DNA of 64,000 bases. It comes from a virus (taxonomy: Duplodnaviria > Caudoviricetes). Numbering within the stretch: position 1 is the first letter of the stretch; every line of letters starts with the position of its first letter. The stretch spans positions 64,001-128,000 of IMG/VR virus record IMGVR_UViG_3300011217_000001; one strand, written 5' to 3'. The notes beneath the pieces were generated by a model. That model saw nothing but the letters and a program-made list of their open reading frames with translations, was not told where the DNA came from and ran no database searches. This document shows, piece after piece, positions 1 through 64,000 of the stretch. Position numbers and translations under genes: made by a program.

Positions 1-1
1 G

Positions 2-562
2 ACGCGCAGTAACTCGCGTCGTCTGGACGTCTCGCTGGTGGGCGGTGTATACCAGATTCGTCAGGATGACGACAAGAACTCCAAGTCGTCCAACACGGCA
101 CGCCACCTCCCGCTGACCGAAGAACTCAACCCGCCTCGGATGGCATTCCGGGCGCTGGAAGTGCTCGGTACGCTGGAGAGTATCCTGGAGGCGACGCTGG
201 AGCGTAAGGCTGGAATGGTCTACACCGACATTACCGACCTACTCTATGTATCCACCCCGGGTAAGTCCGCAAGCAAGACCAAGCTTCTCCCTGAAGTCAG
301 TACTTCCATGAAGTCCTTCGAGGCCATGGTCGGGTTCGACACTGATACTCAAAAGGGGCAGGCGAAGCTTTGCTTGACCCTGGGGCAGGATATCGCTGTT
401 CGTAATACCCTTAGCGCGATTGCGGAACTGTCGCCTAAGGTCACGGTCGTAACGTGGAAGGAATCCGGGCAGGCTTTCCGCTTCGCCACCGTTGTCGAAA
501 CGGTTGACGATGCGGCGATCTATTCGAGCCCGTACTCCAACCTCGTGCTGTTGCCGCGCTAA
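2..562 (+). CDS. 3' part of a probable RNase H-family protein (phiKZ gp155-like), truncated by the window edge
   Basis: The frame is open from position 2. The C-terminus (AFRFATVVETVDDAAIYSSPYSN) and synteny with the downstream structural genes resemble phiKZ-like RNase H proteins. The catalytic N-terminus is not visible. Confidence 0.5.
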   Translation, partial: TRSNSRRLDVSLVGGVYQIRQDDDKNSKSSNTARHLPLTEELNPPRMAFRALEVLGTLESILEATLERKAGMVYTDITDLLYVSTPGKSASKTKLLPEVSTSMKSFEAMVGFDTDTQKGQAKLCLTLGQDIAVRNTLSAIAELSPKVTVVTWKESGQAFRFATVVETVDDAAIYSSPYSNLVLLPR

Positions 563-571
563 AACCAGGGC

Positions 572-602
572 CTGCCTCCTACCAAGGGGGCAGGGAGTTT
601 TT
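572..602 (+). terminator. Intrinsic terminator
   Basis: CTGCCTCCT-acca-AGGGGGCAG stem (one G-U pair) followed closely by TTTTT, just after the stop at 562. Confidence 0.6.
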
Positions 603-631
603 ACGTTGATGCTGCCTTTGAGACACCTTAC

Positions 632-1090
632 ATGAATGTCAGCGGATCCATTTCCACGTCGATGAAGTCCTCGCTGGGTTCTTTCTTCAGTGACTTCTTC
701 TCGCGTGCGGTTTCTCTGCACGTCAAGCAAGTGATCTTCGCCGTTACCCTTTACATGCACTTGTCCGCCAGCAAGCGTATGGACCGGATGGTGATGGCCA
801 AGCTCAATACGGTCTTCGAGCAGCTCGTTCGCGAGAACGGGCAAGCCTTTGAGTTTCCATCTCTCCTCACCCCGTTGGTGTGGAAGGACGAAGCCCGGAA
901 AGAAGACCTCACATGTCTGGGTGCCCTTTGCGGTGCTGATCTGGATCTCCTGATTTCCCAGGTGATCGCCAGATGCCCGGCGTGGCTGAAATATGATCTC
1001 GTCCAGATGCGCGAAGATACCCGCAAGGTAATTCGCACCATCCAGGAGCTGAACCAGCCGAAGGCAAGCACTGCCGTCGGCGAGGGTTGA
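632..1090 (+). CDS. Hypothetical protein, 152 aa
   Basis: ATG ORF filling the gap between two hairpins; plausible helical protein. Confidence 0.7.
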   Translation: MNVSGSISTSMKSSLGSFFSDFFSRAVSLHVKQVIFAVTLYMHLSASKRMDRMVMAKLNTVFEQLVRENGQAFEFPSLLTPLVWKDEARKEDLTCLGALCGADLDLLISQVIARCPAWLKYDLVQMREDTRKVIRTIQELNQPKASTAVGEG

Positions 1091-1113
1091 ACAAGGACTT
1101 TCTCCGGGTTAGG

Positions 1114-1155
1114 GCATAGAGTCGGGCCTGCGCCCGACTCTATGCTTTTATGCCG
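1114..1155. terminator. Bidirectional hairpin between convergent genes (GCATA/TATGC class)
   Basis: Perfect 14-bp stem GCATAGAGTCGGGC-ctgc-GCCCGACTCTATGC followed by TTTTATGCCG. Confidence 0.75.
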
Positions 1156-1156
1156 T

Positions 1157-2401
1157 TTACTCGATGCGGCCCACTTCGAGGAAGAAGGCCTTGGAGAAGA
1201 AGAACTGGTTCTTGGTGTAGCGGGTGTTGTCGATGGAGGTCTGCGACTTCCAGTTGGTGGTACGTGCGTTGAACATGTCCACCGTGTTGTCCAGCGTCTG
1301 GAGCACGTAGTCGCCGTCTTCTTCCACCGGCCAGTATTCGTACACACGACCGATGCCACCAAACAGCGGCATGTCCGGATTGATGTGGGAGATGTAACGC
1401 CCGTTCAGTCCGGTCTTCTCAACGAAGTGACGATCGATGTAAAGCTGCTCGGTATCGACCAGCACTACGAACGAGTTGGCCATGGTCATGTACGCGATGA
1501 TGTTCTCTTCGCTGTACAGGTCTTCCAGCGTGAGCTGATCGACGTTGACCGAGGACTCGCTGAAGTTGAGCATGCTCAGATCCAGCAGCTTGCGCGACTC
1601 GTAGTAGCGCTCCAGCCATGGCAGGTTGGCGAAGTCGATCTTGATCAGACCATCCCCCACTTGCTTGTAGCTGTTGTCCAGGATGTGCAGGTAGCCGCCG
1701 ATGACCATCAGCACCGCCTTACCCGAGGTGGACTTGGGGATCTGCAGATTGACCGCCGTCTTGTACTCCTGACGAGGATGGGTCTTGTACAGCATGTCCG
1801 CAGTGATCGGAATGATCTCGATCTCACCGAGCTGCTTGAAGTTGTACAGACCCACGATCGATTCGTTGGCGATGCGACTCTGGCGCGCACCGTCGAGGAT
1901 GTAGAACCCATCCGGACCGGCGGCAGTGGGATGGAACATGCCGTTGACCGAGGCCAGACAGAACTTGTGCATCTCCTGGTAGTCCACACCCGCCTTGGTG
2001 AGCATCAGGTCAGGCTTGGCGCTGGTGGGCAGGTCCGAGTCGTGATGCATCGTGGAGACGGTGGGCTGGATGCCGTAACCTGCACGGAAGGCGTCGTTGT
2101 AACGCAGCTTACCGTAGTAGGGATCTGGCATCTTGTCCATGGTAGGCAGCGTGCGATCACCGATCATCGCCAGCCACTCGTTGACCTTGTAGGAGGGGAT
2201 CTTGTTGGGGATCATCTCCTGGGCATCGGAGAGGAGCAGGAACAGGTCGTGGTCGATCAACGGATGACGCAAGGTCAGGTAGACCTTGGAGTAATCCGTC
2301 AGCAGATCATCGATGGCCATGTTGCTTGCATCGATATCTTCCCAGACCGAGCTGCTCAAACGCCCACGCACGCGGGCGGCTTTGTACGTGTAGGGCATCA
2401 C
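1157..2401 (-). CDS. Virion structural protein (phiKZ gp157-like)
   Basis: 414-aa ORF with AAGGAG RBS and phage-like codon use. Motifs (CLASVNGMFH, VLMVIGGYLH, FVVLVDT) and its position divergent from the tail-fibre genes match phiKZ-like phages. Confidence 0.7.
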   Translation of the reverse strand: MMPYTYKAARVRGRLSSSVWEDIDASNMAIDDLLTDYSKVYLTLRHPLIDHDLFLLLSDAQEMIPNKIPSYKVNEWLAMIGDRTLPTMDKMPDPYYGKLRYNDAFRAGYGIQPTVSTMHHDSDLPTSAKPDLMLTKAGVDYQEMHKFCLASVNGMFHPTAAGPDGFYILDGARQSRIANESIVGLYNFKQLGEIEIIPITADMLYKTHPRQEYKTAVNLQIPKSTSGKAVLMVIGGYLHILDNSYKQVGDGLIKIDFANLPWLERYYESRKLLDLSMLNFSESSVNVDQLTLEDLYSEENIIAYMTMANSFVVLVDTEQLYIDRHFVEKTGLNGRYISHINPDMPLFGGIGRVYEYWPVEEDGDYVLQTLDNTVDMFNARTTNWKSQTSIDNTRYTKNQFFFSKAFFLEVGRIE

Positions 2402-2514
2402 TGGCTCCTTTGCCTAATCTATACGATACCTCAGAGGCCTGACCGACCCGTTATGGTATGGTGCATGTAATTTTTAACAACCTAGGTAGCGTCATCGCAC
2501 AGCTGGAGCCAACC

Positions 2515-4782
2515 ATGCCGGACAACAAAGTCAGTTGGCCTTTCGACCCGACGGGGACGAAGCCCGACAACAAGGTGACCAACGAGCTTCAGGTCATCTC
2601 GCCTCCGAATAGCTCGGAGTATTACTTCCTCATCCCCAATGCGGCGCCGTACTACAAGGACAGCATGAAGCTGTTCTTCCGCGAGGCAAACGGCGCCCGT
2701 CGTCCAATGATCCACGGCGTGGACTGGCTGGCAACGCACTTCTTCATCGGTGCGTCTCGTTCCACTGCCAAGCCGGTGTACGGCTCGATCACCATCCTCA
2801 ACAAGCAGCTGGCCGGCGTCATCGAGCTGGCTGAATACCAGTGCGTTGGTGGCGATTGGACTGTCGACTCGCAGAAGGCGATTGAGATCGTCGCCAATGC
2901 GCTCGGCAATCCGCGCATCACCACCTGGGAAGAGGTGGACGATCGCCCGACCCGCTTCCCGCCGACCGACCATGAGTGGTATCTGGACGATCTGGTGGGC
3001 ATGAAGGAAACCGTCGAAGTGTTGGAGAAGGTGGTCGACGCCATCTATGCCCGACAGAGCGATGAGTTCTCCCAGCATCTGGGCAATCGCAACAATCCTC
3101 ACCAGGTCACCAAGGCGCAAGTCGGCCTCGGTCTGGTGGAGAACTTCGCCATCTCCACGCGCCCGCAGGCCGAACAGGGTACGGTTGAAGATCGCTACAT
3201 GACGCCGCTGCGCGTCAAGCAGGCGATCAACTTCCAGATCCGTACGGACTTCGACGCGTTCGTGGCTCGCCGCAACAATCCGCATGCGGTCACTAAGACG
3301 CAGATCGGACTGGGGCTGGTTGAGAACTACGCAACGGCTGACAACGCCAAGACCCTGGCTGGTACGGCCTTTGACCTGTACGTGACTCCGGCAGGTCTGA
3401 AGCACACCATCACCCAGGGCGTTGGTCAGGATCTGCTCAACCACGTCACCGACTTGGACAACCCCCACAAGGTGACCAAGGAACAGGTCGGGCTGGGTCA
3501 GGTCCAGAACTATCCGCCGGCCACCAATCAGGAAGCGGCTGCTGCTGCACTGACCACTCGCTATCTGACGCCTGCGTCGGGTAAGGCGCTGGTGCAGGCT
3601 GTGGCGGGCACGATGCTCGACGAGCACATCACCGACTACACCAATCCGCATCGCGTCACGCGTGCGCAGATTGGCCTTGCGCTGGTCGAGAACTACGCCG
3701 TGCCAAGTGAACAGGAAGCCCGCGACGGCATCCTGAACACCCGCTACATGACGCCTCTGCGGACCTCGCAGGCGATCCAGGAGCAGGCAGGCAAGTTGCT
3801 GCAGAAGCACATCGACGACAAGACCAACCCGCACGCTGTTTCCAAGGCGCAGGTCGGTTTGGGTTCGGTGGAAAACTACGCGATCGCCACGTCGCCGGAA
3901 GCTATCCAGGGTACGGTGAACGTCAAGTACATGACGCCGCTGCGTACCAAGGAAGCGATCGACAACTTCAAGACCACGGTCTTCGATCCGTTCGTCGCAC
4001 TGCGCAACAACCCGCATGCGGTGACCGCTGCACAGGTGGGTGCCTACACGATCGCACAGACCGATGCTGTTGCCTCTGCCGCAGAATCCCGCGCCAAGGC
4101 TTACACCGATGCTCACTCCGGGCGACGCGACAACCCGCACGGCGTAACCAAGGGCCAGCTTGGCCTGGGCTCGGTGGAAGACTACAAGCAGGTCCGCAAC
4201 AACAGCGGCAACCAGATCTACCTGTCCTGGAATGGCGCCGAGATCGTTGCTCAGGTGGACGGTTCTGTCTTCGGTCGAATCCACACCTTCTCCCAGCCGG
4301 ACCCTAACATCGCACTGCATCGCGGTGACACCAACAACCCGCACCAGACGAACAAGTGGCACGTCGGCTTGGGCAGTCTGAACGATTGGCCGGCGGCGTC
4401 GGCGTGGGATATCGGCAACGGTACGGGTGGTCGTTACGTTCCGGCTGATGCGTTGCGTGCGTATCTGATCTCGCTCGGCATTGGCGATGGTTCCGGTAAC
4501 ATGGAGAACCTGCCCAACGGTCAGCGTGGCTTTGCACGTATCGGACCTGTCCTGGTCTGCTTCGGCTGGGTCAACAGCTCGCAGAACAACATCTTCACCG
4601 GCTTCATGCGTCAGTTCAACGGCCGTCCGTCTGTTGTCGCTCAGGCACACGACGTGACGAACGGTTCGCCCTCGCGCTCGCTGCAGACGGTCGATGGTGT
4701 TGGTGCTACCGGTTTCCGTTTCCGCTGGGATGGTATCGGTGTGCAGGGCTGGAGCTACGTTGCGTTCGGTATCGCCGCCTAA
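2515..4782 (+). CDS. Tail fibre-type virion protein with 61-aa NPH repeats and a C-terminal gp53-like/H-lectin-like tip
   Basis: Start moved to ATG 2515 (GGAG RBS). N-terminal WPFDPTG..N.V..E motif, eight NPHxVxxxQ-type units, and a C-terminal GFARIGPVLVCFG...F...F...P...GF...WSYVAFG domain. Confidence 0.85.
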   Translation: MPDNKVSWPFDPTGTKPDNKVTNELQVISPPNSSEYYFLIPNAAPYYKDSMKLFFREANGARRPMIHGVDWLATHFFIGASRSTAKPVYGSITILNKQLAGVIELAEYQCVGGDWTVDSQKAIEIVANALGNPRITTWEEVDDRPTRFPPTDHEWYLDDLVGMKETVEVLEKVVDAIYARQSDEFSQHLGNRNNPHQVTKAQVGLGLVENFAISTRPQAEQGTVEDRYMTPLRVKQAINFQIRTDFDAFVARRNNPHAVTKTQIGLGLVENYATADNAKTLAGTAFDLYVTPAGLKHTITQGVGQDLLNHVTDLDNPHKVTKEQVGLGQVQNYPPATNQEAAAAALTTRYLTPASGKALVQAVAGTMLDEHITDYTNPHRVTRAQIGLALVENYAVPSEQEARDGILNTRYMTPLRTSQAIQEQAGKLLQKHIDDKTNPHAVSKAQVGLGSVENYAIATSPEAIQGTVNVKYMTPLRTKEAIDNFKTTVFDPFVALRNNPHAVTAAQVGAYTIAQTDAVASAAESRAKAYTDAHSGRRDNPHGVTKGQLGLGSVEDYKQVRNNSGNQIYLSWNGAEIVAQVDGSVFGRIHTFSQPDPNIALHRGDTNNPHQTNKWHVGLGSLNDWPAASAWDIGNGTGGRYVPADALRAYLISLGIGDGSGNMENLPNGQRGFARIGPVLVCFGWVNSSQNNIFTGFMRQFNGRPSVVAQAHDVTNGSPSRSLQTVDGVGATGFRFRWDGIGVQGWSYVAFGIAA
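3085..4380 (+). repeat. Intragenic tandem repeat, 183-nt (61-aa) period
   Basis: NPH motifs start at 3094, 3277, 3460, 3643, 3826 and 4009, with two more irregularly spaced copies. Consensus HxxxxxNPHxVTKAQVGLGxVxNY...RYMTPLR. Confidence 0.9.
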
Positions 4783-4839
4783 GTCCTTTCATCCGGTTAG
4801 GCGGGACTAATCATCCCGCCAAGCTTTTTCGGAGTCAAC

Positions 4840-7800
4840 ATGCCCTCGCTTATCATTCGTTATCCCCTGGACCTGACCGGGCGGAGCACGAACAATCTGG
4901 TTCAGGCGGAACCGCACAACATCGGTGCGACCTCTGCGAGCCGGAAGAATCGTGTCATCGTCCCGAAGTACGGCGCCTTCTACACCGAAGGTCTGAGGGT
5001 CCGCGTCAAATCCACCGGCAAGGTTCTCGAACCCAAGACGCAGTATGTCTGCACCGAGTTCTACCAGGACGCCTCTGTCGTCACGGGCTTGGAAGTCTGC
5101 TGCGCCATCGTCATCACCGACACCAAGGTGCCTGCCGATCTGGAGATCTTCTACCAGGTCGTGGGTGGTGAGTTCAGCGTGTCGGCTGGTGCGCTGGAAG
5201 ATGCGATCAAGAACCTCAACATCGACAACCGCCCGGTCTACTGGGGCGACATCATCGGCCTGCCCGAGACGTTCGCGCCATCGGACCACTTCCACGACAT
5301 CGGCGACCTCTACGGCTTCGAGTACCTGATCCCCGTTCTGGAGAACATGGTCACTGCGATCCTGACCGGTTCCGGTGCCGTGGAAGATGCGATCATCGCA
5401 CATGTCAACAACAAGATCGCACAGCTGGACGGTCGCATCACGACCATGCGCGGTCTGTTCGACGAACATGCCAACGATGAAGACAACCCGCACCAGGTCA
5501 CCAAGGGCCAGGTTGGTCTTGGCAACGTGGCCGACTACCCGATCGCTTCGGATACCGAGGCGAGCAACGGTGGCAGCAACCAGCGCTACATGACCCCGGC
5601 GGGCGTCACCCTGCGTGTCAATGCGATTCTGGATCAGCGCCTGGAAGCGCATCTCCAGGACAAGCAGAACCCGCACAACGTCACCAAGGCTCAGGTTGGC
5701 CTGGGTAACGTTCTCAACTATGCCATTGCCACGGTTGGCGAGGCAGAGGACGGCACCTCCGCCACCCGCTACATGACCCCGCAGCGTACGCAGCAGGCCA
5801 TCAAGAAGCAGGTGGGTGATCTGTTCACCACGCACCAGAACGATCTGGGCAACCCGCACAAGGTATCCAAGACGCAAGTTGGTCTGGGTCTGGTGCAGAA
5901 CTACCCGATCGCTACCGAGCAGGAAGCTCTGGATGGTCAGCGCGATGACCGCTACATGACGCCGTTGCTGGTTCGCTACATGGTCAATCAGATCAGTGGT
6001 GAGCTGACCGGCGGTCACGTGACCAACTACAGCAACCCGCATCGTGTCACCAAGGCACAAGTGGGTCTGGGGTCGGTGCAGGATTACCCGATCGCAACGC
6101 AGCAGCAGGCCGAGTCGGGTGATCTCAACACCACCTACATGACGCCGCTGCGCACCAAGCAGGCCATTGCCGCGCAGCTGACTGACGTTGTGGGTCAGCA
6201 TGCCAACCGAAAGGACAATCCGCACGAAGTGTCCAAGGCGCAAGTGGGTCTGGGCTCTGTCCAGAACTATGCGATTGCCAATACGCAGGAAGCGTTGGAT
6301 GGTTCGCTGAACACGCGGTACATGACGCCCTCGCTGGTCAAGGCTGTCGTCGGTGACTTCAAGGCCACCGTGTTCGATCCCTTCGCTGCTCGTACCGACA
6401 ACCCCCACAAGGTGTCGGCTGCTCAGGTGGGTTTGGGTTCGGTGCAGAACTACGGCATCGCAACCACTGCAGAAATGCAGGCGGCAGGTCGGTTGGAGAC
6501 CACTGCGGTCAACAACAAGTACGTCACCCCGCTGGGCTTCCGCACGGCGCTGGCAGCGTACGACAACGACGTGGTCGGTCCGCACATCGGCAACCTGGAC
6601 AACCCGCATCAGGTGTCCAAGGCTCAGGTTGGTCTCGGCTCGGTCCTGAACTATGGCGTCGCCACGGAACAGGAAGCGATCGATGGCGCGCTCAACACGC
6701 GCTACATGACCCCGCTGCGCGTCAAGCAGTTCGTCATGCCGCTGATCTCCGGCGGTGTGGATGGTCACGCCAATCGCAAGGACAACCCGCATGAAGTGTC
6801 GGCCGCTCAGGTCGGTGCTTACACCACCGGCGAGGTCGACGTTCGTCTGAGCAAGAAGCTGGATACGGCTCTCTACTCCGGCAAGCGTGGTCAGGTGCTC
6901 TTCACGGATGAAGACAATGGTGATCCGGGTGCTTCGCTGAGCCGTGTCGTGAGCCGTCTGGGTATCGTGCTGAACGATTCCGAGCTGGCCTCGATGCAGA
7001 CCGATGCGGACGATCCGACCGAGCTGGTCAACACCTACCGTCGCGTGTCCATCAATACCGAGGGTGAGCCCAACGCCGACGCGGCCGACAACGCTGCGTG
7101 GACGTACAACACCGCCACCGGCCGTACCGAGAACAGCCGTACCAGTCCGCGAGTTGTTGGGTTGCTGTCCAATGAGACCTTCGAAGATTTCGATTTCGAG
7201 GTTCTGGTGGATGGCCGCACGGCAGCGAAGGGTCTGGCCGGTCTGGTGATCGGTGCAGTGGATGACGGCGGGATCGTGCGTACCATCACGGTGACCCGTA
7301 CTCCGGGTGGCTCTCTGGGCTTCGCTGCTGGTCTGACCACGCAGCATGTTCCGGCTGGCAACACCACCGCTCCGATGGCTCTGATGGGTATTCAGTACTG
7401 CCTGGGTCAGCGCGACAGCAAGTTGATCAAGTCGACCAACAAGCTGAAGTGGGGCGATGGCGTGCAGAACGACACCCGCCGTGTCAACGGTGCGGATATC
7501 GCCGGTAACACCGGCTGGGCCTACCAGCTGGGCGGTTGCCGTATCCGCGTCACTCGTGTCGGCAAGGTCTTCACCGTCCGTACCACCGACTTCATCCTCG
7601 ACTCCACCGGCTCTGCTACCATCCAGCCGACGGATGCGCGTCTGAAGAACTACGTGGCCGCTGCGCAGCTCTCGTTCTCCGTGGACGACCTGCCGGAACT
7701 GGCCGTGTTCGATGGTCCGGTCAGCATCGGCTACTTGGGGATGAACAACCCCTCTCGCTTCCTGTACGACTCGCTCCCCGGTTCTCGTCCGACCATCATC

Positions 7801-8046
7801 GATGGCCGTACCGGTGCCGTGCAGCAGTGGTCGGGGTCGGGCTGGGCACCTTCGGACCTGACGGCCGCTGAGCTGATCAAACCGGGTCGGATGTACAACA
7901 ACCAGATCACCGGGCGCCTGTTCGCGGGCCTGGGCGAGGGTTCGTTCGAGGAAGTGAAGATCTTCGGTTCTGCAAGTGCCGACATGGACTTGCTGATCGC
8001 AAGCTTGACCGACTCGTTCAACGACGCAGCAACCGATCTGGGCTGA
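4840..8046 (+). CDS. Tail fibre-type virion protein with NPH repeats and a C-terminal beta-rich, lectin-like region
   Basis: GGAG RBS. YPLDLTG..NNLV..E N-terminus paralogous to the upstream gene, eight NPH units, then a beta-rich C-terminal domain (DFDFEVLVDG...GLVIG). Confidence 0.85.
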   Translation: MPSLIIRYPLDLTGRSTNNLVQAEPHNIGATSASRKNRVIVPKYGAFYTEGLRVRVKSTGKVLEPKTQYVCTEFYQDASVVTGLEVCCAIVITDTKVPADLEIFYQVVGGEFSVSAGALEDAIKNLNIDNRPVYWGDIIGLPETFAPSDHFHDIGDLYGFEYLIPVLENMVTAILTGSGAVEDAIIAHVNNKIAQLDGRITTMRGLFDEHANDEDNPHQVTKGQVGLGNVADYPIASDTEASNGGSNQRYMTPAGVTLRVNAILDQRLEAHLQDKQNPHNVTKAQVGLGNVLNYAIATVGEAEDGTSATRYMTPQRTQQAIKKQVGDLFTTHQNDLGNPHKVSKTQVGLGLVQNYPIATEQEALDGQRDDRYMTPLLVRYMVNQISGELTGGHVTNYSNPHRVTKAQVGLGSVQDYPIATQQQAESGDLNTTYMTPLRTKQAIAAQLTDVVGQHANRKDNPHEVSKAQVGLGSVQNYAIANTQEALDGSLNTRYMTPSLVKAVVGDFKATVFDPFAARTDNPHKVSAAQVGLGSVQNYGIATTAEMQAAGRLETTAVNNKYVTPLGFRTALAAYDNDVVGPHIGNLDNPHQVSKAQVGLGSVLNYGVATEQEAIDGALNTRYMTPLRVKQFVMPLISGGVDGHANRKDNPHEVSAAQVGAYTTGEVDVRLSKKLDTALYSGKRGQVLFTDEDNGDPGASLSRVVSRLGIVLNDSELASMQTDADDPTELVNTYRRVSINTEGEPNADAADNAAWTYNTATGRTENSRTSPRVVGLLSNETFEDFDFEVLVDGRTAAKGLAGLVIGAVDDGGIVRTITVTRTPGGSLGFAAGLTTQHVPAGNTTAPMALMGIQYCLGQRDSKLIKSTNKLKWGDGVQNDTRRVNGADIAGNTGWAYQLGGCRIRVTRVGKVFTVRTTDFILDSTGSATIQPTDARLKNYVAAAQLSFSVDDLPELAVFDGPVSIGYLGMNNPSRFLYDSLPGSRPTIIDGRTGAVQQWSGSGWAPSDLTAAELIKPGRMYNNQITGRLFAGLGEGSFEEVKIFGSASADMDLLIASLTDSFNDAATDLG
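5470..6840 (+). repeat. Intragenic tandem NPH repeats (eight units, mostly 61 aa)
   Basis: Repeated NPHxVSKAQVGLGSVxNY...YMTP units in the translation. Confidence 0.9.
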
Positions 8047-8063
8047 TCCAAGGGGATACGACA

Positions 8064-8789
8064 ATGAGTAGAGAACAGGACTTGCAAGACCTGCAGGAAG
8101 CCATTGATCGTATCCCCGCGGCTATCAATGAGTTGGCGGCGGCCAAGAGGGCCGCCGCCTATGCCTCGGACAATGCGGACAGGTTGGAGAACACAACCGC
8201 TGCTGCGCTTACCACGGAAGCGGAAGCGACGCAGGCGGCTCACATCAACAGTCGGAGCAATCCGCATGTTGACACGGCTGCCAACATTGGCTGCTACTCC
8301 ATCCCTGAGATTGACACGATGCTGGCGGGATTGATTCCGTCGGGTATTCTTCCGATCTCGGCAACGGGGTTGGGGATGACCAATACGTTGTTGATCTGGC
8401 CGTACTCAGGTGACCAGTTCACCGTCCGGGCGCAGTCAGTACTGATGCTGGGTCGCTTCTTCACCATCGGGGCGACAACCATGCGACTGAGTCAGATCTT
8501 CGGATCTCTGGCTGAGTACGCGAACAAGGATATCCATGTCTACGTCGCCATGAGCGAAGGATCTCCTGTTTACGTGGTCAGTGTCGAAAGGCTCAGTGAA
8601 TCACTCAATCGCATGTACATGGCTACGGTGCGCACGAATGCGGCAGGCGCAATCACGGCATCTTTCGGGGTGTCGAGGCAGCGCCTGGATACATTCACCG
8701 TGACCAACATCCCGTCGGGAAGCGCCATCCCCCGTACGGACGACATGCCAATGAACCCGACTGCACTCAATGCCACGTGGATACGCTGA
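8064..8789 (+). CDS. Short virion/tail protein, paralog of the two downstream ~1000-aa proteins
   Basis: AAGGGG RBS. Shares SNPHV...GILPIS and the C-terminal VYV...GSAIP...W motifs with 8869 and 11818. Confidence 0.8.
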   Translation: MSREQDLQDLQEAIDRIPAAINELAAAKRAAAYASDNADRLENTTAAALTTEAEATQAAHINSRSNPHVDTAANIGCYSIPEIDTMLAGLIPSGILPISATGLGMTNTLLIWPYSGDQFTVRAQSVLMLGRFFTIGATTMRLSQIFGSLAEYANKDIHVYVAMSEGSPVYVVSVERLSESLNRMYMATVRTNAAGAITASFGVSRQRLDTFTVTNIPSGSAIPRTDDMPMNPTALNATWIR

Positions 8790-8800
8790 TAAGGTCTACT

Positions 8801-8850
8801 CTCTGCCTGATGCTATGCATCGGGCAGGGAGCCCTTATTTCCTTTTATTT
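8801..8850 (+). terminator. Intrinsic terminator
   Basis: CTCTGCCTGATGC-tat-GCATCGGGCAGGG stem (with G-U pairs) followed by a T-rich tract. Confidence 0.6.
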
Positions 8851-8868
8851 CAGCAACAAGGTAGACAC

Positions 8869-11805
8869 ATGGACACCTCACCCGTAAAGCAGGCAATTGA
8901 TCGCTTCTTCACCCGACTGGGTGTGCTGTTCCGTGCCAAGGCAACTCTGGTGGCCAAGGCCGACAACGCTCTGAAGTGGATGTCTCAGACCAAGGCGCAG
9001 GTCATCGCCAACGTCAAAGCTGGCAGCAGTGACCACATCTCTCAGCGCAGCAATCCTCACGTCGTAACGCCCTCGCAGATCAACGCGTACTCCAAGGCCG
9101 ACCTGGATACATTGCTGGCCGGCCGAGTTCCTGTGGGTATCCTTCCCATCAGTCGCTACGGCGCACTGAACTTCCTTCCGGTGGGCGTGTCTGGCAGCTA
9201 CGAAGGCGCCATCGCTCCAACCGACAATCTGCACGTCGCTCTGAACATCGAGGACGACGGCACGCTGGTCATGCTTCGCGCTGGCACCGATGGTGGCGTG
9301 AAGGGCATCTACTACTCCTACGTACTTGATCCGCTCAACCAGGCCGTGGCGCTGAACATCCGCGTTACTTCGCGGCGATACGCCCCCGCTTTCCTGAGCT
9401 CATCTGGTCACTACCCGGATATGCTGTTCCGTTCGACGCGTGATGTTGTCTTCGGTCGCAGTAGCAATGACGCCGGTCAGCTTGGCGTCTTCATCGCGCT
9501 GGCCGGGGGGACGTTCGACGATACTTCCCATACCGGCACTTTCATTCCGCTCAACTTGATCCCGGCTGAATGGATGGATGTCGACAGTGGCTACAATTGC
9601 AGCCGAGTTGACGTGGTCATGCACGCTGACCGCATCTACTTCCTGAACCCCCGTGGCAGTAATGCCAACGGCGCATCCATCTCGGTATACTCTATCGCGG
9701 CCTCGCAGGTGCGCGCAGGTAACATCACCGAGGTACGTAACGAGACGGGCTGGGAGGTCACTGATCTTTACGGACAGACGCGCACCAATCAGGACACCGT
9801 GCAGATGACTCAGGTTGGCACCAGCTCCAATGCAGCTACCCTTCCGCTGATTCAGTGGGAAACGCCGGATGGGGCCAACATCAGCATCACCATGATTCGC
9901 TCTCCCGCCAACCGAGCCGGTATCCACGGGACCATGGAAGATGGCATTTACCACGCCAACTTTGAAAACCAAATGCAGTTCAACTGGACGCCTCCGGGTC
10001 AGGCCTCTCGCGGCACCTGGAATGTTTGGGTATGGACGTTCAAGCTAGACTTCGTCAACAAAAAGGCGTGGCCGATCGAACAGCTGGGTACGGTCTCGCC
10101 GCCTACCGCTCCGATGAAGGTGGTTACTGACGGCATCAATCTCATCTACTCCGGCAAGCTGCAAGCACGGGTACGTAGTGAGGTGAGTGATCGCGGCACC
10201 GACTACCTCTACGTCAACGAACGTCAGCCCGACGGATCCATGGTTCCCTGCCAGCTCTCGTCTCGAATGAACTGGTGGGGTAGTTATAGCCATCAGCTGA
10301 TCCGTCGTAAGTTCGTGGGTACGACCAAGATCTCTAGCCTGATGAATCCGACGATTGACACTCCTCAGTCGTACGGCTCAAGCGTGTCGTTCTCTCCGCA
10401 ATTCGGTGGTGCATTCGGTCGTCGCTTCGGAGCACCCATCTTCCTTGGCAACAACAAGGTAATGACGCACTGCGAAGGTAACTCCGCAACGGGGCGATGG
10501 CAGGAACACATGGCCTATGGGGACGTTGGTTACGAGACCAGCTTCACCTACAAGTCGCTGGACTTCGGGACTCTGCAAGGCTCAATCCCCAGGGCGTATC
10601 GTCAGGAGCTCGGAGAGTTCAAGACAGGGGTATCTGAACTGACGTACATGATGATGACCGAGACCAAGTTGAGCAACCTCAACCAGTTCACGGTCGATCA
10701 GGTGACGTTGGTTCATGGTCAGCGTACGTTGATCTATCGCGGTATCAGTCCAGACCTCACCTACACGCACACCCTGGCAATTACTGCGGCGCTGTTTGAC
10801 TCGCTGCGCGATACCATGCGTCAGAAGGTCATCGCTGCCTTCAATCCGCCACTGACTGCCAACGAAGCGGACTTCACGGTAGAGTGGATGATTCCGCGTA
10901 CGGGTCCGTCAATGTTTGTGGCGACGTACCTGCAGGACAACGCTCGTCTCAGTACCGCCATGATCCTGGCAGAGCCGAACACCAAGTCTGGTACGATCAC
11001 CGGCATCACGTGGGACGATGCTTCGTTGATCAACGTAGCGTCTGATTCGAACGTAACGAGCATCGGCATGAACCTGTCCACGCAGCGACGAGCCGGCGCC
11101 ATGGCGATGATCGAATCTGACAACTACTGGTTCCTCAGTGGGCACGGCGGACGTCACATCCAGCGCTCTGGTAGCTCCGGTTATCCGACGTGGCGCTGGG
11201 CTCTGAACAAGGCGACGCGCAAGTTCGAGAAGGTAGGCGTCTCTGTCAGCGACGTCAGCAACGGGGTGTCCAAGCGAGTGTTCATTCCCGGCAAGGGCAT
11301 GTGCATCACGCGCTGTAACTCGGGTTACGATTCGTTCTCCAAGATCACCTACACGGTCGAGGGTGACACCGAGGCAGAGCTGTACAACCTGACCACCAAG
11401 TCGCCGACGAATCTGGTCCTGTTGTCCATGATGAAACCGGCGCAGTGGAACGTGTCCTTTACCGAGCCCACCGATGTGATCTTGGCTGGACGTAAATATG
11501 TGATTGAGCCGATCACGGTCTTCCTCAACGAACTGGTCGCTGATCCGGCGAACAAGACTTTCTATGTCTACGTACGACTGGTGGCTGGTAAGCTGGTGTA
11601 CGCTATCCAGCTCGATGAAGTTCCGGAGTCGGCCATGAACATGTTCATCGGTACGATCATCACCGGTGCAGCATCCATCTCCTCGCTGAACATCAACAAG
11701 GTGACGCGCCTGGGCAACTATCGCCCGTCCACCACTCCCATCGGTTCGGCAATCCCGGTCGCCTCTGGTGCACCTCAGGACATTGTTCCGCTGAACTGGA
11801 ACTGA
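8869..11805 (+). CDS. Large virion/tail protein (978 aa), possible receptor-binding protein
   Basis: Start moved to ATG 8869 (AAGGT RBS), since the longer ORF would cross the terminator. NPH N-terminus, large beta-rich core and conserved C-terminal domain. Confidence 0.8.
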   Translation: MDTSPVKQAIDRFFTRLGVLFRAKATLVAKADNALKWMSQTKAQVIANVKAGSSDHISQRSNPHVVTPSQINAYSKADLDTLLAGRVPVGILPISRYGALNFLPVGVSGSYEGAIAPTDNLHVALNIEDDGTLVMLRAGTDGGVKGIYYSYVLDPLNQAVALNIRVTSRRYAPAFLSSSGHYPDMLFRSTRDVVFGRSSNDAGQLGVFIALAGGTFDDTSHTGTFIPLNLIPAEWMDVDSGYNCSRVDVVMHADRIYFLNPRGSNANGASISVYSIAASQVRAGNITEVRNETGWEVTDLYGQTRTNQDTVQMTQVGTSSNAATLPLIQWETPDGANISITMIRSPANRAGIHGTMEDGIYHANFENQMQFNWTPPGQASRGTWNVWVWTFKLDFVNKKAWPIEQLGTVSPPTAPMKVVTDGINLIYSGKLQARVRSEVSDRGTDYLYVNERQPDGSMVPCQLSSRMNWWGSYSHQLIRRKFVGTTKISSLMNPTIDTPQSYGSSVSFSPQFGGAFGRRFGAPIFLGNNKVMTHCEGNSATGRWQEHMAYGDVGYETSFTYKSLDFGTLQGSIPRAYRQELGEFKTGVSELTYMMMTETKLSNLNQFTVDQVTLVHGQRTLIYRGISPDLTYTHTLAITAALFDSLRDTMRQKVIAAFNPPLTANEADFTVEWMIPRTGPSMFVATYLQDNARLSTAMILAEPNTKSGTITGITWDDASLINVASDSNVTSIGMNLSTQRRAGAMAMIESDNYWFLSGHGGRHIQRSGSSGYPTWRWALNKATRKFEKVGVSVSDVSNGVSKRVFIPGKGMCITRCNSGYDSFSKITYTVEGDTEAELYNLTTKSPTNLVLLSMMKPAQWNVSFTEPTDVILAGRKYVIEPITVFLNELVADPANKTFYVYVRLVAGKLVYAIQLDEVPESAMNMFIGTIITGAASISSLNINKVTRLGNYRPSTTPIGSAIPVASGAPQDIVPLNWN

Positions 11806-11817
11806 CAGAAAGGGTGA

Positions 11818-14736
11818 ATGATGAGTATCAAGGGACTGGCGGCGATGAAGGCAAAGCTGGATGCCTTCCTCGCAAAGGCCATCGCAAAGTCGAAGGAAAA
11901 GCCCGTTGCGGCTACTACTTCCGACAACACGACCAATCTGGGTGGCAAGTCTTACTCGGATTGGTTTTGGGAGATCATCAATCGCATCCAAGCGCACGCT
12001 GCGCGCCGTGACAATCCCCACGGCGTCACTGCGGCGCAGGTGAACGTTTACGATCGGCCGACGACCCTGTCGGCTCTGGAGACGACGCTCCCCGCAGATG
12101 CTTGTCCGGTGATCTCCTATGGTCGACAGAACGAATACCCGATTGACATGTCGGGGGCGTTCGAGGCTGCCTTCCGCTATCAGGAGATGCGTTGGTCGGT
12201 TCTGAACGTGGAGCCGGATGGTTCGGTGGCTCTGATCCGCAATGGTACGGATGGTGGCAACACCGGCGCCTTCCTCTGCTACTCTGAGGACGCATCCACG
12301 GCATCCAAGCCGACGATGATCTACACCAACAACCGCTACAAGGCACCGTACTTCCCCGCTGGCAAAACCAGCGCATACGTGTTCCAGGGTGGCGCGGGTG
12401 TGATCGCTGGTAAGGTGCAGAACCTGACCACCGGCGAGTTCGGCGAGTGTTTCATCTCGCTGATGGATGGTTCGATCTTCGGAGCCAACCATCGCGGTAT
12501 CCTGATCGACCCGACCTGGTTTGCGGACTACCTGCATCGCGGCGAGTGCATCCTGACTCCAGACGGCGTCTACGTCGTCACTCAGTCGGACATTCGCGAC
12601 ACGGCTACGCAGAAGTTTGATCTGGCAGTGCACTTCTTCCCGATCAGTGCTTTCTCCGCAGCCAACCAAGCGCTGGTGGAGCCGATCCGCATCACCAACT
12701 GCGCCACCAAGGATCTGTACGGCGAAAAACCGCGTGCAGGCACTCCGGCCAACATCCATCGTTTGTCCGAGTGCGTGGTGTCGCGCCTGATGACTGACAA
12801 GCCGTTCATCCACGCACCGGGTTCTCGCGATACCCAGCGTCCGCTGGTCTCGGTCAATCATCGTCCGGGCATGTTCTCCATCTATGATCCGGCATCGGGT
12901 AGGGTGAAGGGTAGCTTCCGCGGCGTGCGTCGTACCAGCATCAGTGGTTACTCCGGCTACCTGACCCATCGCTTCAACTTCGAATACGAGATGGTGCTCA
13001 CTCCGACCACCTCCTACTTCGAAGTAACCACAGGCAAGGGTTCGCTGCCGGACAATCCGCCTGTTCGCCTGATCGTCAGTGACACCGCCGATACCGCAAC
13101 GGTAAGCGGCCCGTCCTACACGATCCCGGGTGGTGAGTATTACGGCTTCGGCGAGAGTGATCAGCAGGTATCATTGACCACGGCCGAAGACGGCACGGTG
13201 TACGTCTTCTCTGATGGCTACTACCAGTTCAGCCCGGGTCGCTTCAATCGTGGCAAGGCTGCCGCTGGCCCGAACAGTCCGAAGGTCAATGGTTATCTTC
13301 CGATGACCTGCGCGCGTAACCCGTGGGCTACCAACGACAACTCGTTCCCGCCTGCACCTTCGGCACTGGGTCAGTTCAACAGCTCACCTGTCCCGATCCC
13401 CTCGGGCTGGTTGGTCCACAGCTTCGGTCGTCGTGCGGATGGCCAGAGCACAGCAGCTCACGCCATCTTCTCCATCGGCACGCCCGGCTTCACCTACAAG
13501 TCACTGTACAACGGCAGCTATCAGGGCTGGGCTCCGAGCACACGCCGCCAGTTCGTTTCCGACACCCCGGGACATTATCAGGACACCACCTATCCTGCTT
13601 CCGTAGTGGCCACTGACGGCACGGTGACCACGAGCCTGGGCGTACTAGGGGACAACATCCGGATGAGCGGCATGATGCGTCTGGCGGCCAATGGAACGGC
13701 CTCCGTACCCATCAGCATCACCACCGCTGCACTGGAGAACCTGAGAGCGGCTGTGGTGGCTGCAATGGCACCCAATGTCGTGCGTTCGATGGCGTTGGAG
13801 ATCATCACCACCGAGATGGCGGATCTCCCCCCGATCCTCAATGTACCGGTCGTCTTCGAAGACGGCTCGACGCAGACGTGGGCGTGGACGTTGAACTCTG
13901 GACGTTCGGGTGCAATCACTCCGACGCTGAAGGATGCCATCGGTAGCGTACGCATGTCCGGCGGACCCAGTACGTACACCATCGGCGTACAGTCCATCGC
14001 CCAACGCTCGGCATACTTCCAGGCCTACCAGACTGCTGATGCGTACCTGATCGGTCTGCGCATGTGCAACAGTCACAACAACTCCGGCGCTGCAGCCATG
14101 TTCGACTCTCGCTTTGCGATCAGTCGTTCCACTGGCAAGGTAGTGGATGGAACCTACACGGTCATCCGTCGTTCCAACTCGGCACCCAACCTGCGTGGCG
14201 TGGTGGCTGTGGCTGGCATGGGTTTGTGTGAGATGATCGACACCAACACCGATGCCGACTTCGTGACCAAGGCTCTGATCGCTCCTGCGGCGACCACGGC
14301 TGAACACATGAAGAACTGGACCATCGACAACAACCGCGAGAACTGGCGTGTGTTGGCGAGCGCTCAGATGGCGTCGGCTTGGACGGTCTCGCTCAATCAG
14401 GTGGAGCCGTTGGTGCTCGGCGGACGTTATTATGAACTCCAGCCTGCAACGATCAACCTGGCCGACATCAAAGCCAACCCGGCCAACACGACGTTCTACG
14501 TCTACGCAGTAACCGTGCCCAGTCCCAGCTACCAGATCACCGAGACCAAGTATCCCGACAACATGCAGCGCATGTTCCTGGGTACGATCACCACCAATGC
14601 ATCCGCCGTTGAGCGCATGCAGGTGGGGAAGGTCGTCGGGTACGGTGCGGGACGTCTGTCCACGGTTCCGGCTGGCCAGTCCATCCCTGTCAGCGGCGGT
14701 CTGCCAAGCAGGCCCGGCTCTCTCATCTGGAAATAA
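11818..14736 (+). CDS. Large virion/tail protein (972 aa), paralog of 8869..11805
   Basis: Shares NPH..T..Q.N.Y, E.DG.L..LR.GTDG, FTYKSL and the TFYVY...MF.GTI.T...IPV.G.P...W motifs. Confidence 0.8.
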   Translation: MMSIKGLAAMKAKLDAFLAKAIAKSKEKPVAATTSDNTTNLGGKSYSDWFWEIINRIQAHAARRDNPHGVTAAQVNVYDRPTTLSALETTLPADACPVISYGRQNEYPIDMSGAFEAAFRYQEMRWSVLNVEPDGSVALIRNGTDGGNTGAFLCYSEDASTASKPTMIYTNNRYKAPYFPAGKTSAYVFQGGAGVIAGKVQNLTTGEFGECFISLMDGSIFGANHRGILIDPTWFADYLHRGECILTPDGVYVVTQSDIRDTATQKFDLAVHFFPISAFSAANQALVEPIRITNCATKDLYGEKPRAGTPANIHRLSECVVSRLMTDKPFIHAPGSRDTQRPLVSVNHRPGMFSIYDPASGRVKGSFRGVRRTSISGYSGYLTHRFNFEYEMVLTPTTSYFEVTTGKGSLPDNPPVRLIVSDTADTATVSGPSYTIPGGEYYGFGESDQQVSLTTAEDGTVYVFSDGYYQFSPGRFNRGKAAAGPNSPKVNGYLPMTCARNPWATNDNSFPPAPSALGQFNSSPVPIPSGWLVHSFGRRADGQSTAAHAIFSIGTPGFTYKSLYNGSYQGWAPSTRRQFVSDTPGHYQDTTYPASVVATDGTVTTSLGVLGDNIRMSGMMRLAANGTASVPISITTAALENLRAAVVAAMAPNVVRSMALEIITTEMADLPPILNVPVVFEDGSTQTWAWTLNSGRSGAITPTLKDAIGSVRMSGGPSTYTIGVQSIAQRSAYFQAYQTADAYLIGLRMCNSHNNSGAAAMFDSRFAISRSTGKVVDGTYTVIRRSNSAPNLRGVVAVAGMGLCEMIDTNTDADFVTKALIAPAATTAEHMKNWTIDNNRENWRVLASAQMASAWTVSLNQVEPLVLGGRYYELQPATINLADIKANPANTTFYVYAVTVPSPSYQITETKYPDNMQRMFLGTITTNASAVERMQVGKVVGYGAGRLSTVPAGQSIPVSGGLPSRPGSLIWK

Positions 14737-14745
14737 GAGGTAACC

Positions 14746-15186
14746 ATGAGCGACAATACCCCCGGTCTCATCGCGGCACTGAAGAAGTCGATCGAAGACT
14801 TCGTGGCCAAGATGACGGAAAAGCTGAAAGGCTACGCGAGCAAGCAGGAGCTCACCGAAGGCCTGAATGCGCGTCCGACCACCACGGCGATGACCCAGGC
14901 CATCAACTCGGCGGTGAGCAATCGTCCCACCACGACCGCCATGGCCCAGGCGATCTCCGATGCCGTTTCCGACCGCCCCACGACGAGCGCGATGAATCAG
15001 GCCATCGGCAATGCCGTCAACGATCGGCCGAGCAACACCTCGATGAATCAGGCCATCGCCGACAGCGTGAGCAATCGTCCGACTTCGGCACAGGTCAAGT
15101 CCTTCACGGTCAGCTCTGCTGCGCCGACGACGGCTGAGATCAACGCCCTGCCCGAAGGGGCGGTCTGGTTCCAGACGGGAACGTAA
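14746..15186 (+). CDS. Small fibrous tail protein with 17-aa repeats
   Basis: GAGG RBS. Four RPTTxAMxQAIxxAVSx units plus a partial fifth. Ends in the S..AP.......EGAVWFQ motif typical of tail fibres. Confidence 0.8.
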   Translation: MSDNTPGLIAALKKSIEDFVAKMTEKLKGYASKQELTEGLNARPTTTAMTQAINSAVSNRPTTTAMAQAISDAVSDRPTTSAMNQAIGNAVNDRPSNTSMNQAIADSVSNRPTSAQVKSFTVSSAAPTTAEINALPEGAVWFQTGT

Positions 15187-15189
15187 GCC

Positions 15190-15888
15190 ATGGCTGATGA
15201 AGAAGGTATCGTCGACATCAATCGCGGCATGTTCGTGGTCAACAACCTCCCCGTAGGTGGTTCCACGATCTACCGGGCGATCATGCGGATCAATCGACTG
15301 GAGCTGCACAGCGCGCCCCAGCCGGTGAACTTCCGTGCTCTGATCTACACGCTGGTGTTCTGGAAGAACCAGCCGGAGAAGGATCGCGACTACGCCAACG
15401 CCACGCCGTACCTGAACGGCATCAAGCTCGGTGTGCTCATCAAGGATGGCAACTACACCATCGAGCAGTTGGAGAAGATCGCCATCGACAACTTCCTGAA
15501 CTTCGTCGTTCCGGGCAAGCGGTCGATGGTCAGCGCCGATGAGATGGTCCGTCGGGTCAATGGCCACAAGGCACGCGTTACCACCTCCGTCAAGGACGAT
15601 GTGAAGGTGGGCGTGCGTGCAGTAACCCACAAGGCGATCTGGGAATCTCCCGAGCACAAGAACCTGGAGCTGGTCTACAACAAGATCAGCTACGAGGGTA
15701 TTGCCTACTGTCCGGATGGTTTCACGATCACCGGCGAGTGGGATCCGGAGAAGAACGGACCGCTGGAAGTTGAGGGCGACTACGCGGTAGGCGGCGATCT
15801 GATCACCGCTGCCTCCGACCACTTCCGCACCAACGGCTTCATCGCCCAGTGCGAAGGTAAGGAGGTAGACCATGGCGAGGAAGCGTGA
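15190..15888 (+). CDS. Hypothetical protein in the tail cluster
   Basis: 232-aa ORF starting 4 nt after the upstream stop, with phage-like codon use. Confidence 0.75.
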   Translation: MADEEGIVDINRGMFVVNNLPVGGSTIYRAIMRINRLELHSAPQPVNFRALIYTLVFWKNQPEKDRDYANATPYLNGIKLGVLIKDGNYTIEQLEKIAIDNFLNFVVPGKRSMVSADEMVRRVNGHKARVTTSVKDDVKVGVRAVTHKAIWESPEHKNLELVYNKISYEGIAYCPDGFTITGEWDPEKNGPLEVEGDYAVGGDLITAASDHFRTNGFIAQCEGKEVDHGEEA

Positions 15889-16534
15889 GCTTCTGATCAA
15901 ACAGGGGACGGCGATGACAACCGTCGCCCCCTCGATCAAGTTGAACGGTGCCATGGTGAAGATCAAGAAGGGTTGGCAGAAGATCAATGGGGTCATGGTT
16001 CCGATCTTTGATGCCGACCCACTTGGTCCTGAGACCACGCCGCTGACCTTCCAGGCCTTCACCGGCAGGGATAGCGCAAGCGCTGGCGGCACACCCCGCA
16101 TTGGTTATCACGGCTTCCGACGCTACGCGGGAACTGTCAGGAATGATGATCCGATCGGATACCTGATCACCACCAACGCTTCCCGGGTACTGTCAGCTAC
16201 CATTGGACGTGTCCTTATTTCCACAGGTGGCGGGCAGGGGAGTAGTCAGTTCGATACTCTGACCATCATGCTCAACGACCGTACCGTCAACCCGGATGGT
16301 TCGACGACGGTGAACTGGGCGGTCAAACGACTCAGGGTCGTGTTCGAACGCAGCGGTGGCAACGATGTTCAACTTGAAATGTTCGAGATTGCTGAGAATG
16401 CGACCCGTGAGGTTGCAACCACCAATCCAAACGCCCCGCCGAAGATTGGTATACTGAACCTTCCGGTCCCTACCGAGTTCATGCCTTACGCTGCAGAGGG
16501 TAAGTTGACACTGGAACTCAACTACGAGCAATAA
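15872..16534 (+). CDS. Tail-associated protein
   Basis: AAGGAGG RBS. N-terminal KIKKGWQKINGVMVPIF motif is common in phage tail-fibre accessory proteins. Confidence 0.7.
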   Translation: MARKRELLIKQGTAMTTVAPSIKLNGAMVKIKKGWQKINGVMVPIFDADPLGPETTPLTFQAFTGRDSASAGGTPRIGYHGFRRYAGTVRNDDPIGYLITTNASRVLSATIGRVLISTGGGQGSSQFDTLTIMLNDRTVNPDGSTTVNWAVKRLRVVFERSGGNDVQLEMFEIAENATREVATTNPNAPPKIGILNLPVPTEFMPYAAEGKLTLELNYEQ

Positions 16535-16536
16535 AC

Positions 16537-16573
16537 GGCATAAAGCCCCTCCCTTCGGGGAGGGGCGATATGA
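16537..16573. terminator. Hairpin between convergent genes (UUCG loop, GGCATA/TATG flanks)
   Basis: GCCCCTCCC-ttcg-GGGAGGGGC. Confidence 0.75.
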
Positions 16574-16608
16574 CCTGCTTCACTATCGCGCAGCCAGACT
16601 AGGGTGCG

Positions 16609-17085
16609 CTACATCGCGGGGGTGGGAGGAACTCCGGCGCCCGAGAATGCCTTGACAAGTTCAATCAGGAACTTAAACACCGCATCGATCAATCCCTGAT
16701 CCGGTGCAGTACCGTTCTTCACGGCAGCGGCGTTGACGGCCAAGATGACCAGGAACGCGATGACAACAGATGCCGTCAGGGCCAGCATCAGCATCAGCAG
16801 GCGCGGATTCTTCACCAGCGATTCGATCAGTCCGGCGTGCTTCTTCTTTGCCTTCTTGACCGGCTTGGTTTCCGGCTTGCGAATCTTCAACGACAGGGCC
16901 AGCAGCGTCTCCTGCTTTTCAGCAGGCAGCTTGCTGATCTCCGCCAACAGCTCAACGCCCGTGGTGGCCAGGGTGACCTCAGCCTCTTCCAGGAAATCGT
17001 TGGTGTAGTCGACAATGCGCTGACCCCAGGGGAAATCCGCCAGGGTCAGTTCACCGACGACCTTTACGGCGTCGCGCATTTTCAT
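16609..17085 (-). CDS. Membrane protein with a C-terminal TM helix (holin-like candidate)
   Basis: Start moved to ATG 17085 (AAGAGGT RBS, MKM start). Hydrophobic stretch LLMLMLALTASVVIAFLVILAV followed by an amphipathic helix. Confidence 0.7.
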   Translation of the reverse strand: MKMRDAVKVVGELTLADFPWGQRIVDYTNDFLEEAEVTLATTGVELLAEISKLPAEKQETLLALSLKIRKPETKPVKKAKKKHAGLIESLVKNPRLLMLMLALTASVVIAFLVILAVNAAAVKNGTAPDQGLIDAVFKFLIELVKAFSGAGVPPTPAM

Positions 17086-17671
17086 TGGGTTTGACCTCTT
17101 TAGCGCAACCAAGCAGGTATGCGCAATGACAGTAGGCCACTGCGATCGCGTCCACTGAATGTTCGTCCAGTGAATCGTAATCGATGCCTTCGGCAAAAGT
17201 AAGATTGGGTACTTTGCAAACCAGACGCTTCATTGCGTCCTTATCGCTCTTACCAGTTCCGCCTACTGCCAACTTCACCGATGGAGGATCTACAGCGAGC
17301 AGCGGGATGTTTTCATCATACTGCCGCAGTGCGAAACGGAGAAGGTAAACACATTCGACCAGCGCATGGAAGACCGTGGCAAACTTGCGCATAAATGGTG
17401 ATTCGGAAATCACCGAGTTGGGTTCGAATGTGCGCAGGAGACGCGCAATCTCGTCCTCCAGCATCCGATGTCGAGGAACCCGACCCCCGTGCACTTCCTG
17501 CAGCACGGGGTATCGGACATCAGCATTGCTGGCATGGATCGTATCGACAAAGATCACCTCAACAGTAGAGGTTTCAAAGTCGATCTCCAAGACTGCCGTG
17601 CCCAGACAGTAGCCACCGGGGTCCACTCCGAACACCCGGTACTTTCTATCACGTTCCGGCATCACCAGCAT
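17051..17671 (-). CDS. ruvC: Holliday junction resolvase, RuvC-like
   Basis: VFGVDPG..LG, VISESPF, PPSVKLAVGG.GKSDK and DEHSVDAIAVA motifs. Confidence 0.9.
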   Translation of the reverse strand: MLVMPERDRKYRVFGVDPGGYCLGTAVLEIDFETSTVEVIFVDTIHASNADVRYPVLQEVHGGRVPRHRMLEDEIARLLRTFEPNSVISESPFMRKFATVFHALVECVYLLRFALRQYDENIPLLAVDPPSVKLAVGGTGKSDKDAMKRLVCKVPNLTFAEGIDYDSLDEHSVDAIAVAYCHCAYLLGCAKEVKPNENARRRKGRR

Positions 17672-17688
17672 AAGAACACCTCGCTGGA

Positions 17689-18549
17689 TCAGTTACCGGT
17701 GGTAACGGCCGACGGCTTGAACATCGGCTCGGTCGCGCCCAGGTTCACCTTCAGGTTGAAGCCCATATTGGTGAAGCCCACCGGGTAGTGACCGGTCATG
17801 TGGGCAGCGATCTGTGCAGCCACTGCTTCTTCGTACTGGATCGTGGTGTTGCCCGGGCCCGGACCGGTGACGATCTTGGTCGCAGCAGTCACCATGCCGA
17901 TCTCGGAGATCACCGCGTAGCGCTCGTCCTTGAACAGGATGCGCATGGCATTGACGAACTCGGCCACGTCGTTGGCGGTGAAGTCCAGCGGCAGGATCGC
18001 CGACACGGACAGGTAATCGCCGGAGGTGGTGACGGTGCCGGTGCTCGGGTATTCCGGAGCGGTCGGATTGAGGTTGCTGTTGTCCGGACGGAACGGCGTG
18101 GTGGTGACCTGGCCGTCCACTACCTTGTTGTAGTAGATGTCCGGCGACACCGAATCCATCGGGATCTTCTTCAGGTAGTAGGCCACATAGTTGCGGCCAT
18201 CCACCTGGATGATCTTGCGCATGCCATAGCGAGCGCGTGCAGCAGCGTCCAGGTCGTTGGTCAGCTCGCGCATGACGAACGGCAGGGGGCGGAACAGGCC
18301 AGCGTCGGTGGGACGATGGTCGATCGGACTGGTCAGCGGGAAGCCGTCAGCGCCGGTTTCGTTGCGGTGACCACCTTGACCGATGGTGTAGTAGCCCATG
18401 TACGGGATCTTGCCAGCTTCGGGCAGGACGTTGGCCTGGACTTCGTACTTCTCGTTGAGCGTGCTGTTGGGCAGCGCCTTGTAGGGCTTGCCGATCAGCA
18501 GCTCGGTCTGACGCAGGCAGCCGTAGCCAGTACGGGTAATGATTTTCAC
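17689..18549 (-). CDS. Virion structural protein (phiKZ gp139-like)
   Basis: NSTLNEK, IG.GGH, LF.PLPFV.RE..NDL, YYLK and C-terminal GATEP motifs; adjacent to RuvC as in phiKZ-like phages. Confidence 0.75.
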   Translation of the reverse strand: MKIITRTGYGCLRQTELLIGKPYKALPNSTLNEKYEVQANVLPEAGKIPYMGYYTIGQGGHRNETGADGFPLTSPIDHRPTDAGLFRPLPFVMRELTNDLDAAARARYGMRKIIQVDGRNYVAYYLKKIPMDSVSPDIYYNKVVDGQVTTTPFRPDNSNLNPTAPEYPSTGTVTTSGDYLSVSAILPLDFTANDVAEFVNAMRILFKDERYAVISEIGMVTAATKIVTGPGPGNTTIQYEEAVAAQIAAHMTGHYPVGFTNMGFNLKVNLGATEPMFKPSAVTTGN

Positions 18550-18624
18550 GTGGGAATACCTTTGTTCGTTTTGACGTAAGACGCGCTATACGATAGCGTG
18601 CTGGAGGTAATTCTCTACACGGGC

Positions 18625-19707
18625 TCAGTAAGGCTGTTCGCGACGCACGTCGTAGGGGATGACCAGCTTGCCGCGCAGGTTCTTGCACAGCGGGCCCAGC
18701 TCGATCACCAGCACATGACTGTAGTCATTGCAACCGCAGTGGAACGGACCTTCGTTGCGGCCGTTGTAGACGATGCGCGCGCCGGAGACATTGAACTCTA
18801 CTTCCTGCGGGGAGGAGATCCAGAAGTCACCGGTCAGTCGCGTGCCATCGCGCCACTTGCCGTCATGGGTACGTACCGGTTCACCGACACGATACTTCAA
18901 CAGGTTCTGGTAGAGGATGGTGCCTTCCAGATCCTGGTAGTACGACTCGGCCAGCTGCTTGCGACCCTGACCACCGAGGTGATCGGGATAGATGAAACCT
19001 GACAGGTCCGTCACGCAGATCATCGCGCTGAGGCGATTGTCCGGGATCAGGATGACTTCCATCGCGCCGATCCAGACCAGGCAGTTCGGACGGAAGCGAA
19101 GGCGAGCCAGGAAATGACCACGCTGCAGCCAGCTCGGCGGGCAGTTGGAGAAGTCGACGTCGAAGTCTTCCATGTCCAACCAGATGCGGTAGCGATCACG
19201 CATTGCCTGCGCTACGCTCTCCTTGGTCATCCGGGCGTCCACGTGCAAGTGGATGTGCGTCTTGCCCAGATACGCTTCCATCAACATGCGATGGTAAGTG
19301 AACGTCTCGCTGCTGCACCAGCCGGTCTTGCGAGTCGGTGTGATGTGCACCTGCGTCAGCGTGTTGCCCAGTGCGGCTGGAGCGCTGAGCTCCAACTGGT
19401 CGGGTGCGAAGTCCGTCTCGTTGGCACGGTTGATCAGATCGACCAGTACGTGCTTACCCGGCTTGTTGTACGGGTAGATCGGTTCGGCACACTGCCAGGC
19501 TTCAGGCTGACGATGCTGATGCGGGAAGTGCTCGTAGTGTCGGGGATCAGGGCGCGGATGGGAGTGCCCGTGATCGTGGTGATCGTGCGGACCCTGTGCA
19601 GACGGCCGACGTCCTTGAATCGGCGGGGCCGAGCTCCAACTATCTTGATCCGAGAAGTTCCCGGGGGACGAGTGTCCACCTCGCGGGAAGGGAGGCTGGC
19701 TGTGCAT
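18625..19707 (-). CDS. Virion tail/baseplate-associated protein (gp130-like) with a His/Pro-rich N-terminus
   Basis: GGAG RBS. LVDLIN.AN...TYHR...W.G...DLSGF.YP motif shared with the neighbouring paralog family. Confidence 0.7.
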   Translation of the reverse strand: MHSQPPFPRGGHSSPGNFSDQDSWSSAPPIQGRRPSAQGPHDHHDHGHSHPRPDPRHYEHFPHQHRQPEAWQCAEPIYPYNKPGKHVLVDLINRANETDFAPDQLELSAPAALGNTLTQVHITPTRKTGWCSSETFTYHRMLMEAYLGKTHIHLHVDARMTKESVAQAMRDRYRIWLDMEDFDVDFSNCPPSWLQRGHFLARLRFRPNCLVWIGAMEVILIPDNRLSAMICVTDLSGFIYPDHLGGQGRKQLAESYYQDLEGTILYQNLLKYRVGEPVRTHDGKWRDGTRLTGDFWISSPQEVEFNVSGARIVYNGRNEGPFHCGCNDYSHVLVIELGPLCKNLRGKLVIPYDVRREQPY

Positions 19708-19861
19708 GCAAAGACTCCGTTAAAGGGAAAAGGAAAGCATCGAAAGCGTCGATGTTTTCGGGGTAGCCATAAGATTGGGTGGCGTCCTTTTATAAAGACC
19801 AATCCTATGTCCTAGGAGGGATACTAGACATCCACCCAGCCATTTCAAAGGAGTCTTTCCA

Positions 19862-21061
19862 ATGAGCGAAATTGACCAGAGTCAGACCAGCGACAAGTTG
19901 TTGCTGAACCTGATCAACGTCGAGAACGAGAGCACCATCGAGCGCGAGCAGATCGACTTCGGTCTGCCCAACACGCTGGCCGAGCCGATCGAAGGCAGCG
20001 ATGCCAACACCCGTACCGAGGTGATCGCGGTTCCGGATGCCCCTTGGAACAAGAGCGTCAAGGTGGAATACCACCGCCGCGAGCTGCCGCGCTACTTCGG
20101 CGATGAGATCGAGGTGTCCGTCCCCAAGGGCGCTTCCAAGGAAGACATCGTCTCGCGCATCAACGCCGAGTACGGCACGAAGCTGGCCCACCTGGAGATG
20201 GAGATCTCCCCGGCGCCGTCGGCAGACAACATCCCGGGCGAGTTCGTCCTGAAGGCAGTACCGAATTCGCTGGGCTACATCGGTCAGGTGCCCCTGATTC
20301 TGGATCTGGTCCGTTCGCCGTTGAGCGATCGTCTGACCAAGTCGGATCTGGATGGCTTCATCTATCCGAACGCCAACACGCCCTCGCTGAACAACATCAT
20401 CCTCGAACGCAATGTCCTGGGTCCGACTGGCGTCCCGGCCATTGTTTCGAGCGGGATCACTGACAACCGCAAGGGCTTCAACTTCGCCAAGAATGGCGAG
20501 GTAGTGGCGTTCGTGCGTGCCTTCAATACCACGGGTGGTTGGGATACCACCGGCGGCGTGGGCGTTGACCCGAATGCGGAGGGCATCTACCCGATCCGTA
20601 CCGCCACCGGCTCGCACAGCAACTTCGGCTATGCTCGAAGCTGGCAGGTTGCATTCGGTTTCCAGCTGACTGCCGAACAGACCAAGTTCCAGGACATCCT
20701 GGAAGGTTACGACGTCGAGGTGGAAATCAAGACCTCCTTCCCCAATGGCACGGGCGAGAAGACGGTCACCTGCCGCGCCGAGTACTTGCCTACCGACGCC
20801 ACGCGTCTGCGGCTGGTCAACAAGGAAACGGGTGCTGTCGTTGGTAACATGTCCAATACCGGCTCGGGCAAGACCACCTACAAGTCCCTCCTCAGTACCA
20901 GCAGTCAGGCACTGTTCCCGGGCATGCAGGTCACTGAAACTTCGGTCAACGGTACGCGCATGTCGATCTATCGCGGTCGGATCAAGACCAAGCTGACCCT
21001 GACCCGCAAGACCGGTCGTGCCAAGGTGGTCGAGATCATCACCGAAGCCATCGCATCGTAA
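19862..21061 (+). CDS. Tail-tip family virion protein (conserved N-domain, variable C-domain)
   Basis: AAGGAG RBS. LLNLIN.EN...FG.P...APW...Y.R...DLDGF.YP N-domain. Confidence 0.8.
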   Translation: MSEIDQSQTSDKLLLNLINVENESTIEREQIDFGLPNTLAEPIEGSDANTRTEVIAVPDAPWNKSVKVEYHRRELPRYFGDEIEVSVPKGASKEDIVSRINAEYGTKLAHLEMEISPAPSADNIPGEFVLKAVPNSLGYIGQVPLILDLVRSPLSDRLTKSDLDGFIYPNANTPSLNNIILERNVLGPTGVPAIVSSGITDNRKGFNFAKNGEVVAFVRAFNTTGGWDTTGGVGVDPNAEGIYPIRTATGSHSNFGYARSWQVAFGFQLTAEQTKFQDILEGYDVEVEIKTSFPNGTGEKTVTCRAEYLPTDATRLRLVNKETGAVVGNMSNTGSGKTTYKSLLSTSSQALFPGMQVTETSVNGTRMSIYRGRIKTKLTLTRKTGRAKVVEIITEAIAS

Positions 21062-21071
21062 GGAGTAGTCC

Positions 21072-23000
21072 ATGGACGTTTGCCCATTGGCAAAGCCCAG
21101 CAAGCTGCTTGTCCTCGACCTGGTCAACCAGGAGAACGACAGCAGCATCACCGAGGAGCAGTTGATCTTCGGTGAAGTGGAATCGAACGAGGAGGGCGGT
21201 AACACCGCCCTCCGTCTCACGGCTGCACCTGATGCGCCGTGGAACAGCTTCGTTGACACCACCTTCGATCGTCTCGATCTGGCGGTGCTGTTCAACAACG
21301 AGCGCGCGGAAGTCTCCCTGCCCAAGGGCGCAACTGCCGCTGACCTGATCTGTCATTTGAACTTCACCTACGACCTGAAGTTTGACGTCAATGAATTCGA
21401 CGTCGTTCCGCAGGAAGATGGTGAACTGCCGGAACTGTACAAGGTCACGGCGAAAGCTGGCAACATGGCCTACGTGGGCTCGGTCGATGTATTTGCCGAT
21501 CTCGATCGCATGCCCTTGTCGGCCCGACTGCTCACCACGGACCTGAACGGCTTCAAGTACCCGTACCGGGGACCGTCGCTGGACCACGTGGTGTACGATC
21601 AGGATACCGACTACAGCGCCTTCGGTAACTTCGGTTACTATGGTCGTCCCAACGACCCGTCACTGATCCCGGAATATCGACGTGGTGCACTCTCTGGTGA
21701 CAACGGAGAAGTGAAAGCGTACATGATGTACGAAGTTCCCACCTACGATCCGACCCTGGCTGCCAATCAGTCTGGAGTTGGTCGTTTCTATGGTCCTCGT
21801 GATGCTGTCGACGGCGTGGTGATTATCCCGCAGCCGAAGGTAGCCTTGCGTCAGGGCAATGCGGAGCCCGTACTTCTCGTCGGCATTCAGTCCTCTGATG
21901 GGACGACCGTCCTTACCACCAAGGGCATCACTGATACATACGACGCAACCTTGCGTCTTGTCTCTGGTAACGGCGGCAGTCAGCGTAGCGTGCGCACCTA
22001 TACGCTCATCGATGCTCCTGAGCGTATCGATGCTATCTATTGGAAGGCCGATCCGGATTCTGCCAAGGCAGGTTCTATCGACGTCATGGGCGTGCTGTCC
22101 GGCGGCGGGACGATGATTCGTACGTACGACTACCCCGGTACATTCAACCGCTCCATGCCTGGCGTGACTGCTTGGTCTGGTTCCGTCGATGGGCGAACCA
22201 TCCGTCGAGTATTCGGTGAGGTTGAAGCCACGTTGACGTTGCAGCGTAAGGTCGGTCCTGCCGAACCGATCGTCCTGCATCTGAAGATGCGGACTGATCC
22301 GATTGAAGGGGCGGTCGGTACGCTGGACAAACCGGCTTACTTCGCCTCGCAGCCCGTGGGCCTGCCCAACGGTCTCGGCGTGACCAATATCCCCGGCGAT
22401 ACCGGTGGGCTTGTTGATTACGCCGAGAACGGTGAAGTTATCGTCTACAACCGTGCGGTGCAGGCAACAGCTGTCAGTGGTGAGGTGCGGGCAACACCCA
22501 CGCGCACCCCGAAGACGTCTATCATCAACACCAGGATGGAGCCTTGGCGCGTTTCCCTAGGCCTGAGCCGTGACATCGATGCGCTCGGCGATGATCGTGT
22601 CATGAAGGAATATGACATTCAGCTGGTTTCGCGTAGCAGGCCGGCGAGCAATGCTTCTTGGGTCACCGAAATCCGTGACATGGTCAGTCGAGTCGACGCC
22701 AATGGGAAGCTTCAGTACGACCTGAAGTTGCAGGGTGGTACGAACGCCTACAACGCCGGTAGCAGGAAGATCGGCGAGAAGAACTTCTGGATTGCATCCA
22801 TCCAGCCCAATGGTAACCAGAGCACTGCTGCTATCGCCCTCGCAGATGTCCCACCGTTCCACAAGGGTCTGAATGTAACTCAACTGGGCACAGGTCGGTA
22901 CGCATACATCGGCCAGACCGAACATCGCTGGAAACTCAAGCGCAAAGACGGCAAGGGCGCTGCGATCGAGCTGGTTACCCTCTACGACTTCAAGGCATAA
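21072..23000 (+). CDS. Tail-tip family virion protein with two tandem variable domains
   Basis: AAGGAG RBS. MDVCPLAK N-domain, then two NGEV...L.RK.G units. Confidence 0.8.
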   Translation: MDVCPLAKPSKLLVLDLVNQENDSSITEEQLIFGEVESNEEGGNTALRLTAAPDAPWNSFVDTTFDRLDLAVLFNNERAEVSLPKGATAADLICHLNFTYDLKFDVNEFDVVPQEDGELPELYKVTAKAGNMAYVGSVDVFADLDRMPLSARLLTTDLNGFKYPYRGPSLDHVVYDQDTDYSAFGNFGYYGRPNDPSLIPEYRRGALSGDNGEVKAYMMYEVPTYDPTLAANQSGVGRFYGPRDAVDGVVIIPQPKVALRQGNAEPVLLVGIQSSDGTTVLTTKGITDTYDATLRLVSGNGGSQRSVRTYTLIDAPERIDAIYWKADPDSAKAGSIDVMGVLSGGGTMIRTYDYPGTFNRSMPGVTAWSGSVDGRTIRRVFGEVEATLTLQRKVGPAEPIVLHLKMRTDPIEGAVGTLDKPAYFASQPVGLPNGLGVTNIPGDTGGLVDYAENGEVIVYNRAVQATAVSGEVRATPTRTPKTSIINTRMEPWRVSLGLSRDIDALGDDRVMKEYDIQLVSRSRPASNASWVTEIRDMVSRVDANGKLQYDLKLQGGTNAYNAGSRKIGEKNFWIASIQPNGNQSTAAIALADVPPFHKGLNVTQLGTGRYAYIGQTEHRWKLKRKDGKGAAIELVTLYDFKA

Positions 23001-23012
23001 CAGGAGTAAACA

Positions 23013-24224
23013 ATGGACATCTGTCCGCTGGCAAAATCGGGTGAGGAGCTCATCCTCAACCTGATCAACTCCGAGAACAACACGGAGATCACGGCCGAGC
23101 AGCTGGTGCTCGGTACGCCTGCGGCCAACAGCGAGGGCGGCAACACCGCCCTCAACGTTGCAGCCGCCGAAGACGCACCCTGGAACAAGTTCGTCGACGT
23201 TTCCTACGATCGACTGGACGTGGCCACCGTCTTCCACAATGAACGGGCGGAGATTTCACTGCCCAAGGGCGCCACCACGTCTGATCTGGTCTGTCACCTC
23301 AACTACACCTACGGCACTGCCTTCAAGGTGGATGAGTTCGACATCAAGCCGATCGAGGACGGTGAGCTGCCCGAACTGTACGAGATGACCGCCAAGGCGG
23401 ACAACCTCGCCTACACCGGTACGCTGCAGGTCTTCGCGGACCTCGACCGGATGCCGCTGTCGGCTCGCCTGACGGTGACCGATCTGAATGGCTTCGGCTA
23501 TTACAGCGAAAGCATCCCTTCGCTCAACAACATCATCGTTGAGAACAACGTAACGATGCCGGCCAGTTACCCGGTGGCGATCGGTCGTGGCGTGGACAAT
23601 CGGGTCGGCTATAACTTCGCCAAGAATGGTGAAGTAGTGGTCGGTTGGCGGGGTATTCGCCATACCAACTTCGCCACTGAATCATCCAGCGGGGCATCTC
23701 GTCGGGGCGATGGCAGCATCATCCTCAATACCGAAACTCCGACCGGCTCTCCCCCGGGCGGCGGCAACACGTGGCGTGGACGTCCGTGGCGCTTCTGCAT
23801 GTACCTCGGACTCGATCCTGCGCAGAACACGTTTGCGCATATCGCCGACGGCTACGACATGTCCATTGAGCTGACCACCAAGAGCGACGGTGCTCCGTTC
23901 ATCGTGACGGGTGCCTTGGTGCGCTCTGGCAATGACCTGGTGTGGCAGAGCAGCATCGGACTGAACATCCCGCTGACCTACAACAGCAACCAGAAGATGT
24001 ACGTCTTCCAGTTGGATGACCTCATCGACAACTCCACCACCATCACGATTCGCCGCCTGCTCAACGGTCTGCGTATGACCGAACGCAAGGTAGCGGGCCC
24101 GGGTATCATCTACAACGGTATCTGGATCCGCAACGGTGACTTCACCGCGACGCTGAAACTCGTCCGCAAGACCGGTCGCGCTAAGCCTGTCGAGATGACG
24201 ATGGTCAGCACTGTTTCCGCGTAA
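23013..24224 (+). CDS. Tail-tip family virion protein
   Basis: AGGAG RBS; MDICPLAK N-domain. Confidence 0.8.
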   Translation: MDICPLAKSGEELILNLINSENNTEITAEQLVLGTPAANSEGGNTALNVAAAEDAPWNKFVDVSYDRLDVATVFHNERAEISLPKGATTSDLVCHLNYTYGTAFKVDEFDIKPIEDGELPELYEMTAKADNLAYTGTLQVFADLDRMPLSARLTVTDLNGFGYYSESIPSLNNIIVENNVTMPASYPVAIGRGVDNRVGYNFAKNGEVVVGWRGIRHTNFATESSSGASRRGDGSIILNTETPTGSPPGGGNTWRGRPWRFCMYLGLDPAQNTFAHIADGYDMSIELTTKSDGAPFIVTGALVRSGNDLVWQSSIGLNIPLTYNSNQKMYVFQLDDLIDNSTTITIRRLLNGLRMTERKVAGPGIIYNGIWIRNGDFTATLKLVRKTGRAKPVEMTMVSTVSA

Positions 24225-24239
24225 CACGAGGAACCTTAG

Positions 24240-25457
24240 ATGGACGTCTGTCCCCTTGCAAAGACCGGTCAGGAGCTGGTCCTCGAATTGGTGAACGCCG
24301 AGAACTCCTCGGCGATCACTGAGGAGCAGCTTGTCTTCGGCTTGCCCGAAGGCACTGATGCTGAACAGAACACCAAGCTGAACCTGACGGCGGCTGTCGA
24401 CTCGCCCTGGAACAGCTTCGTGGACGTGGAGTACGATCGCCTTGACCTGAACACCTTGTTCCACGGTCAGCGCGCTGAAGTCTCCGTCCCGAAGGCTGCA
24501 ACACCTGCCGACATCATCTGTCATCTGAACTTCACCTACGGGACCAAGTTCGATGTCAATGAGTTCAAGGTGACGCCGGTTGAAGACGGTGAGCTGCCTG
24601 AGCTCTACAAGGTCGAAGCGCTCGACAACAACCTGGCCTACACCGGCACGTTCGACGTGTTCGTTGATCTGGAGCGGATGCCTCTGAGCGCACGCCTCCT
24701 GAAGACGGACCTGGAAGGTTTCACCTATCCGAACGCAGGCGAGCCCAGTTTCAACAACGTGATCTACAACGCCAACGAAACCGGCCTCATCGGCATCACT
24801 CAGCTCGGCGCCTACTCTGAAGCCCCAGCAAGTGATCGTGACCAGTGGCGTACTGGCATGCGTTCGGCCAACAACGGTGAACTGCTCATCTACGTCGGTG
24901 GCGATGTGTCCACCAGTCATCGCAACGTCAGTAGTCGGGCCAACATCAGTAAGTTCAATTGGCCTTACGAAGACGGCGTGATGATCCTGCCGCAGATGAA
25001 AATTGGCGGTGACGTTACGCAGTCTGCTTTCTTCATCTCCTGCGGTTTCCGACGCGTCAACGCGATGGACTGGACTGCGGCTGAGTTGCTCGAATTGTAC
25101 GACATCAGCGTGGAGGCCTTCAGTCGTAATCGCCAGACGAACGACAACATGGCCATTGGTTTCACACGCCGAGCGATCGCGCGAGTGCATCCCTCCAACC
25201 CGCAGACCATCCAGTGGCTGCTGGAAGACAATAGTACGCGCAACTGGTCTCTTGTGAACAACGCAGCCACCGGCAACTGGTTCCGTTCGTCCATCCAGCC
25301 GGGCGTCGGCATACTCCCGGGCTTCCGTGGCTGGTCTGGCTCCGGCGCCAGCCGTGCTCATGGTGAAGGTCATCTCACCATCACCGCCAAACGCAAGGAT
25401 GGCAAGGGCAAGCCGCTGGTCGTACGTCTGGACTTCCGCACGGATCCGGCTTTCTAA
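24240..25457 (+). CDS. Tail-tip family virion protein
   Basis: GAGG RBS; MDVCPLAK N-domain. Confidence 0.8.
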   Translation: MDVCPLAKTGQELVLELVNAENSSAITEEQLVFGLPEGTDAEQNTKLNLTAAVDSPWNSFVDVEYDRLDLNTLFHGQRAEVSVPKAATPADIICHLNFTYGTKFDVNEFKVTPVEDGELPELYKVEALDNNLAYTGTFDVFVDLERMPLSARLLKTDLEGFTYPNAGEPSFNNVIYNANETGLIGITQLGAYSEAPASDRDQWRTGMRSANNGELLIYVGGDVSTSHRNVSSRANISKFNWPYEDGVMILPQMKIGGDVTQSAFFISCGFRRVNAMDWTAAELLELYDISVEAFSRNRQTNDNMAIGFTRRAIARVHPSNPQTIQWLLEDNSTRNWSLVNNAATGNWFRSSIQPGVGILPGFRGWSGSGASRAHGEGHLTITAKRKDGKGKPLVVRLDFRTDPAF

Positions 25458-25491
25458 TCCCACCGCTTCACCCACCACAGCAGGTACTTAG

Positions 25492-26655
25492 ATGGACGTC
25501 TGTCCTCTCGCAAAGTCCGGCTCCGAGTTGATCCTGGATCTGATCAACGCCGAGAACGGTTCCACCATCACCGAAGATCAGATTGTCTTCGGTGAGCCCA
25601 CTGCCTCCACGGAAGATGGCAACACGGGCCTGAACGTCGCTGCTGCGGAAGACTCTCCGTGGAACAGCTTCGTCGATGTCAAGTACGATCGTCTGGATCT
25701 GGCAACGCTGTTCGGCGATCAGGACGTTTCGGTGTCCGTGCCGAAGGAAGCCACGGCGGCCGATATCATCTGCCACCTCAACTTCACCTACGACCTGAAC
25801 TTCAAGGTCGACGAGTTCGATCTGCTGCCGCAGGAAGACGGCGCAATCCCCGAGCCGTACAAGCTGCGCGCGAAGGCGAACAATCTCGCCTACACCGGCG
25901 AGTTCCCGCTCTTCGTTGATCTGGAGCGCATGCCCTTGTCGGCACGTATCCTCGTCACCGATCTGGACGGCTTCGGTTATCCCAACAGCGATATCCCGTC
26001 GCCGAACAACCCGATCCAAGTCCAGGTGCCGACTCGCTCATCGGGTAGCTCGTACTACGCAGCCTTCACCAAGGACTACGGTGATCTGCAGTTGAAGATC
26101 GAACTGGGGATGGGCGGTAATACCCCGCCGGCTATCCCGGTGCGGGTGCTCGACCGTACCGACGGCGTGCGCCAGATGGCATGGCGTTACAGCAACCAGG
26201 GCTCCTCCACGGCCTCGATCGAGGTCACTGCCTCGAAGGGCGGCGTGGCTTTGAAGACCGCCGCTATCCTGGACGACTACGATATCAGCGTCATCGAAAT
26301 CGGCACCCTGGGTGAAGGTCCGGAGATGAAGGTGATCTTGGCCGAGGCCAATGGCACTGGCGCCCCGCTCAGGAGCGATGACGGGCTGACCTACCCGATT
26401 CGCTTCAACGCCGCTCCTACCAACAACTTCGCCATGAGGATGCTGGTCGATGTTGGCAGCAGCCAGCCGGCAGTCGGAACCTACGCTCGCATCCTGCGTG
26501 ATACGTACGGTGTCGGCTACGGCTCGGCCACCGGTGGCGGTTCGACCTGGTACTACCGCCGTGGGCAGATGATCTATCGCCTGAAGCTGAAGCATCGTCG
26601 CAACCCGAACAAGCCCGACTTCTTCATCGATTTCCCGGTCGAGTTCACCCTGTAA
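25492..26655 (+). CDS. Tail-tip family virion protein
   Basis: MDVCPLAK N-domain with the most divergent C-domain of the array. Confidence 0.8.
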   Translation: MDVCPLAKSGSELILDLINAENGSTITEDQIVFGEPTASTEDGNTGLNVAAAEDSPWNSFVDVKYDRLDLATLFGDQDVSVSVPKEATAADIICHLNFTYDLNFKVDEFDLLPQEDGAIPEPYKLRAKANNLAYTGEFPLFVDLERMPLSARILVTDLDGFGYPNSDIPSPNNPIQVQVPTRSSGSSYYAAFTKDYGDLQLKIELGMGGNTPPAIPVRVLDRTDGVRQMAWRYSNQGSSTASIEVTASKGGVALKTAAILDDYDISVIEIGTLGEGPEMKVILAEANGTGAPLRSDDGLTYPIRFNAAPTNNFAMRMLVDVGSSQPAVGTYARILRDTYGVGYGSATGGGSTWYYRRGQMIYRLKLKHRRNPNKPDFFIDFPVEFTL

Positions 26656-26731
26656 TAGCCGAAAGCGACCGACTCTCGCGAATCATGTGAGCGTCTCCTC
26701 ATCCCCGCTCCACCCAAAAGGTACTTAGAAA

Positions 26732-27781
26732 ATGATCGACTACTTGAACAAGCCGGGTAAGGAACTCCTCCTGGACCTGATCAACGATGACAACGATGCC
26801 ACCTTCACCTTCGAAGAGCTGATCTTCGGGCCGCCGGTGGAACTGAGCAAGAACCAGGACGAGCGCAACACCGCCTGTACGGTCACCGCTTCGCCGACCA
26901 GCTACTGGTACGGTCCGGTCACCACGCGCTTCGAGCGCCTGTTCCTGGATCGCATGTTCATCGACCAGGAAGTCGAGTTCTCCGCCAAGGACGTCGTGTC
27001 CGACGCAACCCTGCTCGACGCGCTGAACGCCGAATACGGCCTGAAGCTGGAACCGACTGACGTCGAAGTCATCGGCGCCTACCCGGGCGAGTTCGGTACT
27101 GCCGAACTGACCGTCAAGGCCAAGCCGGGTTCGTACGTGTACCTCGGCGAGATGGTCGTCCAGCTGATCGCTGAAAAGATCATGCTGCCGAACTACATCA
27201 CCCACACCACGCTGAAGGGCTTCCAGTACCCCGAAGCAGTGCCGGCTCACGTGGGCAAGGTGGTCAACGCCTACACCGAAGCGCTGACCAACCCGGGCAT
27301 GGATCCGTCGATCGTGGACCACGTGTTCTACGAAGTGGGCACCAACCAGGAAGCCATCGTCGGCGTCGGCGCCAACATGAACGGCAAGGTGGCCTGGTCC
27401 AACGGTGGTCACGACGTCACCGGCGGTGCCAAGTTCATGGTGCTGTTCGAACTGGCCAACCCGGCCTCGCTGGCTGAAGGCGCCAAGATCGAAAGTCTGT
27501 ACGACTTCCGTCTGCGCGTGGAAGGCAACCGCGAGGTGTCCTACAAGTTCATGGCTGAAGACGGCAACTACTTCCTGCGTCAGGAAGTGACCGGCGACGC
27601 CGTGGTGGACCTGGACGACATCCCGCTGGTGGCCTCTGCCTCGGGCCTGAAGTTCCAGGCGCTGGTTGACCTGGAAGCCATCATCGGTGGCGTGCAGTCG
27701 GCAACCGCCGTGGCCATCCGCAAGGCCGGCTTCGGTCCGCGCGTGCTGGGTCACTTCACCCTGTCCAAGCCGCAGACCTAA
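26732..27781 (+). CDS. Divergent tail-tip family virion protein
   Basis: LLLDLIN.DN...FG.P...F.RL...L.GF.YP motif; strongly biased codon use. Confidence 0.8.
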   Translation: MIDYLNKPGKELLLDLINDDNDATFTFEELIFGPPVELSKNQDERNTACTVTASPTSYWYGPVTTRFERLFLDRMFIDQEVEFSAKDVVSDATLLDALNAEYGLKLEPTDVEVIGAYPGEFGTAELTVKAKPGSYVYLGEMVVQLIAEKIMLPNYITHTTLKGFQYPEAVPAHVGKVVNAYTEALTNPGMDPSIVDHVFYEVGTNQEAIVGVGANMNGKVAWSNGGHDVTGGAKFMVLFELANPASLAEGAKIESLYDFRLRVEGNREVSYKFMAEDGNYFLRQEVTGDAVVDLDDIPLVASASGLKFQALVDLEAIIGGVQSATAVAIRKAGFGPRVLGHFTLSKPQT

Positions 27782-27800
27782 TCTGCGACCGGCAGTCGAA

Positions 27801-27840
27801 GGACATAGAGGGAGGGGCGAAAGCCCCTCCCCTTATGCCG
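27801..27840. terminator. Hairpin between convergent genes (GAAA loop, ACATAG/TATGCCG flanks)
   Basis: GGGAGGGGC-gaaa-GCCCCTCCC. Confidence 0.75.
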
Positions 27841-30540
27841 TTAGCCGAACATCTCAGCCAGCTTAGCAACGAAGCCGCTAGCCGGAATCTGGACAGTGAA
27901 GCTGCCCGTCAGTCGCATGCTCTTGGCCGAAGCCGTCATCGTCACCGTGGTTGCATTGGAGGCAATGGCGGAATAGACGAACTCATCGCGCGACAGCTCC
28001 ATGCCGTACTTGCGATTGAGCCAGTCCACAACTTCGTAGACGTCCATCGGGCGCACGTCCCCGTCCCAGCGCAGATTCGCGCCAGTGAAGTACGTGGCCA
28101 GATTCAACAGCGGTGCCTGCAGCTCGATGACGCCAGTGTAACGCTCCACCTCTGCCGTATTGCGCGGAGGGATAGCGGTGACCAGCACCTTGGCATTTGC
28201 ACCCACAGCGCCGGTACGAGCGATCGTAGCGTTGTGAGGATACACTGCGGCAGTGTTGTCATCGTTCATGCGACGAATCACCGACCAGCCATTGGGCATT
28301 GCCAGCAGCGGATTGGTGTCTGCTGCCAGATACTTACCGGCCGTGAAACGAGCGGTGGCATCAAAAGCAGACAACGTGGTCTTGGTGATCTGACTGGCCA
28401 ACGTCTTGGAAGGCTCCTGGACGAGGGAGAAGCGGACATTGAGCATGTCCACGTTCTCAGTCACTTCACGCTTCACGCCACCTTCGAACCCAACGGACAT
28501 GTCCGTGGAGAGCTCGTGGAACTTGGTGGAAGACACATCGAACTCCACCATGTCGCCGATCATGTCGTAATCGACTTCATGGCGAGCCAGCGTATCTGCA
28601 CTGAGCACCCGCACTGCCAGCTTGGACAGGTCCGTGACATCGCCAGCCGTGGTGTAGTCATCACCCAGGCGGATGACCGCAAAGTCAGCCATCTTCAACG
28701 CATCGGAGTTGATGGAGGAGATGAACTGGATGGCGTAGCTGGACAGCTGCTCCATCAGCGAGATCATCGCCTGCTGGAGCTCCTTGGCCGACTTGGTGTT
28801 GGTGCTGTCCATGCCAGTTGCCGCGCGCAGGATGCCGGTAGCCAACAGATCCAGTTCCAAGACGCTGTAGTCGTGGATCAGGTAGTTGTTATCGGTCAGC
28901 CAATCCTCGTAGAAGCGTGTGCTGCCAAAGTCCACCGGCACATTGTAGAAGAACCGGTGCGCAAGCGCCTCGGTCATGCCACGGGTCATCTCGTGTTCCT
29001 GCGTCGCGTAAACGTCACGCTGATGCATGGTGTAGTTGTAGATGTCCTGGCAGGCTTCGTAGAAGGTCACGGTGGAGATGATCTTGGATGGGATCATGTC
29101 CGGGTGACCCTCGTAGAGGGCCTCTATGATGTTGTCCTTGATGTACTTGCGATCGACGATGGTCCACAGCTCCGAGGGACGCGGGGCAGGGTCACGCAGG
29201 ATGTGGCGCGCCTCCAGCTTGGGCAGACGAACCAGATCAACACCACGGGCCTTGTTGTAAGCCCACAGGTAAACGATGAACGCATTACGCACCGTCATGC
29301 GTACACCTTCACCCGAGCGCGGATCGGGTACGGTGATTACCGGTGTGAAGCGATCGTTATTGCTCCAGAAGATCCAGTGGTTGAGCAGCGTGTCCGACAT
29401 CGTGAACGGCATGGAATCGGTCAGGTCCAGCATTGCCGATTCCAGCACCTTCGTCGGGAACTTGTCCATCGCAGCAGTCTGGATGGCTTCCTCAATCAAG
29501 GGCTCTTCGTAGCCCTGCACTGCGGCGTTATCCTTTGCCGCAGGCTGCTCTGCATCGAGCATCCGTGCCACGGTACGTACGTCGTCACCGGTCTGGTTGA
29601 AGCCGAAGTTCAACGCAGTGCGGAACAGACGTGCCGCCGGTTCGATGTTCTCAGGCTGGTCTTCCAGATCATGGCGAATGTCCCACTTGGCCAGTGGGAT
29701 ACCACGTTCGGTCAGCAGGTTCTGCAGCAGGTCATCGAAGGTTTCCTGCTTACCCGGATTGCGCTCGATGTAGCGGATGTTACGATACAGCCACAGCATC
29801 TGCTTCTTGGTCAGCGTGTCGATGAACGTGTCCAGCTTACCGTGGCTGGCCAGGAACTCGCGGATGTGGAAGCTGTGGGCATATCGAGTGTGGGCATTGC
29901 CATCGCGGATTGCCATCAGCTTGCCGGGGATGTTCGCACCGATGGCAGCAAACATCGCACCGATGTACATGTCGTCGGTCAGCTGGAAAGCCGGAACCAG
30001 CCAGCGCACGATCACACGGCGCAGCCATGCTTCAAGTTCCGGGATCAGGTTGCGCTCGTTGCTCTCCACCAGCGTCTGGTCGTAGTACAAGATCGTACCG
30101 TCAGCGCAGTTGTAGATGGTGGAGAAGTCCTCGGCGTCGGAGTCGTTGGGCGTGAACCCAGCGGTGAGATCGATCGGATTGAGGATGCCGTTGATCAAGC
30201 TGACCTGCCGGGGATACTTGGCGCGCAGCTCCTTGTAGTAGTCCCCATGGGTGGAGTATTCGCGCTTGGTGACGCGATGCTCGGCCAAACTTTCCTTGGT
30301 GAACTCTATTCTTTGAAGCGTGTCCAGCGAGGTGACATACATCAGTTTGTCCGCTGGATGATATTCGCCGGCCATGTTCTTGTAGTAGCGCCAGCTACTG
30401 GGATCTTCGTCCCGTACTTCGTAACCCAGTTCACGAAGGTACTGATTGATCGCCTCAGCGGCGTCAGCGGACTTGATGACCAGCGAGCGCGCCAGAGCGA
30501 GCACATCGTCGACGTAAAGTTTGTAATACGCAGTGGACAC
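27841..30540 (-). CDS. Baseplate/virion structural protein (phiKZ gp128-like)
   Basis: Start moved to GTG 30540 (GGGAGG RBS). WRYY.N.AGEYH..D..M.V.SLDT, LWLYRNI.YI..N.GK and TKVLES motifs; divergent from the portal gene. Confidence 0.8.
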   Translation of the reverse strand: MSTAYYKLYVDDVLALARSLVIKSADAAEAINQYLRELGYEVRDEDPSSWRYYKNMAGEYHPADKLMYVTSLDTLQRIEFTKESLAEHRVTKREYSTHGDYYKELRAKYPRQVSLINGILNPIDLTAGFTPNDSDAEDFSTIYNCADGTILYYDQTLVESNERNLIPELEAWLRRVIVRWLVPAFQLTDDMYIGAMFAAIGANIPGKLMAIRDGNAHTRYAHSFHIREFLASHGKLDTFIDTLTKKQMLWLYRNIRYIERNPGKQETFDDLLQNLLTERGIPLAKWDIRHDLEDQPENIEPAARLFRTALNFGFNQTGDDVRTVARMLDAEQPAAKDNAAVQGYEEPLIEEAIQTAAMDKFPTKVLESAMLDLTDSMPFTMSDTLLNHWIFWSNNDRFTPVITVPDPRSGEGVRMTVRNAFIVYLWAYNKARGVDLVRLPKLEARHILRDPAPRPSELWTIVDRKYIKDNIIEALYEGHPDMIPSKIISTVTFYEACQDIYNYTMHQRDVYATQEHEMTRGMTEALAHRFFYNVPVDFGSTRFYEDWLTDNNYLIHDYSVLELDLLATGILRAATGMDSTNTKSAKELQQAMISLMEQLSSYAIQFISSINSDALKMADFAVIRLGDDYTTAGDVTDLSKLAVRVLSADTLARHEVDYDMIGDMVEFDVSSTKFHELSTDMSVGFEGGVKREVTENVDMLNVRFSLVQEPSKTLASQITKTTLSAFDATARFTAGKYLAADTNPLLAMPNGWSVIRRMNDDNTAAVYPHNATIARTGAVGANAKVLVTAIPPRNTAEVERYTGVIELQAPLLNLATYFTGANLRWDGDVRPMDVYEVVDWLNRKYGMELSRDEFVYSAIASNATTVTMTASAKSMRLTGSFTVQIPASGFVAKLAEMFG

Positions 30541-30584
30541 CGCTGCGTCCTCCCTTCTTAAATGTTTGTGTACTGGAGTGGATA

Positions 30585-33500
30585 ATGAGCAACCTGCCGC
30601 CCGTCTTTTCGAAGGACAGCGATCGCCGTAAGGCAATGCCGAAGATCGGGTCTTTGAAAAACAGCCCGCAGCTCGGTTCGTTGGTCTCCAAGCTGGTGTA
30701 CGCCAACAGGGAAGTTCAGAACGGCAGCCTGCACCGCCGTCGTGAAGTGAACCTGCCTGGCGATCAGTTCTTCACCAAGCTCAGCGACAACACCGCAACC
30801 AATGTCACCGATTCGGCCAACCTGATGCAGCTGCTGCCGGATCTGCGTTTGAACATGCAGATCATGGTCAGCTCGATCCTGTCCCCGAAGGACATGGTCA
30901 ACGCGAAGTTGAACTATCGCGTCCAGGATGGCATCTTCGACAGCGAGCTTTCCGGCCTGTTGCTGGACGTGGTTTCTACCCACTTCTCGCAAGTCTATAA
31001 GATGGACAGCCGTCTTCCGACATTGTTGGAGGACATCCTGTATCACCGTGGTTCGCGCCCGATGATCATCCTGTCCGAGTCGACGATCGACGACGTCATC
31101 AACAACCCGACCCGCGCTTCCATGGAGTCCGTCAAGATCGCCGTGGAAGGCGCTGACAGCCAGTGTCTGGGTTGGCTGGGCCAACCTCCGGAGAAGTCCT
31201 CAGAGGCCGCCAAGGGCAGCGCTACGGCCGCTGGCGTGGGCTTTGCCATGGAGTCGTTCGGATCGGCCGCTGGTACGGCGCAGGTGCGCTACAACCCGAC
31301 CTTCCAACCCTTCAAGTCGACGGCTGAAAAGCCTACCGGCAAGCTGTTCATCAGTGACAATCCGGAGATGCTGAAGATGCCCGCGCTTGCGCAGGCAGCG
31401 ATCCATCACCGCAGCGATGCTATCCTCAAGCGTCGCAACAATCGCAAGGGTCTGCTGAACCTGCCCAAGGTCACCGTTGCTACCGAGTCTATCGGTGAGG
31501 ACGGCAAGCCCACGTTGCAGGAAGTCCAGTCGGCTCTGTACAGTCAGCGTCGTTACGCCGCGATGCCGGTGCAGACGCTGTACACCCGTGACCAACTGAA
31601 GACCAAGACCAAGGGTCATCCGCTGGTCATCGAAGCGCCGTCGGAAGCTGTGATCCCAGTGTTCGTGCCGTCTGATCCGTCCGATCACATCGGCTACTTC
31701 CTGGTCTGTGACGAACGTGGTCACCTGGTCAACAAGGCCACGCAGGACGACTACTACAACCAGCTCAACCAGAACGTCAACGCGAACAACGACATGATCA
31801 GTCAGCTGATCCAGTCGACGCATCGTGGCACGTTCGGAATGAAGGGCAACAACGAGATCGACGGCGAGTCGCTCCAGCGTGCCTACTCGGATATGGTTGA
31901 GCAGAACATGCTTGCCCGTCTGCGTGCTGGCGCATGCGGTGACAACGTGACCATCGCTCGTCCGGAGGAAGTCTTCCGGATCATGCTTGCTCGTACGCTG
32001 GCTAACCAGGACACGCGTCTGCTGTACGTCCCGGCTGAAATGGTGACCTACTTCGCCATCGACTACAACAAGTTCGGCATCGGTCGTTCGCTGCTGGAAG
32101 ACACCAAGATCCTCGCAGGCATGCGCGCGATCTTGATGTTCGCCAACACGATGGGTTCGCTGCGTAACTCGGTGGGTCGTACGAAGCTGAACATCAAGCT
32201 CGATGAACGTGACGATGATCCGGTGGACACCGTCGAGTTCATCATCGGCGAGTTCTCCAAGAACCGTCAGCAGGCTTACCCGCTGGGCGCTTCCAATCCG
32301 TTGGACATCATCTCCTTCCTGCAGAACGCGGGTGTGGAAGTGGTGGTCAGTGGTAACGATGGCTACCCGAACACGGAAGTCAACGCAGAGGACTTCGCAG
32401 CACAGGTCAACAAGCCGGATCTGGATCTGGACAACCTGCTGCGCAAGAACCACTCGCTGTCACTGGGTATCCCGGTGGAGATGGTGGACAACGCCCAGGG
32501 TCCGGAGTTTGCGACCACGGCAGTGACCAACAACCTGCTGCTGACCAAGCGCGTGATGAAGACGCAGGAACAGTTCTGCCCGCATGTCACCGACTTCGTG
32601 CAGAAGTACACCTACAACTCCGGCACGCTGCTGGATCGTCTGCGCAAGATCATCATCGACAACAAGGCCAAGCTGGGTGACGAGGTTCGTCAGTACATCG
32701 CGTCCCACGGTCAGGAGCTGAACGTCGACAACGTGGTCAAGCTGTTCATTGATGCCATCATCTGTGAACTGCCGTCTCCGGACACGACCAAGGTCAAGGT
32801 TCAGGTCGAGGCTTACAAGGAGTATCGCGAGGCGCTGGACGAAGTGCTGCCGGCCTACATCAGCAAGGAAATGTTCGATGCGGGCAATGACCAGAACACC
32901 GACGTTGCCTCGGCCATCGAAGGACTGGTGGCGCTGACCAAGGCTCACTACCTGCGCCAGTACCTGCGTACCAACAACATCATGCCGGAACTGTTCGACC
33001 TGATGGAGCTGGACGAGAAGGGTGTTGGCAAGGTGGACATCTACGAGTCCTCGGCCGAGCACATGAAGGTGATGTACAAGGTCTTCGGCAAGTACATCGA
33101 CAAGATCCAGAAGCTTGTCGAGAAGCGTGAACCTGAAGACGAAACTCCGCCGGATGACACCCCGCCGGGTGGCGAGGAACCGGGCGCTGGCACCGACGAA
33201 TTCGGTATGGATACCGGAACCGAGGATAACCCTGACGAAACTCAGGATACCGGTGAGGAGGAGGAACAGCAGGAGGACGAAGGGCAGGAAGAAGAGGAGC
33301 AGGAGGAGGACACTGGTGAGGAGGAAGAGGCAGCGGATGATACCACCGATGCTGCTGACACCGGCGAAGCAGAGGAGGAAGCCTCCACTGAATCGATCGA
33401 CAACCTCTACCAGGAAGCCGACGATCGCACCTACTTCTACGATGCTGTGAGTCGTCCGATCAACCCGCTGCTGCGCGCTGCCCACAACATCGAGCCTGAA

Positions 33501-33722
33501 CTGATCGAAGTGAGGGACATGCGCTTCAACCTGCAGCAGGCTGGTTCGCTCTCCCCGCGTCTGGTCACTCGTGCCGACTACAGCTACCCGCTGATCGGCG
33601 TGCGTGAGGAAGATGGCCGTGTGGTCATCCTCGATGGCATGAAGCGTCTTGCTCATGCCAACACCGATGGCGCCTTCCGTCTGCCCGTCAAGCTCGTCTC
33701 GATGGAACAGGCCAAGCGTTAA
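30585..33722 (+). CDS. Portal protein (phiKZ gp129-like) with an acidic linker and a C-terminal ParB/Srx-like extension
   Basis: GGAG RBS. QLLPDL...I.VSSILSPKD, P.EAVIPV..P.DP.DHIGYF, Y.A.DY...G.G.SLLE and EFAT motifs; position divergent from the gp128-like gene. Confidence 0.85.
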   Translation: MSNLPPVFSKDSDRRKAMPKIGSLKNSPQLGSLVSKLVYANREVQNGSLHRRREVNLPGDQFFTKLSDNTATNVTDSANLMQLLPDLRLNMQIMVSSILSPKDMVNAKLNYRVQDGIFDSELSGLLLDVVSTHFSQVYKMDSRLPTLLEDILYHRGSRPMIILSESTIDDVINNPTRASMESVKIAVEGADSQCLGWLGQPPEKSSEAAKGSATAAGVGFAMESFGSAAGTAQVRYNPTFQPFKSTAEKPTGKLFISDNPEMLKMPALAQAAIHHRSDAILKRRNNRKGLLNLPKVTVATESIGEDGKPTLQEVQSALYSQRRYAAMPVQTLYTRDQLKTKTKGHPLVIEAPSEAVIPVFVPSDPSDHIGYFLVCDERGHLVNKATQDDYYNQLNQNVNANNDMISQLIQSTHRGTFGMKGNNEIDGESLQRAYSDMVEQNMLARLRAGACGDNVTIARPEEVFRIMLARTLANQDTRLLYVPAEMVTYFAIDYNKFGIGRSLLEDTKILAGMRAILMFANTMGSLRNSVGRTKLNIKLDERDDDPVDTVEFIIGEFSKNRQQAYPLGASNPLDIISFLQNAGVEVVVSGNDGYPNTEVNAEDFAAQVNKPDLDLDNLLRKNHSLSLGIPVEMVDNAQGPEFATTAVTNNLLLTKRVMKTQEQFCPHVTDFVQKYTYNSGTLLDRLRKIIIDNKAKLGDEVRQYIASHGQELNVDNVVKLFIDAIICELPSPDTTKVKVQVEAYKEYREALDEVLPAYISKEMFDAGNDQNTDVASAIEGLVALTKAHYLRQYLRTNNIMPELFDLMELDEKGVGKVDIYESSAEHMKVMYKVFGKYIDKIQKLVEKREPEDETPPDDTPPGGEEPGAGTDEFGMDTGTEDNPDETQDTGEEEEQQEDEGQEEEEQEEDTGEEEEAADDTTDAADTGEAEEEASTESIDNLYQEADDRTYFYDAVSRPINPLLRAAHNIEPELIEVRDMRFNLQQAGSLSPRLVTRADYSYPLIGVREEDGRVVILDGMKRLAHANTDGAFRLPVKLVSMEQAKR

Positions 33723-33730
33723 TAGGAACT

Positions 33731-33760
33731 GGGAGGCCCTTCGGGGCCTCCCTCTATGTC
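33731..33760 (+). terminator. Hairpin after the portal gene
   Basis: GGGAGGCCC-ttcg-GGGCCTCCC followed by TCTATGTC. Confidence 0.7.
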
Positions 33761-33786
33761 CTGAAGACAAAAAAAAAGAAGACGGT

Positions 33787-33820
33787 AAAAAAGAGCCCAC
33801 CCCCCGGATAGGAGTGGGCT
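33787..33820 (-). terminator. Intrinsic terminator of the 33854 gene
   Basis: AGCCCAC...GTGGGCT stem preceded on the + strand by A-runs (U-tracts on the - strand). Confidence 0.65.
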
Positions 33821-33853
33821 AAAGCGCCTATGTCACCAGGCGATATGAAGTTG

Positions 33854-34852
33854 TTAGGCGATCACGGTCTTGTCGTCGGTCAGATCAGCCAACGTCAGTT
33901 GCACGAACAGATGGTGCGCAACGTTGTTGGCGATACGACCATCATGTCCGCCGATCTCGCGCAGCTTGTTGGCAGCTGCAGTGAACTCGTTGGCCATCAG
34001 CTCATCGTACATGGCCTGGGTATGGAACGGAGTGAGGTCACTGTTGGAACCACTGACCAGATCGTTCAGGCTCAGCACGTACTTGCCGATGAGGTCATTG
34101 AGCAACTTGGTACGGCCTGCCAGCTTGTCGGACTTTGCCAACTTGGCAGGTTCTGCCACAGCACGAGCGATCAGGTCGTTGTAGTCGTCGACGTCGAGGA
34201 TGCTGTCCGGGTTGTCGGTATCCTCCTCGAAGAAGGAGTAGACCCAGTCACCCTCGGTACGGGAGTAGGTGATGGTGAAGCGGATGCCGTCGTTACGCAG
34301 CGCTTCGTTGAGCTTGACACGCAGCGGCAGGTTGATCTGGTCCAGCACGATGTCATGCATGCCACTCGGGACAGTGTAGACGGTCATGAAGAACGTAGTC
34401 TCACGTTCGCCCAGCTCGTCCTTCTTCTTGATCGTAATCGGAGTAATCAGGCCACTCTGGATGCGATCGACAACGCTGATCACGTTGTCATACAGCGGCT
34501 GCCAGTGGACTTCCAGCATGCCAAGGATGATCTTGGCCTGTTCGATGGACTGCACATCCGGATCGAGGTGAGCACGCATGTACAGGCCGGACAGGACCAG
34601 CTCCTGACGGATGGCGAAGGTTTCGTCTTCGGTGGGTTCGGTCTGGAACTCCACGGCAACGAATTCGCCAGGCAGACGCTCCTGCGCCTCCTCGGGACTG
34701 ACGACCAGACGGGTCTCCAGCTTGCGGTATTCCATCCGGTCGTTGAAATGGGCCAGACGGGCACCAATGGTGGCCATCAGGGGAGTACGATCGTAGACGG
34801 TGTTGGTATCGTCTTCGAGGGAGAACATCGGGGTATTCACGGACAACTCCAT
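33854..34852 (-). CDS. Hypothetical, probably virion-associated protein
   Basis: 332-aa acidic ORF with phage codon use. The true start may be GTG at 34840, which has GGAG 6 nt upstream. Confidence 0.75.
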   Translation of the reverse strand: MELSVNTPMFSLEDDTNTVYDRTPLMATIGARLAHFNDRMEYRKLETRLVVSPEEAQERLPGEFVAVEFQTEPTEDETFAIRQELVLSGLYMRAHLDPDVQSIEQAKIILGMLEVHWQPLYDNVISVVDRIQSGLITPITIKKKDELGERETTFFMTVYTVPSGMHDIVLDQINLPLRVKLNEALRNDGIRFTITYSRTEGDWVYSFFEEDTDNPDSILDVDDYNDLIARAVAEPAKLAKSDKLAGRTKLLNDLIGKYVLSLNDLVSGSNSDLTPFHTQAMYDELMANEFTAAANKLREIGGHDGRIANNVAHHLFVQLTLADLTDDKTVIA

Positions 34853-34865
34853 TTAGTAGAAGGCA

Positions 34866-35070
34866 TAAAAGCAAACCCCCGCCACCGTCGCAGAACGGGG
34901 CGGGGGATATGCAGGTTGTAACGTGGGAGGATTAGTCGCAGCGCCCCGGTGGAAGGTGGGGCGGTGCAAACGTCCTACTGGTCAACCGTCGTTAACCAGT
35001 GTAGCTGTGGCTACTGTCACGTCAGGAGCTTTGGCACTAGGAAGGAACCTTAGCTCCACATTATTGCATA
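34866..35070 (-). ncRNA. Candidate structured non-coding RNA with a terminal terminator hairpin
   Basis: Six or seven nested stems found by eye. G-U pairs form only on the - strand. TATG at the 5' end and a GC hairpin plus U-rich tail at the 3' end. Confidence 0.55.
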
Positions 35071-35088
35071 CTGCAGTTTCTTTTTACA

Positions 35089-37293
35089 TCAGCCCATGAT
35101 GTCGACAGGCGACGGCGACAGCACGTAGTGGCTGTTGTTGAAGAAGCCGACCTGCAGATCGTACACCACGTTGTCCTCGGTCACGAGGTAGCGGTGGCAG
35201 AACTCACCACCCACGATCGCCGTGCGCTGAAGCAGACGATCCAGCGAGCTGTGCAGGGCCGGGTACAGCTTCTCCGACACCACACCGCCATTGACCAGGG
35301 ACGGACCCATGTCCGCACTGGACCAGCTCAACAGCGTCACCGACTGGCGACGAGCGAAGACCAGCCAATGCATGCCGGCGCCGGGCTTGCCGTACTCTTC
35401 GGTGTAACGAGCCAGCTCGTCATCCTTGAGCACGCGCATCACGGCGTTGATCACTTCATCGACCTTGGAGTTCAGCAGGTTGGCAGCCGCCACACCGACA
35501 GCCGGCTTGGCCTGCATCGTCTTCAGCAGATCACCGAAGTCGTCAGCTGCGGTATCGATGGTCCAGCTCAGACCCATCGAGTTCTTCAGGACGTAGTTGA
35601 TGCGGGCGGTCAGAGCATCGTTGAGCTGATGCCACAGACGGACCGGCACATCTTCCTGACCCTGCAGCTGGCTGAACTTGGCCAGTGCGGCCTGCACGGT
35701 CTTTTCCTTGCCGATGGCCAGGAACGTACCGATCAGGTTGGCCTCGGTCAAGTGCGGGGTGAGGATGTCGATGTAGAACTCCTTGGGAGTGTCTTCACCG
35801 TCGTTCTCACCGTCCACCGACACCACTTCGGTCATTGCGATGGCCTGAGCCACCGACATGGCCGGAACCGTGGTTGCAACGTCGCCGATATCCATGTCGG
35901 CGCCGAACACCAGCTGGTTGAAGGCGTCTTCATCACCCTCTTCCGCACCTTCCGGCTTGACCGGCTCGGTGCCGACCATCTTTTCGCCCTTCTTGTGCAT
36001 GTTGGCCACCAGATCGTAGCGGGGATCCACACGACCCTGGCGACGCTGATGCTGCGCCTTGGTCTTGAGGTTGTCGTTGGTTTCCAGGTCCAGGTAGTCC
36101 ATGTCTTCGTTGCGCTCTTTCACGATTTCCTCGACACGACCATCCGGATAGATCCGGTGGAACTTGACGAAGAGGTTGGGGTCGTAGACCTGGGCGAACG
36201 GCTGCTCAGGGCTGAAGGTCTTCTTGTAGGTGCTCAGCACTTCCGGAATGACGAAGGAACCGTCTTCCAGATCGACGCGGTCATAGGGACGACCATTGCG
36301 GATGTTCTCGCGCAGGGTTGCATCCTTGTCCGATTCTGCTGCGCTCACGGTACGACCGGCACTACGATCGAACAGCTTCGGCATCGCCGGACCCTTCTTG
36401 GCGTCAGCCTTGCGCTGTGCTTCGTGGTTCTGGTAGTTGCTACCACGCGGCGAGGCATGCAGCTCTTCTTCCACCGCATGCAGGTCGTTGCCAGAGACCT
36501 CTTCCACTGCACTGGAGGAGAACTCACGGCTGCGATCTTCGCGCGGAGTGTCGCGACGGCTACGGCGATCTTCACGATCTGCACGATCGTTCTTGCTGTT
36601 GCTGGCACGAACCGCGCCAGCCATGCCGCCCCGACGGGTTGCCGTTGCTTCTTCTTCTTCATCGCGACGACGCCCACCGCTGTCACGATAGCCACGGGTG
36701 CCGTTGCCATGGTAACCGCCATCTTCACGACCACGGCCACGACCGCCACCACGACGATCATCACGGTCATCGCGGTCACGGCCGCGACCACCACGGCGAC
36801 TGCCACGGTTGAAGTCTTCGATGTCAGCGATCAGATCACGGCCATCTTCCATGGCATCATCGAGTTCACGACCCATGCGACCATCGACGTACTCATCCAG
36901 CTCGCGGTACTTCTCCACGTACAACGCCATGGTGAAGCGCACCACGATCTTGGTAGCCTTGCGCAGGGCCTCGTCGGCCTCCATGCGCTCGCCTTCGTAG
37001 AAGAAGAAGAAGGCTTCGGCAACCGACCCGACCAGACGGTCGTAGTCTTCGTTGTCGAATTCCTGGTCGGCCATCATGTTGTACAGGAAGTTGCGCAGCT
37101 CGTGACGGCCGTACTCTTCCTGCAGCTCACGCAGCACCGTGCCGGCGATCAGCGGCAGGTCGCGCTCGATGGCGCCGGGGACTTGGATATTGGGGATGTA
37201 GCGGTCCGGGATGCGCTCGGGCAGTCCACGGACGAAATAGCCTTTGTCGACAAACTCCGGGTCGACGGGAAGGCGGGAACGAGAACGTGACAT
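35089..37293 (-). CDS. Conserved phiKZ-like protein with a central RG/RD-rich disordered region
   Basis: 734-aa ORF directly downstream of the nvRNAP subunit gene; GGAG RBS; RGGRGRDRDDRDDRRGGGRGRGR tract. Confidence 0.8.
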   Translation of the reverse strand: MSRSRSRLPVDPEFVDKGYFVRGLPERIPDRYIPNIQVPGAIERDLPLIAGTVLRELQEEYGRHELRNFLYNMMADQEFDNEDYDRLVGSVAEAFFFFYEGERMEADEALRKATKIVVRFTMALYVEKYRELDEYVDGRMGRELDDAMEDGRDLIADIEDFNRGSRRGGRGRDRDDRDDRRGGGRGRGREDGGYHGNGTRGYRDSGGRRRDEEEEATATRRGGMAGAVRASNSKNDRADREDRRSRRDTPREDRSREFSSSAVEEVSGNDLHAVEEELHASPRGSNYQNHEAQRKADAKKGPAMPKLFDRSAGRTVSAAESDKDATLRENIRNGRPYDRVDLEDGSFVIPEVLSTYKKTFSPEQPFAQVYDPNLFVKFHRIYPDGRVEEIVKERNEDMDYLDLETNDNLKTKAQHQRRQGRVDPRYDLVANMHKKGEKMVGTEPVKPEGAEEGDEDAFNQLVFGADMDIGDVATTVPAMSVAQAIAMTEVVSVDGENDGEDTPKEFYIDILTPHLTEANLIGTFLAIGKEKTVQAALAKFSQLQGQEDVPVRLWHQLNDALTARINYVLKNSMGLSWTIDTAADDFGDLLKTMQAKPAVGVAAANLLNSKVDEVINAVMRVLKDDELARYTEEYGKPGAGMHWLVFARRQSVTLLSWSSADMGPSLVNGGVVSEKLYPALHSSLDRLLQRTAIVGGEFCHRYLVTEDNVVYDLQVGFFNNSHYVLSPSPVDIMG

Positions 37294-37319
37294 TTTTGGC
37301 TTACTCCGCAGTTCTTGGC

Positions 37320-38942
37320 TTAACGCCGTTGGATTCTTTGTTGCACGTCATCCAGGATCGGACGAAGCGCGGGCGATCTTTCCACCAGTCCATCGTGGGA
37401 CAGGCGCACGTACACATTGGCGCGGTCCCGACCAGTGGGATCACTCTTAGACATATTTCGGAAACTACCCACCTCGGCCATGGAGGAGTGCAGCTGTCTT
37501 GCCGGGTCGCTCATGCTTCCCTTATTGCCACCACGACCACCCGTTGTACTGGTCTGGGCCACCAGACGCGAGGTAATCTTGAAGACCTTGTTGTCACCAG
37601 GGCACGTTACCGAAGTAACTTCGTTGTGCGTGGGCTGATTGAGCTGGAAGATCAGGTCAGTCCGCAGATTACGCCGAAGCTCGGCGTTGATCTCCTTGGG
37701 ATTCAAGATCGGCTTCTTCGAGTTGCGCAGGTTGAAGCTGAAGTTGTAGATCGCCTTGTTGATGTCAAAGACGATGTACCTCAGGATCACGAACTGCTTG
37801 CCGTACATGCTGGCAATGTCCTTTGCATTACCGGTCAGTCGGCCATGGAAGGTGTCGATCATGTGGAAGAACAGGTCATAGACCGTCTCCACGATCACTC
37901 CATCTTCCAGGAGCTTCTTGCGCGAGTTGCGATCCATGTAGGTGTCGAGCGATGCAAGGTGATCGTCCAACCGCTCCAGGATCTTACCCTCACTCTGGCC
38001 TTCGCCGAACAGGAAGATGCCGAGTGCGAGCTGCCATCGGGTGATGTCAAGTGCGAACTCCAGCGGGAACCGTTCGGGGAAGTGGTCGATGGCATAGAAG
38101 AAACTGCCGACCAGAATGTGCACAGCGTCCGAATAGTTCTCCCGAGGGATTGCCATGCGGATGTCCGAGACCGGATGACCGATCTTCAGACGAACCCCCT
38201 GAGGCTTGATCTGTGCCGAGGAGAAGATCACCCAGTCTTTCTTCGGGTAAGCCTCCTCAGTGATCGTTGCCGAGTCGCCCACGACGATGTTGGTGCCTCC
38301 GTACTGCTTGAAGGTCTCCTCAACGCCATAGCGACAGAACAGGTAGTGTGCCATCGTCGAGTTACCACGGATCGGCTGGCGGGCCAGTTCAGCTTTGCCC
38401 TCCGCCGTGTGGTTGTACAACGAGGCATGGATCAAGTGCGCGTCAACCTGAATGCTGTCACGCATGAAGGTGTAATACATTCGCTCGAAGGTGAGCTTGG
38501 CGCCTTGCAATGGAATGAAGATCGATGTGGCATTGATGCTGAATACCCTGTCCGCCAAAACAGGTGCTACTGCAAACAGCGAGCCACGCAGATACATCAG
38601 ACCGCCGTCCATGACGTTGGGCAGGAAGATGTACCTGGGGTCAAGAGGCTGACCCATGTAACTGAACATGTACTTGTTCAGGTGTGCGCTGGTCTTAGCA
38701 GTTTCCCAAGTCCTTTGGCTGTTGACGCGCTTGGTGATCTCCCTGAACGTCTCCCTCGGGGTACAGCGAACGAATCCGTCGTACTTCAGCCCTTCCGGGA
38801 AACCGGCGGCTGCCGTGCGGAAGATGTCATCCACCATCTTGTCCACATAGGGCACATGCTTGGTTGCCAGGCCGTTGGCAATGTCAGGGTTAAGTCGTGG
38901 AGTGACTTCCCTGAGCAGCCTGGAGTAATGTTTGTCCGTCAT
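37320..38942 (-). CDS. Non-virion RNA polymerase beta-like subunit, N-terminal part (phiKZ gp123-like)
   Basis: N..IANGLA, IFLP...GGL..LRGS...PVLADRVFS and LHSSMAEVGS...KSDPTG..R.N motifs; synteny with the capsid gene. Confidence 0.85.
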   Translation of the reverse strand: MTDKHYSRLLREVTPRLNPDIANGLATKHVPYVDKMVDDIFRTAAAGFPEGLKYDGFVRCTPRETFREITKRVNSQRTWETAKTSAHLNKYMFSYMGQPLDPRYIFLPNVMDGGLMYLRGSLFAVAPVLADRVFSINATSIFIPLQGAKLTFERMYYTFMRDSIQVDAHLIHASLYNHTAEGKAELARQPIRGNSTMAHYLFCRYGVEETFKQYGGTNIVVGDSATITEEAYPKKDWVIFSSAQIKPQGVRLKIGHPVSDIRMAIPRENYSDAVHILVGSFFYAIDHFPERFPLEFALDITRWQLALGIFLFGEGQSEGKILERLDDHLASLDTYMDRNSRKKLLEDGVIVETVYDLFFHMIDTFHGRLTGNAKDIASMYGKQFVILRYIVFDINKAIYNFSFNLRNSKKPILNPKEINAELRRNLRTDLIFQLNQPTHNEVTSVTCPGDNKVFKITSRLVAQTSTTGGRGGNKGSMSDPARQLHSSMAEVGSFRNMSKSDPTGRDRANVYVRLSHDGLVERSPALRPILDDVQQRIQRR

Positions 38943-38970
38943 CTCTTCCTCGGGCTAAGGATGGTTGTTG

Positions 38971-40092
38971 CTAATTCTTGTTGCTGAACATCGAGAACGC
39001 TTTTACGCCTGTGACGATTACACCAATCGCTGTCAGTATGGCTGGCACCGATTTCCAGAACTCAGTATGCTCTTTCCGGGATAGTGAGACCTCTTCAGAT
39101 CGTTCCTTCCTCAGCAGCATTTCCATGCTCCGGTGGTGGTTAATGAGATCAGATTCGCGTTTGATCTCGGTCAAGGTTTGGACGTTCTCCATGTCCTTTG
39201 TCTTGAACTGTTGTGTCGCCTCTTCCCGCTTACGCTCTTGTTCCGCCTTCCAGTCGCCGAGAGATTCGGCGTCACGATAGCTTCCATAGAGTCGATACTT
39301 CTTCCGTGCATCTTCGAGAGTGCACCACTCCAAGACCGGAGAGGATGGGAAGTTAGCACCCGCCGTAGCTGGCGGTCGCGTAAGGACATAAACGCCGTCA
39401 TCTACCCCCGGTACGCTCACAGGGTGGACGTCATGAATGACACCATTGAGATTCAGATACTGCGTGCCGTGCCTGCCGTTATTGTCGACTAGCTTGATGT
39501 TGAATCCGAAGTAGCCTTCTCGGGCTTCTTCTTTGTCTTTGGCATACAGTCGTTCGATATTACTTTCCACAGACCGCGGATGAACAATCACACTGTCCAA
39601 ATCTGCTTCCGAGAAGACCATGTCGACTTCACGGATATAGAACGCACCACCATTGTCCCTAAGGTCTTCCCGAGTGAAGGTGATGTGCAGACTGCGAGTA
39701 CGCCGGAACTTCTCCTGCATCTCTCGCGAATTGTCCAGTGCTTCGATCAGTGCTCTACGCACCCTAGTCTGATTTTCGGCTACTCCAGAAGATACTGAAG
39801 AGATGTCGACATTTACAGAATGATGCCATCTGTAGACGATAACGATCTCAAATACCCCGTCTACCCTCTTACGCGAATAAGAAGGTACACTCGCTTTAAC
39901 CCCCAATACATCAGTCGAATCAACGGTGATCCCGAGACCGTTGTGGAAACTGATGTCCTTACTGTACCAGGAAGGGTTTTCCGCAGCCATTCGCTTGTTT
40001 GATTCCACGCGCAGGTTCTCGCTCTCCCGAGTGACCACTGCACGGAATACTCTACCCATGGCATTCCCTAAAAAGTTGTATGGAACTTCCAA
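38971..40092 (-). CDS. Conserved hypothetical protein (gp122-like) with a coiled coil and a C-terminal hydrophobic anchor
   Basis: Long ORF between the capsid and nvRNAP genes. LY.SY..A...GD motif, charged coiled coil, VPAILTAIGVIV tail. The start is uncertain (TTG at 40092 or a downstream ATG). Confidence 0.75.
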   Translation of the reverse strand: MEVPYNFLGNAMGRVFRAVVTRESENLRVESNKRMAAENPSWYSKDISFHNGLGITVDSTDVLGVKASVPSYSRKRVDGVFEIVIVYRWHHSVNVDISSVSSGVAENQTRVRRALIEALDNSREMQEKFRRTRSLHITFTREDLRDNGGAFYIREVDMVFSEADLDSVIVHPRSVESNIERLYAKDKEEAREGYFGFNIKLVDNNGRHGTQYLNLNGVIHDVHPVSVPGVDDGVYVLTRPPATAGANFPSSPVLEWCTLEDARKKYRLYGSYRDAESLGDWKAEQERKREEATQQFKTKDMENVQTLTEIKRESDLINHHRSMEMLLRKERSEEVSLSRKEHTEFWKSVPAILTAIGVIVTGVKAFSMFSNKN

Positions 40093-40120
40093 ATCGATTT
40101 GGTCGTAACTATCCTGTTAC

Positions 40121-40150
40121 AACTCAATGATGTATGGTTCAAGATTTTTT
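40121..40150 (-). promoter_or_regulatory. Putative early-type phage promoter
   Basis: The - strand reads AAAAATCTTGAACCATACATCATTGAG, resembling the TACATCAC/TATATTAC core seen at 47570, 57545 and 60130. Confidence 0.45.
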
Positions 40151-40157
40151 GCTTGAC

Positions 40158-40200
40158 GGCATAGAGGAAAAACCAGAGGGGAGGCCGAAGCCTCCCCTCT
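40158..40200 (-). terminator. Terminator of the major capsid gene
   Basis: The - strand reads AGAGGGGAGGC-ttcg-GCCTCCCCTCT-GGTTTTT followed by TATGCC. Confidence 0.8.
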
Positions 40201-40298
40201 GATCCACCGTACTGCCAGAAAGCAGGTAGAACTAGGTGTAACAGCTTTGAGTTGCCGGGTGGCGGATTTGCCTGACCCACCCGGCGTCCCCAAAACTA

Positions 40299-42587
40299 TC
40301 AGCCGCCGGTGCCGCCACCGGTGCCGCCGTTGCCGCCAGCACCCGGATCGGTGCCGTTGCCACCGGTGCCCGGGGCCGAGCCGTTGCCGCCGGTGCCGTT
40401 GCCGGCGTCCGGGGTCACGTCGGTGCTGTCCATGGCCAGGCTGGTCTTCAGGGTCAGCACCTTGTCCAGGTTCTTGACCTTGATGATCGCCATGATCGGG
40501 CAGTTGTTGAAGTGACGCGCACGCGGCTGGACCATCGCTTCCTTGATGGTGGCGCCGTTGCGGTTCACCATCACCGAGCTGGTCAGTTCCGGGATCCAGG
40601 CGAAGTTGCCGTAACCCAGCGGATCAGCGCCCTGCGCCGACGGACGGACGAAGAACATGACGATGTGGCCATCGACACGGCTGTCGACCGACACGGCCTG
40701 CTTGGCCTCGTCGAACACGGTCGCCCAGGTACGGGTATCGCCCTGCACCATCAGGTGACGGGTGATGACCTGGTCGGTGATCAGGCCCAGGATCGGCTTG
40801 TTGCCGGCGCCAGCGTGGGCGTCCAGCGCCTGCTGGTAACCCGACTGCTGGTACATGCGGTAGGTGATGTCACGCACCGCGTTGACCAGGCAGGCCGACA
40901 CGTCGAAGGCCTTGTCCCACGAACGGATGGAGTTGATTTCCTTCTCCAGATCCAGTTCCAGCTCTTCGTAGAACGGGGTCACCAGGAAGCGGCCCATGCC
41001 TTCCAGCGGAGCGATCGAGCCCTTGATCTGCGGGCCGGCCACGTAGTCACGCAGCGCGGCTGCGTAGTTGAACATGGTGGTGATCGCGTTGTTGCTGTTG
41101 CGGATGCGCACGGCGTTGGTCAGGGCCTTCAGGTCCGAAGCATCGCGCGAAGCGGTGATCGGGCTCGGGGCGCTGATCGGCGAACCCAGCGGGATCACGT
41201 AACGCTCGGTTTCCCACTGGACGTCCAGCTGCATGCCACGGGTGCGGCGGTTGCTGTTGGTGCGGTAGGCCTTCAGGTCGTAGCCGACGATCTTGGCATC
41301 GACGAGCTTGTCGACGATGGCCTTGCCGGCGCCGCTCTTCAGGTCGACCAGTTCGGAGTTCTCGTCCAGGATGGCGAAGACTTCGATTTCCGGCGCGTCC
41401 ACGCGGACGGTGCCGTACTGCACGTTGGCATCACCGAAGGCCTGCAGGCGCAGCTTGACGGTGTACTTGGCAGCTTCCAGGTCGGCCACGATGGCCGGCT
41501 TGACCTGGTCGACGGTCAGGGTGTTGGCGTTCAGCGGGATGCCGACGCTGGTGAAACGCAGCGACAGATCCTTGCTCTGGCCTTCGATGGTCTTCAGGAA
41601 GCTGTTCAGCGGCAGGCGGCTGACGTCGACCGGAATGGCGGTTTCGCCGGCGGCCAGCTGCACGTACAGGGTTTCCAGGGCCAGGCGGGCGTCCAGCGCG
41701 TCGCTGTTGTCCAGGATGTGGTTGGCCATCAGTTCCGGGTGAGCGGACAGACCGATGATTTCGTGCTTCTTGCGCACGGCCAGCGGAGCGGTGGTGATGT
41801 CGAAGCCCGACACCTGCACGACGCGCTCGCCCACGATGGCGGCGTCGACGAACGAGGCAGCGTTGCTGTCGTCTTCGGCCACGACCGGGTAGACGCGGGT
41901 TTCTTCGTCGGCCAGGATGGTGGCGTCACGGTGCGCGTCGATCAGGTTGCGCAGGTGCCAGTTGGTCTCGGTGCCGTCGGACTTGCGACGGATTTCCTTG
42001 TGGACCTGGTAGCGACCGACGGTCACGTCGATGGCAGCCTGGTCCGGGCCCACGACGATGGTCGGGTAGGCCAGCTCGGCGGCGTCGTCCTGGCGGGCGG
42101 CTTCGACGTTGAACTGGATGGAGTAGGCCATCGAGTTCTGCAGTTCGCGGTCGTCGAAGGCTTCCAGGGCCGGTTCGACGGTGTCGGTGTAGTCCAGCAG
42201 GCCGGCGGCGCCGAAGTTGCTGGCGTAGGACATGCGCACGCCTTCCTGCGACACGGCCTTCTTGGTCAGTGCAGCCTTGGCGTATTCGCCCGGGTTGGCG
42301 AAGGCCATGGCAACCATGGCGCCGGCGGTCTTCTGGGCGTCGGTCAGCTTGATGCTGGTGCCGCCTTCCAGGCCACTGTAGTGGCTTTCCAGCGAAGCCG
42401 ACACGTCCTGGGCAGTGCGCTCCAGGGAGGCGAAGGCGCTGTCATTCAGGCTCTCCATCGACAGGATGGCGTTGGTCGCTTCCTTGCCGCCGAAGTTGGC
42501 AGACTGGTTGGTGACCAGCGACTTCAGGTTGTCGATGCCCTGCTTGTAGGGGTTGTGCGGACGCGAGGCAATGTTGAGGCGCTGCAT
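40299..42587 (-). CDS. Major capsid protein (phiKZ gp120-like)
   Basis: AAGGA RBS and extreme codon bias. PALEAFD maturation site, then FN..AARQD...E..YPTIV, N.N.R.RG and F.WIPE...QPR..H.N..P motifs. Confidence 0.92.
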   Translation of the reverse strand: MQRLNIASRPHNPYKQGIDNLKSLVTNQSANFGGKEATNAILSMESLNDSAFASLERTAQDVSASLESHYSGLEGGTSIKLTDAQKTAGAMVAMAFANPGEYAKAALTKKAVSQEGVRMSYASNFGAAGLLDYTDTVEPALEAFDDRELQNSMAYSIQFNVEAARQDDAAELAYPTIVVGPDQAAIDVTVGRYQVHKEIRRKSDGTETNWHLRNLIDAHRDATILADEETRVYPVVAEDDSNAASFVDAAIVGERVVQVSGFDITTAPLAVRKKHEIIGLSAHPELMANHILDNSDALDARLALETLYVQLAAGETAIPVDVSRLPLNSFLKTIEGQSKDLSLRFTSVGIPLNANTLTVDQVKPAIVADLEAAKYTVKLRLQAFGDANVQYGTVRVDAPEIEVFAILDENSELVDLKSGAGKAIVDKLVDAKIVGYDLKAYRTNSNRRTRGMQLDVQWETERYVIPLGSPISAPSPITASRDASDLKALTNAVRIRNSNNAITTMFNYAAALRDYVAGPQIKGSIAPLEGMGRFLVTPFYEELELDLEKEINSIRSWDKAFDVSACLVNAVRDITYRMYQQSGYQQALDAHAGAGNKPILGLITDQVITRHLMVQGDTRTWATVFDEAKQAVSVDSRVDGHIVMFFVRPSAQGADPLGYGNFAWIPELTSSVMVNRNGATIKEAMVQPRARHFNNCPIMAIIKVKNLDKVLTLKTSLAMDSTDVTPDAGNGTGGNGSAPGTGGNGTDPGAGGNGGTGGGTGG

Positions 42588-42650
42588 TTCTGGGTTCCTT
42601 GACGGTGACGGTTTTGGTGAATAGGATCGGGCGAAGGACGATCACTTTCC

Positions 42651-42654
42651 CATA
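42651..42654 (-). promoter_or_regulatory. Putative late promoter (TATG) of the capsid gene
   Basis: The - strand reads TTCTATGGG about 65 nt upstream of the start. TATG is the established phiKZ late-promoter core, but a 4-mer is weak evidence. Confidence 0.45.
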
Positions 42655-42797
42655 GAATATCCTCCTACGAGATTGTAACGCGCCCGACCCTGTCCTTGGA
42701 CTGCCTCCACCTGCGGGGATAACCTGTCCATACCATACAGGAAATCACGCGCATTCTGGAGAATAGGCAAAAAGCCTAATGCGGTTGTCGGGCCTTA

Positions 42798-43307
42798 TTA
42801 GGCCGCTTGCTGATCGAGGGTGTGTCGCAGCCATGCACGAGCGCAGGGCTCGGTCATGAGCTCTTCGAACGGCATTTTGGTATTCAGGATCTTCATGACA
42901 TCGGTGTACAGTGAAGCCATGTCGGTGACGCCCACGGTGGAGGTCTGATAAATCAGCACCGTGTCTTCAGAGAATGGGTGACAAGACAGTACATACTTGC
43001 CCAGCTCTTCGGCGCTCTCCTTCATACGTTTGTCGGTAATCACTGCACGGAAGTCTTCACCGAGGTCCAAACGCTTGCGAGTTTCCTCGCATTCGTTGAT
43101 CGACGGGAGGAGATCGCTGCAGTGGAAGGAGCTGACGATCGGCGCAGGAAGGATGTCGTCCAGTCGGTAATTGAGTCCGACATAAAGTCTTACATCCTCA
43201 GGTGATACTATGCCCAAAAGTTGGGGGATGTTGACCAGTGCACTTCTGGGGAGGGACGCAGCCTCGATGGCGCGCATCATCCAGAGCGGTGCGAACAGCA
43301 TCTTCAT
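42798..43307 (-). CDS. Conserved hypothetical protein between the helicase and capsid genes
   Basis: AGAGGA RBS; 169 aa; divergent from the helicase gene. Confidence 0.75.
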   Translation of the reverse strand: MKMLFAPLWMMRAIEAASLPRSALVNIPQLLGIVSPEDVRLYVGLNYRLDDILPAPIVSSFHCSDLLPSINECEETRKRLDLGEDFRAVITDKRMKESAEELGKYVLSCHPFSEDTVLIYQTSTVGVTDMASLYTDVMKILNTKMPFEELMTEPCARAWLRHTLDQQAA

Positions 43308-43341
43308 CGCAAATCCTCTTTAAGAATAAGTGTTCATACAA

Positions 43342-44901
43342 ATGGATGCAAAACTACTCCTCGTAAAAGCGGTAACTCTGTTGTTCCGCGAAAGCCAGAT
43401 TGCCGACTACGGCTCTGGCTCTGACGATCTCATCCGTGAGACGCTGAACTCCATCAAGCTTCCTGAGTCCATGATCGAAACTGACCATGGCCGTGAGGTG
43501 ATGACGGGGCTGCGCGCAACAGTGCTCTGGCTCATTGACCGCAAAGCAGAGCGGTCAGTAGACAAGGAAGCATTGCTTCAAAGAATACGTGTGAACGTGG
43601 GTGACGAGACGTGGCTGTTTGATGCCATTGAGCAAGGCATCCGCGACCTCGACGACCAGGAAAAGATCCGTGACGAAGCGCTGTCCCATCGTCGAGACCT
43701 GATCCACTATCATCGCAACAATGCGGTGACCAACCTGGTCCGGTCTGCCTCCAGTACCCTGATGTTCAATTCGGGTAGTATTGACTGGCGCACCTACGTC
43801 CAGGACTTGATGGACAAGCTGGAACCTTATCGGAGCGATGCCACCGCTGTCATCGAGCAAGATGACAACGATCTGACCTTCGATGACATTACCAAGATTG
43901 CAGGCGCGGTTGAACGCGCGAAGGAAGAGAACCAGACCGACGGCGTCATGGTTGTCGGCTACCAAGGCTTCATGCGCATGCTCGGCCACCACAAGGGCCT
44001 GCGCCGTGGCGACATGTCTCTGGTGGGTGCGCTTCAGCACAAGTTCAAGTCGGGCTGGTGTAACGCTGTATTCGCCACAGCGTGCATGTTCAACACGCCT
44101 TACTTGAAGGACAAGACCAAGAAGCCGATGATGATGCTTATCTCCACCGAGGACAAGGTGAGTGATAAGCTGCTGTGGATGTTCAAGTTCATCAAGGAGA
44201 ATCTGGAGGGGGTCAAGGTTGACTCCACTCAGTTCACCTCCGCAGAGATTGCCGAGTACACGATCGGTAAGCTCACGCAGATGGGCTATGAAATCAACAT
44301 GGTCCGCGTCAACCCGTCGGACTTCTCATACGCCAGCTTGCAGGATCGTATCAATCGCTTCGAGGCAATGGGTTATGAGATCCACCTGCTGGTCATCGAC
44401 TACCTGGCCATGTTCAACAAGGCTGGTTGTACTCATGGTGCAACCGGCGCGGAGATCAAGGATCTGATCCGTCGTGTGCGTAACCTTGGCTCGGCCAAGG
44501 GTATCCACATCATGACCCCGCACCAGCTGTCCTCCGATGCAAAGCAGAAGCTGCGTGACGGTATCTCAGAATCGGACTTCGTCAAGGAAGTGGCGAACCT
44601 GGGTTACTGGGACGGTTGTAAGGGTATCGATCAGGAAGTCGATCTGGAGTACTACATCCACATCGTCAAGGTGGATGGAAGAGCTTACCTCACATTCCAG
44701 CGTGGTAAGCATCGAGGACTCATCGATCAGACAGACGATCGCGACATGTACTTCGCTCTACCGTTCCAGAAGATCGGAACGTTGCTGTGGGACTTCAACG
44801 GTAAGGACACCACCTTGCGCAAGCCAGGCGGTGGTGCGATCGGAACGAGTGAAGAAATGCCATGGTTTGATAGTTTCGAGATGAGCTCGATCGCCGCGTA
44901 A
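43342..44901 (+). CDS. dnaB: Replicative DnaB-like helicase (phiKZ gp118-like)
   Basis: GLRRG...GALQHKFKSG Walker A variant, ISTED, LVIDYL Walker B, TPHQLS, QEVDLE and RGKHR motifs. Start placed at MDAKLLL. Confidence 0.88.
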   Translation: MDAKLLLVKAVTLLFRESQIADYGSGSDDLIRETLNSIKLPESMIETDHGREVMTGLRATVLWLIDRKAERSVDKEALLQRIRVNVGDETWLFDAIEQGIRDLDDQEKIRDEALSHRRDLIHYHRNNAVTNLVRSASSTLMFNSGSIDWRTYVQDLMDKLEPYRSDATAVIEQDDNDLTFDDITKIAGAVERAKEENQTDGVMVVGYQGFMRMLGHHKGLRRGDMSLVGALQHKFKSGWCNAVFATACMFNTPYLKDKTKKPMMMLISTEDKVSDKLLWMFKFIKENLEGVKVDSTQFTSAEIAEYTIGKLTQMGYEINMVRVNPSDFSYASLQDRINRFEAMGYEIHLLVIDYLAMFNKAGCTHGATGAEIKDLIRRVRNLGSAKGIHIMTPHQLSSDAKQKLRDGISESDFVKEVANLGYWDGCKGIDQEVDLEYYIHIVKVDGRAYLTFQRGKHRGLIDQTDDRDMYFALPFQKIGTLLWDFNGKDTTLRKPGGGAIGTSEEMPWFDSFEMSSIAA

Positions 44902-44920
44902 GGCAAAAAAAAAGAGTCAG

Positions 44921-44964
44921 GTCATAGCTCCAGCTACCCGCGAGGGTAGCTGGAGCCTATGCCG
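44921..44964. terminator. Bidirectional hairpin (CATAG/TATGCCG flanks)
   Basis: 13-bp stem GCTCCAGCTACCC-gcga-GGGTAGCTGGAGC; upstream A-run at 44905-44913. Confidence 0.8.
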
Positions 44965-44965
44965 T

Positions 44966-45466
44966 TTAGATCTTGCGGAAGATGGTCGGGTCAAACTTGG
45001 GGTTGCGTTCGACACGGAAACGTCGACGGCCGTCATCGCTCAGGGCGATGGACAGGTTCATCTCATCGACCACGTTGGGGAGGTGAACTTCCAGCAGCGT
45101 GTGCATTTCCATCTTGCGCAGATGCTCATGCTCGGTCAGGTGGAACATCGCACGCTCCAGATCCAGCATCTGGTCTGCGGTGAGGGTGCGGGCCGGATGC
45201 TTTCCCTTGGGGCGATCAAAGGAACGCGTCGCGCTAACCAGCTGGCGCCCACGGTCATCATAGCTGGTCAGGACCAGCTTGTTGTGACCGACGGTGATGT
45301 GGAAGTAGGCCGTGCGGCGATCCACTTCCTTGTACATCTTTGCGATCTTGCGCCAACCGGCTTCGCATTCAGCCGTGGGGCAGAAGACGTTGTGGAAGAC
45401 CTTGGCCATAGCCAGGGCCATCTCACCGACGGACGGTTCAGTTGCGGCGACTGCGACTGCGTTCAT
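44966..45466 (-). CDS. Hypothetical protein
   Basis: AAGGAG RBS; 166 aa. Confidence 0.75.
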   Translation of the reverse strand: MNAVAVAATEPSVGEMALAMAKVFHNVFCPTAECEAGWRKIAKMYKEVDRRTAYFHITVGHNKLVLTSYDDRGRQLVSATRSFDRPKGKHPARTLTADQMLDLERAMFHLTEHEHLRKMEMHTLLEVHLPNVVDEMNLSIALSDDGRRRFRVERNPKFDPTIFRKI

Positions 45467-45475
45467 GATGCTCCT

Positions 45476-45937
45476 TTACTTAGGTAGTTGGGCGGCGGTG
45501 TCCTTGTTCCAGAGGCGATAGTCTGTGAACTTGTGGTCACCACCAAGTTGGCGAGTGGGTGCTCCGTAGGGCGTGTACCAGTATCCCTTGTAGAGGAAGC
45601 CGGTGGTGTGAAGCCCGGAGCCGATGATGCGGGAGAAGATATCGCGGACAGCCGATGGGGGTAACTTGCTCTTGCCGGCCATCCAGCGGTTCTCGATACG
45701 GAACTTGATGTAGCGGTTGGGTTCAATGCCGTTTCCACGTATGTGGATCAGGCCGTCTTCTTCGTTTTCTTCGAAGTCATAGTCGAACATGCCGACCTTG
45801 CCACGAAGGACGAAATGCATGAACAGGAAGCCGATGTTCTTGGCCAACTGATCAAGGCTCTCGAAAAAGCGAGTGAAGAAATCGCGCATGGCGGGTTGTT
45901 TTATCATGACGGACATTCGTCTCTTTCCTCCGTCCAA
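45476..45937 (-). CDS. Hypothetical protein
   Basis: The ORF tiles the operon. The likely start is the internal ATG of MSVMIKQ, behind GGAGG. Confidence 0.7.
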   Translation of the reverse strand: MDGGKRRMSVMIKQPAMRDFFTRFFESLDQLAKNIGFLFMHFVLRGKVGMFDYDFEENEEDGLIHIRGNGIEPNRYIKFRIENRWMAGKSKLPPSAVRDIFSRIIGSGLHTTGFLYKGYWYTPYGAPTRQLGGDHKFTDYRLWNKDTAAQLPK

Positions 45938-45942
45938 TAGGA

Positions 45943-45968
45943 GAGGGGAGTAGTTCTCTACTCCCCTC
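45943..45968 (-). terminator. Hairpin downstream of the 45993 gene
   Basis: GAGGGGAGTAG-ttct-CTACTCCCCTC. Confidence 0.6.
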
Positions 45969-45992
45969 CGCTAGACGTGTTGCGATCGATAC

Positions 45993-47438
45993 TTAGGCTT
46001 CGTTCAGAGCGCTGCCGTCGTTGTTGAGGTAGTTGTAGAGGGCAACGCCGGCGACGACGACACCCACGCCCACGCCGATGGCGATCAGGCGTTCCTTGCT
46101 GTGCAGGGTCTCAGTGACGACGTTCTTGACCTTGTTGGCCTGCCGGCGGATCTGAGTCTGGCCACGGGCCATGGTGCGGGTGCCGAAGTCCTTGGCGTCC
46201 TGCGCGAAGGTGGTCGGCTGATGGTCAGCGTTGGGACGACCAGCACCCTGGCTCAGCGGGATGGTGCGGACGTTGGAACGGGAGACGGTACGGGCGGTTG
46301 CGGACATGGTGGTTTCCTTCTTGCTCTTGGGAGTGGACTTGGTTTCTTGCTGGGGAGCTACTTCGAGTTCGTCTTCTTCAATGGGTCGGACGTACTCAGC
46401 CGTAGCCTTACGCTGGCCACGAGTGGCCTTGTAGTTCACCCGCACGACCAGTGCGTTGTCTTCGGTCGTGAGAGTAATCTTGGATCCCTTGTGATGCAGG
46501 GAGTCGAGCGGTGCTTCGATCAGCTCCGGATGCTTGGTGAGCAGATCGTCGAAGTAACCCATGGTGTCGAGGAAGCCCATGCGGACATAGCTCCCGATAC
46601 GACCATAGGTCGAGGCTTGGATGATGGCCTCTTCGAACTTGGCCAGGTTTGGATTGGCCAGTGCGTCCGGAGCATCTGCGATATCCAGCAGACTCTGGAA
46701 GCGTTCATCCACGTGCTTGAACATGGCTTCTTCTGCGCCGGCGTGCTGCTCGGTCGCCATGCTGATGAAGCCGCAGCGGAAGATCAACCCTTGCGCCGCG
46801 ATGCGACCCATGTAGTAGCCGCACATGCGTTCGAGCAGATCCTGCTCTTCCTTGCTGCGCTTGGGGTCTTCGCTCAGCTCGCTGAGGTTCAGCGAGAGTA
46901 CAAGACCGGTGAAGGTCAGCACTCGCGTACCCATCAGCACCGGCAGGTCCAGCAGTTCGTCGAAGATGTCCGGCTGTCGGTCCAGTCGGTCCATTGCCAA
47001 CATCACCGTGTCACCGCCGAACTTCAGACCTTCGGCCAGTTTCAGGAAGTTGATCGGCAGCCAGCCCTTTGGCGAACCCATCTCGACTTCCTTACCCTGA
47101 TAGCTGCTGCGCAGCGTGTCGGGGAAGATGGTCCATGCCAGTTGCAGCATACTGCGCACGTAGCTTTCGCTCACACCCAGGCCGTTGTAGATGTTGGCCT
47201 CGAAGGGAGCATGCTCGTGTACGAAGCTCAGATCGCGAACTCGCGGAGCGTAGCGGGTGAACAGGTCATGGATGGCCTGGTTGGTGTAGCGTTCGTTCTG
47301 GGCTGCGTCGGTCTCGATCAACTTGCGAGCAGCCTCTTTCTGTACCTGCGACACGCGCGGCGGCGGCGCCTTCTTCTTCGCTGCCTTCTTGGCAGCGGGC
47401 TTTTCAATAGGACGATGCTTGCGGGGACGGTACGTCAC
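45993..47438 (-). CDS. Hypothetical tail-anchored membrane protein with a basic N-terminus
   Basis: AAGGGAG RBS with GTG start. K/A-rich N-terminus and C-terminal LIAIGVGVGVVVAGVALY TM segment. Confidence 0.8.
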   Translation of the reverse strand: MTYRPRKHRPIEKPAAKKAAKKKAPPPRVSQVQKEAARKLIETDAAQNERYTNQAIHDLFTRYAPRVRDLSFVHEHAPFEANIYNGLGVSESYVRSMLQLAWTIFPDTLRSSYQGKEVEMGSPKGWLPINFLKLAEGLKFGGDTVMLAMDRLDRQPDIFDELLDLPVLMGTRVLTFTGLVLSLNLSELSEDPKRSKEEQDLLERMCGYYMGRIAAQGLIFRCGFISMATEQHAGAEEAMFKHVDERFQSLLDIADAPDALANPNLAKFEEAIIQASTYGRIGSYVRMGFLDTMGYFDDLLTKHPELIEAPLDSLHHKGSKITLTTEDNALVVRVNYKATRGQRKATAEYVRPIEEDELEVAPQQETKSTPKSKKETTMSATARTVSRSNVRTIPLSQGAGRPNADHQPTTFAQDAKDFGTRTMARGQTQIRRQANKVKNVVTETLHSKERLIAIGVGVGVVVAGVALYNYLNNDGSALNEA

Positions 47439-47551
47439 GATGTTTCTCCCTTGGTGGTACGAAAGAAAAAGAAGAGCCTGAAAAACTACCCACCTATCAA
47501 CCGTTCCGGGATTGGAATGGTCGATAGGTAGATAGTCTAGAGGCGATTGGT

Positions 47552-47590
47552 TGTACTACTTCAACTAGGTGATGTATAGGTGAAAGTTTT
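47552..47590 (-). promoter_or_regulatory. Putative early (virion RNAP-type) promoter
   Basis: The - strand reads AAAACTTTCACCTATACATCACCTAGTTGAAGTAGTACA. It is nearly identical to the 60112-60146 element and its core resembles phiKZ early TATATTAC. Confidence 0.65.
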
Positions 47591-47696
47591 TGGAATCGGT
47601 ATCCTAGAAGGGCATCTATTCTATGTGGGCGGGTCCAGATAACATCCGGACTTAGCCTACCACTGCGCACCCACCTTACTAGCTAGAGGTATCAAA

Positions 47697-48851
47697 ATGT
47701 CGCTCAATGACAAGAGCAAGGATCGCCTGCTCGCGTTGGTCAACGAAGAGAACGTGGATGAAATGATCTACGGTCCGCTGACCTTCGACGACGTCGACTT
47801 TGCCGAGCCGGTGGCCGATGCCACCCAGGGTGAAGAGGTCAACTCGACCGTCAAGATCACCGCCAAGGCGGAAAGCCGCTTCGGCGGCGAGGTCACCGCT
47901 GCCTACCAGCGTCTGGACCTGCAGAAGCTGTTCACCGACGCCGGCCTGCCGGAAGTGGAAGTCCGCGCTGTCGGCCTGACCAACTCCAGCGAAGTCGTGT
48001 CCGAGCTGAACGAAACCTTCGGTCTGGGCCTGGACGAGGACGACGTCGTCTTCGAAGCCCTGCCGACCGGCGAGTTCCCGCTGGAATATACCCTGAAGAC
48101 CAAGGCGACTTCGTTCGCCTGGATCGGCGAGCTGAAGCTCATCCTGACCGACGGCAAGCCGCCGCTGAGCTCGGTGATCGTCAAGACCGTCCTGAACGGC
48201 CTGAAGTACCCGACCGGCATCGTCTCGGGCCTGATCAAGCCGAAGGTGCAGCAGGACGTCTCGGTCAACGAAGCGTTCCAGACCGAAGATGGCAAGCTGT
48301 TCACCGGCACGGGCAACCCGTCGGACCACCTGGTCGCCAACAACAACGGCGAGCTGGAAGTGGCCATCGGCGCCCGCATCTGGAAGGACATCAACACCTT
48401 CGCTCCGGTCGATGGCGCCCTGCCGAAGTACAGCGTGGCCGTGCCGGAAGCCGGCGACTGGAACATCCCGTTCTCGATCGGCCTGCTGGACAAGACCCAC
48501 GGCGCCGCCGTGCTCGACCTGTACGCCGTCGAAGTGTTCATCCAGACCGCCGACCGCACCAAGGGCCTGCACCTGGTCGCCGTCAAGAACGCCGATGGCA
48601 GCCTGTCGCTGAAGGACGAAGCGGCCGGTGTGGACATCACCGACGCGTACTTCTCGGCCACCGGTGACCTGATCCAGGAAATCCAGCGTGCCTCGTTCTA
48701 CGCCGACGCCTTCCCGGGCGTTGCAGCCACCGAAACCGGCGCACTGCTGGGCGACTTCTACATCGCCGTGCAGGCTCGCCGCCTGGACTCCATCTGCCCG
48801 CGCGTGCTGGCGGCTGCCGAAGTCCACGTCACCGAAGCCACCTCCATCTAA
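47697..48851 (+). CDS. Virion structural protein of the tail-tip family
   Basis: GAGG RBS, upstream TATG and strong codon bias. LLALVN.EN...Y.RLDL...WIG...LNGL.YP N-domain and NNGEL C-domain. Confidence 0.8.
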   Translation: MSLNDKSKDRLLALVNEENVDEMIYGPLTFDDVDFAEPVADATQGEEVNSTVKITAKAESRFGGEVTAAYQRLDLQKLFTDAGLPEVEVRAVGLTNSSEVVSELNETFGLGLDEDDVVFEALPTGEFPLEYTLKTKATSFAWIGELKLILTDGKPPLSSVIVKTVLNGLKYPTGIVSGLIKPKVQQDVSVNEAFQTEDGKLFTGTGNPSDHLVANNNGELEVAIGARIWKDINTFAPVDGALPKYSVAVPEAGDWNIPFSIGLLDKTHGAAVLDLYAVEVFIQTADRTKGLHLVAVKNADGSLSLKDEAAGVDITDAYFSATGDLIQEIQRASFYADAFPGVAATETGALLGDFYIAVQARRLDSICPRVLAAAEVHVTEATSI

Positions 48852-48868
48852 TCGACGGGGTGCCTGAG

Positions 48869-48909
48869 GGCATAGAGGAGGGGCTTCGGCCCCTCCTCTA
48901 TTTATGCCG
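48869..48909. terminator. Bidirectional hairpin (GGCATAG/TATGCCG flanks)
   Basis: TAGAGGAGGGGC-ttcg-GCCCCTCCTCTA. Confidence 0.8.
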
Positions 48910-48910
48910 T

Positions 48911-49450
48911 TCAGTAGATCTGTACGATCATCAGTTCCATCATCAGGCGCAGTTGCGCGGCACCACGAGCGTAGCTGTTCAGCGACACTTCCAAGGCAGC
49001 GCCTCGGGAGACGTTGACCAGATCCTCACTGGCGTTCTGCACTACGCCGACCTTGCTGCCAGCTGCGAACACCACGTCAAAGCGATACTCGCCCAGGTTG
49101 ATCTGGAGAGCGACATCGGCAGTGGGTGCAGTGTTGAGCTTGAACACGCACGAGCTCAGTGCACGATCGACGATGATATCTTCGCCGATGATGGCACCGA
49201 ACAGCGGTTCGGCCTTCATCTCGTAACGAGTCAGGTCGTTGACGGAGAAGTTGATGTTGAAGCGACGCGACCCAGCGCGGTTGCGGATCTCTTCGAGCAT
49301 TGCACGCAGCGTGGGGATATTCCCGTCGTCCAACTCAACCACTTCATCGTCAGCGCCCTGGATGAACTGACGCAGGAGGAGGTTGCTGGCTTCGGTATCG
49401 GCGGCAGCTTCGTTGAGGCGCTGGATGACTTCTTCGGGGTTGGTGCTCAT
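48911..49450 (-). CDS. Probable virion structural protein
   Basis: AAGGA RBS. Short helical N-terminus with a G.IPTL motif, followed by a beta-sandwich-like region. Confidence 0.7.
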   Translation of the reverse strand: MSTNPEEVIQRLNEAAADTEASNLLLRQFIQGADDEVVELDDGNIPTLRAMLEEIRNRAGSRRFNINFSVNDLTRYEMKAEPLFGAIIGEDIIVDRALSSCVFKLNTAPTADVALQINLGEYRFDVVFAAGSKVGVVQNASEDLVNVSRGAALEVSLNSYARGAAQLRLMMELMIVQIY

Positions 49451-49467
49451 CGGGGTTCCTTGGTTGT

Positions 49468-50034
49468 TCAGCCAGCGACAGGGATACCGCCACCGGGGGC
49501 GTTGTAGAAGATGTTGTACAGACCCGACCGGATTGCGGTCGATACATTGCCAGCAGCGCTCACCAGTTCATCCACAGGGACCGGGATGTAATCGAAGTGA
49601 GCCACGATCACGCCCTCGCCGTAGTAGGCGTACGAACCGTCCTTGGCCTTGACCTGAACGTTCAGCTGGTCGTAACCCTGGGACAGATCGAACACGCCAA
49701 CTGGTTCGATTTCAGACGTGGTGAAGTTGATGTCGTACAGCTCAGCGATGGAACCGATGAACTGTTCGAAGGTGACGTCCTTGGGCGTGAGGATGCTCAT
49801 CCCGCCAGCCTTGTCGATCACCTGCTGCAAATGCAGTCGCTCGTAGGAGAGACTAACATAGCCGCCGTACTCGAAAGCTGGCTTGGAGCGCACCCGCATT
49901 GCCGTGGTGGGTTCGCCGGGCACGACAGCGCCCGGCGCTTCCAGCGTCACCTGTTCATTGGTGAGGTTGAGGTCGTTGTCCTGGTTGATCAACTCCAGAA
50001 CGAGTTCCTGCGCCTCGATAGACAGGTCGGTCAT
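49468..50034 (-). CDS. Virion protein consisting mostly of the tail-tip family N-domain
   Basis: LVLELINQDN...Y.RL.L...SYAYYGE motif. Confidence 0.75.
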   Translation of the reverse strand: MTDLSIEAQELVLELINQDNDLNLTNEQVTLEAPGAVVPGEPTTAMRVRSKPAFEYGGYVSLSYERLHLQQVIDKAGGMSILTPKDVTFEQFIGSIAELYDINFTTSEIEPVGVFDLSQGYDQLNVQVKAKDGSYAYYGEGVIVAHFDYIPVPVDELVSAAGNVSTAIRSGLYNIFYNAPGGGIPVAG

Positions 50035-50042
50035 GAATCACC

Positions 50043-50252
50043 TTAAACGCGTTGGATCTGGAGGAAAGCTCCGGACTCGGGTGGGATATTGATGTCAGGC
50101 TGGGCGTCCATGAGGATCTGGATACCCAGGGTGCTCACCAACATCGGAGAATCGTCAGTGACCATGATCATCGCACCGAGAGAGCTGACCAAGGCAGTGC
50201 CCTGGTCATCCTGCAGGAACATGGCACCCAGTGAAGAAACTCGGGCAGTCAT
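50043..50252 (-). CDS. Small protein with three VSSLG-type repeats
   Basis: AAGGAG RBS; tiles between its neighbours; VSSLGAM twice and VSTLGIQ once. Confidence 0.7.
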   Translation of the reverse strand: MTARVSSLGAMFLQDDQGTALVSSLGAMIMVTDDSPMLVSTLGIQILMDAQPDINIPPESGAFLQIQRV

Positions 50253-50262
50253 GGCAAGCTCC

Positions 50263-51378
50263 TTAGCTCAGCGGGGAGACCAGGGTCAATTCCAGCGCTG
50301 CGAGATTTGCCGGAGTGAGCACATTCTGATCTTCGGTGGACCACAGCAGATCCGTACGGAATGCGGCCGTGTCGAAGAGCGTGTTGATACGCTTGTCCGG
50401 ATCGAGCGTCGTACCGGCCGGGCCGAATACCGTGGAGAGGACACGACGCGTGGACGCCTGATCCCGCTTACCGCGCACGAACAGCGACGCCGCGTAGGCT
50501 TTCTGGTGCGAAGGCAGGTTGAACTCCAAGCGATAACGATCGCCCAGGTTACCGAGGTCCGGGGAGCTGATATACTTGGTATCATCGCCAGTGTTGGGAC
50601 CGGTGACCAAACCCAGGTTGTCCTCACCTTCGGACGGCTTCCAGTTCTTCACCAGCGTCAGTGTCGGCTGGCGACTGATGACCATCTGCGGACCCAGACG
50701 GGTGTCGCTGACGTAGATATCACTGTAGGAGGCGGCCATGTTCCAGATGTAGTTGGAGCCGTTGCTACCGAGTGCGAACGTGGTGAACGGGCCGGTAATC
50801 GAACCGTTGAAGGTGGTGCCTATCTTCACACCGTCGATGTACAGTTCGAACGAAGCAGTACTTGAACCGGTGCGGAGCATCCTGAGCTCGATATAGTACT
50901 CCTGCCCATCGACGAACTGATAGGGGATGGAGTTGGTGGAAACGCCGAAGTACACCGTTCCTGCCGCCGGCGAGAATGCCAGGTACACGCCGCTATTGAT
51001 GGACAGGATGGAATACCACGTGTTCGGGTATGTCGCACCCACCGGATTGATCTTCTGCTTCTTGAAACGGAACCCGAATACGGTATTCTGACCATTGGTC
51101 CCGTGGACGCCGACAGGCAGCGGGAAGGTCGCTGCAACAGTGCCGCCCATCTGCTGTTCACCGGCCCACCAGGTGAGAGATTTGCGGCGGTTGGCACCCT
51201 TACCCATCTTGTATCGATCCAGATCGGACACACCGATGCTGTGATCCTTGCCGGCAGTGTTACCGATGGTCGGCTTGCTGGGATGGTTCAACAGACCCGC
51301 ACCGAGCAGGGGTCCGTTCTTAGTAGCATTGTCGCCGCTTCCGAACAGATCGAAACCGGTCATGAAGTAGATGGCCAT
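50263..51378 (-). CDS. Virion protein with a ConA-like beta-sandwich
   Basis: AAGGGA RBS. MAI.FM.GFD start, YYIEL.......FELYIDG and SDIY..D.RLGP motifs. Confidence 0.7.
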   Translation of the reverse strand: MAIYFMTGFDLFGSGDNATKNGPLLGAGLLNHPSKPTIGNTAGKDHSIGVSDLDRYKMGKGANRRKSLTWWAGEQQMGGTVAATFPLPVGVHGTNGQNTVFGFRFKKQKINPVGATYPNTWYSILSINSGVYLAFSPAAGTVYFGVSTNSIPYQFVDGQEYYIELRMLRTGSSTASFELYIDGVKIGTTFNGSITGPFTTFALGSNGSNYIWNMAASYSDIYVSDTRLGPQMVISRQPTLTLVKNWKPSEGEDNLGLVTGPNTGDDTKYISSPDLGNLGDRYRLEFNLPSHQKAYAASLFVRGKRDQASTRRVLSTVFGPAGTTLDPDKRINTLFDTAAFRTDLLWSTEDQNVLTPANLAALELTLVSPLS

Positions 51379-51451
51379 TACTTTTCCCTTGGGGTGGAAG
51401 AGGGTTAGAACTCAGGGTCAACATAGGATAAGTTCCGGCCTTTTCGGGGAC

Positions 51452-51503
51452 AAAAAAAAAAGAGACGGCATAGCTGGGAGGTTTCCCTCCCAGCCGTTTA
51501 TGC
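51452..51503 (-). terminator. Terminator hairpin ending the accessory operon
   Basis: GCTGGGAGG-tttc-CCTCCCAGC with a GGCATA flank and a long A-run on the + strand. Confidence 0.7.
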
Positions 51504-52166
51504 GTCGTTCTGCTTCAGCGTGAGAATGTCCCACACGTCAGCTCTGGTGCGATGGCGCTGATGAAGCTTGTGCTCCCACTCGATCTTGCCACCCTTCAGA
51601 CCAGTGGTGGTCAGGTCGGTCAACTGACTGGAGGAAAGAGGCGTCCAGTCCATGCCCTGGAGAGCAACTATGGTAGCGGTCTGATAGATCGCCGGCATCG
51701 GATCAGGGGTGAGCAGGTCAGCCGGGAACATGGTCAGGAACTGGCCCTGCAAACCGATGAACAGCTCGTGCACTCCGCCAAGGTTGACGAAGCTACCGAT
51801 GTGCTGGACTTCACCCTTGTCATCCCAGTCGCCGCGAATCCGGTACAGCTTGGTCGGAGTCAGGACGAAGAAGTCGATTGCGTTGTGGCGGATCTTGCCC
51901 TTGTCGAACATGGGTAGTTCTGCCAACGGCGCTGCATCGAGCAGGCCTTCGTTGATGGCCTCAGCGAAGTCATGCGCTCCATGGAAGATCGGTTGCTCGG
52001 GGATGTGCAGCGATCCCACTGCGTAACCGGCGGCAACGATTGCCTCACCATGGAACTTGAAATCATCCTCGCCCCGACGATGGTACAAGGCGCTGATGTT
52101 GATGGATTGAATCGGGGCCACGATTCGCGTAGCCCCACCATCGTTCTTGATGTAAATCAGACTCAC
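51498..52166 (-). CDS. Hypothetical protein
   Basis: GGGAG RBS; GTG start overlapping the upstream stop. Confidence 0.75.
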   Translation of the reverse strand: MSLIYIKNDGGATRIVAPIQSINISALYHRRGEDDFKFHGEAIVAAGYAVGSLHIPEQPIFHGAHDFAEAINEGLLDAAPLAELPMFDKGKIRHNAIDFFVLTPTKLYRIRGDWDDKGEVQHIGSFVNLGGVHELFIGLQGQFLTMFPADLLTPDPMPAIYQTATIVALQGMDWTPLSSSQLTDLTTTGLKGGKIEWEHKLHQRHRTRADVWDILTLKQNDA

Positions 52167-52852
52167 GGAGAAACTCCCAGACGCTCGTAGAGCTGCGTGT
52201 TGTCGGTCCTGCGCCTACCACCCATCAGAACCCTGTCTTTGCCGTCAGCAGCCCCTGTGAAGCTGATACAGGCACTATGTAGGGCTTGGGTGATTGCAGC
52301 ATCGGAATTGAGGATACTGAAGGCCGTAACCAGCGGACCATTCTTCCCTTGCGGGTTCATGGTGACGCCAATCAACGGACCTCCTGCATTGGGATACATC
52401 TTGCATACCAATGCGGTTACTTCCGGTGCTTTCATCGAGGTGCGCTTGAGCAGCTTCATTGCAAACGAAGCCCCCGAGCCCATGGCGAACGGAGCGTCCA
52501 CCGACTGGATGCTCATCTTCACACCCTTGTAGGATGCGAGGTAGAGACCATTGACGGTGAGGATCAGCAGCTTCCCAGGCTTGGCATTGAATGCCTTGAA
52601 CTTGGAGGACTGGACGGCCAGCTTGCGCAACTTACCCTGGATGAGGTAGGAGAGCATGAACTCACTTGTCTTCACGTTACCGCAGCGGGCAGCTGCGATA
52701 ACCTTGGCACTTTCGAAGACCACTTCCTTGTCCGCCAGCGAGACCAGCTTGGGGTGACTGTCGTTGGTCTTGACAGCCACGCCAGAACGGATCGTGCTGC
52801 GTCGTGAGTCACCGACCAGCGTGAGATCAGAGTCGACGACTACGATACTCAT
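52163..52852 (-). CDS. Ntn-hydrolase (HslV/proteasome beta-like) protein
   Basis: Start moved to ATG 52852. SIVV.....LVGDSR N-terminus, K in PKLV, FAMGSG and AGGP motifs. Confidence 0.65.
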   Translation of the reverse strand: MSIVVVDSDLTLVGDSRRSTIRSGVAVKTNDSHPKLVSLADKEVVFESAKVIAAARCGNVKTSEFMLSYLIQGKLRKLAVQSSKFKAFNAKPGKLLILTVNGLYLASYKGVKMSIQSVDAPFAMGSGASFAMKLLKRTSMKAPEVTALVCKMYPNAGGPLIGVTMNPQGKNGPLVTAFSILNSDAAITQALHSACISFTGAADGKDRVLMGGRRRTDNTQLYERLGVSP

Positions 52853-52853
52853 G

Positions 52854-53504
52854 TCAGTGGATCCTTTTGGGCTTGGATTTGGTCTTCTTGTTCTTGTTCG
52901 CCTTGCCGGCACGCTTGCGTCCCTTGGCACGAGCGATCTGCAACTGAGCCTGCAGACCGAATGCGCCTGCCACGCCGGACAGGCCACCGTTGCGGTACTG
53001 TCCACCCAGCGGCGGAAGCTTACCGGTGCGCTTCTCGTAGCAGGTGATGACCTTCTCGATAGAGGCCGGGAAGAAGGAAACCTTCACCCCATCCGGCTCA
53101 CCTGCAGCGATCGGAGAGTTCTGCTCACTGCTCAGGAGCATCAGTGCGATCTCGCCATCGAAGGGCGGCAGTTCGTGACGCATGGTGAACTCGGCCATGG
53201 CAACGGTCATCTGGTACAGCAGAGCTGCGCCGGTGCGGTTGAAGCCTTCGGCATCTTCGGGGTGGAAGATGGTCTCGTAGGGAACGCCGACGGTGTGGAC
53301 ACCCTTGTCGTTCTCATACAGGAACACGGCCATGGAGGGTTTGATTTCGATATCCCCCAGGGTGACCATCTTCATGTACTTCATGTCGTGCTCCTGACGA
53401 TCAGCCAGCAGCTTGACACCCGCAGCCCATCCGTTGGAGTGACCGCCGTGCTCCCGACGCCCGGCGTCGGTGTTGAGTACGGTAATTGCGTTGATACGGT
53501 CCAT
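52854..53504 (-). CDS. Hypothetical protein with a basic C-terminal tail
   Basis: The ORF tiles the operon; K/R-rich C-terminus. Confidence 0.75.
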   Translation of the reverse strand: MDRINAITVLNTDAGRREHGGHSNGWAAGVKLLADRQEHDMKYMKMVTLGDIEIKPSMAVFLYENDKGVHTVGVPYETIFHPEDAEGFNRTGAALLYQMTVAMAEFTMRHELPPFDGEIALMLLSSEQNSPIAAGEPDGVKVSFFPASIEKVITCYEKRTGKLPPLGGQYRNGGLSGVAGAFGLQAQLQIARAKGRKRAGKANKNKKTKSKPKRIH

Positions 53505-53519
53505 GGTTCTTGTTACTCG

Positions 53520-54092
53520 TTAGGAAGGAAGAAGGGGCGATTGGTAGTTGCGGTTTACAAACATCGAGTCACCGGTGACCTCCACCTCGAACTCAACGTA
53601 GATGTCGTTCTCGGGCAGACTGGCTACCATCTCGTTCAGCGGACTGAGCATGCGCCATTGGTCTTTCTTGGCATCAAAGCCCAGGATCAGGTTCTCCGAC
53701 ACAGTGCGGATATCAGCAGGCGTCAGGGGACGCGTCGGACCTTGGAGCATTTCACCGATGCAGCGCATGTAGTCGGGATCGGTGTAGTCTTCGTACCAAG
53801 GTTCGTAGGTGCCCCTCAGTACGAACTTGCTCCCCTCAACCCTACCCCTGATAAGGTTGACCATGTTTTCGAGGTTGGCCGCCTGGAAGTACGATCCCAG
53901 ATACTGACGGATGTAGTTCGAACGATCCGTCAGCTTACTCAGGCCGTGCAGGTAAGCGCTCTTGAGCACCACCTGCATGTGGTCCTCGGCCTGCTTGATC
54001 AGCTTGTCAGCGGACACTACGTTGAGCAGGCACTGTTGGAAGATGACGTCTGTTTCCGCAAACGCCGAGGTAAGGCGTGGATCTTTACGCAC
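53520..54092 (-). CDS. Hypothetical protein
   Basis: AAGGAG RBS with GTG start. Confidence 0.75.
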   Translation of the reverse strand: MRKDPRLTSAFAETDVIFQQCLLNVVSADKLIKQAEDHMQVVLKSAYLHGLSKLTDRSNYIRQYLGSYFQAANLENMVNLIRGRVEGSKFVLRGTYEPWYEDYTDPDYMRCIGEMLQGPTRPLTPADIRTVSENLILGFDAKKDQWRMLSPLNEMVASLPENDIYVEFEVEVTGDSMFVNRNYQSPLLPS

Positions 54093-54095
54093 AAC

Positions 54096-55205
54096 TTACT
54101 CCTTGAAGAACTTGAGCTTGGTAGCGCGCTCGTAGTTGCGGATGAGATTGAAGAGCGGCTCCACCGGGCTATCGTCGACGGGCGCTCCGGTGGTCCAACT
54201 GCCGGTTTCCATGTCGACTGTCAGACGCGATGCTTCAATGATGCGTTGGTCCAAGGTGGTGAGAGTCGGACCTACCATCGCAGTCCAAAGGATCGCAGCT
54301 TCCAGATCCTTGGTGATGTTGTAGTTCGCAGCTGAACTGAGCTGGTACTCAGCCGGGATGAAGTCCGTGCCGATCCCAGAACACTTGCAGTGCTGGATGA
54401 AGTCGCCGATGGTCTTGGAGAAGCGCAGACCCTGGATAACCGGACGCGCCTGGTCGCGGATGTTTTCAGGTGCCCTGCTCGACAGGTATCTGAGATCCTT
54501 GTTATTGCAGGCCAGAAGATAACGAACGTCGTCTTCGAAGATCGGCGAATCGCTCTTCATGTAACCGGGGATATAGGCCGCCATCGTTTCCTTGTGACGG
54601 TGGTCGTTCCAGTGGGTCAGGAGCCGTACGTTGTAACGAGAGAGCGCGTAGTCGATCATGAACTGCCATGCGCTGACGCCGACAAGGCCCTTCGGTCCTT
54701 CCTCGTGACGTTCGAGATTGTGGAACATCCCATCCATCTTAACCACCCAGAACGGGTTGACGTTGTGGACCCATCCTGCCTTGGTGATATTGGCGAGCAC
54801 CGTGTAGGGATTGTGGACCACCTTACCATGGATCACGGTATGATCGACCATCAGGTACATGTCGATCAGCCGGCCGAGGAGTGCGTCCTTGGTGCGGGTC
54901 AGTCGAAGGTGGAGGCCACGCGTATGGAGGAGTTGCTTGCACGGACGCAGTGCGAACTCGATATCGTCGTGTCGGTCCGCTGCTGCATTGATCGCCAGGG
55001 TCGGCATCATGCTCATACCGCTCGGGTCGTCGAGCGCGCTCCATCGAATCGTCAGATTGTGGGTACGCGTACATTCGGCCAACGCCTCTTCCACGGTCTC
55101 CATCACCATTTCGCGATAGAACTTGCGCTTGGTAAAGGGCATCTCGGTGTAGGGGACGTTCTGCTCGGTGATCTTGTCGTTGGCGCGTTCGAGGAAACCT
55201 TTCAA
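54096..55205 (-). CDS. Hypothetical protein
   Basis: GGAG RBS; TTG start overlapping the upstream stop; 369 aa. Confidence 0.75.
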   Translation of the reverse strand: MKGFLERANDKITEQNVPYTEMPFTKRKFYREMVMETVEEALAECTRTHNLTIRWSALDDPSGMSMMPTLAINAAADRHDDIEFALRPCKQLLHTRGLHLRLTRTKDALLGRLIDMYLMVDHTVIHGKVVHNPYTVLANITKAGWVHNVNPFWVVKMDGMFHNLERHEEGPKGLVGVSAWQFMIDYALSRYNVRLLTHWNDHRHKETMAAYIPGYMKSDSPIFEDDVRYLLACNNKDLRYLSSRAPENIRDQARPVIQGLRFSKTIGDFIQHCKCSGIGTDFIPAEYQLSSAANYNITKDLEAAILWTAMVGPTLTTLDQRIIEASRLTVDMETGSWTTGAPVDDSPVEPLFNLIRNYERATKLKFFKE

Positions 55206-55762
55206 GTTGAATCTCCGTTGATAATGGGTTTGTAGTTGCGAGGGCTGTTGATGACAAAGCTCTGGAACTTGCCGTCTTCGGTTTTCTTGAAGGTCGACAA
55301 TGCCAGAGATTCCAACTGACCCAACTCGGGATAGCGGGCGTACGCTTGCTCACGTAGCAACTCGGCAATATCGCGCGGGTCGTAGTCGTCGGTATCCAGA
55401 CCTTCCCGGTGATCCCAGGAGATCATCATGTCCAACAGGGTGCCATCGGGCAGACGGGCAGTTGCCACGTAGAAGCCTTCAGGCATTGCGGGTGTACTTT
55501 TGCCGTCTGTGGGGAAGTCAGTACGGTCATACTCGGCGGTAAGATCGGTGAGGAAGAACAGACCACGGATCTTGTCACGACGCTGCTCATCTGCGATCGC
55601 TTGCCTGATGCGCTCGAAGAGATGCTCGCGGGCCGTCTTGTATCCCAGCTTGTAACAATGGGCCGGTTCTGTCCCATCGGACATGGTGTCCAGTTCATAC
55701 TGCGAGTCCAGCTCGATATCTCGCAGCACATGTGCAGAGATCTTTAACGGCACGGTGGGCAT
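55202..55762 (-). CDS. Hypothetical protein
   Basis: AAGGAG RBS. Confidence 0.75.
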   Translation of the reverse strand: MPTVPLKISAHVLRDIELDSQYELDTMSDGTEPAHCYKLGYKTAREHLFERIRQAIADEQRRDKIRGLFFLTDLTAEYDRTDFPTDGKSTPAMPEGFYVATARLPDGTLLDMMISWDHREGLDTDDYDPRDIAELLREQAYARYPELGQLESLALSTFKKTEDGKFQSFVINSPRNYKPIINGDST

Positions 55763-55780
55763 ATATCTCCTTAGGGTTCG

Positions 55781-56182
55781 TTATTCGAACTCCCCGTAGT
55801 AGTGGTACGGAAGGTTGTACTTCAAGGAAATCTCCTTGAAGATATCGTTGAGCAGATGGCGGTGGCAGAAGTGGCCGGGAGTGCAGTAGCAGGAAATCAC
55901 GTAGACGCACTTGCGCTCCATGATCTCTTTCCACTGCCGGCGCTTCTGATTCCAGCTGGCCACCATCATGCGACGGTAGTCGCGGGTGTAGTCAGCTTCG
56001 GTGTAGGTAACGTCCGTATACGGCAGGACGCCATCTTTCACCCCGCGCACCATGTCCCAGGTGGGGGCGAAGATACTGTAGATCGGTGGCGCGGAACGCA
56101 CCGAGGTATCCATCAGGATGAGGCCAGCCTCGTTGAGCCTGTACGAGCGATCACGAGAGATCTGGCCTGTCATGGTTTCCAT
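55781..56182 (-). CDS. DUF488-like protein
   Basis: APTWD.V...Y...Y and ISCYC..G.FCHRHLL motifs. Confidence 0.7.
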   Translation of the reverse strand: METMTGQISRDRSYRLNEAGLILMDTSVRSAPPIYSIFAPTWDMVRGVKDGVLPYTDVTYTEADYTRDYRRMMVASWNQKRRQWKEIMERKCVYVISCYCTPGHFCHRHLLNDIFKEISLKYNLPYHYYGEFE

Positions 56183-56191
56183 GAGACTCCC

Positions 56192-56623
56192 TTAGAATTG
56201 TGGATCGTAGTAGACGGTAAGGAACACACCTTTCTTGGTAAATGCGTCGAACTCGTAGGAGCATATCCTCGCATCGAATGGATCGATGTAAGGGCGCAGG
56301 CTATCAGTCACCTTCTCAAAGACCTCCAAGATGAGCTGATAGTTGCGCTCCACAATCTCTTCTGATTCTCGCTGGCCAGCATTCTCTCCGGGGTCTTCAT
56401 CGGAGTAGATGTAACTGATCAGTTGCTCGATTGTCAGATCTTCAATGGACGCAAAGTTCTTCTGCCAGTCGGAGTAGACCAGCCAGTACTTCAGGACGAT
56501 GTGGTAAATGATCTCCCAGTCGAGGTGAGCCTCGGCCAGGATCTTCACCAGACGTCGCCCCACTACAGCAGAGCCCGCAGGCTCTATGTAGAGTTTAGTC
56601 GAGGTCATCGAATTCCCGGACAT
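56192..56623 (-). CDS. Hypothetical acidic protein
   Basis: The ORF tiles the operon. Confidence 0.7.
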   Translation of the reverse strand: MSGNSMTSTKLYIEPAGSAVVGRRLVKILAEAHLDWEIIYHIVLKYWLVYSDWQKNFASIEDLTIEQLISYIYSDEDPGENAGQRESEEIVERNYQLILEVFEKVTDSLRPYIDPFDARICSYEFDAFTKKGVFLTVYYDPQF

Positions 56624-57026
56624 CGATAATCACCCTTCGCTCTTCAACAATCGGATCTACGTGGACAGGATCGCGATACTCGTCCTGTGCAAACGTATCC
56701 CGCATCAGTGGTCCCAGCACAGGCGCTACTTCGTCATAGACGCGTAGGAGCCCTTTGCACATCATCTCGGTAAGCTCATCACGCAGATGTTCGGAGGAGT
56801 TCACCAGATCCTGATCGTAGCGATCGAAGAAATACTCCTCCAGCCAATCGGCTACTTCGTTGTACAGTTCGTGCTCTGCGTCGTTCTCGTTCGCATAACG
56901 CAGCTCACGCCAGTTGTAGAAGTAGGCGTGAATGAACCAGTCCGGCTCGATGGAGTGCTCGTACAGACGGCGGATCGTTTCACGACCCACCGTAGCGACC
57001 AGATCAATCGGAACCGCCAGCTTCAT
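56595..57026 (-). CDS. Hypothetical acidic protein
   Basis: The ORF starts right after the upstream stop. Confidence 0.7.
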   Translation of the reverse strand: MKLAVPIDLVATVGRETIRRLYEHSIEPDWFIHAYFYNWRELRYANENDAEHELYNEVADWLEEYFFDRYDQDLVNSSEHLRDELTEMMCKGLLRVYDEVAPVLGPLMRDTFAQDEYRDPVHVDPIVEERRVIIDVREFDDLD

Positions 57027-57027
57027 G

Positions 57028-57477
57028 TCAGTTGGGATTTTCGATGATCATCGGGCCGTCCATCACGGCATCTTCCGGCTCGGCGCCGTCGTCCTTGATG
57101 AACAGGGCGAAGTACTTACCCGTCAGCTGACCGGACAGCAGGACGAAGTTGTTGAGCATCAGCGAGGTCTCGCGGATGTGCTTGTCGATCTCGTTCTTCA
57201 GTTCCTGCGCCATGTCCATCGGAGCGTAGTACAGCAGCACTGCCGGCCAGTTCAGGCGATTGCCCTTGACCAGCTTCGGATCGATCTTGACGAACCCACG
57301 ATGGGTCTGCAAACCGCCGATGGTGGAAGCGGTCTGTTCCTTATCCAGGGTCACATCGATGACTTCAGTCGGGCCCGGAGCATAGAACGGCTTCAGGGCA
57401 GCGGCTACGTCTTCCACGTCGAAGTGATCAATGTTTCCGTCCAGGGTGAAGACGGTGATGGTGCGAGTAATTGTCAC
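57028..57477 (-). CDS. Hypothetical protein, first gene of the operon
   Basis: GAGGAG RBS, GTG start, downstream of a putative early promoter. Confidence 0.75.
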   Translation of the reverse strand: MTITRTITVFTLDGNIDHFDVEDVAAALKPFYAPGPTEVIDVTLDKEQTASTIGGLQTHRGFVKIDPKLVKGNRLNWPAVLLYYAPMDMAQELKNEIDKHIRETSLMLNNFVLLSGQLTGKYFALFIKDDGAEPEDAVMDGPMIIENPN

Positions 57478-57540
57478 GGTGGTTCTCCTCTCTTAAAGAA
57501 TGATTCTGGTCTATCCAGATTAACGTAAAGGTTGACTCTG

Positions 57541-57563
57541 CTAGGTAATGTAGGTTTGAAAAG
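57541..57563 (-). promoter_or_regulatory. Putative early promoter
   Basis: The - strand reads CTTTTCAAACCTACATTACCTAG, with the same TTTCA-N-TA(C/T)ATxACCTAG layout as 47552 and 60112. Confidence 0.65.
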
Positions 57564-57573
57564 CCTTTAATGC

Positions 57574-57610
57574 GGCATAGAGGAGGGGCGCGATGCCCCT
57601 CCTCGTATGT
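57574..57610 (-). terminator. Hairpin after the CYTH gene (GGCATAG/TATG flanks)
   Basis: GAGGAGGGGC-gcgat-GCCCCTCCTC. Confidence 0.7.
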
Positions 57611-57612
57611 TG

Positions 57613-58992
57613 TTAACGACCCTTCAGCAGGGCGATGCGATCGCGTGCAGCTTCCATGCCCGCGTCGATGCGCGAGGACAGCTTCTTGACGAACTCCAGC
57701 GAGATCATGGTGTTGGGATCTTCGGTGGGGTAGGTCTTGGAGAGAGCGGTCTGCTCGGAGAGCGCGCGTGCTTCGTCCAGCAGCGGAGCAGTGCGTGCAT
57801 CGTCCATCATCTCGACAGGGGTCAGCACACCGATTTCACTGCCGAGTGCTTCCACGCGGTCAGCCATCTCCTGCATGTCCACCAGATAGCTCTCCACAGC
57901 CACCAGGTCATCCATGCGGTAGTTCTCGGTGTAGTACACCCGACCGGCTTCGGAGATGCGCCAGACGCCTTCCTGCTCGCCAGGTTCAACCAGACCACGG
58001 TTGCGCAGGTTCTCCAGCTCCTGGCAGATCTGCTCGTTGCCGTCGTTGACGATCATGTCGCCAGCGAACAGCTCGCTCAGGTGTGCCCGCTGGGCTTCGC
58101 TGATGTCACCCTCGACGTCGGCAGCGGCGACGGTGCCATCGGGGTCGGACCTGAAGGATTCGGTGGCAGGGGCGCCGTCTTCGGTTCCCTTGCCTTCGTC
58201 CTTCGAATCATCACCTTCAGCGGAACCTTCATCGCCACCCTCCGACTTGTCCTCGGTGTCCGGCTTCTCTTCGCCGGTCTGATCAGGCTTCCGCTCGCCT
58301 TCATCCGGGTTCGGGGTCTGGCTGCCATCTTCGCCTTCCGGCTCGGAGTCAGTACCGCCCTGGTTCGGCTTGCCCAGATCGCTGGCGCCGGCCAGGTACT
58401 GGTTGCCCAGGATGAAGACCGTGCGCATCAGCTCTTCGATCTTCTTGTGCTCTTCTTCCGTACGGTTCTTGTACTGGTTGACGATCACATCGGTGCAGGT
58501 GACCGGAAGCTTGGGCACGGCATCGACCGGCTCCTTGACTTCCATCTCGATCTTGCACCATTCCTCGAAGGTGCCGTCGGGCTTGACGTAAACGTCAACT
58601 TCCCAGACGTTCTGCGATTCGGGGATCTCGAAGATGTAGCGAACCTTGTTGCTGCCACCGGTGGCCAGCTTCTTGACGAACTCGAAGATGTCCTTGGTGA
58701 CTTCCAGTTCGACTTCGTCCTTGGCGTCCTCACCGGGAGTGATGACCTTGATGCACTGGACGTAACGCTCACCCTGGTAGCGGCGCACACGCACGCATCC
58801 CGGGTAGGGGTTCTTGTCACCGGCTTCGACACGGATCTCCCACTGCTCGTGGGTTTCCTTGCCTGCCGCCCGCTCCAGCTCGGTGAAGTCGGTCAGCTTG
58901 CCGTAGAAGACGTACTCCAGCTCTTTCTGAGCTGTGCCGTTTGCCTCTTCAGCCTCCATGGAGGCGAAAAGGTCGTGGAGACTGTTGGTCAT
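57613..58992 (-). CDS. CYTH/triphosphate-tunnel-like domain fused to an acidic linker and a winged-helix-like region; probable head protein
   Basis: Start moved to ATG 58992 (GAGG RBS). ELEY, QW, VRVR, E.E.E, KVRY, WEVD and KIEME motifs occur in CYTH order. ASME, ATE, AVE and SLE motifs are present. Confidence 0.7.
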   Translation of the reverse strand: MTNSLHDLFASMEAEEANGTAQKELEYVFYGKLTDFTELERAAGKETHEQWEIRVEAGDKNPYPGCVRVRRYQGERYVQCIKVITPGEDAKDEVELEVTKDIFEFVKKLATGGSNKVRYIFEIPESQNVWEVDVYVKPDGTFEEWCKIEMEVKEPVDAVPKLPVTCTDVIVNQYKNRTEEEHKKIEELMRTVFILGNQYLAGASDLGKPNQGGTDSEPEGEDGSQTPNPDEGERKPDQTGEEKPDTEDKSEGGDEGSAEGDDSKDEGKGTEDGAPATESFRSDPDGTVAAADVEGDISEAQRAHLSELFAGDMIVNDGNEQICQELENLRNRGLVEPGEQEGVWRISEAGRVYYTENYRMDDLVAVESYLVDMQEMADRVEALGSEIGVLTPVEMMDDARTAPLLDEARALSEQTALSKTYPTEDPNTMISLEFVKKLSSRIDAGMEAARDRIALLKGR

Positions 58993-59069
58993 GAAAGTGC
59001 CTCTGGGAGTGAGCAAAGCAGGCCTTTGCCCGCTATAGCATAGTCGTACTGGCAAAGAAAAAAGATCGA

Positions 59070-59098
59070 GGAGATTACCCTCCCCTTACAGGGAGGGC
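59070..59098 (-). terminator. Terminator hairpin
   Basis: CCCTCCC-cttaca-GGGAGGG immediately after the 59104 stop, with an A-rich tract nearby on the + strand. Confidence 0.55.
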
Positions 59099-59103
59099 GT
59101 TTA

Positions 59104-59556
59104 TTAAGGGGCTTCCTCGTAGTTGTAGATAGTCTGCAGCAGGTCGGCGGCGGCACAGACGAAGCAGCACTTGTTGAAGATACGTCCGGATGCAATCAGA
59201 CGCTTCACGTTGACAAATGCGTACACCACGCGACCTGTAGGATTGAGAGGATTGACTCGGAAGTTGAACAAGGCTACCAGAGTGAACAGCGTCCCATCGA
59301 AGGCAGGCGTCAGCAGGTTCTGGTTAGCCAGAAGCGGCTGCCACTGGATCATGTTGTCCGGGAACAGTTCGCCCGCCGGACCAAACTTCAGATCCTCCTT
59401 CAATTGCCTGCCCATCTCAGGAGGAAGGTACAGACACTCCTTCAACGGTACGGTTGCCTTCACCGAACCATGCATTTTCTTTACGTCCCCCGGATCTGTT
59501 ACGAACAAGAATGACCCGTCGTAACTCGTCTGTGGGGGAGCCATCGGTAGCTTCAT
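59104..59556 (-). CDS. Hypothetical protein
   Basis: GGAG RBS. Confidence 0.7.
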   Translation of the reverse strand: MKLPMAPPQTSYDGSFLFVTDPGDVKKMHGSVKATVPLKECLYLPPEMGRQLKEDLKFGPAGELFPDNMIQWQPLLANQNLLTPAFDGTLFTLVALFNFRVNPLNPTGRVVYAFVNVKRLIASGRIFNKCCFVCAAADLLQTIYNYEEAP

Positions 59557-59565
59557 GTGTCTCCA

Positions 59566-59901
59566 CTAGCCGCGCAAACGCGGCGCGATAACCAAGGTGT
59601 AGTAGTTGGGGTAATACTCCGACTCCACCCGGCGACGAATGGTGGTCTTGGTAACCCCGTAGTCGTCCGCTGCTTCCTCGAAGGATTCATAGCGTTGACG
59701 ACCGATCACAACTTTGTAACGACCCGGTACATGTGTCATCTCAAACGTACGGGCTTCTTCATCATCCGCCCACTGATAGTCACTGTACAGTGGGTCTTTG
59801 GAGTTGACGCGACGGCGAGCTTCTGCAACCGGGATGCGGTGTTGATTTGCCAGGGTGAGGCAGTTCAGATACAGCTTACCGCGATAGGTGACTTGACGCA
59901 T
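59566..59901 (-). CDS. Tandem NUMOD1-like HTH DNA-binding protein
   Basis: GGAG RBS. Two units: V.Y.GK.Y...T.A....I.....RRR..S and VVIG..YES..EAA...GV...TIRRR..S. Confidence 0.7.
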   Translation of the reverse strand: MRQVTYRGKLYLNCLTLANQHRIPVAEARRRVNSKDPLYSDYQWADDEEARTFEMTHVPGRYKVVIGRQRYESFEEAADDYGVTKTTIRRRVESEYYPNYYTLVIAPRLRG

Positions 59902-59915
59902 TCTTACATCTCCGT

Positions 59916-60083
59916 TTAGAACGCCTTGGAAATCTCGTTGGCAAAAGACGCCTGGCTGTTGCTGTATTCCACAGCAGCACCAGAGGACTTGTTGGCCTGC
60001 ATTTCAGCGTAGGCCGAGAAACCGACAGCAGACAGCATAAGGACGGCCAGCGCAAAGCCAGCCAGTTTGGTAATGATTTTCAT
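59916..60083 (-). CDS. Unannotated 55-aa protein with a Sec-type signal peptide
   Basis: Translated by hand as MKIITKLAGFALAVLMLSAVGFSAYAEMQANKSSGAAVEYSNSQASFANEISKAF. AGGGA RBS; first ORF after an early-type promoter. Confidence 0.75.
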   Translation of the reverse strand: MKIITKLAGFALAVLMLSAVGFSAYAEMQANKSSGAAVEYSNSQASFANEISKAF

Positions 60084-60111
60084 GGGAGCTTCCCTGCTAG
60101 AGTGAGTTAGA

Positions 60112-60146
60112 TGTACTACTTCATCTAGGTTATATAGAACTGAAAA
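60112..60146 (-). promoter_or_regulatory. Putative early promoter
   Basis: The - strand reads TTTTCAGTTCTATATAACCTAGATGAAGTAGTACA; 18 of 19 nt match 47552-47570. Confidence 0.65.
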
Positions 60147-60150
60147 TCAT

Positions 60151-60186
60151 TGGGATGAGGGGTTTTACCCCCTCTCCCATTATGTC
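60151..60186 (-). terminator. Hairpin after the ATP-grasp gene
   Basis: TGGGA(T)GAGGGG...CCCCTCTCCCA stem followed by TTATGTCG. Confidence 0.6.
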
Positions 60187-60188
60187 GC

Positions 60189-61316
60189 TTAGCCGCGTTC
60201 GGCCACTTCAATACCGACGGCCTGCATCGAAAGAGCGACGTCTGCAGGGGTCATGTAGTGCAGGCCCTCCTGACGGATGCCGAGCAGTCGTTCGATCTGT
60301 TCGCGCAGGAACGGCGCCATGATCTTCTGGTCAATGCCCTCGGTGCCGTACTGCGGACAGTACTCGAAGATGCCCCACTTGTGGTCAGCGGTGATGAACA
60401 GGTCCACCGAGTTCAGGGGGATCTTCAGCTCCTGAAGTACGGTGCTGACTTCGTTGAAGACCGTGCTCAGTTCGTACTGACCGGCAGGCTTGGCCTCGTC
60501 CAGGAACCAGGTAACGCCGGTGGCCTGCTTGTGATCGAAGTTGTTGCTGTCCTGATGCAGCGGCAGGGTATCGCGCTTTCGCTTGAACGTCAGAGCGATC
60601 TTCGACTCATGGTCCAGGATCAGACGATACTCGGCTACGACATTGGACACCTGCTCCTGTACGAAGAAGCCCTGTTCGGCCAGAGCGACCAGACCTTCGT
60701 CAATGTCGCCGTGACCGATGTGATACTCCACATGCGGTTTGAGCGATTCCAGACTGGTCAGGAAATCTTCCTTCTTGGCCGCGCCCTTGATCAGGACCAT
60801 CAGCGCCGCCGGGGTGACCTTGTCCATGTCAGCCACGATCTGCCCGATACCGCGAGCACCATCGATCGGCTTGACTACCACGCGACCATGGATCTCACTA
60901 CCGAAAGTGGAGTTGCGCTTGTCAGCGAACTGGGTGCTATAGATGCGTGGGCTGATGAAGTCCTTCACTTCCGGCAGACCACGAACAACGGCAGCCATGC
61001 GCAGCGTCATGGCAACCTTGCTCTCGCGCTTCATGTAGTGCACACCATCGGCGTACTCTTCCAGGTGCGCATTGTTGCGGCGTGTATCCGAATCAGTACC
61101 GCCGCCGCTGATGAACGTTGCTCCATCGGTGAGGATGGTCAGGTCGGAGTTCTTCACGACCATGTTGTTTTCGTCGATCACGTAACGGAAGTCGTTCGTG
61201 GCGACAATGCGCGTCTTGCCATCGGCCGCAATCCACTGCGGCGGAAGATGCTGATACTGGGTCAGCAGATGCGAGACGGCCACCACAAGGGTGCGTTCGA
61301 TTTTGGGATTGGTCAT
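60189..61316 (-). CDS. ATP-grasp ligase (RimK-like)
   Basis: VVVKPIDGARGIGQ, FFVQEQV, EYRL, SVDLF and IFEYCPQYG motifs. Confidence 0.8.
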   Translation of the reverse strand: MTNPKIERTLVVAVSHLLTQYQHLPPQWIAADGKTRIVATNDFRYVIDENNMVVKNSDLTILTDGATFISGGGTDSDTRRNNAHLEEYADGVHYMKRESKVAMTLRMAAVVRGLPEVKDFISPRIYSTQFADKRNSTFGSEIHGRVVVKPIDGARGIGQIVADMDKVTPAALMVLIKGAAKKEDFLTSLESLKPHVEYHIGHGDIDEGLVALAEQGFFVQEQVSNVVAEYRLILDHESKIALTFKRKRDTLPLHQDSNNFDHKQATGVTWFLDEAKPAGQYELSTVFNEVSTVLQELKIPLNSVDLFITADHKWGIFEYCPQYGTEGIDQKIMAPFLREQIERLLGIRQEGLHYMTPADVALSMQAVGIEVAERG

Positions 61317-61343
61317 TATCGTGGCAAAGAAAAAGGTTGAGTG

Positions 61344-61757
61344 TTACTTGTCCGCCGGAACGACGGTGGTGATGAAGTGCTGTCCATTGGCGAAATGGAT
61401 CATCACGAACACACACGTGCGCTTGCGCTTACCGCGCTCGCGGATACCGTAGACGCCGGTGGGGGTGAAGATCTGTGCGCTCGGCAGCTTCTGGCGGGGC
61501 AGGGTGGAAACGATCGACTGGTCGAGGTCGACACCCTGGACGCGATGGCCGACGATCTCTTCGAGCTTGGTCAGGGTGTCCTTGTCGCTGAGATGCATCT
61601 TCAGCCACGGGCGCACTGCGGAGTAGGTCGTCTTGTTGGACGGAGCGCCACGCAGGATCAGCCGGTTGATCTGCTCCGCCTGATCGTGGGTGAGGAGGCT
61701 GGGCTCCTTGACGACAGGACGCGCAGGCAGGTGAGTTGCAACACGGGAAAGAGCCAT
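61344..61757 (-). CDS. Hypothetical basic protein
   Basis: AAGGAG RBS. Confidence 0.75.
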   Translation of the reverse strand: MALSRVATHLPARPVVKEPSLLTHDQAEQINRLILRGAPSNKTTYSAVRPWLKMHLSDKDTLTKLEEIVGHRVQGVDLDQSIVSTLPRQKLPSAQIFTPTGVYGIRERGKRKRTCVFVMIHFANGQHFITTVVPADK

Positions 61758-61779
61758 GAATCTCCTTTCTAAGGTAGGG

Positions 61780-61803
61780 GAGGGGAGCCCGAAGGCTCCC
61801 CTC
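61780..61803 (-). terminator. Hairpin with a UUCG loop on the - strand
   Basis: GAGGGGAGC-cgaa-type stem (GAGGGGAGCCCGAAGGCTCCCCTC) just after the 61809 stop. Confidence 0.65.
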
Positions 61804-61808
61804 GTTTC

Positions 61809-63971
61809 TTACTTCTTCTTCGCAGCCTTCTTGGCTGCTACCGGCTTGCCCAACTTGGCCAGCTTGTTCGGCTTGGCTTCGGTCGTGGCAGTCTTCTCGT
61901 TGGTAGCACGCAGACGCACCCGGTAGGTCTTGCCACCTTCGGCCGCGACCAGGAACACGCGGGTCTTCGGCCATTCCGACGGTGCCGGAGTGATCAGCGA
62001 ACCCACGCCACGCGGGATGCGGCAGGACTTGCGCAGAGCAGCCGCCGTCAGCTTCTTGTCGCGCGGGTAGTTGTCGCCAACGTCCACGTCAACCTTGACG
62101 GTGCTGACGCTTTCCTTCGCTTTCGGCTTCTTCGGGTCATGGCGGAACAGGCCCATCTGCGGGTCGTACTTCTCCGGCAGGTGGAGGCGGCGGAAGCTGG
62201 CAACCACCGTTCCGTCCTTGGAGGTGTGGAAGGCCGCCATCATGTCTTCCTTGATGTAGACGGTAGCTTCTGCTGCGAGAGTACCTGCGGTGATCGAATC
62301 CCACATCTTGAAGGCATCGGACGGATTGCCAATATCGCCGGAGCCGATGTGGCTGTTGATGGTATCCATCGCCGACTTGACGTCGTTGTGGAAGTTCGCC
62401 ACGGCACGCTTGGCCGGACCAGCCGGGATCTGCTGGTAACTGGCCGACAGGACCGCCTGGGAAGCGCCGATGGTCACGCTGGCAGTCAGGATGCCTTCTT
62501 CAGCCTTCACCGACACAACCGGTTCAGGGATCTCGAAGGACAGCAGGCGCTGCTGCAGATCCGCCTGGCACGCCTCGATGATGCTTGCGAACGAGTCCGC
62601 ATCGAAGTTGGCCGAATCCTGACGGATGGCGGCCACGTAGCCGGCGATGTTGGTGGTCAGCTTGTTGATCAGGACGTGACTCGGGCCGCTGAGGAAATCG
62701 ACCTTCACCCCCTGACCCACGAGCACCACGCCATCGGGCTGCGGCATGTTCACTTCCTCGAAGAGGCCGCGGACATTGTCCAGCTGGTGGATGGTCGGAT
62801 CGAACGACAGGAGCACGCGTGCCGGAACATCGTTCTGATCACGTACCACAGCGCTGACACTGACAGCCAGGCCCTGTTCGGTGACCGTATAGATGTCGTT
62901 GTTGAACCACTGACCAGGGCGAGCGCCGTTGCCGACCTGCGCTTCCATCGCCACCTTCACCAGGTTGTGCCAGACCTGCTTGGTGAGCTTGGCCAGACGT
63001 ACCAGCGTGCTGTAAGGAGCGGCCGGCGGACGCTCGAAAGTGAGCACCTGACGCTCCTCGGCGAAGTAGACGTCCACCTGGATCTGCGTCGTACGGACGA
63101 CCACGTCGATCTTGATCAGACCTTCGCGACCGAAGCGGTTCTTGATCAGCTTGGCGAGCGTGTCGGAAATTGCGGCGCGGTCCAACGCCACTTCCACAGC
63201 AGTCTCCCTCGGGTCGATCGGATAGCTTTCCCGCAGGTCAGCCATGTACGCCTTGACGTCTTCCAGCACGCCTTCCCGGATATCTTCGCGCACCTTCGGC
63301 ACTTCGACCAGACCGACCTGATGACGAGCCATGTCGTTGGAGGCCGGCGTTTCCTGGTAGGCTTCCTGGTCACGCTCGTTGCGCATCATGCACACGATGT
63401 TTTCCGGACCGTACAGGATGTAGGTGCGCTCGAACGGCTCGGCGCTGAACAGGCCGAAGACGGTGATTTCGATCTTGGACACCCGGCCGCCCTTGCGCTC
63501 GATGTTCAGGCGCGGGTGCTTGTACTGGGTGAAGGTCGGGGTAACCAGCGAGGCCAGGTTGTTGTCAACCAGGTTTTCCAGTGCGTCGTCAGTGGAGGAC
63601 GTGGACAGCAGGCCGATGGCGCGGATCGAGGATTCGATCTTGCTCCAGAAGTCGCCACGGTCGCGGATGGGGTGATCGGAAGGCTCGCCGCTGATGACGG
63701 TGTCGCCGTCATGCTGCCAGTTCCAGTGACCTTCATCGAACAGCGGGCCATCGTAGAGCGAGTCGGTTACCACGACCGGCACGTTCTCCATGTTGGCCTG
63801 AGCCGTGGAGTAGTTGATCAGATCATCGCGGGAGGCCAGCATGACATCCATGCCGGAGCTCTGCAAGGCCGCTGCGATCAGGCGAGCCACGGAGGACTTG
63901 CCAGCGCCGGGTCGGCCAGTGATTTCCACGGTCAGAGGGTTCTTTTCGCGGGAGTACTTGATATTGGACAT
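61809..63971 (-). CDS. Multidomain protein with an N-terminal P-loop (Walker A) and a Lys/Ala-rich tail
   Basis: VEITGRPGAGKSSVA near the N-terminus; C-terminal KPVAAKKAAKKK. Confidence 0.75.
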   Translation of the reverse strand: MSNIKYSREKNPLTVEITGRPGAGKSSVARLIAAALQSSGMDVMLASRDDLINYSTAQANMENVPVVVTDSLYDGPLFDEGHWNWQHDGDTVISGEPSDHPIRDRGDFWSKIESSIRAIGLLSTSSTDDALENLVDNNLASLVTPTFTQYKHPRLNIERKGGRVSKIEITVFGLFSAEPFERTYILYGPENIVCMMRNERDQEAYQETPASNDMARHQVGLVEVPKVREDIREGVLEDVKAYMADLRESYPIDPRETAVEVALDRAAISDTLAKLIKNRFGREGLIKIDVVVRTTQIQVDVYFAEERQVLTFERPPAAPYSTLVRLAKLTKQVWHNLVKVAMEAQVGNGARPGQWFNNDIYTVTEQGLAVSVSAVVRDQNDVPARVLLSFDPTIHQLDNVRGLFEEVNMPQPDGVVLVGQGVKVDFLSGPSHVLINKLTTNIAGYVAAIRQDSANFDADSFASIIEACQADLQQRLLSFEIPEPVVSVKAEEGILTASVTIGASQAVLSASYQQIPAGPAKRAVANFHNDVKSAMDTINSHIGSGDIGNPSDAFKMWDSITAGTLAAEATVYIKEDMMAAFHTSKDGTVVASFRRLHLPEKYDPQMGLFRHDPKKPKAKESVSTVKVDVDVGDNYPRDKKLTAAALRKSCRIPRGVGSLITPAPSEWPKTRVFLVAAEGGKTYRVRLRATNEKTATTEAKPNKLAKLGKPVAAKKAAKKK

Positions 63972-64000
63972 TGCTTGCTCGTTTTCTCTTGTGTGCGATT

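Follow-up and report, generated by a model that had tools for sequence, protein, structure and literature searches.

A multi-branched structured RNA of no known family in an intergenic spacer of Xoo-sp14-related jumbo phages

Described RNAs of phiKZ-like phages and the spacer locus

To our knowledge, work on the noncoding RNAs (ncRNAs) of nucleus-forming jumbo phages has so far gone no further than listing transcript ends, in phiKZ, 201phi2-1 and a small number of other phages, and no function is known for any of them. The element described here is of a kind already known, the short UTR-associated ncRNAs of phiKZ-like phages, and represents a new family. Like those UTR-derived RNAs, it is intergenic, shorter than 250 nt, in the same sense as its neighbors, carries a phiKZ-type terminator at its 3' end, and is conserved among close relatives without an assigned function; about 225 nt, with no conserved reading frame, separate the upstream stop codon (35089) from the terminator tail (34864). 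It shares no sequence or positional homology with them, the covariance model matching nothing in the 80-nt gp124/gp125 spacer of phiKZ/KTN4. Published candidates were identified from transcript ends and this element from structure and covariation alone; simple hairpins were described for sRNA005, a plainer design than the four-way junction found here.

Both ends of such transcripts have been studied in phiKZ itself. A conserved terminator motif, consisting of a hairpin followed by TTATKYYGT, was mapped there by ONT-cappable-seq (Putzeys et al. 2024, PMC10914365), and the phiKZ late promoter requires all four bases of TATG, with the G as +1, such that single substitutions strongly reduce transcription (PMC4666361).

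Two more distant systems also invite comparison. Prompted by nearby head genes, an earlier reading of this DNA from sequence alone (the sequence-only reading) drew an analogy to the prohead (packaging) RNA of phi29 (RF00044), which is likewise phage-encoded, of similar size and built around a multi-helix junction. The element does not fit a phi29-type pRNA: there is no Rfam match to it even at E <= 10, and the element forms a four-way junction, the pRNA a three-way one; by eye, we also found no conserved pair of complementary loops that could support ring formation, the AAGG/CCUU complementarity of our sequence being lost in relatives. Terminating riboswitches and the put RNA of phage HK022 share with the element the arrangement of a conserved folded domain just upstream of a terminator and a downstream gene. 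Unlike these, the element shows no mutually exclusive terminator/antiterminator pairing and no Rfam cis-regulatory match, and the polymerase involved would be the phage's own non-canonical RNA polymerase (RNAP).

The stretch of DNA analyzed here (the window, 64,000 nt) comprises bases 64001-128000 of a 230,357-bp virus record (G000). Its DNA shares ~80% identity with that of Xoo-sp14, a Xanthomonas phage that infects X. oryzae and has a jumbo genome of 232 kb, and the source phage is itself a phiKZ-like jumbo phage of 230 kb. The spacer and its two flanking genes, all on the - strand, contain the following features, listed in the direction of transcription.

35089-37293 (-): gp124-like gene upstream of the spacer, 734 aa, phiKZ gp124 homologue, PHROG 15010
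35076-35088 (-): A-rich single-stranded tract UGUAAAAAGAAAC, invariant in 7/7 sequences from four lineages and unpaired in consensus folds
35067-35070 (-): TATG, the phiKZ-type non-virion RNAP (nvRNAP) late-promoter core, in the source phage only
35025-35066 (-): sequence-conserved 5' domain, CAAUAAUG followed by a GGAG/CUCC-closed hairpin with a C/U-rich loop; exact fold ambiguous
34919-35024 (-): four-way junction, with covariation in all four helices and the same minimum free energy (MFE) fold in four lineages
35018-35024 with 34919-34925 (-): closing stem of the junction, covarying
35001-35014 (-): junction arm 1, covarying
34977-35000 (-): junction arm 2, with an invariant CGACGG apex
34928-34976 (-): junction arm 3, whose loop keeps CCACC
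34861-34913 (-): phiKZ-type terminator module, with a CAUA flank, a GC hairpin (34876-34906) and a UUUGC-UUUUAUGCCU tail
33854-34840 (-): downstream clade-specific gene, about 328 aa from GTG 34840 (longest ORF 332 aa)

The gp124-like gene has tblastn matches in phiKZ-like phages, and its homology to phiKZ gp124 is distant. Gene order at the locus is the same as in phage KTN4, where KTN4_158 (a non-virion RNAP subunit) is followed by KTN4_159. In the window, the gp124-like gene is the last protein gene of a run made up of a gp122-like gene (38971-40092), an nvRNAP subunit gene (gp123-like, 37320-38942) and itself, which lie head to tail with short gaps only. This run is preceded by a terminator module and a promoter-like motif, at about 40130-40200, and the spacer therefore lies at the 3' end of a probable operon of ~5.3 kb.

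On the other side of the spacer, the longest ORF of the downstream gene begins at ATG 34852 and overlaps the Shine-Dalgarno-like GGAG at 34847-34850. The true start is probably GTG 34840, which lies 6 nt after this GGAG, is the annotated start in Xoo-sp14 and is conserved in all lineages. The encoded protein has only four homologues among 5.8 billion proteins, with no Pfam or PHROG family and no Atlas neighbor; its AF2 model has a pLDDT of 57.5, and a Foldseek search of BFVD returned only the Xoo-sp14 orthologue and no fold match. Past the 332-aa gene, window positions 33730-33850 hold a canonical terminator on the - strand, a hairpin with a long U-run, and then a second hairpin with a CATAG flank that serves the convergent 1045-aa gene (30585-33722, + strand).

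Fold, distribution and covariation of the spacer RNA

The - strand of the spacer (34866-35070) folds in ViennaRNA to an MFE of -92.6 kcal/mol, compared to -62.1 +/- 4.7 kcal/mol for 200 dinucleotide shuffles (z = -6.46), none of which folds as well. Every helix named in the sequence-only reading is found in this structure, including the pairing of 35070-35065 with 34913-34908, the hairpin at 35057-35025, the stem formed by 35024-35018 and 34925-34919, the three arms that it encloses, and the GC hairpin at the 3' end. Taken by itself, the junction core (34919-35024) reaches z = -6.25 on the - strand, compared to -3.96 on the + strand, and the same four-way junction is the single-sequence MFE fold in three other lineages (z = -3.1, -4.8 and -4.6). 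G-U pairs on the - strand that would be mismatches on the + strand, also claimed earlier, are numerous in the pair table. The outermost closing stem, UAUGCA/UGCAUA, fared less well: it is present in the MFE structure, but it is specific to the source phage and not found in relatives, and it borrows the invariant CCUGCAUA that forms the CATA flank of the terminator module.

As had been proposed, the element corresponds to no known RNA family. A search with the 4227 models of Rfam 15, which include riboswitches, ribozymes, pRNA, 6S and tmRNA, returned no match at the gathering threshold in the whole window, only chance-level matches in the spacer (E 0.3-10, far below gathering score) and nothing above chance level in the spacers of three relatives. 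ARAGORN found no tRNA or tmRNA genes in the window, and a tRNA cloverleaf was rejected both on this result and because the junction has arms of the wrong length and unsuitable loops. A genome-wide MFE scan (200-nt windows, 100-nt grid) did not rank the element, which the grid split. Other 200-nt windows lie 3.5-3.8 sd below the GC-corrected genome mean folding energy, at genome positions 132501, 141401 and 197701 (+), 85101 (window 21101, both strands), 104101 (window 40101, -) and 28001 (-); additional structured RNAs or clustered terminators may lie there.

Seven sequences of the element, in four lineages, came from scans for patterns, searches with proteins and contig look-ups.

Lineage 1: the window itself (G000)
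Lineage 2: Xoo-sp14 (MT939492; element near 94120-94395, + strand of that record), with L003 and L024
Lineage 3: L013, with L005 and L018 matching it exactly over this stretch; taken from G001 (IMGVR_UViG_3300028187_000371), a record of 234 kb that has terminal repeats
Lineage 4: L017, a Logan contig

A covariance model built from these sequences gave a single copy per genome in the three complete genomes, G000, G001 and Xoo-sp14, no copy in Xanthomonas phage RTH11 or the phiKZ-like phage KTN4, and nothing in 17 other fetched loci. The syntenic spacers of RTH11 and KTN4 are only 64-80 nt long, with the gp124/gp125 spacer of phiKZ/KTN4 measuring 80 nt. Further members were sought by exact-pattern scans of viral and metagenome contigs and by protein searches with both flanking genes; the sole metagenome-contig pattern match was a coding false positive, and a scan of 185,579 prokaryote genomes (one per species) for exact patterns gave no copy. 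Judged from these searches, the element is a clade-restricted, single-copy, new family. The L013/G001 relative occurs in dozens of soil samples.

Covariation among the relatives supports the junction. Counts were made for 46 base pairs of the structure in five distinct sequences from the four lineages. In this alignment, 93.5% of pair cells form standard pairs, compared to 86.7 +/- 1.2% in shuffles, and 13 pairs are changed on both sides, compared to 5.3 +/- 1.6 in shuffles, 0 of 500 of which reach 13; the alignment was fitted to the structure, which inflates pairing somewhat, and it spans four lineages only. Sliding the partners by 1-3 columns leaves just 0-3 doubly changed pairs, and an unfitted MAFFT/RNAalifold analysis already gave 10-11 compensated pairs. 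The support falls in the closing stem and in all three arms of the junction, with arm 1 wholly rewritten between lineages and still a 4-6 bp hairpin. The pairs of the 5' hairpin and of any outer closing stem never vary, which leaves both as predicted folds, and two different folds have been proposed for this part.

Sequence identity to the relatives indicates that different parts of the spacer are under different kinds of selection. Relative to the window, identity at third codon positions is 74-76% for the upstream gene and 58-62% for the downstream one. The 5' 65 nt of the spacer (A-rich tract and 5' hairpin) are 85-88% identical, above this synonymous rate; the junction, at 56-73%, drifts as fast as synonymous sites; and the terminator part is 72-95% identical. 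Taken with the kept pairing, this pattern implies that selection acts on the shape of the junction and on the sequence of the 5' part. Two stretches of the junction are invariant: CGACGG at the apex of arm 2, together with the bases beside it, and CCACC in the arm-3 loop. Open frames of 56-81 aa, stop to stop, do run across the spacer; GC-rich DNA leaves such frames by chance, and because of single-base indels between lineages no reading frame is conserved. The element is a real, strand-specific, multi-branched structured RNA on the - strand.

Start motif, post-stop hairpin and terminator module

The spacer begins, directly after the stop codon of the gp124-like gene, with the A-rich tract UGUAAAAAGAAAC, a candidate processing or protein-binding site. 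Within the invariant 5' domain that follows, a three-codon mini-frame (AUG UGG AGC UAA, window 35059-35048, -) can be read, at whose stop position the relatives keep a stop, UAG; as no Shine-Dalgarno sequence precedes it, the mini-frame is probably incidental.

The earlier proposal that the RNA has its own start motif did not survive comparison. TATG at 35070-35067 is absent from all three other lineages, with Xoo-sp14, L003 and L024 reading TAGA and L013 and L017 reading TACG. The genome holds 485 TATG sites per 460,714 positions, and ~0.25 are expected by chance in the 236-nt spacer. Base composition would predict about 1250 such sites, making TATG ~2.6-fold under-represented in this genome. 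Between the upstream stop codon and the RNA we found no conserved promoter, both a conserved TATG and the 17-nt motif described below being missing.

The relatives differ from the window at this point in one further respect. Directly after the gp124-like stop codon they carry a G-first hairpin, GGGGAGG GAAA CCTCCCC, which the window has lost in a ~28-nt deletion that also shifted the stop codon, from TAA to TGA.

L001 4286-4318 (-), L013 1700-1735 (+), and L017: post-stop hairpin of the relatives, absent at window 35088/35089

This hairpin lacks the TTATG tail typical of real terminators. It could still terminate transcription, in which case the RNA would need an unrecognised promoter. Given the missing TTATG tail and the absence of a conserved start motif, co-transcription with the upstream operon would be the simplest reading.

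At the other end, the RNA was said to have its own terminator. A hairpin-plus-tail terminator is indeed present, but it is an ordinary genome-wide module, a hairpin followed by TTATGCC, that stands in the same form at many gene ends. At the 3' end, the hairpin and the TTTTATGCC tail together make up one copy of this module, and positions 34861-34913 show the published combination of a GC-rich hairpin and a TTATKYYGT-like tail. The match to the phiKZ terminator is confined to the last ~50 nt of the element, which differs from the phiKZ form in having UUUGC (5 nt) between the hairpin and the TTAT tail, where it can extend the stem (GCA/UGC). The terminator is kept in relatives, with G-U wobbles on the - strand. 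Across the genome, 112 of the 485 TATG sites have a GC hairpin ahead of them at a distance of at most 8 nt, compared to about 29 expected from random positions (121 of 2000 had such a hairpin), and the same is true for 51 of 88 TATGCC sites. Most modules consist of CATA, a hairpin and then (C/T)TATGCC(G)T, and are usually flanked by CATA and TATG. The TATG within the terminator tail (34864-34867) might, as a candidate start, restart transcription for the downstream gene.

Additional patterns were noted at gene ends. Modules are often symmetric on both strands, with examples in the window at 40163, 44926, 48874 and 27807 (-) and at 27834, 33755, 44958 and 48903 (+). A 17-nt motif, TTCA(A/G)CC(C)TA(C/T)A(T/C)TACC, occurs in 13 copies in the genome, all on the - strand (genome positions 5748, 11756, 18106, 62514, 121560 [window 57560], 141021, 154298, 162159, 178753, 196007, 197864, 216731 and 224277). 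It often follows a terminator module at a distance of 20-30 nt and is similar to the middle-promoter element of phiKZ, AAanTTACC. In the AT-rich islands there is a variant with TATATAAC that may mark early promoters, and a copy-like sequence is present at window ~40130-40150, ahead of the operon ending in the RNA.

The locus of the G001 relative is contained in 21 soil metatranscriptome runs, four of which we examined as contigs. Three carry the stretch in single 76-234 kb contigs, for which DNA carry-over is possible; near-complete G001 contigs (up to 234 kb) in libraries labelled as metatranscriptomes imply either heavy DNA carry-over or pervasive transcription during active infection. A single 1062-nt contig of the thinnest run reaches from the end of the upstream gene across the spacer into the beginning of the downstream gene; this is no proof of one continuous transcript. 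Candidate RNA targets were also sought. RNAduplex comparison of the RNA to 329 candidate translation-initiation regions performed no better than with shuffled RNAs, and 9-mer seeds complementary to the conserved loops occur at about chance (for the 5' loop, 6 observed and roughly 14 expected). One ribosome-binding site, purine-rich and located at genome 162499-162502, matches the two C/U-rich loops, though not significantly.

Alternative readings and what the RNA may mean for jumbo phages

Starting from the observed structure, strand, selection, single copy and generic terminator, the account we prefer, and hold tentatively, is that of a clade-specific ncRNA forming the tail of the operon. The spacer RNA, a sequence-conserved 5' hairpin followed by the covarying four-way junction in the same sense as its neighbors, would most likely be transcribed together with the gp122-like, nvRNAP-subunit (gp123-like) and gp124-like genes, and its transcription would end at the standard phiKZ-type terminator. 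It may then be released at the invariant A-rich tract and accumulate as an RNA of some 200 nt derived from the 3'UTR, with perhaps a second origin in the source phage at its private TATG. We propose that it acts in trans by binding a protein or RNA partner through invariant single-stranded nucleotides, for which the A-rich tract, the C/U-rich loops and the CGACGG apex of arm 2 are the candidates.

Several other readings share part of this evidence. An independent late sRNA gene, the main proposal of the sequence-only reading, which offered a structural or packaging RNA or a decoy as its possible role, would be transcribed by nvRNAP from the G of TATG (35067) as far as the terminator, a product of ~200 nt. 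This origin would agree with the position of a required phiKZ late-promoter core at 35070-35067 (PMC4666361), with the many short phiKZ RNAs that consist of a start site closely trailed by a terminator (PMC10914365), and with the hairpin that relatives place between the upstream gene and the RNA, as expected of a separate transcription unit. The TATG is not conserved and could occur by chance in a spacer of this length, and no other recurrent promoter motif of the genome lies upstream of the RNA, which leaves this origin unlikely. If the RNA were instead a passive 3' end structure, guarding the operon mRNA against 3' exonucleases or insulating transcription units with no activity of its own, its position at the operon 3' end directly before a terminator would be natural, as would the freedom of most of its sequence to change while pairing is kept. 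Yet other gene ends in this genome manage with a terminator hairpin alone, and only 64-80 nt stand at the syntenic position in phiKZ and RTH11. The invariance of unpaired nucleotides and apical loops, together with the conservation of the 5' 65 nt above the synonymous rate, points to a sequence-specific interaction, and we consider a purely passive role improbable. Least probable by far, and very unlikely in our view, is that there is no RNA element at all and that the spacer folds by chance, is a decayed gene, or serves at the DNA level as an origin or as a site for packaging or recombination. In favor of this, the + strand likewise outdoes its shuffles in folding energy (z = -3.96) and the open frames across the spacer are long, but the compensatory changes and many G-U pairs are specific to the - strand, the frames are broken by indels between lineages, and the element is single-copy with no terminal repeats.

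Control in cis deserves separate treatment. A regulatory leader, which the sequence-only reading had raised for the downstream gene, could set read-through into the 332-aa gene, acting as an attenuator (riboswitch-like or protein-binding) or as an antitermination RNA of the put kind. The layout of structured domain, terminator, and then Shine-Dalgarno sequence and start of the next gene has the right order; the junction, with its invariant apical and linker nucleotides and 13 doubly changed pairs, is as complex as an aptamer; and terminators in phiKZ 5'UTRs yield two transcript modes (PMC10914365). In constrained folding of the consensus and of every lineage, however, blocking the 3' arm of the terminator left its 5' arm unpaired and the junction unchanged, and there is therefore no antiterminator. 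The structural independence of junction and terminator argues against a classical attenuating riboswitch, as do the generic nature of the terminator, the lack of an Rfam riboswitch match, and the loss in L013 and L017, judged by eye, of the sole arm 3/terminator complementarity seen in the window. We thus regard a cis-acting leader as doubtful. A bolder version, which we rate as a long shot, is that the junction is a sensor/effector RNA that tunes termination or read-through by the phage's own non-canonical RNAP in the phage nucleus. It would be riboswitch-like or put-like, binding a metabolite, the polymerase or another phage protein, a specification that belongs to the same long shot.

In conclusion, comparison among relatives supports this candidate unusually clearly and gives it a defined, three-dimensional type of architecture, in which a four-way junction carries invariant nucleotides in its loops. 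The lineage has a cultivable member, Xoo-sp14 on Xanthomonas oryzae, so that expression, partners and phenotype are directly testable. The end of an operon with an nvRNAP subunit gene and a phiKZ-type terminator is a reasonable place in which to seek RNA-based control of the phage's own transcription, or an RNA-protein complex. If the sensor/effector reading were true, no earlier example would be known for the RNAP of a jumbo phage; if the RNA is merely a stabilising tail, it would still be useful for annotation and as the seed of a new RNA family.
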